Assembly: GCA_951406725.2 (NCBI GenBank)
Contig: OX597822.1
Location: 42,408,001-42,472,000, forward strand
Reading direction: 5' to 3'
Source of the DNA: Octopus vulgaris
Taxonomy: Eukaryota
DNA length: 64,000 nt
The translations under genes were made by a program, and so were the position numbers. Shown here in pieces: positions 1 to 64,000 of this stretch (positions within the stretch are counted from its first letter, which is position 1; every line of letters starts with the position of its first letter). The notes beneath the pieces were generated by a model. The model was not told the DNA's origin and searched no databases. It saw only the letters and a program-made list of their open reading frames with translations.

Positions 1-872
1 AACAGTAAGTCACAATATATAGGTACCTATATGGGTTGGGTGTCAAAAAGAAAAAAAATAGATATAAATGTGTCGTAGGTAAGAGATCAGCGCTCAAGGT
101 CGCCACTGAGACACCAGAGAAAGACGTAGTGATAAAGTGAGAGATAGGGAGAGAAGCATTGTGATGAATAGATTGATACTGAGAAAAAAAAGAGAGATAC
201 AATGAGAGATAGATATATAAAAACAGAGAGAGAAGACCTATAAATAGATATATAGATATATACAGAGAGAAACACTTAGCAATAGATAGAGAGAGAGGGA
301 GAGGAAGGGGAGGGTGAACAGTGGCTCGGAACAAGTGCGTGTGTGTCAGTCAGCGACTATCTTTGTCCACAAAAATTAGAGAAAGAGCAACCAACTAAAA
401 ACACATTGTTGCTGGCCAACATACGGTGGATAGATCGGAATGTCTGCCTCATGCATGTTTTTTATGAATACGTACAAATACATATGCATATATATTTTAT
501 ATATTCATATATAGATACATTTCTTAGAATATAGACAAAATCATGCACATATATTACGTGCAGACGTCCGAAAGTTATTAACTAAAGTTGTAGTATGGAG
601 AAGATATGCACTAAAAAAAGACAATTAAGTCGGTTACTGTCCTTAGCAAAAAGCAATGCATAATGTAGGCATATGGTCTTAATAAACACCTCTCCTATCA
701 ACCTCAACTGTTTCCTACTGACACAATTATAAATACCTTTGTCCATTTATACCACGGTCATTGTCATAACTTCGGACATTCTGATATATTCATGCATACG
801 CACGCCCGCGCACACACACACACTTTCTCTCTCCTTCTCTTTCTCCTTTTCTCTCTCTCTCTTCTCTTTTTC

Positions 873-909
<37 letters not shown>

Positions 910-1269
910 ATATACGGACATATCCATACACACACATATATATATATCGCTTGTAAAAACAAATCCGAAAAAAGAGACGCACTCTTTAGAGCAGTATATG
1001 AAAGTTAGGTAAGGCAGCTTTATGGGATTACCTTGTATCATCAAATCCCAAAAGCCAACAGGTTTTGGGGTCTGGTGATACGCCATAACACTAAACTCTT
1101 CATGAACGTGAAATCTAAAGTAATCTCATAAACCGGCCTTATCTAACTTTAATGTGTGTGTTTGTGTGTGTTTGTATGGTGGATTCTCCCGTCGGTGACG
1201 ACATATGACCTGCACGAATGATTTGTTTAAAGTGATCAAATGTATGTGTATATATATATATAGCCTGCG

Positions 1270-1393
1270 TCAGTTGTTGACTGCCATGACACTGCATCCT
1301 TTAAGGCCCACATGCTTTCCGAAATCCGCCGAAACTACACCTGATTATATATACACTTTAGATGAGTTGTAGTGCACCTGAGCACTGTACACA

Positions 1394-1420
<27 letters not shown>
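1270..1420 (+). mobile_element. CR1-like LINE extreme 3' end with (ATT)n tail
   Basis: matches the 3' end of the CR1 fragment at 23183-23735 (gtgcacctgagcactg.a.acaat). Confidence 0.65.
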
Positions 1421-1424
<4 letters not shown>

Positions 1425-1426
<2 letters not shown>

Positions 1427-1647
1427 TTATTACCCACAGGGGGGCTAAACAGAGAGGGGACAAACAAGGACAGGCAAAGTGATTAAGTTGATTACATCGA
1501 CCTCAGTGCGCAACTGGTACTTATTTAATCGACCCCGAAAGGATGAAAGGCATAGTCAACCTCGGTGGAATTTGAACCCAGAACGTAACTGCAGACGAAA
1601 TACCGCTAAGCATTTCGCCCGGTGTACTAACGATTCTCCCAGCTTGC
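1425..1647 (-). mobile_element. SINE family A copy
   Basis: reverse-complement match to 1920-2140. Confidence 0.8.
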
Positions 1648-1868
1648 TGCTCTTCCTGAAATCATTGCAGGAGGTGCAACCTCAGTGCATGTCCCTGCAT
1701 CAGCAGCCACAGCATGCCTAAGCCACCACACAGAGGGTGCTGGTAGCAGACTGACCACCTAACAGTTGGAACATGTCCCTTCCAAAAGAAGATGAATAAG
1801 AGATTCTCCAACCTCATTAAGCAGTAACTGAGGCAGGGCATGATGGTCAGGCTATAAATAATTTGTTT

Positions 1869-1905
1869 CTCGCGATAGCTCAGTTGGTAGAGCGGAGAAC
1901 TGTAG
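1869..1905 (+). pseudogene. tRNA-Tyr(GTA) 5' half
   Basis: CTCGCGATAGCTCAGTTGGTAGAGCGGAGAACTGTAG matches eukaryotic tRNA-Tyr through the anticodon; 3' half absent. Confidence 0.8.
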
Positions 1906-1919
1906 TAAGAATTTAATAA

Positions 1920-2140
1920 GGCGGCGAGCTGGCAGAATCGTTAGCGAAATGTGTAGCCGTATTTCGTCTGCCGTTACGTTCTGAGTTCAAATTCCACCGA
2001 GGTCGACTTTGCCTTTCATCCTCTCGGGGGCGATAAATAAAGTACCAGTTTCGCACTGGGTCGATGTAATCGACTTAATCCCTTTGTCTGCCCTTATTTG
2101 TCCCCTCTATGTTTAGCCTCTTGAGGGCAGTAAAGAAATA
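1920..2140 (+). mobile_element. tRNA-derived SINE, family A
   Basis: A box TGGCAGAATCG, B box GAGTTCAAATTCC, central GCCTTTCATCCT...GATAAA..AAGTACCAG domain, tail ...AGCCTCTTGAGGGCAGTAAAGAAATA. Confidence 0.85.
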
Positions 2141-3193
2141 TATAAATAATGAGGGAAGCTATATAGGCATTCACCACTTTTGCTTGACATTTCAGGGACA
2201 GCTTCCTTTCTGCCCATTTCTGGGTAAGACCTGTCATCCTGTTATTCAACACATCCCAGATTTTATCCAACTGGAGGTTGGGACTGAACTAGAATCTGAG
2301 CAGTTTAACTGGTTTGCCAGTCTAGCATCCAACAATGCTGTCCAACAGCATTGATCTGCCTGTCCAGATGCCCAACTACAAACCCACTGACTTGTCAGCG
2401 TTGATTTTGGTCCCTGCAATCGACTTGTATTACCTCAGAATGGTGCCAACTATCTCTACTTTGGAGGCATCTGACACCATGACATGATGTCCACATATGC
2501 CAACACTGTCCTCCCATATCCAAGTTTGAAAGGGATGCCTCTCAACTGTTCTGACCTCTACGGCCATGACTTGAGAACCAGCACATACAGAAGAGGAGAC
2601 TGCAAGTAGCCCTGACAGACTGAGCTTGCAATGCAAAACAGTTCTGATGGGTAGCTGTTTAGTTTGCTGTTGTGCACTGCAACAATCCAGCCTCTGAAAA
2701 CTGGTCACTTTCAAGATAACTTCCAAGTAGCAGTAGTTGACTCTATTGAAATAATAATAATCCTTCCTACTATAAGCACAAGGCCTGAAATTTTTGGGGA
2801 AGGGGCTAGTCAATTACATCAACCCCAGTGTTCAACTGGTACTTATTTTATCAACTCCGAAAGGATGGAAAGTAAAGTCAACCTTAGTGAAATAATAATA
2901 ATAATAATAATCAATTCTTTTTTATTGGCCACAAGGGCTGACACGCATGATTACATAAAGGGACAGGACAGGACGAAAGGTTACAAAGGGTTTTGTCCGT
3001 TTGTTAAAAAATCCGTGTAAAAAAAACTTTAAAACAATGATTATTAAAACAATGAAAAACTCCCAAAAGGGGGAGACGTCTCGAAATGTTCCCGGTGGAA
3101 AAAACCCTACAAAAGCCAACGGGAGCCTGGTCAAAAAAAGGGGGTGTAGAGAGTCCCCTTTCTTCTCCTTTTACATTACCTTTTTCTTTGAAA

Positions 3194-6100
3194 TCACAGG
3201 CGAAACCTGAGAACTGGTCCATTTATACAGGCCAGTCTCGCACAATTCACCCACCTTTCATAAAACTTGCTATCGGACAGCACTTTCCTCTCTAACCTCA
3301 TCTTCCTTTTCAAGTGAAACTTGAAAAAGTTGATGAGGCCTTGACCAAAGAGGAAAGTGTCTGTCTTTAGCCCTTTTAAACGAGTCCACCACACGACCTC
3401 TTTCGCCACAGCCACTAGGCACAAGAAAACGGCCTCGCCCTCCTTGTTAAAGGAGGTCGGCGGGGCAATCTTCACTATGGATTCGGCCGATAGTCGGATC
3501 CGTCCTACACGTGACAGTAGCTGTTCGACATAAACCCATATTTCAGCAATACTCGGGCACTGGACGAGTGCGTGCAGAACGGTTTCGTCGTCCTGGCAAC
3601 ACCTCGGGCAGGCCCGGCTGACGGCACTTCCGTGCCGGTAGAGTTTATCTCGAACAGGCAGAGCCCCTCGGTAGCACTGCCAGGCGAGAGACCTCTGGAA
3701 ATTATCCATCGGCCCCGGCCCGAAAGTCCTCCCGAACAGACTGCTCAGTTCGTCGTCTTCAACGCCTAGAGTTTCCCCGAGAACGTCGTCGCATTTTTCC
3801 TCCACTAACCCTCTATAGAACGCTAGAGTGGAGCTGTAACCGACCGCATTGCCCGCCTGGTGGAGGGCGGAGAGGGCTTGACGGCACTCGAGGTGCCAAG
3901 CGCCCTTTCTCGGTCTACGTTTGATCCAGGTCTGCAGCTCCGTCAAAGAGACGAGCTGCGGAAAATCGCGTCTGACAAAAGACGACCACACCTGTTCACC
4001 GTCTAGGAAGCGCTTGAGATGCCGCAGCCTGAGCGCATGTCTGCGCAACAGCAACCACGGCATTCCAAGGCCTCCGTTCAGCGGTCGTTGACAGCAGATG
4101 GATCGCCTGACCAGTGGCACCTGACCCTTCCACAAAAAGTCGAAGAGCAGACGTACCAGCTTGGCCAACCAGCGGTTGGGACAAGGGACGACGGTCAAGC
4201 GGTAATAGATGACGGATGCGATGTACGCATTCGCCACCTCCGCTCGACCTTTCAGGGACAGCTTCCTCTCGGCCCATTTCTGGGTGAGACGTGCCACTCT
4301 GCTCGTCACCTCTTCCCAGTTCTTATCCACCTGGAGGTCCGGACCGAACCAGACCCCGAGCAGTTTAACGGGTCCGTCTGTCCAGCGCCCTACGACGCTG
4401 TTGGACGGCATGGGCTTGCCTCTCCAGGTGCCCAGTTGCAAGCCCACAGACTTTTCCGCGTTAATCTTTGCCCCTGTCACCGCTTCGTACTGGTTTAGCG
4501 TCTCGCCAATCAGGCTAATGTGCCTGTGGCTCGACACCACCACGGTGACGTCGTCGGCATAAGCAGACACGCTGTTTCCGCCTCCTAGATCGCGCGGGAT
4601 GCCCCTCAAAGCCTCCAACTTGCGCAGTAATGGCTCGAGAGTCAAAATGTACAAGAGGGAGGAGAGAGGGCATCCTTGGCGGACCGAACGCGAGATGTCG
4701 AACGGTTCCGAAAGGTGACCGTTCACCCGTATCACCGAGCAGATGTTGCTGTATAAAGCAGCGATCCACCCGCGGAAGACTGGACCGAAGCCGGCTGCCT
4801 TGAGGACAGCTGCCAGGTACTGATGGTCGACCCTATCGAAGGCTTTACTCTGATCCAAGTTGATCAAAGCCCCACCCGCGCCAGCGTCGTTACCCACCCT
4901 CTCTATGATGTAGCGCATGAGATGGAGGTTGTCGTGTATCGACCTGGTCGGCACGGCGCATGTCTGCGTCCCGCCGACCAGCTTGTCCACGACAAGCGCC
5001 AATCTCTTGGCTAGCACCTTGGCCAAAATCTTCAACTCTGCATTGAGCAGAGTGATGGGCCGGAAATTCCCTATAACGTCCCCCTTGTTTGGGTCCTTCT
5101 TTAGCAAAGCCACCACCCCTCGACAGACAAAAGCAGGAATTCTCCCGTTTTGCTGCCAGTTGCAGTAGACGTTTGCCAACAGGTCCGCAAACAAGTCTGG
5201 CATCGAAAAGTAAAGCTCGTAGGGCAGACCATCCAAACCCGGCGATCTACCTCTCGTGCAACTCTTCATCGCTTCCTGTACTTCCCAGGCAGATATCGGT
5301 CCTTCGCAGCACTCCGCCTCGCTGTTCGAGAGTTGCGGCAGTCCGTCCAGGTACACACCGAAGTCTGTACCGTTGGTGTCCGTTCCACCGCTCGTCCCAA
5401 ACAGTTGAGCAAAGTGCCGCTGAAGCACCGTACACATCTGCTTCGGTTGGGTAACCTCGCGCCCGTTCTGGTCCACCAAAGACCGAATGGTTGCTTTGTT
5501 GCCTCGCTTCGCCTCCGCCACGCGGGCCCATCGAGCGGCTCTAGTCCCCTCCCCGTTTAGCGAACGTGCCTTAGCTCTGACAACGCAGCCTTCGTGTTTG
5601 GCGTCGAAGTGTTGGTCGAGGGCCAACCTTGCCGCCAACACGTCGGTCGCGATGCCAGTGTCAAGAGCCTCGTCTAGTTTCTTAACTAAATCCCGCTCTC
5701 TCTTCCTACGTTCAATAGCTAGAGTCTTACTATACCTAATCGACTCTACTCTAATTGCTCTCTTGAGGGCAAACCACCAGTTGTTGTTGATGATTGCCCC
5801 CGTGAGCGCCCGCTTAACTAGTAAACTAATCCGGTCTCTGTAAGCTTTGCACGCCGTTAACGACGCGTTCAGCTTCCAGTAGCCGGGTCCCTGTCTATGT
5901 AGCCTATCTAAGTCGACCGTACAGATCACTAATTTGTGGTCCGTATATTCGACTAGGTGGAATTGTGGACACCCTACGCTGTCCTTATCCGCTGGCCTAC
6001 AAAACACTCTATCTAAGTACGATCTAGACGACCCGATGCGGTTTGTCCAAGTCCACATTGGCACATTCGGGTTGTCTAGTCGAAACCTGTCGGACAGCTG

Positions 6101-6627
6101 AAAGCGGCCGAGTAGGTTGGCGAGGCTCTTGCACCCTCCCCTCTCCTAACAGACGCTCCCCTGCCCACCCGATCGAAACGTTCGTCTAAGACAGCGTTCC
6201 AATCCCCAACTAGTACTAGAGTGCGTGACGTTCCCAGGAAAACTTCCAGACGTTTGAAATAATCCGACTGCCCTGCTCCTGTCGGAGCGTAGGCAGCCAG
6301 CAGTCTGAAAGCACCGCCGTCACTACCGTCGACGTCGAGGACCACCAACTTACCTTCCGGATCCAAGAAGACTGTCCTTATTTTCAGGTCCAGGCCCTTC
6401 CGAAACAACACCGCAGTACCACCACCGCCCGCTCCCGGCCGACACGGAGATAGAAATATCTCGTATCCGCCGAAAAGGGCTGCGAGTTCCTGCGGGTCGG
6501 AGAGCCTGGTTTCACTGATGGCTGCTACATCCACATCATGAAACCTCAGGTCGTTTAACAGGTGACCCTGTTTCCAAGGTGACCCGAGGCCTCTCACATT
6601 CAAGCAACCGATTCTAAGATTTGCCAT
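3194..6627 (-). pseudogene. Tx1 ORF2 (AP endonuclease + reverse transcriptase + C-terminal zinc finger), one frameshift near 6135-6150
   Basis: APE motifs CLNVRGL, ISET, LVGDWN, SYLDRVF, TDHK; GPGYWKLN; RT motifs NFRPITLLN, LDQSKAFDRV, VRQGCPLS, YADD; CPRC-X8-HALVQC; 183-aa and 956-aa frames join via ...RRG/GCKSLANLLGRFQLSDRFRLDNPNVPMWTW. Confidence 0.93.
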
Positions 6628-6666
6628 GTCTCAAAGTAGGGGGAAAAAAAGGAGAAAAAAAAGGCT

Positions 6667-7475
6667 CTACTTACTGTTGTTGGTGGTGGGGGTGGCTCCC
6701 TTGTGCTTTTGCACGGGTGCTTCCACAATGTTTTTATAAAGTTTCTTCGAGAAACTTTTCCCTAGCGATCCCACATCGTTAGGGAATATTTGTTTGATTT
6801 CATCATATGATTTTGCATTTATTTTTATTGTGAGAATGTGTGCTGGTGGTGTGTTTTGTGTTGGTATGATGAAATCGGTTATATTTGTACTAGTTTTGTT
6901 TTTTTAAGTACTCCACTAGTTTTTGGTTCTTTGTGTTTATTGATGTAATTGTGTCTGTGTGTGTTTGTGTGTGTGGCAGTGGCAGTAGTGGTGTCGAAAG
7001 TGTTGTTGTTGTTTGTTGTTGTGAGTGTGTGTTGTTGTTGTTGTTGTTGTTGATGTTGGGAAGCACTATTTGTTCGTGCTTCCCCTGTAAATCTTTTTGT
7101 TTCTTCCTCCTTTTCTTCTTTGGAGGCACTATACTCCATTCTCCTTTGTTGGAATCAGAGCTCGCACAATCCGAGATCTCTTCATCCGGCAAAGGAATGG
7201 TTGAGGGGTCTGCTTCAGTAGCAGGACGAAAAGTTTCTGGTTCCACCGGTATCGGTGGTGCCGCTGCTCCTGTTACTGTTGATGTCGCTGCTGTCGACCT
7301 TCGAGGTACTGGTGTCGGTGTTGGTTTGGTGGTGGTTGTCGGTGTTGGTTTGGTGGTGGTTGTTGTTGTTGGAGGTGGTGTTGCTCGTCTTGGTGCTGGT
7401 GTTGGTGATGGTGTTGGTGGTGTGGCAGCCTTTGGTGTTTCTTGCTGTTTTTGTTGTTTCTGTTGTTGTTGCTTG

Positions 7476-7512
<37 letters not shown>

Positions 7513-8293
7513 GCTGCTGCCTCTTGCTGAAAGCCTCCATCCTCTTTTTGTGAATGGGACAGTCCCTCTTTAAGTGGCTTTCGCTGCTGCAGAGAAAGCA
7601 TTTTGGCTTTCGCCCCTCCACAGCAACGTTTAGCCTAGTGCCGTCCGGCAAACTTACGAAATCAGGGACTTTACTTATATTCTCTTGCTGAATTTGCGCA
7701 AGAAGCAGCACTCCCATCCCCAACCAGTTTTTCGCCCTCACTCTCCTGACATCTAGAATGGTGGTAGTGTCCTCTATATCATAGAGGACAGCTGCCACCA
7801 GCCATGACATATTTAATTCAGGGGGGACGAGGTCGATTTTTATTTTTGTAACTCTTCGCCCGAGGTGGGTTGGAATTAGTAACAAATTCTCAGTTTGCAA
7901 GGGCGAAATGGCGTTCGCCCTTGCCAGCTCCTCTGTTGGGAAGCGAACCTCCACGGTTCCAAAACGCTTCCCCTTGGTTACGTAGCTCTTTTGGGCCCAA
8001 ATGGGCTTTAGAGCTATCTCCAACTGTTGGGGTGTGGCATTTGTTATTCTTTTTAGTTTTCTGTCGAAAACTTTGTAAATTATTGTTTGCTTGTTGGTGC
8101 TTTCAATCACCTCTTGTGGAGTATTGAGGAAGATACCATTGCCATCCTTCCTTAACAATTCCTTCGCTCTTTTCACATCTTCTAGAGTTATCTTAACTTC
8201 CTCCGAAATTTGCTTCGCAGCAGAAGCAAAATTGTTGGAAGTTTTTTCTTTTATCTCCGTGTCAATGTTTGTGATGATAGCTTCTCTTCCCAA
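6667..8293 (-). pseudogene. Tx1 ORF1 (RNA-binding/gag-like protein), one-base insertion near 6900
   Basis: CFLCSSESHLKRDC = CX2CX4HX4C knuckle; polyQ and P/T-rich linker; removing one A from the A7 run (6899-6905) extends the frame as YLKNKTSTNITDFII...TNNSK* to 6667; no ATG at the 5' end and the frame is open to the element boundary. Confidence 0.8.
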
Positions 8294-8329
8294 GGTGTAC
8301 GGAAAACACTCGGCAAGAAATGGAAGAAA

Positions 8330-8775
8330 ATTCTGCTCAATACCACAGATTTGCTTGTCAGTTGTTTGACCTTAACTAGTTGACCATGTCCCTTAGTGGC
8401 TGACAATATGTGCATCTCTGATCATGAGCAGAAGTTATGGGGGAGCATCATAGCCATGTGTTGAGAGGAATTCCTTAGGGTTTGGATAATTCACCTTTGG
8501 AAATGTGGGTGGTTCGTTCAACATCCTTAATCCTTATTCAGGGTCTTTTTGAACGGGATGGGTTACTTGACCAGAAGAAAATTCTAACTGGGCCCCACCT
8601 GCAAGGTCATGTGCTGTTTATCTTGATATGAGATCACCATGTCACGCACATAAGGTTGTAATGCATGTGCGATGGGTAGTCATGATGGGTATACTGGGCT
8701 TCGTATATTTTACCCCAGTGTCACTTTGATGGCATGCACCGCTCTCTCACTCAATAATAATAATAATAATAATAA
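8330..8775 (+). mobile_element. Unclassified interspersed repeat bounded by (AAT)n
   Basis: homologous copies at about 17298-17830 (opposite orientation) and 54640-54881. Confidence 0.75.
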
Positions 8776-8777
8776 TT

Positions 8778-9375
8778 TTAAATTTTGCCACAAGGGCAGC
8801 AATTTTGGTGAGAGGGGATGAGTTGATTACATTGACTACCAGTGTTCAACTGATACTAATTTTATTGCTTCGTAAAGGATGAAAGATAAGGTCGACTTCA
8901 GGCAGAATTTGAACTCAGAACGTAGCAACAGGTGAAATACCACTAAGCACTTTGTCCAGTGTGGTAACAATTTTACCAGCTCACTACCTTAATAATGATG
9001 ATGATAATGATGATGATGATGATGATCATAATAATAATAATTCTTTCTAATAAAAGTACAAGATCTGAAATTTTGTGGGGTGAGAAATAATCGATTACAT
9101 CGACCCCAGTGTTCAACTGGTACCTAATCTATTGATACCAACAGGTTGAAAGGTTGACCTTGGTAGAATTTGAACTCAGAACATAAAGATGTACAAAATG
9201 CTGAATAATAATAATAATAATAATAATAATGATAATAATGGTTTCAAATTTTGCCACAAGGGCCACTAATTTCATGGGAAGGATGTATCAATTACATCAA
9301 TCCCAGTGCCCAACTGGTATTTATTTTCTTGACTCTGAAATGGAGAAAGGGAAAAGCAACCTTGGTCGTATTTGA
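8778..9375 (-). mobile_element. Cluster of SINE family A copies with alternative tails, separated by AAT/GAT microsatellites
   Basis: repeated gaatttgaactcagaa (B box, reverse strand) and atcgaccccagtg..caactggtac blocks. Confidence 0.75.
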
Positions 9376-9410
<35 letters not shown>

Positions 9411-9413
<3 letters not shown>

Positions 9414-9704
9414 TTTAAAAAATGAGAATATCTGAAATAAACTCGACTGTTCTCACAAATAAGAATACTAAAAATGAACCTGACCACTCTCAAAAACTAA
9501 GTGATAAAACAGGAAAAATAATTCAGAATCCTTGTCCGGTACTGGATCGATCCCAAAATCTAATCAGTTTGTGCCAGTCATGGGACCAACATCCCAGTAA
9601 GTTTCATCTGAATCCATCCAGCAGTTCTTGAGATATTTTGTCCACGAACAAACAAACAAACATGGCTGAAAATAATACTTCTGCCTTCGCTAAGGCAGAG
9701 GTAA
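9411..9704 (-). mobile_element. Non-autonomous Helentron/DINE-1-like element, partial
   Basis: reverse match to 17839-18130; 5' inverted repeat ctctgccttagcgaaggcagaag followed by (TTTG)n. Confidence 0.65.
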
Positions 9705-9880
9705 TATCAATAATGGTTTCAAATTTTCACATAGGATCAACAGAGAAGAAAGGGAAGTCAATTTCATCGACCCCAGTGCTTGGCTGGTACTTATTTAAAA
9801 AATCTGAAAGAATGAAAGTCAACCTCGGCGGAGTCATGAGCCGCTGTGTCACATTTCTTCCGACTGGACCTTAGCTTTAA

Positions 9881-10188
9881 CCCCTTACCCAACAATTATT
9901 TTGAAAATAAATGTATTGTTTCAGACATATTTTTTAATTGTTTTATTTTACTATGTTTTGAATGGTGATTTCAAGGTATATTTCAAACCTTAATTATTAT
10001 GAATTTTAATTCAATAATATTGATTATAAATTACCGTTTTGGGCAGAAACGAGTTAACCCGTTTTTAGACGAAGGAACTCGTTTGCTGTCGATTTTGGCG
10101 AGTCTATCTTTTGACGAGTTAACTCGCCAGAGATAGAAAAAAACGATTTCGGTCAAAACCAATATATTCGTTTCTGCCGGGTAAGGGG
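9881..10188. mobile_element. piggyBac-type MITE
   Basis: TTAA|CCCCTTACCC...GGGTAAGGGG|TTAA; inserted in a decayed maT-like remnant (VFQHDSAP near 10273). Confidence 0.8.
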
Positions 10189-12169
10189 TTAAAGCCACAG
10201 CTTACATTGAGTTATTGGACTGAGTGATCAAGCTCTAATTCAAAGGAAGTGGACAGAAAGACCATGTGTTCCAGCATGACTCTGCTCCTTCTGACCATGG
10301 TCCTTGTGCCCCAAGAGTGAATAACAAAGTGTTTTCATGATCATCATATCTCAGGACATAAACACTGAGAAGGAAACCAACAAGTGGTTCCACAACACTC
10401 TGGACTTGTTGAGGGCTTTATTTGTATGCATGATGGACAACATATTTGAGAACCTGATTCTTTTTAGATTGAATTGAGGTCATCATTGAGATTAAGGGAG
10501 ATTTTATTGAATGTTTCTTTAGTATGTTTGTGTATGCCATTTTACTTAAACTATAGTTTTTTTCTGTCTATCTAGTGTCATTGTTTTTCATCATATTCAG
10601 TTTTATTCTCAATTACATGGCACACCTGTACATATTATCATCTTATGACCACAATCCATGCTGACATGGTTTAGATAGCTTGTCATGGTCTGATTCAGCT
10701 CTTATTCAGATTTACTGCTCTATCATTACCCTACCTTCCCTGTCTCTCCTTCTCCCCCTCTCCCCCTCTCCTTCCTCTTTCCTTCTATCTTCCACCTTTC
10801 TCTCTTTCCAACTCTCTCTCCCCTCTTTTCATATTACTGGTGGTTGAAGCCATGATGGTCTAGTAATCAGATATTTTGAATTCCGAGTATCTTATAGACA
10901 CAATATATGGCAGTATATATATTGATGTGTATGTGTGTGTGTGTGCGCATGCGTACATGTACGCATGTGTGTGTTTGTGTATTTATATATATATATATAT
11001 ATATCATCATCATCATTTAACATCCGCTTTCCATGGTAGCTTGGGTTGGACAGTTTAACTGGGGACTGATGAGCCAAATGGCTGCACCAGGCTTTAATCT
11101 GATCTGGCAAAGTTTCTACAGCTGGATGCCCTTCCTAATGCCAACCACTCCAAGAGTGTAGTGAGTGCTTTATGTGCCACCGGCACGAGGGCCAGTCAGG
11201 CGGTACTGGCAACGGCCATGCTCAAATGGTGCTTTTTATGTGTCACCTGAACAGGAGCCAGTGAAAAGGGTGGTCACTGTCTCGCATGCAGTTGTGCAGG
11301 CAAAAGTGGTAGTAAGCGTGGTCAGATTGATCTGAAAATTTGCCCACCTATGTTAAAAGTGCTGGGAGTTTGCATGGCAACTTTGAGTTTGCTCAGTTGA
11401 AAGGCATGGCCTCTAGGGCAAAAAAAAAGTTTCTCTTCGATCCATTTGGGGGTGTAGAGGTCGTGTTTTTTGCACAATTTCAATAAAACACATGACTGCA
11501 TGAACCTCAGGCTCTTTTACATCAAATGCATGCAAAAAGTTTTGGAAATTTTCGCAAACAAGGCTAGATTATTTCAAAAAACTTTTACTGGTCACTTTTT
11601 TTTGGTTGCCACTGCTTAAATCTTATTGGGCGTTTGCTTCTGCCACTTTGCCTTTTTTCCAAATAAAAATGGTACCTGCATATAGAATGTGATGAGATAT
11701 ATTTTTCACATTTTGAATCATTCAAAAATTCCATCAGTAAGTACAAAAATAATCAAAGAGATTAGTAAATTAACTATTTTTTGCACCAATTTCATGGCAT
11801 GGGTGAAGGTGAATTTTGCTCCCGTTTGTCTGCAAAGGCTTATCGATATTTTTTCTTGTATCAAAGGCTTACGCAGTCTGTAAGCTAGTGCACAAAAACA
11901 ATTACTATTCAACAGCTGTTTTGCTTTTAAGTTTGAATTAGAGCTTGATTTTTTATTTTAATTCCATCAACTTCGATACAGAAGGGATGAAAGTTCATAA
12001 ATGTTATTAAAAAGATCAAAATAAAGATGGGGCACTGATTCCGCAAAATTGGGTTGGGTGTGACTACATATTGTACCCAAAACATTATGAGTGCAGTTGT
12101 ATATATGTGTATATATATATATATATACACACATATTTACATATATACATATATATATATATATATATA

Positions 12170-12380
12170 AAGTTAATCCAAACAAGAAAACACAGAAAAA
12201 AAGAAAAAAAATAGCAACGCGAGGACGTGGAACAATTAAAGTATTATTGACGCTCAGGAAAGAAAGGAAGGAGGGTTTAACGTTTCAAGCGGAGCTCTTC
12301 GTCGGAAACAAGGAGAAGGAAAGATCCCAAGAAGGGAAGACAGAGGAAAAAATATTTTTGCTGGTGGTGCTCAAGAGATC
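12170..12380 (-). mobile_element. Penelope-like terminal fragment between (TA)n tracts, containing a minimal hammerhead
   Basis: second copy at 53690-53791; hammerhead-like motif at 12275-12309. Confidence 0.6.
12275..12309 (-). ncRNA. Minimal type I hammerhead ribozyme (U4C variant)
   Basis: minus strand GTTT-CCGACGA-A-GAGC(TCC)GCTT-GAAA-CG-T-T-AAAC: stem I, core, stem II, GAAA, palindromic stem III. Confidence 0.6.
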
Positions 12381-13119
12381 ACATATATATATATATATAT
12401 ATATACGTATATGTATGTATGTATTTATATGTATGTATGTATCTATGTATGTATATACACACATATACATGAAAGTAGAAAAATAAACAAAATCTGTCTT
12501 AATGTATATATTTTCATGGAAAACAAATACAAAGTATAGAGTACAGAAAGAAGAAATAAAGAAAACAGAAGTTATGAAATAGGCTTATCTTGACAGCTGC
12601 TTTGGAAGGACAACGCTTATATCATAACCATGTTCATACATAATAAAGACCCACAATAGCATGGGTGTATGGATCCGTTAGGCAAAACCAGGATACCTTC
12701 CTCAGAATAAGTGACAAATGCTATATAGACATACATACATAACTTTTAAGTATATATGAGCATGTTTACACATTCAACTATGTGCACGAGAACACATAGA
12801 TAATACAAAAAATACAAATCTGCACATATACTTATATACAAAATATCCTGTTGATGTTGCTGAAATTCTAATGAAGGAGCTTTGGATCTAGGTTAGAAAT
12901 CAGCTGTTTCTCTATTTGCAAGAAATTTTGAAATAAACTGAATAAAAACATACATGCATGCATATATATATATAAAGGAGCTGAAGTAAATTGATGAAGG
13001 AATTAGAAAAACCCAAAATAAAAATTATTCTCAGTGTAAATGGTTCCAAATCTCTGAGTTATGTTTCAAATTATGTCACAAAGTAATTTGAAAATGTTCT
13101 GAAGACAAAAGTCTTTTGA

Positions 13120-13533
13120 TTTACTCCTTTACTCTTTTACTTGTTTCGGTCATTTGACTGTGGCCATGCTGGAGCACTGCCTTTAGTCAAGCAAATCGAC
13201 CCCAGGACTTACTCTTTCTAAGCCTAGTACTTATTCTATCGGTCTCTTTTGCCGAACCACTAAGTTACAGGGACGTAAACACACCAGCATCGGTTGTCAA
13301 GCGATATTGGGGGGGGGGGGGGCAAGCACAGACACACAAACATATACACACACACATATATACATAAATACGAGAGGCTTCTTTCAGTTTCAATCTACCA
13401 AATCTACTCACAAGGCTTTGATCAGCCCAAGGCTATAGTAGGAGACACTTGCCTAAGGTTCCACACAGTGGGACTGAACCTGCATCCATGTGGTTGGTAA
13501 GCAAACTACTTACCACATAGCTACTCCTGCGCC
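13120..13533 (-). mobile_element. tRNA-derived SINE, family B, full length
   Basis: reverse match to 30300-30687 and 57418-57830. Confidence 0.85.
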
Positions 13534-13544
13534 TGATTTTGAAA

Positions 13545-13939
13545 TCTATATATATAAAAGTGAGGTTGTGTGGTGTCTGTCTCCTACGATTTAGATTCCT
13601 AACTACTCCCACATTTTGCGGTGCAGTTTAACCAAAAGCGGATATCTTATAGTCGCGATTCATATCAAGCCCTTCTGGGTATTAGCGCGCATCTACGATG
13701 AGTCTACGATTTAAAAAAAAATTTACCATCAATTTTTCCCATTTTTAATGCATTTTTGGCATATATAAGGGAAGTAACTCTCTAAAAATGTATTATTAAA
13801 TCTCAGAACGTAAAAAGCTACAGTAACACTCCCCTTTGTGGTTAGCCATATTGAGATGGCTATTATACTTTACATCTCTAAAACTGCTTATATAGTTATT
13901 TCCCTTACAAACCCGAGCAACGCCGGGCGATACTGCTAG
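13545..13939 (+). mobile_element. Non-autonomous Helitron
   Basis: A|TC 5' end, subterminal hairpin CCCG-AGCAACGC-CGGG, CTAG|T 3' end, no TSD. Confidence 0.8.
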
Positions 13940-14463
13940 TATTTTATAAAATGTAAAATGTCAATGAATATATTGTGTAGTAAGTTATTTCCATAAGAGT
14001 CACGACATGTATTTTAAACAAACATTGACAACTATTTCCACAAATATCAAATGCTGGAACACTGTTTATCTGACAATAGTCTAAAAATTAAACTTTAAGA
14101 AATTAAAACTGACATCTGAAACTTAAGTTCATTTGAGCTTGTTTTCCAGATCAAATATTGTTCACAAAATAAGATTATTTACTAAACAAAAGATCAAAAT
14201 AAAGAAGATTGTTTAAGTAACTTGCTTCCAAGCACGTGGTTTTGGGTTCAGTCCCACTGTGTGACATCTTGGGCAAGTGTCTTCTATTACAGCCCCAGGC
14301 CAATCAAAGTCTTGTGAGAGGATTTGGTAAACAGAAACTGAAAGAACCCCATCATATACGTGTTGTGTGTGTGTGTGTGTGCATGTATGTATGCATGTAA
14401 GTCCCTCAGAGGTATGTCCTGACACAACTTTATCATCATGCCTCTCACTGTCACTTTCTTTAT

Positions 14464-14907
14464 CTTATTTCTTTATTGCCCACAAGGGGCTAAACATAGA
14501 GGGGACAAACAAGGATAGACAAGGGGATTAAGTCGATTAGATTGACTCAGTGCGTAACCGGTACTTAATTTATCGACCCTGAAAGGATGAAAAGCAAAGT
14601 CGGCCTCAGCGTAATTTGAACTCAGAACGTAACGGCAGATGAAATACCGCTAAGCATTTCACCCAGCGTGCTAACGTTTCTTATTACTTTATTGCCCACA
14701 GGGGAGCTAAACATAGAGAAGACAAAAAAGGACAGACAAAAGGATTAAGTCGATTACATCGACCCCAGTGTGTACTTAATTTATCGAACCTGAAAGAACG
14801 AAAGGCAAAGTCAACCTCAGCGGAATTTGAACTCAGAACATAACAGCAGACGAAATACTGCTAAGCATTTCACCTGGCGTGCTAACGTTTCTGCCAACTA
14901 ACCACCT
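14464..14907 (-). mobile_element. Two tandem SINE family A copies
   Basis: each begins on + with tttattgcccaca.ggg..ctaaacataga and contains the reversed B box. Confidence 0.85.
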
Positions 14908-15407
14908 TTCACTTTCTTTATCTTACTCTCCAACTCACTCTCATTTTGCTTTCCAACTGCAGCATCCATGTATCTACAGCAAAATACTTTTATCTGTCCC
15001 CTCTATAATTTAAATCTCTCAACTGGCACGAAGCCATACCCACTCAATTCTACTACTTCACTCTCAGCTGAGGGATTTTTTTTGGTATGCAAGATTTGTT
15101 GTGCAAGGTTCTTGGTGATCCTGTTGGTGCTGGCACTACATAAAAAGCACCCAGTACACTCTGTAAAGTGGTAGGTGTTAGGAAGAACATCCAGCTGTAG
15201 AAACCAAGCCAAAACAGACAATAAAAGCTGGTGCAGCTCCTGGTATTGCCAGCTCTTGTCAAATCATCCAACCCATGCCAGCATGGAAAATAGGTGTTAA
15301 ATGATGATGGTGATTATGTATGTATGTATGTATGTATGTATGTATGTATGTATGTATGTATATATGTATATATGTATATGTGTGTGTGTCTTTGTGTTTG
15401 TGTATGT

Positions 15408-15565
15408 CAAGGGTGGACTGAGCTGTCAGTCAATCAGGCACTGCCCGAGGGCCCGGAGCTCTGAGGGGCTTGCACTCTACATGGTAACTCTACTAAAACA
15501 CACATTCAAAGGGGCCCGGTAAACAGTTATGCCCAAAAGCCCTTAACACTCTCAGTCCGCCCCTG
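15408..15565. mobile_element. hAT-type MITE inserted in a SINE B
   Basis: TIRs CAAGGGTGGACTGAG / CTCAGTCCGCCCCTG with 8-bp TSD GTGTATGT (15400-15407, 15566-15573). Confidence 0.85.
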
Positions 15566-16559
15566 GTGTATGTCCACCACCACCATCATCACCACTTGAC
15601 AACTGGTATCGGTTTGTTTATGGCCCTGTAACTTAGCATTTCAGTAAAAGTAACCAATAAAATAAGTACCAGGCTTAAAAATAGTGGGGTTCAATTTGTT
15701 TGACTGTACCCTTCAAGGTAGCACCCCAGCATGGCTGCAGTCCAATGACTGAAACAAGTAAAAGATAAAAGACAAGATTCAACAAGGGATACAAGATGGG
15801 GGACAATTTAATATACAAACATATGATGATGCTTTTCCTATAACTTATCCCTCAGTTTTTATTGTGGTTCTATACAATGAAGGATGAATACTGTTACGTA
15901 AAATTACAGACCATCGTCATTACATTCTAGTGTTTGGTATTTTATGATAAAAATAATAATCTATTTATGATATGCATAATTAATATTATAAGTCATTTGC
16001 TTCAATTAAACACTTGGAGACAGAAGTATTTGTTACAAGAGTAATCCATCTGAAGGCCTGTATACAATTGTATACTCAATAATCGCATATAATAATTTAC
16101 AATGTGCTTTTGTTTGCAGTCACTCTAACAGAAGGTAAAATGTTGCTGCTGCTGCTTTTGATGTTGTTGTACGAATTATTAATTAGCAACAGGAAATTTT
16201 AGGAGATAAAAGAAGTATGAATGATGTTACAGATAGTGATTCAATGGACAAAATATTCCAAATACAAAGAAACATTGTTTCAACAGAAACAAAGCTTCTA
16301 ATTCCTTAAAGCTAAATGTTTGCTAATGAAGACAAGAGATTTGATAGTTGATAGTTTCTTAACAATGTCCAAATTATGTAAGTTTAAGGATAGGTTGGAG
16401 TGGAGGAGTGGGTGGGGTAAAAGTATCTATAGTGAATGAAAAAAATTGGTTAGAATCTTTCATTATTTTTCCTACTGCAAAGCTAGGACCAATTCTAATA
16501 CATAATATTTTTTTACTACTATTATTACTATTATCATTAGCATTATCACCTTTACTGCA

Positions 16560-16591
16560 ATCACTAAACTACTACTACTACTACTACAACA

Positions 16592-16663
<72 letters not shown>

Positions 16664-16665
16664 AC
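16560..16665. repeat. Compound (CTA)n(CTG)n microsatellite
   Basis: seen directly; accounts for the polyY/polyC/polyS ORFs. Confidence 0.95.
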
Positions 16666-17178
16666 TCATGCCAGTGCTCTGTAAACGCATCCATACTGGT
16701 GGCACATAAAAGGCACCCAGCATACTCTGTAAAGTGGTTGGCATTAGGAAGGGCATCCAGCCACAGAAACCGTTCCACAACAGACAATTAGAGTCTATCC
16801 AGTTCATCATCTGACCAGCACCATGTCAAACTGTCCAACCCATGCCAGCATGGAAAACGGACATTAAATGATGGTGATGATGATTATTACTATTATTATT
16901 ATAAAGGCGACAAACAGGCAGAATCCTTAGCACACCGGGTAAAATGCTTAGCAGTATTTCATCTGTCTTTATGGTCTGAGTTCAAATTCTGCCGAGGTCA
17001 ACTTTGCCTTTCATCCTCTCAGGGTCAATGAAATAAGTACCAGTTAATCACTGGGTTCAATGTAACCGACTTTCCCCTCCCCCAAGATTTCAGGCCTTGT
17101 GCCAATATTTCATTTTTATGTCATCAGCTCATGAGCTGTGGCCATGCTGGGGCACCACCATTTAAAGATCTTTATGAC

Positions 17179-17234
17179 GCCCCCAGTGAGAATTGAACTC
17201 ACAACCCCTGGTTTACAAGACCAGTGCTCTAACC
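17179..17234 (-). pseudogene. tRNA-Thr(TGT) fragment, 5'-truncated
   Basis: minus strand GGTTAGAGCACTGGTCTTGTAAACCAGGGGTTGTGAGTTCAATTCTCACTGGGGGC with intact anticodon stem CTGGT/ACCAG and T arm. Confidence 0.85.
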
Positions 17235-17256
17235 TCTATAGTAGAAAGGACTATTA

Positions 17257-17300
<44 letters not shown>

Positions 17301-17838
17301 GAGTGAGAGAGCAGTGCATGCCATCAAAGTGACATTGAAGCACAAATATAAGAAGCCTAATACACCCATCATGATTACCCAGCTGAAAAGGGTACGCAGG
17401 CACGTACATCACAACCATATGTGCACAACATGGTGGTCTCATATCAAGATAAACACAGTGCAAGACCTGTAGGTGGAGCCCTGTTAGAATTTTCTTCAAG
17501 TCAAATAGCTCATCTCACTCAAGAGGTCCCTGAATAAGGGTTGTTTAAGGATGATGAACAAAACACCCATTTTCCTTTCCAGGGGTGAATTATTCAAACC
17601 TAAAGAATTCCTCTTAACATGGCTATGATGCTCCTACACTACTCCTGTTCATGATCAGAGATACACATATTGTCAGCCACTACTTAAGATTAAGCAATTC
17701 TGTGGTATTGAGTTGAATATTGATTGTAGCCCATCATTTACACCAAGACAAAACATGTACATGATGCCACTTCCAATCAGTTAAGATCAGCAGTCATGAG
17801 AGTCACTACCTGGTATGGTATCAAGGCATTTGTTATTA

Positions 17839-18202
17839 TTACTTCTGCCTTAGTGAAGACAGAGGTATTGTTTTCAGTTGCGTTTGTTTGTTTGTCTATG
17901 GACAAGATATTTCAAGAACTGCAGGATGGATTCAAATGAAACTTACAGGGATGTTTGGCCTCATGACTGGCATGAACTTATTAGATTTTGGAATCGATTC
18001 AGTACCAGACAAGGATCCTGAATTATTTTTCCTGTTTCTTTACTTAATTTTTGAGAGCATTCGGATTCATTTTTAGTATTCTCACTTGTGAGAGCAGTCA
18101 AATTTATTTCAGATATTCTCATTTTAAAAATCATCTCTGGTTAATCGTTGAGAAGACATTGGTGTTGCCTTGGCAGAGGTTTGTGCTCTCGGAGTGCTCT
18201 AG
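17839..18202 (+). mobile_element. Non-autonomous Helentron/DINE-1-like element
   Basis: 5' ttacttctgcc..., (GTTT)n, 3' ggcagaggt subterminal inverted repeat, hairpin, CTAG. Confidence 0.7.
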
Positions 18203-20046
18203 GCATTATTATTATTATTATTATTATTAAGGTAGCAAGCTGGCAGAACCATTAGCTCACTGGACATAATACTTGACGACATCTCATCCATTCAATTTCT
18301 GGTGAGGTTGACTATGCCTTTCATTCTTTTGGGGTCAATGAAATAAGTAACTGTTGAGCCCTGGGGTCTATGTAATCAACTTGCCTCCTTCCCCAGAATT
18401 GTTGGCATTGTGTCAAAATTTGAAATCATTATGATTATCATTATTATTATAATTATGTCAAATGTATTTTGCCTGTCATTACATTCTGACTTCAAATTCT
18501 GCTGAGGTTGACTTTGCCTTTCAGCCTTTTGAGGTCAATAAATTAAATACCAGTTGCATACTGAGGTCGATCTAATCGACTGACCCCCTCCCCCAAAAGT
18601 TCAGGCCTTATGCCTAGAGTAGAAAATATTATTATATCACGTTGTAATTCTGTCTTTCTGATATAAACACAAGATCTGATATTTAGAGGAGTGGGTACTT
18701 GGTTACATTCCCTCCAGTACTCAATTGGTACTCATTTTGCTAACCATGAAAGAATGAAAGGCAAAGTCGACTTCAGTGACATTTGAACTTTTACATTCTG
18801 AGTTCAAATTCCACCAAGGTTAACATTGCCTTTCATCCTTTGGGGCTGATAAAATAGGTACCAGTAGAGTGTAGGGCCAATGCAATTGACTAGCCCCTCT
18901 CCTCAATATTTCAATCCACATGCCTATAATAGAAATTATTATTGTTGTTGTCGTTGTTGTTATAATTATATTTCTATAGTCTCTACATATTACTGCTGCT
19001 GTTATTACTTATCCAAATACCAGCATAGATAAAAAGATTCAATTATTTGACATGTCACTGAGTACAGGTATCCATCAATGGGTGATGTCCTCCATTGATT
19101 TGGATAAAAAGATGGAACAGTTAATCTTTACTGATCCAGTACTCTACTTGTACTCACATCGCTGAACCCAGAAAGATGTAAAATGAAATCAACCTCAGCA
19201 GGATTTGGACTGTAAAAGGCTGCAACTAAATACCAAAAGGCACTTTTCCTATCAATCAAATGGTTCTGCTTCTCCACTGCCCACCTTTACAAGGGAAGTG
19301 AAATATTCTAAGAATTCATAAAATTTGTCTATTTTCTTTTCTTTTGTTCTACATCTATTTATTGCAGTCTGAGGGGCTGGTTTTGCATTGGTTCTTGTAA
19401 ATTTAGGGAAATAATTTTATTTCATGGTTGTGTGTTCTATCAAGCAATAAAATGATTAATTGTTAACATTTTGTCAGTTCAGTAGACAGTTCAGAGGCAA
19501 GCAGAGGGGGGACCAAACTGTGGTTGTGCCAAAAATTTCATTGCCATAAAAAGCAGCATAACATTTACAAATTATTGTAATAATTTTCTGTTAAATAAAA
19601 AGTGGTTAAGTCTTAAGGTAAGAATTGTATCAATGGTTTCTCACACTGTTTTGAATGGATGTATTATTTTTTATCATTAATAAAAATGTTGTCATTTTTA
19701 ACAACACAGTTATGTTAATATTAGTACAACATATGATTCAACAATTTGGTTTAGCTAAAAATTAGTACAAATATGTTTCCTGTTGTATTCAAATGTTACA
19801 AGCATCCAGTTATTGCAAATTTAACTAGTTTGAGCTTCTTTTAAGGTTTAATCAGAGGACGAAGAAATACGCTCAAGACATTTTTGTGGGCCTCTGAGAG
19901 TGGCTAATGGAGATGGAAAGTAATCCTCACATTGATGAATGTTAGCTACAGGGTGGGTGCTATTAAATTACCTATGTCCTAGTGGGAAGTGTTTAACTAG
20001 GTGATCGGTCACTAAAGAACAAGAACAGTTACTCTAATGGCCTTTA

Positions 20047-20179
20047 CACAATTTCCATCAATAAAATTCTACTCACATTCATTTGGTCAAGCAAAGGATA
20101 TGATAGAAAACCCACAATTTCCATCAATAAAATTCTACTCACATTCATTTGGTCAAGCAAAGGATATGATAGAAAACCC
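20047..20179. repeat. Exact 66-bp tandem duplication
   Basis: cacaatttccatc...gatagaaaacc at 20047 and 20113, inside a decayed SINE B. Confidence 0.9.
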
Positions 20180-20963
20180 TTGACTGAGGTGACATGCAGC
20201 GAGATTGAACTTCATACCATGTTGGTATGAAACAAACACTGTAACCACACATCCATACCTATCTCATTTGAGAAAGATATCTCCAACTGTAGATAGAACA
20301 ATAGTCCGTTCATTGTGTAGAATTAGATGGCTAACCCCAAATTACAAGGGAACATTGAACTGATATTCTTACATACTTCGTTGTGCTGCATGTAACATAA
20401 CAGGATTTATAATAAAAGGTTGTGATAAGAGAAGCTGGTTGGCAGAGTAATTATGTTGTCAGGTGACAAGCAAAAATGGCAATAGTTCATATCTTTTAAC
20501 CAACACAGTTTATTTTAGATAGTCTAGACCACCTAATTGTAAAAAGATACTACTGTAGCTCTCAAATGGTGCAGTTCTCCTAGTCATAAGTAGATATAAC
20601 AAGGTTGGAACTATTCACTGTTGTAAGCCATGATAAAATCAACAACAGTTTCATTCATCTATAATGCTGACTTCAATACTTTTGTGGGGGATAAACTTGG
20701 AAAGAAATGGGTGTCGAGAGATTGCATTGGCTGAAGGTTAATTAATTAAAAGTTTCTACGAGCCCAATGCATAATGAAACTCAAGTTTGATAAAGTGTTA
20801 TCTAAAAGAATGTTAAAGGACGACATAAAACAGCAGAACAAATTAAAGGGAGATAAGAAATGTGACTTTTTCGTTCTTATAAATGTGACTAAAGAAAAAT
20901 TAAAAGTGATATAAATTTTGTTATAGGATAAAGTAGAGACTAAAGTTTCTTTCTACTCTATAG

Positions 20964-21127
20964 TATCGATATATTAAGTTGTGAGTCCTACTATGTTAGC
21001 CTTTATATATTCTCGTCTGCATTAAAATACACTATTTTCATTTTTATTCCAATAGGATTCTTTGCAGTGTCGAGCTTCGATATATAGAGTTACTTCCCTC
21101 TTTCCACTCTTCTGTTTCCACCACGTG
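20964..21127 (+). promoter_or_regulatory. Putative IMP4 core promoter (DRE-like, TCT-like initiator, E-box)
   Basis: TATCGATA 20964-20971, CTCTTTCC 21098-21105 in a pyrimidine tract, CACGTG 21122-21127, all just upstream of the ATG. Confidence 0.45.
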
Positions 21128-21146
21128 TTTTTATATATAAATCAAC

Positions 21147-21149
21147 ATG
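21147..21149 (+). CDS. IMP4: IMP4 coding exon 1 (ATG only)
   Basis: caacATG|GTGAGT strong donor; supplies the Met missing from exon 2 (phase 0), giving MLRRQARLRREYLYRK. Confidence 0.8.
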
Positions 21150-21711
21150 GTGAGTTGTTTCAATATTATTTTTACAATAATTTAATATATTCTGATGATT
21201 CTTACATATATATTTCATATATTTTCTACATATCCTTATATATATTCTTTCCTTATGTAAACTTTAACTTTAAATCTAAAGTATCGACTTTATATTCCAG
21301 ATCTTCTCGTTCAACTACTATTTTCGTTCGATTTTATTGTTCCTTTTAGAATTTTTTATTGTTTCTACATACTCTCAGTTTTAGCCAATTCCTTATGTAT
21401 TTTTTCTCACACACACACACGCATATAATATTTATGCTTAAACATAATATATAATGTTTAGAGAAGCGATCTTGTGTCATATTTATGTCGTTCTCGTAGT
21501 GGTAATCTATATCAGAAACTCATTAGCCTGTGTGAAGTTCATATATTTGGAGAGAAGAACATTGTTTTACATTGATAAACGAACTGACTTCTCTCTATAT
21601 ATGAAGTCTTTTGACAATCTCAGTGTCAGAAATGAAATAATAACTACAAATTAAAACCATTTCATATATTTGCAGTACTGGATTCTCTTGAATCTTATTA
21701 GTTTACATGTA

Positions 21712-22213
21712 GAGATGGTCAATGAGATAACCATCTGCGTAACTACAGACGTGTGCCCTCCATCACCGATTTTGTTTCTTAATAACTTCATGAAAGGTAC
21801 ATATTTTTTAAAGAAAATTTCTTGATTCATTTTAAATGGTATAGATTTGGATTATATCGGAATTTGTTGTGAAAGAATCATTCAGACCGGTGGAGCGGAG
21901 TTTCGGATAATTCACACACCTCGATTTGTTTCCTCTTAACTTTCTGAAAACTGGATAATTCTTTAAAGTAAAATCGTCTGCAAATACGTTTCTGATGGTG
22001 TGGATGACGATTAGGCTGGGATTTTATGTGTGTGTGGGATTGGGGATGGGGTCTGATAATTCACACACCCCAACTTGGTTTCCTCGTACGTTTTGATGAG
22101 GTGTGTTAATTACCCACTTCTCTTCTGTGTTTTCCATATCACAAAGAAACAAAATTCGGGGTGGGGACAAGGTGGGCACATCTGTAGTTATGCATATACC
22201 TCACTAACTTGTT
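21712..22213 (-). mobile_element. Helentron-type non-autonomous element in IMP4 intron 1
   Basis: subterminal IRs gcgtaactacagacgtgtgccc (21737) / gggcacatctgtagttatgc (22174), terminal hairpin agatggt...accatct, AACAAG end, internal repeats. Confidence 0.65.
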
Positions 22214-22643
22214 CACTATTAACTGTAACTGGTGGCGATCTAGTTAATTGTTGACCATCAGTGTCGTTCACCTTGACAGTTGATTTCCACAACAGGAGCT
22301 AACAAGGGAGCTGCTATGTGTTTGCTCGAACCCTTAGAAATAGAATCCATATTCTGTTAAATCACACCTTGCCATATTATCACTGGAAGGATATTGAATA
22401 ATGTCACATGTATACGAAAAGACAGGGTATTCATGGCTGATATGCCCTCTGATTATTGGCTTACTCTATAAGGATAATCTGGACTATAGCAACTTCTACA
22501 ACATAGTGTGTATGTTTGCAAATAGTTTCTGGAGTAGGTCTATATGTCGGTACATCTGTCTGACATTCCACAATATCTTACAAACATTATTGTCTCAGTA
22601 ATAACAGCTGTCTTAAGGAGAATAAATACATAAATGTATAAAT

Positions 22644-22906
22644 GTCCAATGACTGAAATAAGGGATTGTAAAACCCACACATTTAATGGGTTCCTTTCAG
22701 TTTTCTGCTTACCAAATCCACTCACATGGCTTGGGTCGGCCCAGGATTATGATAGAAGACACTTCTCCAAGATGCCACATTGTGGCACTGAACTCAAAAC
22801 CATGTGGTTGGGAAGCAAACTTCTTAACCTCACAGCCATGCTTGTTTACTGTTTAAACTATTAACACTTCACGATTCTCTTGTGTTACAGAGATCATCAG
22901 TAGTAT
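22644..22906 (+). repeat. Local duplicate of the IMP4 intron 3/exon 4 junction (source 25584-25846)
   Basis: ungapped match at offset 2940 with few substitutions; flanked by GTATAAATG direct repeats. Confidence 0.9.
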
Positions 22907-22983
22907 AAATGCAGCATTTTTCACATTTTGTGTTATCTTACAATATGTGTCTCTGTTGATTCATTCTTGTAATATTTTTACAG

Positions 22984-23092
22984 CTGAGACGTCAAGCCCG
23001 TTTGCGGCGAGAATATCTTTATCGTAAAGCAATTGAAGACAGACAACGAACTATTCATGAGAAAAAACAACGTCTGCTGCAGTCAATTGAAG
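22984..23092 (+). CDS. IMP4: IMP4 coding exon 2
   Basis: tttttacag|...|gtcagt; LRRQARLRREYLYRKAIEDRQRTIHEKKQRLLQSIE matches the IMP4 N-terminus. Confidence 0.95.
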
Positions 23093-23182
23093 GTCAGTTG
23101 CTTGTGATTGGTCTTGTTCCTTGTTTTTAGAAGATATTGCAATTTCAGTTACTTTTAACTTATTTTTAGATATGATTTTATA

Positions 23183-23735
23183 TAATAATAATAATGAAAT
23201 TATTGTATGCAGTGCTCAGGTGCACCACAACTTGTCAAAAGTGCGTATAAAGTATATGCAGTAATGTACAAATGTCTGGAAAGCGAACAGTGTATGAGTC
23301 AGATACATGCTTGCATGTGTATGGAGGTGAGAAAATCAGGTGTAGTGTTGGCGAATCTCAGGAAGCATGGAAGTTTTGAAGGATTCAGTGCTCTGACAAC
23401 TAACGACTGATGCCGGCAGCTTTTTCCATGCTTCAGCAACTCTTAGCATGAAAAAATGTTTCTGAAAGTCATGGGAGCTGTGCTGTTTTCTGACTTTGTA
23501 AACATGTCCACGGGTGTTAGACAGATGGAGTTTGAAAAGGTGCTCAGAGTTATTGTTTTGTAAGATGGTTAATAATTTTGTGAGTGTCTGCCAAGTCAGC
23601 TGCCAGACGTTGGAGTTTCAATGTATCCATGCCCAGGGAAGTAAGGCGTTCAGAATATGGCAAATGCCTGATGGAGGGTATTCTCTTGGTTGCACGTCAC
23701 TGAACGGCTTCCAGACGATTATTATCCTGTGCTGA
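23183..23735 (-). mobile_element. CR1-clade LINE 3' fragment
   Basis: minus translation RLEAVQ*RATKRIPSIRHLPYSERLTSLGMDTL...TRGH...HFFMLRVAEAWKKLPASVV; ends in (ATT)n. Confidence 0.85.
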
Positions 23736-24236
23736 GAGAAGCTAGAGGTTTGCTATAGCATCCTTTCATCTTGTGGGACCATCAGTGTGCACCTGAAAAG
23801 TTTTGTCTCAATCTGTGTTCATCGAATAGTGACTGTTGTAGCTATAACAGTCCATGCAGGAGTGACAATTACAGCTGTAGCAACCACATTTGTAGGTGTT
23901 ACCCATCAGTGTTGTCATGATGTTTTCTTCAGTAACGAGCCTCGACTTCTCTCTTCTTTTTAAACTCTTGCCTCCATCAAGAACAATTATTTGCAATGTC
24001 TTCCCATCTGGAGGTTTAGTCCAGTAAATATAAACCATTTACATATGAATATTTAGGGCTGATGTTTTTTCACTTTTTGAATTATTTTCTCTCACTACTT
24101 ATTCAGAACATGAGCGAGAAATTAAATTTCAGTGTGTTTTATTTTAAATAGTTACTCTTGTTTATGATAAAGTGTCATTTTTGCTTTCATTATCTCATCA
24201 TAATTTTCTATGTATTATATTTGATCTCTTTTTCAG

Positions 24237-24320
24237 AAAATGTTCCTATTGCTCCTGAAATAAGGAAAGATGCCATTAGACTCCAGAAAAGTTCAGAATG
24301 GGATGACAGTGGAGCAGATG
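24237..24320 (+). CDS. IMP4: IMP4 coding exon 3
   Basis: tttcag|...|gtaggt; ENVPIAPEIRKDAIRLQKSSEWDDSGAD; phases 1/1 consistent. Confidence 0.93.
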
Positions 24321-25830
24321 GTAGGTCTCTTGTTTTTATATATTTCGTATCGCTTTGTAACTTTGCCATTGTCATATCCTTTTATAATGTTTCATCATTA
24401 TCATTTAACGTCTGTTTTCCATGCTAGCATGGGTTGGACGGTTCGACTGCGGTCTGGTAAGCCATGAAGGCTGCACCAGGCTCCAGTCTGGTTTGGCAGT
24501 GTTTCTATAGCTGGATGCCCTTCCTAACGCTAACCACTCTGTGAGTGTAGTGGGTGTTTTTTACATGCCACTGGCACAGGAGCCAGAGCAGGCTGGCAAA
24601 CGGTCACGATCGGTTGGTGCGTTTATGTGTCACCAACACGGACGTTTGTTTTTATTCTATATCATGTTTTGTATTGTTTCGTTAAAGGAGTAGAAGCAGT
24701 GCTGCAGCCTTGAAACTGGTGGGAACGATGATAAAATAACTTAGTTGAGATTAGCTTTGTCTTTCATCCTTTCAGGATTGATTAAAAAAAGTACCAATTC
24801 AATGTAGAGAATTGATGGAACTGTAAGAATAATGTTGGACTAGATGCCTTGCAGTTATATGATCTGGCACTTTGTGTTCAGGGTTCAAATCCTGCCATGG
24901 CTTACTTGGGTGGTAAGAAATAACTTGTCATCTCGTCACTGGCATTTTCTGTGCTGTTGATAGAGTCCATGCTGTTGCAAATTTTGGGGATTCTGGTTTG
25001 AGGATATTTTTCTCTCTCCTTCCCACCTGTCTTGGAGGTTCTGAAAAGGATCATAGACACTGCCTTCCCTCTTGGCTAAAAGATTTTTTTAAAAAACTTG
25101 TTTAATACAGCAACATTAGTTTTTGCTTACATTTTATGCAAAGATTTTAAAACTAATTACTATTAAGAACCACCACTAAAAACATCATTTAATTTGGAAT
25201 TGCTTCAATTGTACAAATAATTATATTTCTTGTTAAAAAATTGAAAGCTATATGGGTATGGCTGTGTGGTTAAGAAGTTTACCTCACAATCACTTGGTTG
25301 AAGTTCAGTTCTACTGTGCAATACCTTGAGCTTCTACTATGGTTCCAGGACCCCTGGCCAACCAGTGTCTTTTCAGTGAATTTGGTTGACAGAAACTTTA
25401 TGGAAGTCTGTTATAAATGCGTGTGCCCCCATCTTCACCACGTAACAACTACTGATGGTTTGTTTACATCTCCATAACTTGGTAGCTCAACAAAAGAGAC
25501 CAATAGAATAAGTACCAGACTTTAAAAATGTGTACCATAGGTAAATTTGTTTCCCTTCAAGGAAATGCTCCAGCGGGGCCACAGTCCAATGACTGAAATA
25601 AGTGATTGTAAAACCCACACATTTGATGGGTTTCTTTCAGTTTTCTGCTTACCAAATCCACTCACATGGCTTGGGTCGGCCCAGGATTATGATAGAAGAC
25701 ACTTCTCCAAGATGCCACACTGTGGCACTGAACTCAAAACCATGTGGTTAGGAAGCAAACTTCTTAACCTCACAGCCATGCTTGTTTACTGTTTAAACTA
25801 TTAACACTTTACGATTCTCTTATGTTACAG

Positions 25831-25940
25831 GGATCATCAATAGTATGGATGATGAATATAAATCTGCTGGTATTGAAGACCCTCAGTTAATGGTCACAAC
25901 TTCACGCGATCCTAGTGCGAAACTCAAACAATTTGCGAAG
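25831..25940 (+). CDS. IMP4: IMP4 coding exon 4
   Basis: ttacag|...|gtcagt; GIINSMDDEYKSAGIEDPQLMVTTSRDPSAKLKQFAK, start of the Brix domain. Confidence 0.96.
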
Positions 25941-28090
25941 GTCAGTGATTTTCATAAAAGCTTCATTATATCAACTGTTTGTATTTTCTGGTGAACAGGA
26001 CTATAGAACACTATGAATCAAGTTTTAATCTCTAGTCATAACTCTTCAACATACCACGAGAGAGCTCTTGGATTGTATATCTTGAATCTCCTATTCAATT
26101 AAGAAGTTGCAGCTGCAAGTTGTGAACTGTCCTCAGTTGATATATATGTGTGTGTGTGAGAGAGAGAGAGATAGTCTATTAAACCTTTTCATTGCAGAAT
26201 TAGATTTCATGATTATTCCGGTAAAGATGTTAAATATCTACCAAAAAATAGAATTGGTATTTTCTGCAAGTCATATTGCCTCAATGAACTTGACATATCT
26301 CAATAGAGAATACTTTCAAACATGACATTCCACAAAGAAAAAAAAAAAAAAAAATTGGTCTATAAAACTGCTTTGTACAGTTAAGGCTAATGAAATTTTG
26401 GGTGGATATATCTGATTTCTGTAGTAAAAGGCTTAAAATAAGAAATGTGCAACAACTTCTTACATTCACTATTTCATTGCATTACCGCACTTCTTTTGAA
26501 CCAATCAAGAAGCATCTATATGGTTACTCAGCTTGCTAGAAATAGCAGTCGATTTTCCCTGAAATCACTTGCTATTGTTTTAAAGAAAAGGACAGATTGG
26601 GTAATGTGTAAGATACACTATTCCTGATGAAAGGAACTGGGAGGCCAAAGGTCTATTCAATCAGGGTTGACCTGACACTAAACAGCACATGCTTCATACA
26701 CTCAAACTTTGACACAAAGAAAAAAGGAAGGATACAACCCTCTAAAATTCTTGTCATTGATGTTGAAATTCCAATGAAGGAGCCTTAGATCTAGGTTAGA
26801 AACCAGCTCTTTCTCTATTGGCAAGCAATCTTGAAATAAAACTGAATAATGACACATTTACACATAAACACACACACAACGAGCTTCTTTCAGTTTCCAT
26901 CTACCAAATCCACTTACAAAGCTGTGGTCAGCCTAGGGCTATAGCAGAAGACAGTTGCCCAAAACCATGTGGTTGGGGAGCAAACTTCTTACCATACAGC
27001 CATGCCTGTCTCTGCATAATAGTAATAATTCTCAATAACATGTAAACCATCTGAGCAATGTGTAAGTTTTATATTAAATCTGAAGTTCTGTTTCTCTGTC
27101 TTCAGTTACACAAAAGCAATAGATATTAACGGTTGTAATAGGCAGTAAGTGTGGAAATACTACCGAGCTAAGCATATTCTATATAGAGTACTATATTCTC
27201 TCTATGCTTGAACAACAAGCAACTAAGTGTAACAAATGATTAGTGTCATAATCTTTGGTTGCTCAAGGAAACCTAACATGTATAATGTTACCAAATTGAC
27301 ATCTCAAACACTGTCACAACCTGTTACAAAGCTGAAATATTCATATATCTGCAATAGTGATGATGCTGTACACAAACATCCAACACTTAACACACTACAA
27401 CTGCTAACTCTCACATATAAGGATTTTTGGGGTTTTTTTTCACTGTCTCTTTTCTTCTACTATTTAATTACCTCTACCCCTATGAATCAGGTTCACTGAA
27501 TGAAACCACATCTCTTATTATCTCTACTGTCTTTAACTGCCCCTGCCTCCATCTGGTACTAGAAACTTTACTTAGTTTGAGACAATGAGAATGTTGTTAC
27601 ATGGTTGCTCGACCTGCTAGAAATAGCAGCTAAATCTCCCTCTCAAATCACAGTTTACTGTCTCAGAAAAGTAGGACACATTGTATAATTTGGTCCTGGG
27701 TGTACTGTCTGAAAAACAGATACAACAGTCATGACTGGATTGTCTTTTATTGTAGCAGACTTCCACCTGAAAAACAAATGCTATTTTACTTGATCCTTCC
27801 TATCTAGGACCACCTCTGGGATTCCTTCTCTGTCCAGTTTACATTCACCAATCTTGGAGGAACTGTAAAAGTCATGAGAACCCCTTCTGGCAGTTACTTT
27901 TTGTGCTGATATTATTCCTTACCATTACAGAACTCTTCTTAAGTGATGACATACTTAATCAACTTGCTAGAAATAGTGCCAAATCACTCAACACTCTGTA
28001 CAGTCTTAAGACAAGGACATATTAGTTAACATATACTTGATTTGAGTTGCTGTCTTTATTATTATTATAATTATAATTCTTTTATTGCAG

Positions 28091-28223
28091 GAAATTCGAT
28101 TAATCTTGCCAAACAGTAAGAAAATCAATCGAGGAAATTATGAACTGAAACAGTTAGTAGATGCTTGTCGTGCCAATAATGTCACTGATTTGATCCTGTT
28201 ACATGAACATCGAGGAGTTCCGG
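28091..28223 (+). CDS. IMP4: IMP4 coding exon 5
   Basis: ttgcag|...|gtgaga; EIRLILPNSKKINRGNYELKQLVDACRANNVTDLILLHEHRGVP. Confidence 0.96.
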
Positions 28224-30254
28224 GTGAGAAGCCTGCTTCAGTTTTCTATTTTTGTCCGTATTAGTTGAGATGAAAAGTTTTCATTTCTTCAAGTGTTATG
28301 TACTGAGTTTGTTCCAGCTGGTGTGGGTGGAATATTCTTATAAATCTAAACATTTGCATATTGGCGGAGACATTGCTGTGTGGTTAAATTTGTTTTGTAA
28401 TCCTGTGATTCTGGAATTGACCCCACTGCTTGGCATAGCAGTAAACGTTTCTACTATGCTTCTGTGTTGATCAGTTTTTTGTTCGATTGATGGAAACAAT
28501 GCAAAAATCCATCTTGTATCTGTGTATTTGTTAACCAGAGTGCACCACCTTGAAGAACTCTAGTTGAGTGAATCGACCCCACTATTTTTGTTTCAAGCCT
28601 GATATTTATTTTATCAGTCTCTTGCTGAACTGCTAAGTTATGGGGGCATAAACACATCAACACCAGTTGTCAAGCAGTGGTGAGGCCCAGACACTTAGAA
28701 ACACACATGCATGCACATTGTGCTTCTTTCGGTTTCCATCTCACAAGGCTTTGTATGGTCTGAGGCTGTATTAAAAGACACTTACCCAAGGTGCCATGCA
28801 GTGGTGCTGAACCTGGAACCTTGTGGTTGGGAAGTAAACTTCTTATCATAAAGCCATGCCTGCATCTAACATGAGACAAAAATGAAACTAGAGTCAGTCT
28901 GATTGACAAAACTCTTGGAGGTGGTGCTGACAGTAGTAAAAGACTTGATGGGGAATTTCTTTAACAAAAAGGAAACTTCATACATCAGTGAGTCTGAGTA
29001 ATTAACCTAAGTGAACAAGTTTATAAAACTTTCTAAAAGTTCTTAAAATATACTAGTTATTCACACCTACTCATATACAATATTGTACATCATCTTAGTG
29101 GGTTTCTTATCCCTACTTCAGTAAATATGGTGGTGTCTGTTTCACTGAGGAAGTCCAAAATATGACCAGAGTTGTCCTCCATATGTGTTAAAAGGGTTAG
29201 ATTAATGTTGGTTTCAAATTTTGGCACAATGCCAACAATTTCTGGGGAGTGGGTAAGTTGATTACATCAACCCAAGTGCTCAACTGGTACTTATTTCATT
29301 GACCCCAAAAGGATGCAAGATAAAGTCAACCTCACATGGAATTGAACTCAGAATGTAAAGATGGACAAAATGCCACTAAGCATTTTATCCTGACATGCTA
29401 ACAATTCTGCCAACTTGCTGCTTTGAGATTAGGTTAATATTAAAAGCTTACCTTAGCTGTTGCTTACAAACGGGTAGCTTGTACGTGCTTTTTCTAATTG
29501 TTTTAGGTGCCTATGTAGTCCTGAGCAGACATGGACATCCTCTCGACCCTCTTATCCTTTGACCCATTGAAACACTGAGGATGTGACTTGAAGAGCAGAG
29601 AGGACTCTATCAGCACCTGGCTGGTATTCATTACAGCTGAGTGGAGTAGAGCAATGTGAAATGACATACTTTGTACAAGTACTCAGTGTACTGCCTGTTC
29701 CAGAAGTAAAATCCATGATCCCATGATTGAGAGCCCAATGCCCTAACTACTTGGCCCCACACTCCTTCATAAAATTAGCATTTGACACTGTGCAAGGTTG
29801 TTTGTTTTCTGACGGCATTTTTATTAATAATATATATTTTTATATTCACTACATTAAATATATATAGCTCCAACCTCATTGCATAGCACATTGAGTAAGT
29901 GTTTTCTATAGTAGATTTGGGTCAACCAAAACCTCGATAAAATCAATAGACAGAAACTGGTAGCCTATCGGTGACTGTTCTTGTTATTAGGTGACACGCT
30001 TAACTCATTATCCAGTTCAACACTATGTCATGGTGTGCTTGCATGTCATTTGCTCAGTCAGTTGCTTGGTCTTTCAGTAATCAACTGTATCTATAGATGA
30101 TGAGTGGTATAAATTTTGGGGTTTAATAAAAGTCTATAAAACAAAATCAGCCTCAGTAGGAATTGTAATTATAATGTGAAGGGCCATAACTCTAAATTCA
30201 GCTAGGCATTTCAACACTAATTATGATTCTGAGTCCGCCAACATATGTGTGTGC

Positions 30255-30299
<45 letters not shown>

Positions 30300-30301
<2 letters not shown>

Positions 30302-30687
30302 TGCAGGAGTGGCTGTGTGGTAAGTAGCTTGCTTACCAACCACATGGTTCCTGGTGTCAGTCCCACTGCATGACACCTTGGGCAAGTGTCTTCTACTATA
30401 ACCTTGGGCCGACCAAAGCCTTGTGTGTGGATTTGGTAGACGGAAACTGAAAGAAGCCCGTCGTATATATGTATATACATATATATATGTGTTTGTGCTC
30501 CCAACATCGCTTGACAATCGATGGTGGTGTGTTTATGTCACCGTAACTTAGCGGTTCAACATAAGAGACCGATAGAATAAGTACTAGGCTTACAAAGAAT
30601 AAGTTCTGGAGTCGATTTGCTTGACTAAAGGCGGTGCTCCAGCATGGCAGCAGTCAAATGACTGAAACAAGTAAAAGAGTAAAAGAA
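30300..30687 (+). mobile_element. tRNA-derived SINE, family B, full length
   Basis: A box TGGCTGTGTGG, B-box-like segment, accttgggcaagtg central block, tail CCAGCATGG...TGACTGAAACAAGTAAAAGA; many decayed copies across the window. Confidence 0.88.
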
Positions 30688-31084
30688 TATATATATATAT
30701 ATTATATACGCATACATGATGTATGAGTTTGAATTCATAAAACTCTGTTGTAAAGTTTATTCACAGTTTTCACTTCCTTTTGTTGCTAGTCTGAGTTTTA
30801 CATTCTCCTTGTGTATGTCAACTATAATCATCATTTTAGGCCTGTTTTCTCATACTAGCATCATAGATTAGGTGTGTCTGTCTCAATACTGCCATTTACC
30901 TCTGGTTGTAGTCCTTCATAATCTCTTTCACTGTCTGAGATTATATCTCATTGCTTGTGTCTTGTGTCTTCCTCTCCTATCTTGTTTTCTTCCATTGAAT
31001 TGTTTGGTACTTTGTTACATCACACCACCATATAGTCAGTGTTTCCCTATTTTGCATACTATGGCTGGTTCTTCTATTGCTAGT

Positions 31085-31460
31085 GGAGGCACAATGGCCC
31101 AGTGGTTAGGGCAGCGGACTCGCGGTCATAGGATCGCGGTTTCAATTCCCAGACCGGGCGTTGTGAGTGTTTATTGAGCAAAAACACCTAAAGCTCCACG
31201 AGGCTCCGGCAGGGATGGTGGTGATCCGTGCTGTACTCTTTCACCACAACTTTCTCTCACTCTTACTTCCTGTTTCTGTTGTACCTGTATTTCAAAGGGC
31301 CAGCCTTGTCACTCTTTGTGTCACGCTGAATATCCCCGAGAACTACGTTAAGGGTACACGTGTCTGTGGAGTGCTCAGCCACTTATACGTTAATTGCACG
31401 AGCAGGCTGTTCCGTTGATCGGATCAACCGGAACCCTCGTTGTCGGAACCGACGGAGTGC
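31085..31460 (+). mobile_element. tRNA-derived SINE, family C
   Basis: A box TGGCCCAGTGG, B box GGTTTCAATTCC; copies at 52879-53233 (+) and about 41070-41337 (-). Confidence 0.85.
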
Positions 31461-31717
31461 TTCCATCCCATCTATTACTTATCTTTTTTTTTTTTCTCTG
31501 TTCATCTGTAATCTCTTGTTCATACTCGTTAGCATCCAGCAGAAGTTGCTCACTTTGTTTTCTTCTAACCTTTGCACATCCTACTTATTTAATATCCGTG
31601 CCTTGCTACCTTGCCACATTGCACCCCATGTTCAAGTAATTTATATTATTATGCTGTAAAACAGTCCCTTCAAAAGTGCACATCTTTATTTCATTCTTTC
31701 TTCTCTCTTCCATGTAG

Positions 31718-31872
31718 ATGCATTAACAATCTCTCATCTCCCCTATGGGCCGACAGCTTACTTTTCCATGTTCAATGTCATCATGAGACATGATATCCTT
31801 GATGTAGGAACCATGTCAGAAGCTTACCCACACCTTATATTCCACAACTTCGGTACACGGCTTGGAAGAAGA
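31718..31872 (+). CDS. IMP4: IMP4 coding exon 6
   Basis: atgtag|...|gtaagt; [52 protein letters not shown]. Confidence 0.96.
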
Positions 31873-32025
31873 GTAAGTGAAGTAATAATTCATGTTGATT
31901 TTTATGTTACTAAATTGCCAATCCCTGTAATTGTAGAATAATAAATGCATGCATCTATACACAAAAGAAAATTAGGGTAGAGAAAAGACTTCTTTAATCC
32001 TTTTAAAATCATGTCTCTAAGAGAT

Positions 32026-32360
32026 TGGTGAAGGCTCATGGCTTAGTGGTTAGAGCGTTGAGCTTACGATCGTGAGGTTGTGAGTTCGATTCCCAGACCA
32101 GACTGTGTGTTGTGTTCTTGAGCAAGACACTTTATTTCACATTGCTCCAGTTCACTCAGCTGTAGAAATGAGTTGCAACATCACGGGTGCCAAGCTGTAT
32201 CGGCCTTTGCCTTTCCCTTGGATAACATCAGTGGTGTGGAGGGAGAGGCTGGTATGCATGGGCGACTGCTGGCCTTCCATAAAAACCTTACCCAGACTTG
32301 TGCCTCGGAGGGTAACTTTCTAGGTGCAATCCCATGGTCATTCATGACCAAAGGGGGTCT
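32026..32360 (+). mobile_element. tRNA-derived SINE, family D
   Basis: TGGCTTAGTGG, GAGTTCGATTCC, tgtgttcttgagcaagacactt central block; related copy near 62085-62340. Confidence 0.75.
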
Positions 32361-33016
32361 CCTCAAAGAGAGTCTTGATAGTTTAAATGATGAACCTTTT
32401 GTCAAATGTACTAAATATAAACAAGCATAACTCCCTAAAGACCAGTTTAGAGAATTAACTTTTCTTTAACATTACAGACTGTGGTGTTTGTGTCTGTATA
32501 TCCTGTTACCAGAATATACAACACACTGAAACTATTAACCTCTTACTGTTTAAATTGATCATATCCAGCTCAAATGTTTTACCTGGTTTAAGTTAAAACT
32601 AGTCAAGTCTGGCCTCTCATACCAGCCATACAATGTCATTCTAAAAATAAACAATCACAACATTGATATCTTGAAACTGAGATATTGCATGATTAATTCA
32701 AAACCTTCAATAAATAAGCTTTACATTTGACAGAGTAATATGAATGTTAAATAAGTTAATTAGCTATTAGTTGAATCCAAACTTTTAAATTTGCTTTAAA
32801 AGCATTTCAGCAGATTTTTATCTTTAGAAATGTCTTGTTTTGTGTAGTAAAATACACATCTTGGGATCACGTTCACTTGAAACAAATGTAAACAAACTGT
32901 TTGTACATGATGATTGCTTTTTCTAATGTAAATATTTTAAGATAAATATGTGGATGGTGTGAAGTATTCCACATAGGTGATGTTTATATTAAAAGACGTT
33001 AAAATGATTTTTCTAG

Positions 33017-33111
33017 GTGAAAAATATTCTAAAATTTTTATATCCCGTCCCAAAAGAAGACAGTAAACGTGTTATGACATTTTCTAATTCTGATGATTTC
33101 ATCTCATTCAG
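33017..33111 (+). CDS. IMP4: IMP4 coding exon 7
   Basis: ttctag|...|gtaagt; VKNILKFLYPVPKEDSKRVMTFSNSDDFISFR. Confidence 0.96.
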
Positions 33112-33974
33112 GTAAGTTTTTCAGCAATTTTATTTTCACCCTTTAAGATATAAATCCACTTGTAACTACCACTGCTGATTCCATCATACGAAACTTCTTG
33201 TTTGAAATCTTTGATTTTTAAATTTAATCTTTTCATTGCACTTTCTGAGAACTTTGTTCCAAACACGAATTTTATAATGGACATCATTTTAATTATTGTA
33301 CTAAATCCTAAAATTCTGGATTAATTTTGAAATTAACTGAAACATAGCCAATGGAATTCTGTAGAAGTATGGTCACCAAGGGATTAGTGAGTGCAGATCA
33401 CTCTCTCTGACACAATCCTTAACTATGATCTAATGATCTACATGGTTGCTTGACTTGCTGAAAATAGCAGCCAAATCTCCCTTAAACTATACCCTTCTAT
33501 CTAAGGACATGTTGAGCAATGTCTGAATAAAAGATAGGATGATTGTGGTTGGAATGTCTTTGATCATAAGCCTGCTAGTGAAAAGAACTAGTTGTCAGTT
33601 TTAATCTAGATATTATATAATATCCATCATTGATCTATGTTTGGTCAGTCAAAAACAATAATTGGACTTGCCCTCGACCGAGGTGGAAGCTAAAATTATA
33701 TTGAACCTGATTTGTTGTCATTCAAACTATGATTTATATGGTAATAGACTCTACTGTTTGATGTTATAACATGTTTTAATATATTTTTAATGTATCAAAC
33801 TGACAAAATCTTTGCAATGACAATAGAAAGAAATAATGGTTGACATTGTAAGGGAAATAACTCATGTCTTTTCTATTTCCCAAGTAGATAGTATTTTTTG
33901 GTTGCTTTCTGATTAGAGAGTTTCCCAAAGTTTACTTTGTATTCAGTCATTTACTTCTAAATATATTTTTATAT

Positions 33975-34868
33975 AAGATGTACCCAGTGTAAGTTATGAA
34001 CACATAAGAGGTGCAGCAACATCAAAGAAAGATAACTGAGAAGGTAGCTTTCATGTGCAGCAGATGCACAGGGGCAATAAACATCACAGATGCTCAGAAA
34101 ACAGATTCCATCACACTCCAGTGGGAGAAACTAGAAGTAGTTGATAGCTTCCGCTACCTAGGTGATCAAGTTAGTAGTGGGGGTGGATGCTCAGAGAGTG
34201 TCACCACTAGAATAAGAATAGCCTGGGCAAAGTTTAGAAAGCTTCTTACCCCTGCTGGTGACAAAGGGCCTCTCACTCAGAGTGAAAGGTAGATTGTACG
34301 ATGCATGTGTGCGAACTGCCACTCCCAAACAGTTGAAGGAATCCGGGGTTGAGGTAGACCCAGGAAGACATGGCATGAGGTGGTCAAGCATGACCTTTGG
34401 GCCTCACAGAGGCAATGACGAAAGGCCAAGAAAACTGGAGATATGCTGTGACTGCAAAGACCCAGCAAATAAAGTGAGTTCATGGCTGTATCCTATACCA
34501 GTTTGGCTTAACCAGCCCCAGCCCATTCAAAAGTACCTTGGATTGTAGGGCGACCTGCTGTGCTTGAGGAGACCTATTGAGTCAAGTTCATAACATCAAA
34601 ATGAAAATCAAATGGAAATTGTAGTTGTGATACCTGTGCCAGTGACATATAAAAAGCTCCATCTGATCGTGGCCGTTGCCAGCCTCCTCTGGCCCCTGTA
34701 CTGGTGGCACGTAAAAAGTACCCACTACACTCATGGAGTGATTGGCGTTAGAAAGGGCATTGAGCTGTAGAAACACTGCCAGATCAGACTAGAGCCTGGT
34801 GTAGCCTCCTGGTTGAACCATCCAACCCATTCTAGCATGGAAAACGGATGTTAAACGATGATGATGAT
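33975..34868 (+). mobile_element. RTE-clade LINE 3' fragment, internally deleted
   Basis: LEVVDSFRYLGDQVSSGGGCSESVTTRIRIAWAKFRKL...LSLRVKGRLYDACVRTA; ends ...GCATGGAAAACGGATGTTAAACGATGATG. Confidence 0.85.
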
Positions 34869-35809
34869 ATCTTTTTAGCTTTTTTAGTTCCTCTCAGTCA
34901 TGCCTTTGTGAACGATAGCACCACAGATTTCAGGTTTCCAAAGAGTCTGTCACTGCATTTCCAATGAGGAGAATGATAGAGAATGTCTGTGTAACACAAT
35001 GTATTTGTGTTTGAGCCATTGATGTTTTGGTAGTTTCTCTCTGGCACACTCATACATATACAGTGGGCTTCTACACAGTTTCTAGCTACCAAATTTCATT
35101 TGTAGAGTATTGGTCAGCTGAGGCAACAGTAGAAGACACTTGCTCAAGGTGCAATGCAGTGGGACTGAACCCGGAACCATGTGGTTCATAAACAAGATAC
35201 TTACCACACAGCCACTCCTGCGTCTTGTGGGCAATAAAGAAATAAGAATTGAATTCAGACCCACATAGGTTCAAGGCGAACTTTGAGATATCTGGCTCCT
35301 TGCTGAACTCGAGAAGACTCGTCCTCCACAGTGGAAGTGCTAATGCTGCTCCCCCTGATGAAGAGGATTGGCCTGCAAGAGCCCCGTGCCACTTCCACAT
35401 AAAAAGCATTTGTGCCAGTGCCACATAAGAGCACCTGTGCCAATTAAAAGCACCCAGCACACTCTGTAAAGTGGTTGATGTTAGGAAGGGCATCCTGACA
35501 TAGAAACCAAACCAAATCAGACAGGAACTTTTATTATAGTTATCTGAATCAATATTGTCATTCATATTATTTCACATTGTTTAATTATTTATATTTTTTT
35601 TTTTGTGCAGTTTCTCTAACCTTTATAATATTTTACGAACTTATTTTAGATTGGTTTAGCTTTTCTGGAATATAATGACCATCAGTTATAGACATCAATA
35701 CATCACTTATATATTTACATTTTTAATTCAGCTGATATGAATTATGAAATAATTTCTGTCCTATTGTCCAGTTGTGTATTTTATGTGTTCTTTCCCTTCT
35801 CAGATTCTA

Positions 35810-36090
35810 GCAAACAACATTCAAGCGAGGTCATCGCCAGTGCAGGTGGCACGTAAAAAACACCATTTGAGCTAGGCTGTCGCCAGTACCACCTGACTGG
35901 CTCTTGTGCTGGTGGTACGTAAAACACCCACTACACTCTTGGAGTGGTTAGCGTTAGGAAGGGCATCCAGCTGTAGAAACTCTGCCAGGACAGATTGGAG
36001 CCTGGTGCAGCCATCTGGTTCGCCAGTCCTCAGTCAAATCGTCCAACCCATGCTAGCATGGAAAGTGGATGTTAAACGATGATGATGATG
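35810..36090 (+). mobile_element. RTE 3' UTR-derived short element
   Basis: same tail as 33975-34868; similar copies near 11003-11260, 24395-24640, 36745-37010, 47905-48063, 61013-61447. Confidence 0.8.
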
Positions 36091-36168
36091 AAACAAAATC
36101 TTGTTTTTAAAGTTGCAAAAGCGTGTTCTATTTAAACTGGTTTCAATTCTTTGGCTTCATTTTTCTAG

Positions 36169-36245
36169 GCATCATGTTTACTCAAAGAATGCTGAATCAA
36201 AAAAAATTGAACTAACCGAAGTTGGACCAAGGTTTGAGCTAAAAT
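36169..36245 (+). CDS. IMP4: IMP4 coding exon 8
   Basis: ttctag|...|gtaagt; HHVYSKNAESKKIELTEVGPRFELK, containing the Brix-family ELTEVGPRFEL motif. Confidence 0.96.
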
Positions 36246-36570
36246 GTAAGTAAAACTATATCATTTATTGAAATGTATACAAAACACTATAAGCTCTATT
36301 TTCAAAGTGTAATGTTTCTTTTTATTTTCTATATTTTACTTGTTTCAGCCATTAGACAAGCTGGGGCACCACCTTGAATTTTTTAGTTGAATGAATTAAC
36401 CCCAGCACTTACCTTTTGTTTTTTTAGCTTGGGACTTGTTCTGTTAGTCTCTTTTGTTGAACTGCTAGGTTACAAGGTTGCACGCCACCGTTGGCCAAGC
36501 AGTAGTGGGGTATAAACACTGACACAAAGACACAGATATTCATATCTCTTTCTCTCTCTCTCTCTCTCTC

Positions 36571-36617
<47 letters not shown>

Positions 36618-37710
36618 TTGGAGCCTGGTGCAGTCATCTGGTTCGCCAGTCCTCAGTCAAATCGTCCAACCCATGCTAGCATGGAAAGCAGACATTAAAT
36701 GATGATGATATACATATGTATAATATATATATTATACATATATATATTTGCTGTGCTTGAGAAGAAGAGTCATCAAGTCAAGTGAAATTGTAGTTATGGC
36801 AGATACTGGTGTTACATAACTGGTACTGGTACCGGTGGCACGTAAAAGCACCCATTACACTCTCGGAATGATTGGTGTTGGGAAGGGCATCCAGCCGTAG
36901 AAAGCATGCCAAATCAGACTGGAGTCTGGTGCAGACCCTCAGCTTAGCAGCACTGATCAAATTGTCCAACTCATGCTAGCATGGACAATGGATGTTAAAT
37001 GATGATGATGTAGTGATAGTGTTCCTGCTGCTTAAAGTACTTGTACCCCACTCCCATGGGGGCAATAACAGAATATCAACTGTTGACTAGATTGATTCAG
37101 TAATGTGTTAAGAATACAATAATAATGTTTTCAAATTTTTGTACAAGGCCAGCAATTTTGTGGAAGGGGATAAGTCAATTATCATGACCCCAGTGTTCAA
37201 CTGGTAGTTTTTTATTGACCCTGAAAGGATGAAAGACAAAGTCAACCTTGGCAGCATTTGAACTCAGAACATAAAAATGGATGAAATGCCGCTAAGCAAT
37301 TTTGTCTGACGTGATAACGATTCTGCCAGCTCACCGCCTTAATAATAATAATAAAAAGAAACAGAAAATTATTTAAGAATGATCTCTTGTTTACCTGCAA
37401 GTTTTGTAAAAGATTGTTTTTACTGGTACATTAAATGTTTAGAGGAACATTGTTGCTGTGAGAACAATAACTTGTCCTGTAAATAACTTCTTTTTTTTTT
37501 GCATAACTTTATTTGGTTTTGTAAACGAACAACTGAGTGTATTTATTTTAGTGGCTTACCAATGTATACAGTGAGTTTCTTTGCCCTAGGCATTGGGAAG
37601 ACACTCGACAAGAAACAGAAACAAAACTGAAAGAAGAATAACTACTACCAGAACTATTACTAATAATATAATAATAAATCCATACTTTATTTATTTTGTT
37701 GTACTTGCAG

Positions 37711-37826
37711 TGTTTAAAATAATCCTGGGAACAATTGATAATGCTGACACGGCAGATGTTGAGTGGGTTTACAAGCCTTACATGAGGACAACAGCTAAAA
37801 GAACATTTTTAGCTGAGCAAACTTGA
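37711..37826 (+). CDS. IMP4: IMP4 coding exon 9 (last)
   Basis: ttgcag|; LFKIILGTIDNADTADVEWVYKPYMRTTAKRTFLAEQT*; spliced CDS totals 882 nt = 293 aa plus stop, all intron phases compatible. Confidence 0.95.
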
Positions 37827-37852
37827 ATTATTTTAATTTATATTGATTTGTA

Positions 37853-37858
37853 AATAAA
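37853..37858 (+). terminator. IMP4 polyadenylation signal AATAAA
   Basis: AATAAA 27 nt after the stop, followed by a GT/T-rich downstream element (tctgtgttgttttttt). Confidence 0.7.
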
Positions 37859-39559
37859 GATGTTCTATTTTAATTTCTGTGTTGTTTTTTTTAATCATTT
37901 GCACAAATAATTCATTGTGCAACTCTGAATTACATCACCTACTTCTAACTTATATTAGCAAGTCACCTTAACACATCTGTCTCCTAAATTACACCAGCTA
38001 CTGTCCTTACCTTGCAGCCAGTCCTCATCAACAAGTGTCTCCTTCACCCTCTCCAGTTACTGCCCCAACCCAATTTCAAGTGTTCCCTATTTTACTTTCA
38101 ATCTCCACTTTAGGATCCCAACTTTCACAGCCCAGTAGTAACAGTTTCCTTTTTTCCTAAGAATATGAAATAAGAATATTTTAATCCCCATCTGTGGGTA
38201 CCTTCTCTCTCCTAATCCCATCATTATCTCATTGCTGACACAATACTAAGTGTATCCTTAAATATTAGATCACTCCTAGAGTTTTCATGACAGTCTTACC
38301 ATATCACGGTCAGGTGAGGAGTGTGTTGTTAGTATATTTCTGTCAGCTCCAGTCTTGACAGAAATAAAGCCTGTTATTATTGAGTCTGTTGACAATAAAT
38401 ATATCAAACTCATAGAAAAAATGTTTTGTGATAAACATTTCACTGCTGGATATTAACCAGATGCACAAAAATAGTATGTGGTTCAAAGTGGTTGGTTGAC
38501 TTACTAGAAATGGTGGCTTTTGAATAAGGATTGTACTTGATTATGTAGTTTTATATTCTTTTAAAAAACTGGGATTGGTTGGAATACTTTTCATCAGAAT
38601 TGAGCCAAGGCCGAATAACAAGAGAGCCTCTATCAAGTTAGCAAACATGCTAGAAATAGCAGCTGACTCATATTACAAATAAATTTTTAAAATTAGACAC
38701 ATTGCATAATGCAGTCCCAGATGCACTGCCTGGGTGTAATAGAATGACTGTGTAGTCACAACTCTTGATTCAATTGCTTGCCCCATCAGGGTTAATGTAT
38801 ACACACTCAAAAATATATAGAGAGAAGCATGGCTGTGTCATTAAGAAGTTTCATTAACAGCTACATGGTTTTGGGTTTAGTCCCACTACATAGCACTTTG
38901 GATGAGCATCTTCTACTGCAGCCCCAGGCCAGCCAAAACTTTGAGTGGATTTGGTGGATGGAAATTGAAAGAGTAGGTTCTGAATGAAGTATGTATAAAC
39001 AATTGCAAATTGGAAGAAATTGTATTGAAAACGCTTCACCCCTTTTCATTTGATTTCCAAAAATTTCTTCAAAATCCGATGTTTTCAACAACAGAGAGTA
39101 TGATTTTGATCCCAAAACAGCTTTTCGACATTTCAAATATCCCTCCCATACACAATGGTTTTTTAAAATTTTTATTTATTTTTTTTTTTAGCTATTTTCA
39201 AAAAATATGTTCAGAATGGTGAAATTATAATTCTGAAAAAGAAAGAATTTAATATTTTGAGTTTTGAAATTCTTCCTCCCTGTCCCAACTTTTGGAATAC
39301 TCACCTGACCCCCCCCCCCTATAATACTCCACACATATTTAAACTTAACTGCTTAGTTCTTCCACTTTGCAACTGTTTATACACACTCAAAACCTACTGC
39401 TTTATGTATTTATGTCTGTGTCTATCAGTCATTTCTAATGTTCTACAAAAACATGTCTGACCATTGAGAGAAACATTACTTTTCTTCAAAACAGATGAGT
39501 GTTGGCAACTGGAAGGGCATCCAGCCATACAAAATCTGCATCGACAAATATGAAATGGC

Positions 39560-39830
39560 AGCCACATATGACAAATGAATGCCTTTATGGAGGTCAGGCA
39601 AAGTTATCTGTGACTATCTGGTTGCTGTGTCCTACCCTGAACTGGAAGCATCCAAATTAGTCTTGTGGAATCCAGTTCATGGTGATGTAAGAAGAGGAAA
39701 ACATCGTTACATTTACATTGCTGTCTTGATTGCAGACACTGGCCTGGAAAGTATTCAGGATCTTGAGGCAGTGATGTTGGACTGAGAAGTGTGGCAGATG
39801 GACTCTGCTGCTGCAGCCCAGGTTGGAACC
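39560..39830 (+). mobile_element. Decayed LINE (RTE-like) ORF2 C-terminus
   Basis: ASKLVLWNPVHGDVRRGKHRYIYIAVLIADTGLESIQDLEAVMLD*EVW resembles the W.P..G...RGRP...DTG...M.DR..W end of RTE ORF2. Confidence 0.6.
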
Positions 39831-41335
39831 TGGCCATAAATAATGATGCTGGTTGAATCAGCAAAGCTGATGACAGAGAGTTTAATATGACTATTTGATA
39901 TGCTTGAAGTAACAGCCAAATCTCTGAAAAATAATTTTTTTCCCAACACTTTGATATTTTTTAATCAACTCCTTATCTGGTTGTTGGAATAGCAATACCC
40001 ACCACTTGTGAATGGATACCCATTGAACCAGCAGACAAAATGAAGGACATCTCAATGCAGTCACTCAACTCACTACAAACAACAACCAAAGTTATTTCTA
40101 AAATTTCACTTTTTTATATCATCCCCTCTTCTGGCTTTTGGAATAACAACCCCCACCACACACACACACACACGCAAAAATATGGAATGCTTCAGCATAG
40201 TTGTTCCCACTCTCCCATCCAACCACCACCAAAATATGTTGGACTGAGAAGTTTTTCTGCTTCACACCTCTTAATGAGAAGATGAAAAAGAGTTTGCATC
40301 CATGTACTTCTGCTTTCTTCATCACAGTGTTGGACAAGTTTTCAAATGTTTCAAATCATTTCTAAATACCAGCTCAAAAACACTGTTTAAGCCTTCAATC
40401 TCAAACAGTTATTTAAACTGTTTTAATACTACGTAAATAAATAGTATTTTTATAAACAAACCCAAACATTGAAACAGATAGTTAATTCTGGAACACCTTG
40501 TATGGTGTAGCATTTTTAGTTGTTTCATTGCTTGAGTAAATATTAAACTCAAAGGTCTTCTCGCTGTAAACATCCTATCTTTTTGTTAAGCAAATTGTAT
40601 TAAGGAGTATCTTATCCAAAATGTATCACTCCTTTATAGGCGTGGCTGTGTGAACCATGTCGCCTTGGGTTCAGTCCCACTGTGTGGCACGTTGGGCAAT
40701 TCTCTTTCATTACAGCTTCATGCCGATGAAAGCCTTGTGTATTATATAATTACCATTACTGTATTGATATATAAAATAACGCATACAACTCATTTATTGT
40801 TGTCATATAATAAACAAACAGAAGTTCGTGTATAAAATTGATCTTTTTCTACTTCAATTATTACATGTTTACTTTTATAAAATACACACATGCAGGAAGA
40901 GTAAATCTCTCTATATATAATAACACTTTGAATGTGGCTCTCGAGAAAGAGTAAAAGTAATTACCCAATCAATGACAGGTATTACTGCTTGTATCATGTG
41001 TCTGTGTGTCTATCTGTGTATACATGCATGTGTGTGTGTGTATACACATGTATGTATATATATACATATCACGTGACCGACCAGTCCATCAGATGTAGTT
41101 ACACATCGCTGGTCACAATGCGTTCGCATTGTTTTAGCCTTCGAATGATACCACCCCGCTGGCTAAGCGAGCAGGCCAACAGAAGAAAGAGTACAGCAGG
41201 GATCACCCCTGCCGGAGCCTCATGGAGCCTTTAGGTGTTTTCACTCAATAAATACTCACAACGCCCGGCCTGGGAATCGAAACCGCGATCCTACGACCGC
41301 GAGTCTGCTGCCCTAACCACTGGGCCGTTGCACCT

Positions 41336-41376
<41 letters not shown>

Positions 41377-41388
41377 TGCATATATATG

Positions 41389-41453
<65 letters not shown>

Positions 41454-41459
<6 letters not shown>

Positions 41460-41888
41460 AGAAAATGGAGAAATACATCGAAATCAAATATCAATTAGCA
41501 GATAATACTCAATCACATACTTTATTAAACCACTACATAAGAAACTATAAGGTTAAACATAATAATGCAGGGTAAAGCAGTGTACATGAAATAGTAATGT
41601 TATACAATAAGTAGAATACATATAATAGAACATAAATATAAATATAAATATTAGAACATAAATATAAGTACACATAAATATAAATATTATATTTATGTTC
41701 TATTATACGTATTCTACTTATTGTATAACATTACTATTTCATGTACACTCCTTCATGCACACTGCTTTACCCTGCATTATTATGTTTAACCTTATAGTTT
41801 CTTATGTAGTGGTTTAATAAAGTATGTGGTTGAGTATTATCTGGTAATTGATATTTGATTTCGATGTATTTCTCCATTTTCTTATTTT
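41454..41888. repeat. Long inverted repeat (fold-back), arms about 190 bp
   Basis: aaaataagaaaatggagaaatacatcgaaatc... vs ...gatttcgatgtatttctccattttcttatttt. Confidence 0.92.
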
Positions 41889-43254
41889 GTATTATGAATT
41901 TGTGGTAAAACATTTTACCTTTGCCCATATAATACAATAAATGAATTAATTGTATCGCAGTTCTTAACATTTATGTATTAACTTTGTTGGGTACCTCACT
42001 AGCAGTATATTGGATATATGGTATCCCATAGTGGGTTGCATTTACAACCCCTATCTCAATTTGTATATATATATATATATATATATAGTAGCAGCTAAGC
42101 CCGGTTTCACCTGGTCTGTTTGGATGATGTGGTTGTGATCGTTTTCGGTTAGGCATAATCTATAACACCATTTCTCAACCTTACCATTTTGGGTCCCCTG
42201 TTTTGATTGGAGCCTCCAGCTGTATGACAATTTCCTGACTCCCCACCCCTTGTCAGAAAACTGCTTCAAGAGTTGTGAAGAATGGATTTGTACGTAGTCT
42301 GTTTCTGAGAGCTATTCTATTGGACCTCTTTGTAATCATTAAAATATTGGGTGCTCTTTTGATATGGGAACACACGACTGTCACTTACAAACCACTTATA
42401 AACCACATGTGTTTATTTACATTTTTGAAGATGATCGTCGGTTTCCATAAAAAATTTTTATTTTATTTAATATGGGGTTGTGGGAGAAGGGGATCTTTTG
42501 AAGTCAGTGTGAAAGCGAAAGAAACAGAGAGGGAACACAATTGTATGAGTGAAGTTCTTTTGAAGTTGATGTGAAGCGGAAGAATTGATGTGTGTGCGTG
42601 CATGTTTGTGTGTGTGTGTGTTTGATGGGGTGTGCAAGACAATGTGTGGTGTGTATGCGAATTGCTTTTGTTAGTGTGTGTGAAGAGACAGAGAGAGTAA
42701 TGTTGCTGGTTTATGTATATGTGAGAGAGAGAGAGATAACTGAAATTTTTTATTCACTTTTTGTTGTGAGTGATTGACAGAGAAAAAGCGAGAGAGAGAG
42801 AGAGAGAGAGGTTATGTATGTATGAATGGCTTCAGTGACACACACACACACACACGCAGGTTGTTATGTATGTATCTATGTATGGCCAAGAGAGAGTTAA
42901 CTGAAATTTTTTTATTCCCTTTTTGTAGTGAATGAATGTGTGAGTGACTGACAGAGAAAAAGGGAGAAAGGTTATGTATGTATGAATGACTTTGGCTGAC
43001 TGTCATCCTGTACTCCCCTTGTTGCTAGCGAAATGGTATATGCCAGGTGTGTGAGCAACTGATTGTTTTAATGGCAGAACACAGGGTAATTCCATTAGTA
43101 AAAGTTTTAATCGATTTTCTTGGTAAGTATGGGGACTAGGAAAAAAATATAAAATATAAAATATATTTTTCACGCAACACCACCCAGCCGTTTGGCTGTG
43201 AACCTCAAGACAAGAAAGAATACAACGATCACCCATGTCTAATTTATATTATAG

Positions 43255-43291
<37 letters not shown>

Positions 43292-43454
43292 GCAAAATTA
43301 AGAATAAAACACTTAAATAATTTTATCAAGTGGCCAGCGTGAAATAAAAACCTTGTAGGTAACAATTTATCTGCACCCTTTAATATAATTATATTGTATA
43401 ATTATAAATTCCTATATATATATATACACACACACACATACACACATACATATA

Positions 43455-44344
43455 CAGGGTGTGATGGGTAAATTGTCGCAATATCATATTTTTAATTATA
43501 TGCTTGTGAATTGTTGGTTTTTGATTTTGTCAACTACACAGTATAGTAGGGTTAGTTGGGCACCATCTGTGAGAAAAACAGCACCATGATGCAATTCACT
43601 CTGCCAGAAATTTGGAAACAACATGCTGTACTGTTTAGCATTTGCTCCAGAAGCTCCAATACAAACATATCAGAGTGTTTGGGTGTCAATCTGAGGACAG
43701 TGCAATATGAGGACATATACTGAGAGAGATAAAAATCAAACATCTAGTCAACATCATGGTGTCTGGAGTGATCAGTAGTGATGGTGACATTATGCCTCCA
43801 TTTATCTTTCTACACAACCTCAGACTCAATATGGAGGCTTACATCAAGTGCCTGGAGGAGGTAGTGCTGCCCTGGGTCAAGAGGGTGGCTGCTGGAAGAC
43901 CCTATGTCTGGCAACAGGACTCTGCACCATACCACACAAGCACAAGAACCCAGTCATGGCTGCCAAATAATTTCTGTGACCACATTACCCCAAACATCTG
44001 GCTACCTATCTCCCCAAACTGCAACCCTCTTGATTATTATGTGTGGGGGCACAGTTGAGCGAGAGACCAACAAACCTCCTTGTGACAACCAAGATGAACT
44101 GAAGGCAAGGATAATTGCAGCATTCACCAACTTAAACAAGGAAACCATCTGGAAGAGTTGTGGGAGATTCCAAAGTTGTCTGGAGGCCGTGGTTGAGGCC
44201 AATGGCGATTTTATTGAATAAATTTACTGTTTAGTATTTCAAGATATTTTTATGTAATTTTGGTAAATGTAACTGTTAAAATGAGATATCAGTGTTATTA
44301 TCAATTTTGCATAATACAGACGACAGTATATTCACTGCACCCTA
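43455..44344 (+). mobile_element. maT/DD37D (Tc1-mariner superfamily) transposon remnant
   Basis: VWQQDSAPYH...SPNCNPLDYYVWG with 37 residues between the two aspartates; degenerate TIRs CAGGGTG...; TA flanks. Confidence 0.85.
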
Positions 44345-44458
44345 TATATATATTCCTACATATGTATGTACATATACATATGTATAAACATGTATATACA
44401 TACATACTTATATATATGTGTGGTGGGGGGTGTATATATATACCCCCACACATATATT

Positions 44459-46115
44459 CAGGGTTAGGCAAAACAATGGAAACACCACTTTTATTAAACT
44501 CTATTTTCCTATTAGCAATATTTCAAAAGAAAAACAACAGTTCTAGTCAGTAGATACACATTCATATGCATAATGTGTGCCTTGTTGTTTATTATATAAG
44601 CCTCTGTTTTTCTCTATTGGCAGTAATTTATATTTAAATAGGTTAAAATGCATAACCTATATGATTTCCACACACAACAAGTTGTTGGTGCACGGTTGGC
44701 TGGAATTTCAGTCACTAAAACTGGTTTAATTTTTCAAGAGTTATTTCTCTATATATATAAAGCTGAAGTTGTCTGTGTATGGCAGGTTTGGTAGCCTTCA
44801 ACTAACACTATCTCTTTCGAGACCCTGCAGCACAAGTTGACCAAAATTGAGAGTATGATACAAGAAGGCTTGCTCTTCCTTCTGTAGAAGAAAAAAATTC
44901 AAATCAGACCATGTTAACACCAAAAATTATTTACATCAAAAAGGAGCTTTTTTTCTACGAAAATCCCTATTTTTTACGATTTTTTTTACTGCTGTGTCGC
45001 CATTTGTCGGTGTATTCCAACCAGAAAAATGTTCACTTAAAGAGCATAACAAGCTACATAAAGCAAAATTTTTACTTTTCAAAAATTACAATTCTAAAGG
45101 GTCGAAACAAACCCGAGCAACGGTGGGTGATACTGCTAGTAGTTTATAAAATCGTATTGACATTCCATAACCAAAGTAGAACAAGTTCTGGCAAGCATAA
45201 TTATAGATGGAAGGCAAAGGAACATAGAGAGGGTTTGTAGAATAAAGAAATGTACGGTGACTTAAAAACATTGGACTATGGTAGCACAAGCAGCAGTAGT
45301 ACTAGATCACTACTTTGCCACCATGTGGTCAAAGGATTTTGCAGCTCATGACATTTTGTCATGAGCTGCAAAAACCTGGATACCATGGGTGAGCTTCAAT
45401 TGCTAAACATCCCTTGTACCCACATCAACTTTATTAAACGGTAAAAATGGTGTCTAGATTGTTAGAAGTGGTCAATGCCTCGATGGAAGAATTTCATCTT
45501 CTCTAATAAATCATCATTTGCCTTTTCCTCTGCATTAAGTTGAGTTTATGTCTGGAGACAACCAAAAGAAGCCTTCAACCCCAATTATTTGACCCCTCTT
45601 TTGAAGCATGGAGGTAGCTCTGTGGTGATTTGGGTAGCCATATGGAATTCTTTTGGCAGTTCAGTTGTTTACCAGGCAGAGTTAACTCAATGGTTTATCT
45701 GAGTATTTTAGCTGATCATGTTTATTCTATGGTAAAAACACTGTTCTCTGATGGTAGTGCCATCTTCCATGATGGTAATGCATTAATTCACATAACTAAT
45801 GTTATTCAAAATTACTACAAGGAGCACAAAAATAAAGAAGACCACTTGGATTGGCCCCCCCACAATCACCAGATCTCAATATGATTGAATGTTTATGGCA
45901 CATTTTGGAGTAGCAAATGAAGAGCTGCTTCCTATCACCATTGTCAGGGAAAGACCTAAATGAGGTTTTACTTGAAGAATGGCTTAAAATTCCCCTGACA
46001 ACCATTCAGAACCTGTACAGTGCAATTTCTCAGTGTATTAAAGTGAGGAGCAACTCTGTGTTAAATAATAAAACTAATATTTAACAAGTGTTTCCATTAT
46101 TTTGTCCAACCCCAG
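44459..46115 (+). mobile_element. Tc1-type (DD34E-like) transposon remnant
   Basis: TIRs CAGGGTTAGGCAAAACAATGGAAACAC / GTGTTTCCATTATTTTGTCCAACCCCAG; fragments KHGGSSVVIW, IFHDGNALIH, LDWPP, SPDLNMIECLW. Confidence 0.85.
44746..45139 (+). mobile_element. Non-autonomous Helitron nested in the Tc1 remnant
   Basis: TC(TA)n 5' end; 3' acaaacccgagcaacggtgggtgatactgCTAG|T, nearly identical to the end at 13907-13939. Confidence 0.8.
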
Positions 46116-47168
46116 TATATATCATCATCATCATCATCATCATTGTCGTCGTCATTTATTGTCTGTTTTCCATGCTGACATGAACTGGCAAACTGCAGTT
46201 CTGCACCATGATCTGATGTCAGCTTTGGTATGTTTTCTATGGTCAGATGCACTTCACAATGCCAACCACCTTGCTATGTATACTGATTGCTTTTTTTGTG
46301 TGTTACCAGCACAAGAGAGATTACCAGGTAAATTTGAGTTCCCAAAAAGAAGAGACCCACAAAATGTCAAGACAAGAACACACACACACACACACACACA
46401 CACGTGATGAGTTCTTTCAGTATCCATTTACCAAATCTACTCATAAGGCTTTGGTTAGTTTGGAGCAATAGTCAAAGACACTCACCCATGATTTTACATA
46501 AAAACTAAACAAGAAATTCTCAAATAACAATGTTCACAAGTTACTAAAAAACCTTTCCAAAGTAGGTAACTGAAGAGATATAATGCTACATTCATATATC
46601 TTGCAGTAGTTCTGATTTTCATTTTCTTTTCTATTGTCAGTCATCCTATTATAAATTTGTGATGTTTCTGTCTGTTATGTTTTTATGTTCATTAACTCCT
46701 CCTAGACCATCGGTGCAAGGACAATGGAACTCAAACCAGCAACTCCCCTAATCCTAGGGAATGTCCTAAGAGGCTCTATTTTTTAAGGAACACCTAATTG
46801 AGGCCCCACTATTTTTACTGTAGTTTAAACTAAACACACGGCATTGGCGACCAAATCAGAGCAATGATAATGAATTCCATACCATGAACTTCCAAGGAGT
46901 ATTGTAAGGATGTTCAATTTCTCAAGGGCCGCTTAAATGGGGCCCCACTGAGCCCCTATTTTTACTGCATTTAACTCACTCCTATGCTTATTGATTAAAC
47001 TATGATCAGTATCAGTGCTTAGCACATTTGCAGAAATAAGTTTGGGCATTCTAAATACGTTCACGTACATTCAAAATTGAGATAAAGAGTTGTAACATGT
47101 ACGTTTCAAGTGTGGTAGTGTGGATATTTATATTTTGTAGTTTATGAAACTTATGTCTAGTATTGATA

Positions 47169-47622
47169 TGTAACAGGATGAAAGGTCTGTAACACTTGAG
47201 GGGGTTCAGGTCTCATCCCATACATTGAATTATTCATCGAAGTAAAAGCCAAGACTTCAAATATCTTCAAACAGCATAAATATTTTATTTTTCTGGATTC
47301 GCAATAACATATATATATATATATATATATTCCCTTCAGGGCAAACCGGTAGCCATGAAGCTAGTCACTGTAGTTATGTGGTGTGAACCAAATCCTATTT
47401 CGTCCCAGCATAGTGTAACTTCGTCACGTGGTGGCAGTTTGGGATAGTTGTGAGAACGCGTCTGTTCAATTAGGCTGTCAGCTTCGAGAGAGAATTCGAT
47501 ACACAGGAAGTTTTGCTACTGCTAGTTCTCTGCGCATACACATGAGGGAACCTCCGGCAGGCCTCCCGGAAGAATCCAACTCTGCACATGTGCACTGAAG
47601 ACTTCCAAAGTGGTGTCACTAC
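47169..47622. mobile_element. Possible solo LTR
   Basis: TGTAACA...CACTACA termini, flanks gata/aata (imperfect TSD), GC-richer block; weak. Confidence 0.3.
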
Positions 47623-48644
47623 AAATATATTTTCATGTTTTATTTATGACCAACAGGATACATACACTGATGTCCATAGAGACTATAGTCATTGTATAAA
47701 AAAAATGAGAGACTTTAGTAGGTCTATGATACAATTGAAGTATTTGCTGCATTAACTAGCCAAATAGCTACTGGATGAGGTAATTATAAAAGTGAAATAA
47801 TATATTTTGTTATTACCATATAACAAAGCAAGAAGATAGTTCTGAAAAGTATGTGATTCAGGAAAAGTGTATTTATAGGGATATAACTCTCGGAGTTATG
47901 TCTACACTCTCGGAATGGTTGGCATTAGGAAGGGCATCCAGCTGTAGAAACACTGCCAGATCAGACTGGTGCCTGGTGCAGCCTTCTGGCTTCCCAGATC
48001 CCCAGTCGAACCATCCAACCCATGCTAGCATGGAGAACGGACGTTAAATGATGATGATGATGATAACATTGAAACAGTTTTTCTCAGTAGCAATAATTAG
48101 ATTGAGGCAAAATGCTACTGAGTAGCTGTAGGGTTATCAGGGATAGTTTCAGAGATGTATAAAGGACCAAACTGTAAGTTATGTTGGAAGGAATGGCAGT
48201 CATCATCATAAAATGCAATACAAGTAAAAGAGATACAGTTGAGAGGGAGAATTATTGAGGTTTACCTCAATCTGATAAAAAATTACTTGAAATATTTTCA
48301 CAATGACTATGATTAGCATTACATCATGTCTCATGTGACCATCACTAGCTAAAATATCACAGAGAGATTACTCAGTGTCTCATGGTATTTTTTATCTATA
48401 ATTAGGTAATTTTTATCTTTAATTCATTGATACATGTCTCTTTCAGTAACTTCTAGTCACCTGAGACACTCCTTATTTGATTATTTCTCTCAATGACACG
48501 ATGACAAACACCACGTGCACACACACACACACACTATTGGCCTTGAAATAACCATTTGCTGTGTTGTCGCTCCACATAATGATTTCAAACAGGTAGGGTG
48601 AAAATAACAAGACATCAGAAGTTACTCATTGTGTGCCCCTGCCC

Positions 48645-48698
<54 letters not shown>

Positions 48699-49209
48699 CA
48701 AGTAGAAAATGGAGAAATCTTGATCAACAACAAGTGACTACCATTGATTATCATTTCTTAATACAAAACTTTTGTATTATATATGAAAGGATGAAAGGAA
48801 AAGTCGACCTCAGTATAATTTGAACTCGGAACGTTAAGACAAAATACTACTAATCATTTTGCCCAGCATGCTACACACTTTTTTATATCATTAAACCATA
48901 ACAAATACCAAAGTAATTGGTGGAGATAAAGGACATGGGCTGCACCACCCTTGTGCTTTTGTTTTTTTCTACAGAAACCCACCTTTTCGACCTCAGAGAT
49001 TCCAAATCTGCAAAAAAAATAAGTGGCATTTCAAAAATATATTTATTTACATATCACATATTATTTCATCAAATCACATATTTAAGTGTTTTCAAGTACT
49101 ACTGTAGTTTCATCAGAAATGTCAGTTTACAGAGTTTTGCCTGCTTTTATATTACAGGTAAATGAAGTGGGGAGAGATAGAGAGATTTGCGGGTAATTAT
49201 ATTACTCCC

Positions 49210-49344
49210 CTGCCCACAGTCATGCCAATGACGGCCTGATCTGAGCAGATCAGGCCGTCATTGGCGTGGATGTCCATTGCTGCCCACAGTCATGCCAATG
49301 ACGGCCTGATCTGAGCAGATCAGGCTGTCATTGGCGTGGATGTC
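49210..49344. repeat. Two tandem 70-bp units, each containing a long hairpin
   Basis: GCCAATGACGGCCTGATCTG-AG-CAGATCAGGCCGTCATTGGC at 49224-49265, repeated with one substitution at 49294-49335. Confidence 0.92.
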
Positions 49345-50109
49345 TATTTGCAGCACAAAATAGATTCTAAGAACAGTTGTCAGGTAAATTTATAGATATT
49401 TCAGTAGTAGTAGTAGTAGTAGCAGCAGCAGCAAAATAATCTCAATTCATTCTTTTGGCAATATCTTCTTTATTTGATCTGCAATTCATTAAATATTATT
49501 CTAGGATATTATAAAAGATAAATAGTGGGGAGGGAGTAACATAGCTTTTACTACACTGTCATGACACTGTTACAACATTTACAAACCTGTTACTATACTG
49601 TCAGAATGAAACTACTTTAGGTTTCTTGTTTTATCAACAAGTTTACAATGGTCAAATAGCAACATCCTTGTTGTCATCCTCGTCATTGTCGTCATTTGAT
49701 GTCCATTTTCTCTGCTGGCAAAGATAGAATGATTTGACAGGATATAGCCAACCACAAGACTGTATAAGGCTCCAATGCTTGCTTTGGTATGGTTTCTCCA
49801 GTGAGATGTTCTTCCTTATATCATCCACTTTACAGTGTCCTGGGTACACTAGTGAGGTTGCCAAGACAGAAAAAGATTAGTGAGAGGGAAAGAGTAAAAC
49901 TTCCATACTAAATGAAGAGTATTTCAGAGGAGAAAGTGACTTGATAGAGGTGTCTTGCCATAGAGGAGATATATGGCTACCTCCTATTATATAAAGAGAT
50001 GAGTGGAAGCTGGTGAGAAGGAGATGAAAGGAAGGTAGTGCCAGAGAAATTATACTTTCAGAACATTCTCCTCTACTGCTAAATAGGTCACTATGACCTG
50101 TGGCAAAGT

Positions 50110-50470
50110 GGAGAGCAGTGATTTCATCATGACAATGTACCTGCACATACCTTCTTACTCCTCTTACCCACCCTCCCTATTCATCCAATCTTGCACTTTG
50201 CAAATTTTTTTTTGTTCCTCTGAATGAAAACAGTCCTTAATGGAAAACTTTTTGCAGATCTGGAAGAGATGGAGAAAACAATGATGGAAGTGTTAAAAGG
50301 CATCACTTCGTAAGGGTTCCAGGACTGCTTTGAACTGTGGAAAACACATGTGGACTGATGCATTGCTTCAAATGGAGAATACTTTGAAGGCAATAAAAGT
50401 GTAAATATGTAAAACTAAGTGAATAAAATAACATTACAAAATTCCAGGTTCTTTTGGGTGCCCCCTCATA
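50110..50470 (+). mobile_element. Mariner transposase 3' remnant with right TIR
   Basis: FHHDNVPAHT...GFQDCFELWKTHVD*CIASNGEYFEG then ttccaggttcttttgggtgccccctcaTA. Confidence 0.75.
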
Positions 50471-53400
50471 AGCTAGGGGTACAACCCCAATCCAAGTGTA
50501 CACATGTAAGCCAAAGGCACATCCCTAATTGAAGTGTAAGTACATAAGCTTGGAATACATCACTACTCCAAGTATATACATGCATTAAGGGTAATCATAA
50601 TCCATTGGAGTTTACCACAACTACTGTCAGTAAATGACTTTCATTGCTAGGATTACTTTTTTTATTTCATATGTGGGAATAAGTTAAATAATCCAGGCAT
50701 AGATTCTATGAAAAGTGAAATAATTATCCATTAATGTTCTAGAGAATCTACTAAAGTAGTTCTGTTAGTGGCTATGTCACATAGAAAAGCACAAGTTGTG
50801 GGTGCTAATGTTTGGTTAGCAAGGTCAGCAGTAGGAAACTCATTTTTGACTCTTTACAAGTCACAATTATAAGCTGCAGCCGTATGCTGACATAAAAGCA
50901 TTAAAATCCAATCTTAAGCTAAGTTTCAATCCTACGACTTTGCTTTAATTGTTCTGGGGTCAATGAAATAAATATTAATAATATAATAGAATCAACTAAA
51001 TCTTCTGTTCCAAAGAGCCTTGTGATGTCCCAGTGAATACTCCTCCATTTATTGCATCATTATTTCCACTTTACATAATTAGTTTTGTTAATTAGCATGC
51101 ATCTATACTGGTTAATTAATGTAGTTGCAGTAACCAGAAGCCACATATGTTACAGTCCTATAGCAACACTTACCAAGACTATAAACCTTTTGTTCTAGAG
51201 ATACATGTTTCATTGTTTTATGTCAATCTGTTTTATTATTTCAGTTTAAAACAAATTCTATTATGATATAATGGATGGGTAATGTTCCACTACTTATTAA
51301 CTGATCATGAGTTCAAATACAGTTATTGTGTTATGTATTGCAGTGAGACACAATATATTCATTCAATGTTTAATAAGAGAAAAATGATTAAACTTTAAAT
51401 TCCTGCTTCTATTATTCATTAAATTATCTGAATTTTGCAGAACTATACAGTTTATACCATTGAAAATGAAATATATAATGTTCTATCTTGTTATAAAAGA
51501 TGAGTTTAGTACCCTATAACTTGTATAACATAACTACACTTGTTAACATTATCTTCACTCTTTCTCCAAATTTTCTATTAATGTCCAACTAATTCCAAGT
51601 GACAGTAAATACACCAAAATGCATGTATATATGTATGTGGGTATATGTGTATATATGTGTTTGAGTGTCAGTAAGTTTGTATCTCCCTGTTTTGACATTG
51701 TGTGGTATTTGTAAATTGATGGTCACTGTCAAACAAACTGTGTTATTCCTTTCCAGTATTCTGTGAGAACTTGCCTGACCATGGGAAAATGTTACCTTGT
51801 TTGGAAACAGGTGAGGTTTGGTGACAGAAAGGGCATCTGATCATAGAAAATTTACTTCAATAAATTCCAGCCCATGCAAGCATGGAATAGTGGATGTAAT
51901 AATGACAATAATGATGACACATGTTGTTCAGTAGAGTTCAAACTATACTGAGGTCTACTTTGCTTGTCGTCCCTTGATGTAAAAAGTACCATGGATCAAT
52001 ATAAACAACTGTTTCTGTCAGCAAAATATCTGGCCTTGAGCCCAGGTTAGAAATTATTATGAATGCCAAACAAAACACTTGGCAATATTTTGGTTTATGT
52101 TTTGAGTTCAGATTCCACCAAGAATGACATTGCCTTACATCCTTATAATTTTGAAGTTGATTTTTTTTCCTATTCATCATGATTGCCTGCTTTGTTTCAG
52201 GCTCTTCATGTTCTGAGTCTAAATTCTGCCAAAGTCAAGTACCGATCAAATACAGGGGTCAATAGTATTAACTAAACATCTCTCCTAAAAATTGTTGACT
52301 TTCTGCCTGCCGTATTTTCCAGTATACAAGTTGAATTTTTCAGATCAAAATTTACAGAAAAAAATAATAAATAATAAATAAATAAATAAATAAATAAATA
52401 GATAAATAAATAAATCAGCTTATACACGAAAATGACTTTGAAGGACCAAAACTTCTATGTGAAATGCAACAGGTTTGGAAAAGATAGTGATGATGTTTGA
52501 ATGTTTATATTATGTGGTCTTGCAGATAAATTGAGATAATTTTTACAATGCATAAAACTAGTTATGAAAACTAAAATAATGGTAGTAGACATATATAATT
52601 TTAATGTAACATTTATTACAACAAAAACCTCTTTAGATCGTCATTGAAACCATCTAATGATGAGTCTGTTCAGAAGGCTGTAATATGTCATTTGACAAAG
52701 GAATACTGTATAATGAATTCATAGAACAAAGCTGTAACTTTAAATACCTTTACTCTAGGTCACAAATATATACAAGTTGAATAATAATGAAGGAGTTTAC
52801 ACGTGAAGGTCATGTTCATCTTCTATGTATAACCTCATGTCTGCATACATATACATATATATATATGTATATGTATGTGGAGGTGCAATGGCCCAGTGGT
52901 TAGGGCAGTGGACTCACAGTCATAGGATCGTGGTTTCGATTCCCAGACCAGGGGTTGTGAGTGTTTATTGAGTGAAAACACCTAAAGCTCCTTGTGGCTC
53001 TGGCAGGATATGGTGGCGGACCACAATTTTCTCTCATTCTTCCTGTTTCTGTTGTACCTGTATTTCAAAGGGCTAGCCTTGTCGCACTCTGTGTCATGCT
53101 GAATCTCCCCCAGAACTACGTTAAGGGTACACATATCTGTGGAGTGCTCAGCCACTTGCACGTTAATTTTACGAACAGGCTGTTCCGTTGATTGGGTCAA
53201 CTGGAACCCTCATCATCATAACCAATGGAGTGCTATGATATATATATATATATATGTATTCTTTTATTTGTTTCAGTCATTTGACAGCAGCCATGTTGGA
53301 GCACTGCCTTTAGTCAAGCAAATTGACCCCAGGACTTATTCTTTGTAAGTCCAGTACTTATTCTATCGTATCCTTTGCTGAACCACTAAGTTACAGGGAC

Positions 53401-53647
53401 ATAAACACACCAGCATCAGTTGTCAGGTGATGGTGGGGTGACAAGCACAGACACAGAAACAAACATACACACACATATATACATATATATACATATATGA
53501 CGGGCTTCTTTCAGCTTCTGTCTACCAAATCCACTCACAAGGCTTTGGTCGGCTTGAGGCTATAGTAAGACACTTGCTCAAGGTGCCACACAGTGGGACT
53601 AAACCTATGTACCACACAGCCACTCCCGCACCTATATATGTATATAT

Positions 53648-53690
<43 letters not shown>

Positions 53691-53787
53691 GTTAATCCAA
53701 ACAAGAAAACACAGAAAAAGGGAAAAAAAAACATAGCAACGCAGGACGTGGAACAATTAAAGTATTATTGACGCTCAGGGAAGGAGG

Positions 53788-53846
<59 letters not shown>

Positions 53847-54914
53847 GTATTTATGTATGTATGTATGTATGTATACAATGGGCTTCTTTCAGTTTCCGTC
53901 ACACCTGTGCCTATTTGGTGAATAAAAAATTATTTTTGCTTTGAGTTAAAATCTAAATCTGCTTTGTGTTTATATTGATGATGATGATGGTGATATGGAA
54001 GAAGAAGAAGAAGAAGAAGAATGTGGAGAAGGAGAGGAGAGGGAACATTAATGCATTAAACCAATTTTTATCAGTTTATGAGTCAAAGCTATTTACCGTT
54101 AGATTGTTTAATTAAAAATAATAAACATTAACTCAGTACTCCCGTGAAACTGTAAACAATGATGACCTTTCACCTTTCTCTGTATTGTTTAACTGGTGGA
54201 CCACTGCAATAAGTGTGTAAATCTGAGAGTGGAATATGTTGAATATAGTCATAATTAACTGATCCTCCTGTATATTCTTTTACCCAAAGCAAGGAACTTT
54301 TCAGTAACCCCTTGTGTGTGTGTGAGTGTATGTGTGTGTGTATGTGTTTGTATTTACATATTTTGTTTATATGTATTGTATAAAATACCATACTAGCCAA
54401 TATATAGGTTGCTTTAATATCATTGAAGGAACCTAATATGTCATACACACCAACCATTTACTGGAGTTCAAGTCCTTTGATCACCTACCATTTGTTCTTT
54501 ATTGAAAATGTTTCTGAACATTGACCTTTGACTTCTGGCAAACTTTCCTTTTGTATTCATTGTTCTTGTCATTTTGGTAAGACTGAAAATTCACTCATTT
54601 TCTATCAATCAGCTGCTTTATTTGGGTGTTGTTCTCATCTAACAAATCTTGGACTTAGTGGCTGATGATATGTGCATCTCTGATCACAAGCAGAAGTAGT
54701 GGGGGAGCATCATAGCCATGTTTTGAGAGGAATTCTTTGGGGTTTGAATAATTCACCTCTGGAAACATGGGTAGTTCGTTCAACATCCTTAAACAATCCT
54801 TTTTCAGGGACCTTTTGAGCAGGATGGGTTACTATATTTACCCCAGTGTCATTTTGATGGCATGCACTGCTCTCTCATTCAATAATAATAATAACAATAA
54901 TAATAATAATAATG

Positions 54915-54984
<70 letters not shown>

Positions 54985-55351
54985 CAATCATCCTTTCTAC
55001 TATAGGCACAAGGCCTGAAATTTGGGGGGAGGGGGATAGTTGGTTACATTGATCCCAGTGTTTGACTGGTACTTATTTTACTGATCCCAAAAGGGTTGAT
55101 GAAATAAAGTGCCAATTAAGTATTAAGGATGATGTAATCAACATGTCCCCTTCACTCCCATTGGCCAAGTGCCAAAATTAAAAAGAATCGTTATATTGCC
55201 TTTGGTTTCAGGATGGTTGTTATAACCTGGTCAGTTTCCTGTCTTGACCTTGAAGTTAACAGAGAAAATGACAAACGACTGAGAGGAATGGCAATATGTG
55301 GTTCTCAAGAAGTGCTGCCCAATGCAGTGAAACAGTTATGGAAGAACTGTA

Positions 55352-55389
<38 letters not shown>

Positions 55390-57417
55390 TAACTGGACCC
55401 TTTGTCTTATTTCCTCCTTAAGAAATGTCCCCCACCCATCATACTTCTAACTGCAGCTTTTCTCTGGTACTACTTACCTTTCTCCCTACCCAGAAACATT
55501 TCAGTTGATGTTCATTCTTCATCATTGACCCTGTCCTCTCCACCCACACTTTACACTGATCATCCTTCTGAGCCAGCAAATTATTTCTCCTTCTCCACCC
55601 CTACTCTCCCAATGTACTGTGCCTGCTTTTCTCTCTCCCCCACACCCCTCCTACAACCTATCTATCCACACACATCTCTGTCTCTCTCTCTCTCTCATCC
55701 TCCCTATGTCTACTATATCAACATTACTATTCAATTGCTCTTCAACCCTAAATTTATATGCATTGTTTGCCACTCTCCACCTCTTATCCACAATTCAATA
55801 CATCCTGCCCTCAACCTTATCCAGTTCTATAGCTGTCACTTACTCTTCCCTACCTCCCCTACTTATCTCCCAACAATTGCTCTTAATTCATTATATTTCC
55901 CTCCCACCTTCCACTCTACCCATCCACATTCCTAGTTGTTATGGACCCCATCCATATCTACCCACCTCATATCATGAGGGTCCACACTCACACCTCATCA
56001 CCCCTAATTTTATCTCTTTCCAGCCTCAGCCTGTTCCTTCCTACTCTATCTTCTATAATATGAATGGCCTTGTAATTCCTCTACAGCAAAAACCCTGTTC
56101 TGCTCCATTCTTTCTTTTATACTTTCGTCTTTCATCTTCTAGTACAAAGCCACCTCCTTTTAGGATTAGTGATTATGCAAACTCCATGATCTCAATAGTG
56201 CTGGTGGCATGGAAAATGTATTCCATACATGTTGTGTATTCCATACATGTTGTTAATGTATTCCATACATGTTAACATTAGGAAGGACATCCAGCCATGG
56301 AAAGCATACCAAAGCAGACATTGGACCTTGGTGCAGTCTTTGGACTCATTGGATCCTGTCAAACTATCCAACCCATTTTAGCACAGAACATGGATATTAA
56401 ATGATGATGATGATGATCAACTCCTTAAATAGTTGCAAGCATACTGAGCAACTATTATTAGCACATCCATGTACACTCAAGATGTGTAACTGTCTTGGAA
56501 GAGAAATTCTCTTTATGGACAATGCCACACTGAGCTATGTTGTGAATGATGTCACAGTAAGATACATATTTATGGACTGTTATGCTTCCCACTGAGAATT
56601 ACCACTTGTTCAGTTTGTCTGGCTGACAAACTGCTCCCCAACAATCACAGCTGAGTGATTCATAGTAGCAAGAACATAGAGCTGTACAAACAATTGCTCC
56701 AGCAAAAACGACACCTCCCTTCAACCACTTACTAGGATTGAAAAATGATTTAATACAGTAAAAAAACATATGGTCTGTAAATGTCCTCACTTTTACCTTT
56801 ACACAAGTACAAATATATTCACAGAGATTCCCTCCCATATACATAAGCACACACACATGCATATTCATGTATACAGACACACTCATGCACACACATATAC
56901 ACATACATACATATATCTGTGTATCTACATATGCTGACTGGTTTAAGCTCAATGATCTTCACACAAAATATATATTGACAAACATTGAAATATGGCTTTG
57001 TTAGACAATAGAGAATCAATAAAAAGAAACAGGTTGTTTTTCTTTAAATACAGAATTTCAGGTTGTCAGTGGCTTACAAACCTAGCAAGAACTGAAGGAA
57101 ATATTGCTAGATTGAAGAAGAAGGCTGGAAATTAATAAATGTGAGACTGTTAGTGTGGAGTTTGAAGAGTTGGATGTAGCAGGGTTTGGAGGCAGAAATA
57201 CCACAGGGTTTGAGACAGGGCTGACTTAATAGTATTTATAGACCCTTGAGCAAATAAATACAGTCCTATTGTATTTAGTTATTGACAGCAAGCCTGTACA
57301 TGTAAAGATCAGAATTGGGTCCCTAGACTTGTGAGGCCCTTGGACAACTGCCCAGTGTGCCCACACACCTTCAAATAGCCTTAAGTTGAAAGAAAAAGAG
57401 AAGTGGATGCAACAATA

Positions 57418-57579
57418 GGCGTGGGAGTGGCTGTGTGGTAAGTAGCTTGTTTACCAACCACATGGTTCCGGGTTCAGTCCTACTGCATGGCACCTTGGGC
57501 AAGTATCTTCTACTATAGCCTCGGGCCGACCAAAGCCTTGTGAGTGGATTTGGTAGACGGAAAGTGAAAGAAGCCCGTC

Positions 57580-57616
<37 letters not shown>

Positions 57617-57830
57617 CGTGTGTGTGTTTGTGTGTCTGTGTTCATCCCCCTAGCATTACTTGACAACCGATGCTAGCGTGTTTATGTCCCTGTTACTTAG
57701 CGGTTCAGCAAAAGATACCGATAGAATAAGTACTGGGCTTACAAAAGAATAAGTCCCGGGGTCGAGTTGCTCGATTAAAGGCGGTGCTCCAGCATGGCCA
57801 CAGTCAAATGACTGAAACAAGTAAAAGAGT
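57418..57830 (+). mobile_element. tRNA-derived SINE, family B, full length
   Basis: end-to-end match with 30300-30687; B box GGGTTCAGTCC. Confidence 0.88.
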
Positions 57831-58158
57831 AGAGAGAATAGGGTACAAATGGAAGGCTGAAGATGATGATGATGATGATGATGATGATGATAGAAGTGGT
57901 GGCTGTGGTGGTGGTGTTGGTGATAGGGTGATGATTATGGTAGGAGGACACAATAATAACAACAGATGGATTGAAAAACTTTTTTCTCACAGTTATTGCA
58001 GTGAAGAAGATCACAAGCATATTTCGGTGTTTTCCACAGGATCAAAACAGGAAAGAAAGAAGAGACAGAAGAGAAACAAGAGAAAGAGGCAGCAATAGAC
58101 ATCACAGGTGTTTGCTGAAAGTAACATGTCAAAGCTCAAGGTAATACATGTAATATAT

Positions 58159-58231
<73 letters not shown>

Positions 58232-58662
58232 AGATAATGGTGTCATTGAGACCCAAAGGTGTCAGGTAATGCTGAATAAGTGCTATAGACAGACTATAGT
58301 TCAACGTTGAACCCCTTATATATATATATATATACACAGGTATAAGTTAGAGGTGTTTAAAGCCTCTAAGGGACAGATATATCCAAAGACACTTCTGGTA
58401 ATTACCTCAGTAGGTATATTCCTTGCTAAAAGGTATGTAGCAGCAGGTAATTTAGTGGGTAACCGTAGTTTAATTTATATAGATGCGAAGAAAGTGTGTC
58501 TTTTGCGCTAATAAGCTATTGTTTAATTTGTAAATAAAGGTGAGAGACATATATATGTGTGTGTGTGTGTGTGTGTACTTATATACATTTCATCATCATC
58601 ATTTAGTATCCATTTTGCATGCTGGCATGAGTTAGATGGTCTGATTATATATATATATATAT

Positions 58663-58948
58663 ACAATTGCAGCGTAGAAGGTGTTTGTAAGCCATTTAAG
58701 AAACACACAAAAGCTGTTTGATTCACTTCAACATTTAAGTTTAATTTGTCAAAATATTTTCGTTGCTTTAAGACCGCGACCTGTTTACTGACAAAAATCT
58801 GTTGCAGCATGGATTTTTGTCAGTGAACAAGTCGAGGTCTTAAAGCGACGAAAATATTTTGACAAATTAAACTTAAATGTTGAAGTGAATCAAACAGCTT
58901 TTGTGTGTTTCTTAAATGGCTTACAAACACCTTCCACGCTGCAATTGT
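58663..58948. repeat. Inverted repeat (Penelope-like fold-back), arms about 137 bp
   Basis: acaattgcagcgtagaaggtgtttgtaagcc... vs ...ggcttacaaacaccttccacgctgcaattgt; lies between (TA)n tracts. Confidence 0.92.
58816..58866 (+). ncRNA. Minimal type I hammerhead ribozyme with G3:C8 core swap
   Basis: TTTGTCA-GTGAACA-A-GTCG(AGGTCTTAAAG)CGAC-GAAA-ATAT-T-T-TGACAAA: 7-bp stem I, 4-bp stem II, palindromic stem III. Confidence 0.6.
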
Positions 58949-59050
58949 TTTTGTTTCAGCACACGATCTCAGATCAAATCACTTGCTATGCAAGTACATC
59001 TCCTATATATGTATATATATATATATGTGTGTGTGTTTGTGTGTGTGTGC

Positions 59051-59099
<49 letters not shown>

Positions 59100-59199
59100 T
59101 ATAACCCATGCTAGCATGGAAAGCGGACGCTAAACGAAGATGATGATGATGATGATGGTGTGTGTGTGTGTGTGTATATATGTGGAAAACCGGTTTGTG

Positions 59200-59760
59200 T
59201 TTTGTTTGTGGTGTTGTTAGCTAACTCCTGCTAATTCATTTTATTGATTTTTATGAAACTTGGCATGTGAGTAGAACTCATGACTGGAAACCTTGTGACA
59301 TACTTAGATTATTGAAGAAATCGATAATATGGCCCCTGGAAGGGACCTTTATATATACCTCATATAACTAATTTTTTTTAACACCCAAGAGAAATAACCC
59401 ATAGCACCTGTACAATATTTTTTTAAACACTCAAGGGAAATAACCCATTTCATTGTTAAATTTTGATTACTTTGAATATTCATTTTTTTGTGTGCCCTAT
59501 TTCTAATTTTTCAGACAATATCACTTTTATACTTTATGTGACACATGAGTAGAACACATGTCTGGAAACCTTGTGACATACTTAGATTGTGGGGAAAAAA
59601 AAAAATCGATAATAGGGCCCTTCCAATGGATACTTCTATCTACTACATATTACTAAAAATTCATTGTAACAACCCAAGGGAAATAACCCATACCACCTGC
59701 AGATTTTAGTGAAGTGACCAATATTTGATTCTCACGATCAGCCGACCTAATTCTACATTT
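59200..59760 (+). mobile_element. Unclassified (Helentron-like) element with internal repeats of about 280 bp
   Basis: 59265-59410 repeats at 59543-59700 (catg..agtagaac.catg.ctggaaaccttgtgacatacttagatt). Confidence 0.5.
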
Positions 59761-59834
59761 CCCTACTCACAGTTTTGAACTTCTAAACTTCTAAGGCCCT
59801 GCTCGATCTGTAGAAAAGGTGTAGGTAGAAACTC

Positions 59835-60725
59835 CATAAAATATACCCAGTGTAAGCTATGGACACATAAGAGGTGCTGCAACATCAAAGGAAAATTAAC
59901 CAAGAAGATAGCTTTCATGTGCTGCAGATGCACAGGGGCAATAGACACCACAGATACTCAGAAAACAGATTCCCTCACACTCCAGGGGGAGAAACTAGAA
60001 GTAGTTGATAGTTTCAGCTACCTAGGTGACCAAGTTAGTATAGGAGGTGGATGCTCAGAGAGTGTCACCACTAGAATATGAATAGCCTGGGCAAGGTTTA
60101 GAAAACTTCTACCCCTACTCGTGACAATGGGTCTCTTGCTCAGAGTGAAAGGTAGATTGTACGACGCATGTGTGTGAACTGCCACTCCCAAACAGTTGAA
60201 GGAATCCAGGGTAGAGGTAGACGCAGAAAGACATGGTTATGAGGTGGTCAAGCATGACCTTCGAATGTTGGGCCTTACAGAGACAATAATGTGAGTTCAT
60301 GGCTGTTTCCTGCACCAGCTTCACATAGCAGCCCCAGCCCATCCAAAGTACCTTGGATAGCAGGACGGCCTGCTGTGCTTACCTTGGATCTTAGGACGAC
60401 CTGCTGTGTTTGAGGAGACATATTGAGTCAAGTACATCAACATCAAAATAAAAATCAAATGGATATTGTAGTTGTTATACCCATGCTGGTGGCACGTAAA
60501 AAGCACCATCCTAACGTGGCTGATGCCAGCGCTGCCTTGACTGGCTTCCATGCCAGTGGTACATAAAAAGCACCCATTACACTCACGGAGTGGTTGGCGT
60601 TAGGAATGGCATCCAGCTGTAGAAACACTGCCAGATCAGACAGGCTCCAGCCTCCTGGTTTTCCAGACCCCAGTCGAACTGTCCAACGCATGCTAGCATG
60701 GAAAAGGGACGTTAAACGATGATGA
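59835..60725 (+). mobile_element. RTE-clade LINE 3' fragment, same deletion as 33975-34868
   Basis: colinear with 33975-34868; ends GGACGTTAAACGATGATG. Confidence 0.85.
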
Positions 60726-60839
60726 TATATATATTATAATAATAATAATAATAATAATAATAGGAAATATAATTCCAAAATTTACAGAGAAAATTTCAAT
60801 TTAACAATTTTAAATCAAATTTCACACTATATATGTATA

Positions 60840-61518
60840 TAATTTAGAGAAAAACCTCTATTAAGCAATTCAATAAAAAAAGATGTTATTCACACCTTAT
60901 AGAAAACATATGCTATAAAAAAACCTTATTTTAAAAATCAATAAAGTACAATAAGTACTAAATAGTACTATTTACTATTTATTGATTTTTAAAATAAGGT
61001 TTTTTTATAGTATCATCATCATCATCATCATCGTTTAGCGTCCGCTTTCCATGCTGGCATGGGTTGGACAGTTCAACTGGGTCTGGGAAGCCAGAAGGCT
61101 GCCCTAGGCCCAGTCTGATCTGGCAATGTTTCTACGTCTAGATACCCTTCCTAACACCAACCACTCCATGAGTGTAGTGGGTGCTTTTTACATGCAAGAC
61201 GAGGCTGGCAAACGGTCACGTTCGGATGGTGCTTTTTACGTGCCACCGGCACAGAGGCCAGGTGAAGCTGGCAATGGCCATGATCGGATGGTGCTTTTTA
61301 CGTGCCACCGGCACAGAGGCAGTTACGGCGGCGCTGGCAAAGGCCACATTTGGATGGTTCTCTTTTGTGCCACCGGCACTGGTATCACAGCTACGATTTC
61401 TATTGATGTTGATCGATTTTGATTTTGATTTTGTCTTTCACTTGCCTCATGTTTTCTATATGGTGTGAATAACATCTTTCTTTATTGAATTGTTTAATAG
61501 AGATTTTTCTCTAAATTA
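60840..61518. repeat. AT-rich fold-back whose right arm is interrupted by an RTE-tail element (about 61013-61447)
   Basis: aatttagagaaaaacctctatta... vs ...taatagagatttttctctaaatt; centre near 60960. Confidence 0.85.
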
Positions 61519-61635
61519 CATGCATACATACATACATATATATATATCACAGTATCACTGCATTGATCATGCTTTGTTGTAGCATTCAACTGATGCCACC
61601 CTGCTGGCTATGCATGTAGGCCTGTAATATATATG

Positions 61636-61852
61636 TTTCTTTATTACCCACAAGGAGCTAAACATAGAGGGGACAAACGAATTAAGTCGATTACATCGAC
61701 CCCAGTGCGTAACTGGTACTTAATTTATCGACCCCGAAAGGATGAAAGGCAGAGTCGACCTCGGCGGAATTTGAACTCAGAATGTAGCGACGGGTGAAAT
61801 ACCACAAAGCACTTCGCCCAGCGTGCTAACGTCTCTGCCAGCTCGCCGCCTT
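61636..61852 (-). mobile_element. SINE family A, full length with TSD
   Basis: 17-bp TSD TAGGCCTGTAATATATA at 61617-61633 and 61854-61870. Confidence 0.9.
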
Positions 61853-63396
61853 TTAGGCCTGTAATATATAAAGGACTGAGATTATGACATTTCCCCTGAA
61901 TAGGGTGCATCTATTGTAGGGTTACTCATTTAGAGGTGAGAGGACTGGAGCACTGTGAAATAAAGTATATTGGCCAAGAATACAACACACCCCATGGTCC
62001 ATGAGTCATGACCAAAATCTTGCAATTGTGAGTACAATAGCCTAACCATTAACCCATGTGTATGTGTGTGTGTGTATGTAATAAGAGTGCATGGCCTAGT
62101 GGTTAGGATGTTAGACTCATGTCTGCAAGATTGTGGTTTCAATTCCTTAACTGGGTGGTGCGTTGTGTTCTTGAGCAAAACACTTCATCTCATGTTACTC
62201 TGCAATCAGTTCGACACCTGATGCAAAGTACACAATGCACCTGTCCAGATAATGTCGATTTGATGGAGAGAGCGAGTTAATGTGTGGTATGAACATTTGA
62301 TCACTACAAATAATTTATTTGTGCTGGTTGCTTGGCAAAAAACAAAAGCAAAAACAACGTTCATTGGTGTCTTCGATGGGAGAGTCTACCATATATGTAT
62401 GTACCCCATTCTTAGCCAAAAGTTGTTTTTGGAGCAAACCAATGCCTTGTGAGAAAATAAAAACATATAGAAGCACTTCATGCATGTGTATGTGTGTGTG
62501 TGCATGTGTGTTCGTGCATGCATGTATGAAGTAAAAATCTGGTTTCATTATAGTGTATATATTTTTCACAAACTCTCTTTCTCTCTCTTCCCTCACTCTC
62601 TCTCTTTATTTTATTTCTTCTTCCAATTAAAATTGATTGATTTTAATTAATAATAATTCTGTATATTCAATAAGATATGATTGATAAAGTATCAAACTGA
62701 AATATGTACTGGAGTTGATGTGATTGACTTACAGCCTTTGAATGCAGTGCTCCAGCATGGTTGTAGTTCAAAGACAGAAATTAGTATTATCTTTGGTATC
62801 AAGGTTTTTCATACTTTCATATAAGTTTGTTTAGAATGGTAAATTCGTCATCATGCCGTTGATGTTTTTATACCTTCACATTTTCGTTTTCAACATGAGG
62901 TAACGTTGGTATGTGTTGCAATCTGTAGTAGTAGGGTTTATGTGATTAGTGTAGATGTTACCACCAAAATTTGAATTTTGATTGATTTACCTCATCTACC
63001 CAGTGTCATTATCGTCATCATCCTCATCCTCATCATTTACCATCTGCTTCTGATGCTGGAATGGTTTAGACAGTTTGACAGGAGCTGGTGAGCCAGAAGA
63101 CTGCTCCCAGCTCTACTGTCTGTTTTGGCAGGGATTCCACAACTGCATGCCATTACAGGGTACACTGGTTGTTTTTATGTGTCATCAGTAGGGTCACCAA
63201 GTAACTTGTCAGACAAGACTCCTTGACAAAGTGGAGGTGCAGTATTAAAGCAGGCAGCTTTGTGGATCATTTTAGTTTCCTCCCTTCCTCAACAGTGACC
63301 ATTTTAACAGCCTACCCTCTGGTTTGGAAATTAAACATTGCTCCCTCAAAAAAATTTTTTTAAATAATTCAAATTTGGCTCAAAGTTAAGTTTTTG

Positions 63397-63560
63397 ATTA
63401 GGATTGGGGTTGGAGTTAAAGAAAAGGTTAAGGTCAGGGTTACTGTTAGAAATAGGGTTGGAATAAGGATAATAGTTAGAATTCAAGTTAGGGTCACTGT
63501 TAGCACCGAGGTTAGAGTTAGGATTGTGTCTAGGGCTAGGGTTAGAGTTGAGGGTTATGG
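63397..63560 (+). repeat. Degenerate (TTAGGG)n-like hexamer array
   Basis: ttagga/ttaagg/tcaggg/ataggg/ttaggg/ctaggg/ttagag units in 6-bp register. Confidence 0.65.
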
Positions 63561-63589
63561 GCTCAGTAACTTCTAATCAGATTGCAGCA

Positions 63590-64000
63590 TCACTGACAGG
63601 GCTCTTTCTGTCACCCACTCTCTCAGCTCTGGTGTTTGGCTTCTTTTCCGCCAGTCTCTCCCTTCTATACATCAATGACTTATCTCTACATCCAACAATG
63701 TCCACTCTTACTAAAGTGACACAGCTTAACTTTCCTCGACCATGCATCATTCACATGAATAATAGGCACCATATTCTAAACCTGTATTGCAGTGGATCCA
63801 AACCAATTTTGTCTTTTACTGCACCCACCCAAATAAAAACAAAAAGAAAACTCAAGTAGCACTCAGGACCCCAACAGATACTTCAAATACTGAGCTGCAC
63901 AATCACAAAGGATCCCTCTTTGTAAAAAAATATATCCTTAACATAACTAGGACTGCATCCCAAAGAGAAGCCCTTCCTCTTTAAGGTCAGAAAATATTTC
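63590..64000 (+). mobile_element. Highly decayed LINE RT remnant (CR1/Jockey-like)
   Basis: LSPTL...LLYINDL resembles the RT motif upstream of YADD; otherwise disrupted. Confidence 0.4.

Follow-up and report, generated by a model that had tools for sequence, protein, structure and literature searches.

Several families of octopus L1/Tx1-type LINEs that bear ORF2, their ORF1-only derivatives and the three tail types of an abundant SINE, here called SINE-A, end in a common 3' module, and together they make up what is probably a stringent SINE/LINE system of an animal, though a wider and less exacting one than first proposed. Every relative whose 3' end was traced finishes in a stem of 3–4 bp and an AATAAA-like box. 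We assign a probability of about 0.62 to the joint reading, drawn from sequence comparison, that the LINE ORF2 protein (ORF2p) recognizes this hairpin by shape and position across the whole group, that the last bases of the RNA anneal to the target, and that other elements borrow ORF2p in trans. The starting point was a window, by which we mean the entire 64-kb stretch of DNA analyzed, from a genome of 2.8 Gb (227 contigs).

The window LINE and its family

The LINE in the window, assigned to family A, lies on the minus strand and has the following parts:

2913..2992, minus strand: 3' terminal region, with a pyrimidine-rich block, the hairpin and an A-rich box
2928..2938, minus strand: hairpin core GCC-CTTGT-GGC
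2921..2926, minus strand: AATAAA box after the hairpin
2891..2911, minus strand: (ATT)n tail or target repeat, without poly(A)
3194..6145, minus strand: reverse transcriptase (RT) and zf-RVT part of ORF2, 983 aa, frameshifted relative to the endonuclease part in the window copy
6076..6630, minus strand: apurinic-type endonuclease part of ORF2
6890..8278, minus strand: ORF1 with a CCHC knuckle, 5'-truncated at 8278; full-length copies are about 490 bp longer

This copy carries one frameshift in ORF2 and has lost the 5' part of ORF1, with no duplication at the 5' junction. The Pfam domains PF03372, PF00078 and PF13966 were identified in ORF2, whose best match among solved structures is human L1 ORF2p (E = 1e-49, versus 5e-23 for R2); with an apurinic endonuclease, an RT closest to L1 and a C-terminal zinc motif, the element belongs to the L1 group (L1 plus Tx1). 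ORF1 matched no Pfam family, and a CX2CX4HX4C knuckle is seen in its translation. The ORF1 of the Tx1 clade has a CCHC knuckle, unlike that of mammalian L1. We use the label Tx1 because of this ORF1 and the target specificity described below. The closest named protein relative is from Argonauta hians (67–71% identity), and a genome search with the Argonauta protein returned family A as the sole family. In a quick tree, which included no labelled Tx1 or L1 row, families A, B and D, P0001 and the Argonauta protein formed one group (SH-aLRT 99) that sits among amphibian, fish and tick RTs, apart from the octopus CR1 and RLE types. Its sister there is a large unnamed ENA group (P0003–P0055, 40–54% identity).

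Many other copies of family A are 5.87 kb long and have an intact ORF2 of 1,145 codons. All 40 scored matches in the genome reached the tail, at 96–100% identity, and all 30 fetched loci, the window included, end in hairpin, AATAAA and (ATT)n, with poly(A) after none of the 30; the hairpin core was intact at 59 of 59 sites counted in loci that may overlap. These 40 matches and 30 insertions into (ATT)n rule out that the tail is a SINE fragment abutting the LINE, and uphold the earlier note in treating it as the LINE's own. The full-length copies have (ATT)n on their 5' side too (14/14). Given (ATT)n at both ends and near-identical copies, family A is young and (ATT)n-specific; target preference, a trait of the Tx1 clade, is thus found in family A for (ATT)n and in the related family D for (CTAT)n.

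Family A also forms head-to-tail arrays with a period of about 5.87 kb, which come from insertion into its own (ATT)n tail (contigs C47, C50 and C4; loci L031–L034 and L044–L046). At 8279–8328 of the window, the truncated 5' end of the LINE adjoins the 3' end piece of an RLE-type element, likely R4/Dong-like, in opposite orientation. The (AAT)n in which RLE-type elements terminate is the opposite strand of the (ATT)n repeats used by family A, and another repeat, at 8327–8752, occurs directly after (ATT)n tracts at many loci.

SINE-A and the likely sources of its tails

SINE-A occurs in the window with tails of type T1, T2 and T3, the last in the forms T3a and T3b:

14465..14660, minus strand: SINE-A with T1 tail, hairpin GCCC-CTTGT-GGGC at 14478–14490; a second T1 copy lies directly upstream, at 14690–14908
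54985..55094, minus strand: 5'-truncated SINE-A with T2 tail, hairpin at 55004–55016; ends in (ATT)n
8770..8991, minus strand: SINE-A with T3b tail, hairpin at 8786–8798, in an (ATT)n cluster; a second T3b copy at about 9240–9383
2760..2893, minus strand: 5'-truncated SINE-A with T2 tail, directly downstream of the (ATT)n of the LINE
61635..61852, minus strand: full-length copy of SINE-A (T1) that has a target site duplication and motifs resembling A and B boxes; served as body query
37125..37341, minus strand: SINE-A with T3a tail; further T3a copies at about 18228–18425 (plus strand) and 29205–29424 (minus strand)

The hairpins at 14478, 55004 and 8786, like that of the LINE and its AATAAA, all read as the earlier note had written them. 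We surveyed SINE-A in 120 random 10-kb stretches (1.2 Mb), which gave 263 body matches, 210 of them with a 3' end: 82 T1, 62 T2, 45 T3 and 21 unclassified. Leaving out the 53 without a usable 3' end, the 21 unclassified and 10 that could not be anchored on the loop, the loop-anchored set holds 77 T1, 60 T2 and 42 T3 copies. Extrapolated from the 1.2 Mb, the genome contains roughly 6 x 10^5 SINE-A fragments. The head has an A-box-like motif at +16 and a B-box-like motif at +78; it was not called a tRNA by ARAGORN or Rfam, and Rfam returned no family on either the head or the LINE tail. With boxes in a tRNA-like head, a high copy number and target site duplications (T1 9/40 against a control of 0.2, T2 6/25, T3 3/17), SINE-A is a tRNA-derived SINE (SINE2). 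Its middle may resemble the Deu/Nin domain. Octopus SINEs derived from tRNA, named OK, OR1 and OR2, were reportedly described by Ohshima and Okada in 1994 (cited in PMC4758252 and PMC4824008), and SINE-A may be one of these. T1 copies are young (3.5% mismatch around the hairpin), and T2 and T3a copies are older (10–14%). Elsewhere in the window, the 5' half of a tRNA-like sequence lies just before a SINE-A copy (1871–1905) and a tRNA-Thr(TGT) is called at 17178–17251 (Rfam, 32 bits).

The tail types differ in how they end. Despite its AATAAA, T1 is followed by poly(A) in none of 77 copies, and by (ATT)4 in none. It ends in AGGTA in 32 of the 77, an ending linked to a subfamily base (28/48 versus 4/27, p = 2.6e-4), and several T1 target site duplications start with GGTA; these ends and duplications together fit priming by terminal annealing. 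T3b, which has a stem of the family A/B type, precedes (ATT)4 in 8 of 14 copies, compared with 3 of 46 for T3a. Since two of eight T3a copies in a closer look also touch (ATT)n, the preference of T3b is a tendency only. In 40 of the 77 T1 copies AGTAAA stands in place of AATAAA, and T2 has AGTAGA-like boxes; speculatively, this shift from A to G might stem from RNA editing or mean that a poly(A) signal was lost. In 22 of the 77, T1 runs on into an internal SINE-A site, giving dimers that end in another tail type (e.g., L064, L070, L088, L328 and L330), a possible route for tail exchange.

The earlier note held that the window's LINE shares three colinear blocks with the T1 tail, and that one SINE head had repeatedly captured otherwise different tails from related Tx1 partners. 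The blocks are present, with gaps (z = 5.8, 0/300 dinucleotide shuffles), but the window's LINE ranks 14th of 15 as a match to T1, which the tails of families F, D and B match better. Against five LINE tails found through ORF2, T1 scored z = 5.2–9.7, with 0/300 shuffles each, and this one SINE tail clearly comes from the LINE group. Homology of a SINE tail to a LINE 3' end, one mark of a stringent pair, is thus indicated by alignment for T1, and weakly for T2 and T3, whose best scores against ORF2-bearing tails are z = 2.1–4.7 (T3a against the window's LINE, –0.1). T2 and T3 show homology with each other along their length (z = 8.6, 0/300), so that the tails at 55004 and 8786 are not otherwise different. 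These two types likely descend from one older capture, and the idea of repeated independent captures gives way for them to a single lineage.

Insertion signatures set T1 apart from family A: (ATT)4 follows none of 77 copies, versus (ATT)n at 30 of 30 family A loci. The window's family is a distant cousin of the T1 tail and probably not the donor or carrier for which it had been taken; SINE-A likely owes its T1 tail to an F/D/B-like relative. A carrier of T1 outside microsatellites was not found among the LINE families traced. Around the loop, 14 bases of T3b are identical to those of family B, from which the T3b stem could have been copied; in a single chimera (L134), a copy of family B has a T3b SINE tail at its end. 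We rejected octopus LINEs of the CR1 and RLE (R4/Dong-like) types as the tail source: one natural tail of each, compared with five SINE tails, reached at most z = 1.5 (for T1, 0.4 with the CR1 type and –0.8 with the RLE type).

Conservation, pairing and proposed reading of the module

Families B, C and D were found through ORF2 fragments in random stretches, and E, F, G and H through patterns containing the motif. Family B is old and inserted in (ATT)n, with a loop of CUUGU or CUGGU (8 and 8 of 20 matches). Family D is young and (CTAT)n-specific, with a CUGUGU loop; this sister family has copies 98–99% identical (L141–L170, L260). C is one copy with an 8-nt loop, and G and H showed ORF2 matches in 4 of 20 loci. 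A pattern with a swapped G-C stem and AATAAA gave 84 genome matches (control 0), and the 30 loci fetched comprised 12 SINE-A, 14 E/F and 4 unclear. The search for LINE families with alternative tails proposed in the earlier note thus turned up the related E and F with the G-C stem, but ORF2 in none of those 30. Among E/F loci only 3 kb long, 10 of 15 held an ORF1 homologue and none ORF2; for F alone, in loci of the same length, the figures are 4/11 and 0/11, and these 11 yielded no ORF2-bearing relative of F. The units are about 1.9 kb long and often tandem, and the F loop is mostly UUUAU (8/11). With ORF1 kept, ORF2 absent and the LINE 3' end kept, families E and F are HAL1-like. Bao and Jurka (2010) are said to be a source on such HAL1-type ORF1-only LINEs. 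These derivatives often stand head-to-tail (L202, L204, L209, L210, L216, L213 and L321), and some E copies (L206, L211) are inserted in SINE-A heads.

Conservation is concentrated at the very end of the elements. Eight lineages were compared in 28 pairs: the terminal 35 nt can be aligned in every one of these (z = 4.0–14.1), and the 90–200 nt upstream are unrelated in 26. For the four lineages found through ORF2, the terminal 35 nt gave z = 7.4–12.6 in 6 of 6 pairs, with upstream values of at most 2.2. By these alignments, terminal conservation beside unrelated upstream UTRs is the pattern one would expect of a selected terminal signal. The hairpin stands directly before AATAAA in all LINE families traced. 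Its loop is less uniform than the earlier note's invariant CUUGU: this is the majority loop in all three SINE-A tail types and in A, B1, E, G and H, and CUGGU, CUGUGU, UUUAU and one 8-nt loop occur in B2, C, D and F. The conserved, specifically read loop of a stringent pair is accordingly not what these families have, their loops differing, and the stem is maintained with loop lengths of 5, 6 and 8 nt.

The claim that stems change and yet keep pairing was borne out genome-wide. With exact 26-base patterns for T3 tails, any bases at the second stem pair gave 7,302 matches (many in satellite), C-G 513, C/C 54 and G/G 91; the paired double change thus outnumbers either unpaired single change, with about 1–3 predicted by independence. 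Much of the 7,302 comes from a 115-bp tandem satellite (L340; C1, about 7.545 and 8.505–8.512 Mb) that consists of the 3' body of SINE-A and the T3a tail. Among the first 100 of 187 matches to LINE-type tails, 56 had C-G, 13 G-C, 4 G/G and 1 C/C, with 26 other single changes. Over 14 natural representatives, which were hand-picked and include four lineages (E, F, G and H) that came from motif-holding patterns, the inner three pairs are paired in 42 of 42 cells and the outer pair in 9 of 14. The covariation score was 0.527 (0/500 shuffles; slid controls at most 0.11), and two of five measures, those counting pairs or types, did not go beyond shuffles (109 and 69 of 500). Of 56 columns aligned between T1 and an F tail, 49 are identical, and two compensatory swaps account for four of the five mismatches. 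All such counts are of copies, not events: independent double changes number about three, that of T3b was possibly copied from family B, and the T1 stem could have arisen by slippage in C and G runs. A stem-loop with compensatory changes, a further mark of a stringent pair, is present, though with few independent events; no amplified lineage has a broken inner pair. Of 14 short tails, 12 show the hairpin in their minimum-energy fold, as do C, D1 and D2; it is missing from the other two and from a 71-nt T1 fold. We discarded thermodynamic stability as evidence, the hairpin being no stabler than shuffles (window LINE z = +0.79; range +0.79 to –2.71).

We propose that ORF2p would recognize a module of a 3–4 bp GC stem, a pyrimidine-U..U loop and an A-rich box to start reverse transcription. 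The exact sequence of the loop would count for less than the shape and position of the stem, and recognition would thus extend across the clade instead of tying each SINE to one LINE. The final few bases of the RNA, with no poly(A), would pair with the nicked target and so contribute to the choice of site, namely (ATT)n in families A and B, (CTAT)n in D and, for part of T1, sites of GGTA type. ORF2p would be borrowed in trans by SINE-A and by the ORF1-only elements. A more speculative extension, to which we give little weight, is a two-part tail code in which the clade-wide hairpin licenses any RNA for ORF2p, and stem identity and last bases choose the carrier family and site. If true, the switch of a single stem pair to the form seen in families A and B let SINE-A, as T3b, into the (ATT)n niche, and the system, with its young intact elements, would offer a living model, open to assay, of the stringent ancestor from which the poly(A)-reading L1 of mammals arose.

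The position of the hairpin immediately before AATAAA in every LINE family traced would also suit a signal read by a host factor for 3' processing, RNA stability or export, with ORF2p needing the A-rich and terminal repeat bases alone and SINE-A keeping the hairpin for a host reason; so would a loop that varies freely, unlike that of the loop-specific L2 system (PMC4176376). We regard this as unlikely. T2 and T3 keep the hairpin where AATAAA has decayed, which argues against a pure polyadenylation role, insertions lack poly(A) (family A 0/30, T1 0/77), and a SINE tail captured from a LINE is the usual mark of recognition by ORF2 (PMC3747384).

Still less probable is that the module is inherited without structural function, its apparent covariation going back to a handful of slippages or gene conversions in which pairing was kept by chance. 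Independent events are indeed few, folding energies no better than shuffles, and both the identity of T3b with family B and the L134 chimera would fit such copying; but against neutral inheritance stand the conservation of the terminal 35 nt beside an unalignable UTR, the unbroken inner pairs of every amplified lineage, and a stem that survives three loop lengths. The strict version, in which an exact CUUGU loop is recognized, SINE-A depends on the window's family and every one of its tails was captured from a separate Tx1 partner, would draw on the majority loop and on T3b with its A/B stem and (ATT)4, but is the least probable, given the other loops in B2, C, D and F, the rank of the window's LINE, the contrast between T1 (0/77) and family A (30/30) in (ATT)n, and the homology of T2 and T3.

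Comparison with known systems

Group-wide recognition of the hairpin by ORF2p would make this LINE group the likely driver of a SINE that is among the commonest in the genome. The rise of relaxed poly(A) recognition from stringent recognition has so far been argued from sequence alone, and an animal L1/Tx1-type group with intact 1,145-codon ORF2 copies, natural stem and loop variants and distinct targets offers ready-made swap experiments. We found no report of a tail-hairpin pair in an animal Tx1-type group in the literature, although one may exist in subscription journals, in supplements, in Repbase or in the 1994 paper on octopus SINEs; to that extent an L1-group tail-hairpin system in animal Tx1-type elements appears new, its plant L1 counterpart being already known. 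A 2026 octopus annotation lists 13 recently active L1-Tx1 families, and its accessible portion does not use "tail" or "stem" (PMC13282606). The word "Tx1" is absent from the available text of PMC9115989, PMC7245038, PMC4824008 and PMC3531059 and appears once, for SINEU, in that of PMC4758252; the supplements of PMC4824008 and PMC4758252, file 1 of each excluded, contain nothing relevant to SINE-A motifs. In the available parts of two surveys, three SINEs among 58 SINE/LINE pairs have L1-clade tails, all in plants or algae (PMC3472496; PMC3747384), and Table 1 of the latter, as accessible, gives no Tx1 or mollusc pair.

The crocodilian SINEU was linked to Tx1-Mar by targets and 5' heads, not tails (Kojima, 2015; PMC4494074). 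There too a Tx1-type LINE is inferred to mobilize a SINE, several families contribute and target preference is shared; SINEUs end in poly(A) and, in the available part of that paper, no Repbase LINE matched the 3' half of SINEU-1, whereas the octopus pair shares a 3' tail and its structure. Kibi and Koshi, microsatellite-specific Tx1 elements of fish with (TC)n or (TTC)n targets (PMC4494074), are likewise APE-RT elements of the L1/Tx1 group inserted in simple repeats; the octopus targets, compared by description, are (ATT)n and (CTAT)n. Families E and F resemble the ORF1-only non-autonomous LINEs HAL1, HeT-A and Ag-Sponge (Kojima, 2018; PMC5786205) in having an ORF1 homologue, no ORF2 and the LINE 3' end, and differ in coming from a Tx1-type group, in their size of about 1.9 kb, in their tandem arrays and in the swapped G-C stem.

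In the L2 pairs UnaL2/UnaSINE, ZfL2-1 and ZfL2-2, loop-specific recognition was shown experimentally (Hayashi, 2014; PMC4176376). The octopus elements share with them a 3' stem-loop, terminal short repeats and a stem that is exchangeable if pairing is kept; they belong to another clade, their loops vary between families and the system is known from sequence. The nearest counterparts are the L1-clade pairs of plants and algae, namely ZmSINE2 and ZmSINE3 of maize and sorghum with LINE1-1_ZM, which have a compensatory hairpin (Ohshima, 2012; PMC3472496), and SINEX-3_CR of Chlamydomonas with L1-1_CR (Ohshima, 2012, 2013; PMC3472496, PMC3747384). In both settings an L1-clade LINE and a tRNA-type SINE have about 50 bases at their ends in common; these include a hairpin whose stem shows compensatory changes and a conserved loop and flank, and recognition is deduced from them. 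The octopus system differs in that it is found in an animal, lacks poly(A), ends in microsatellite or short-motif termini, has a much smaller stem and includes ORF1-only elements that carry the module.
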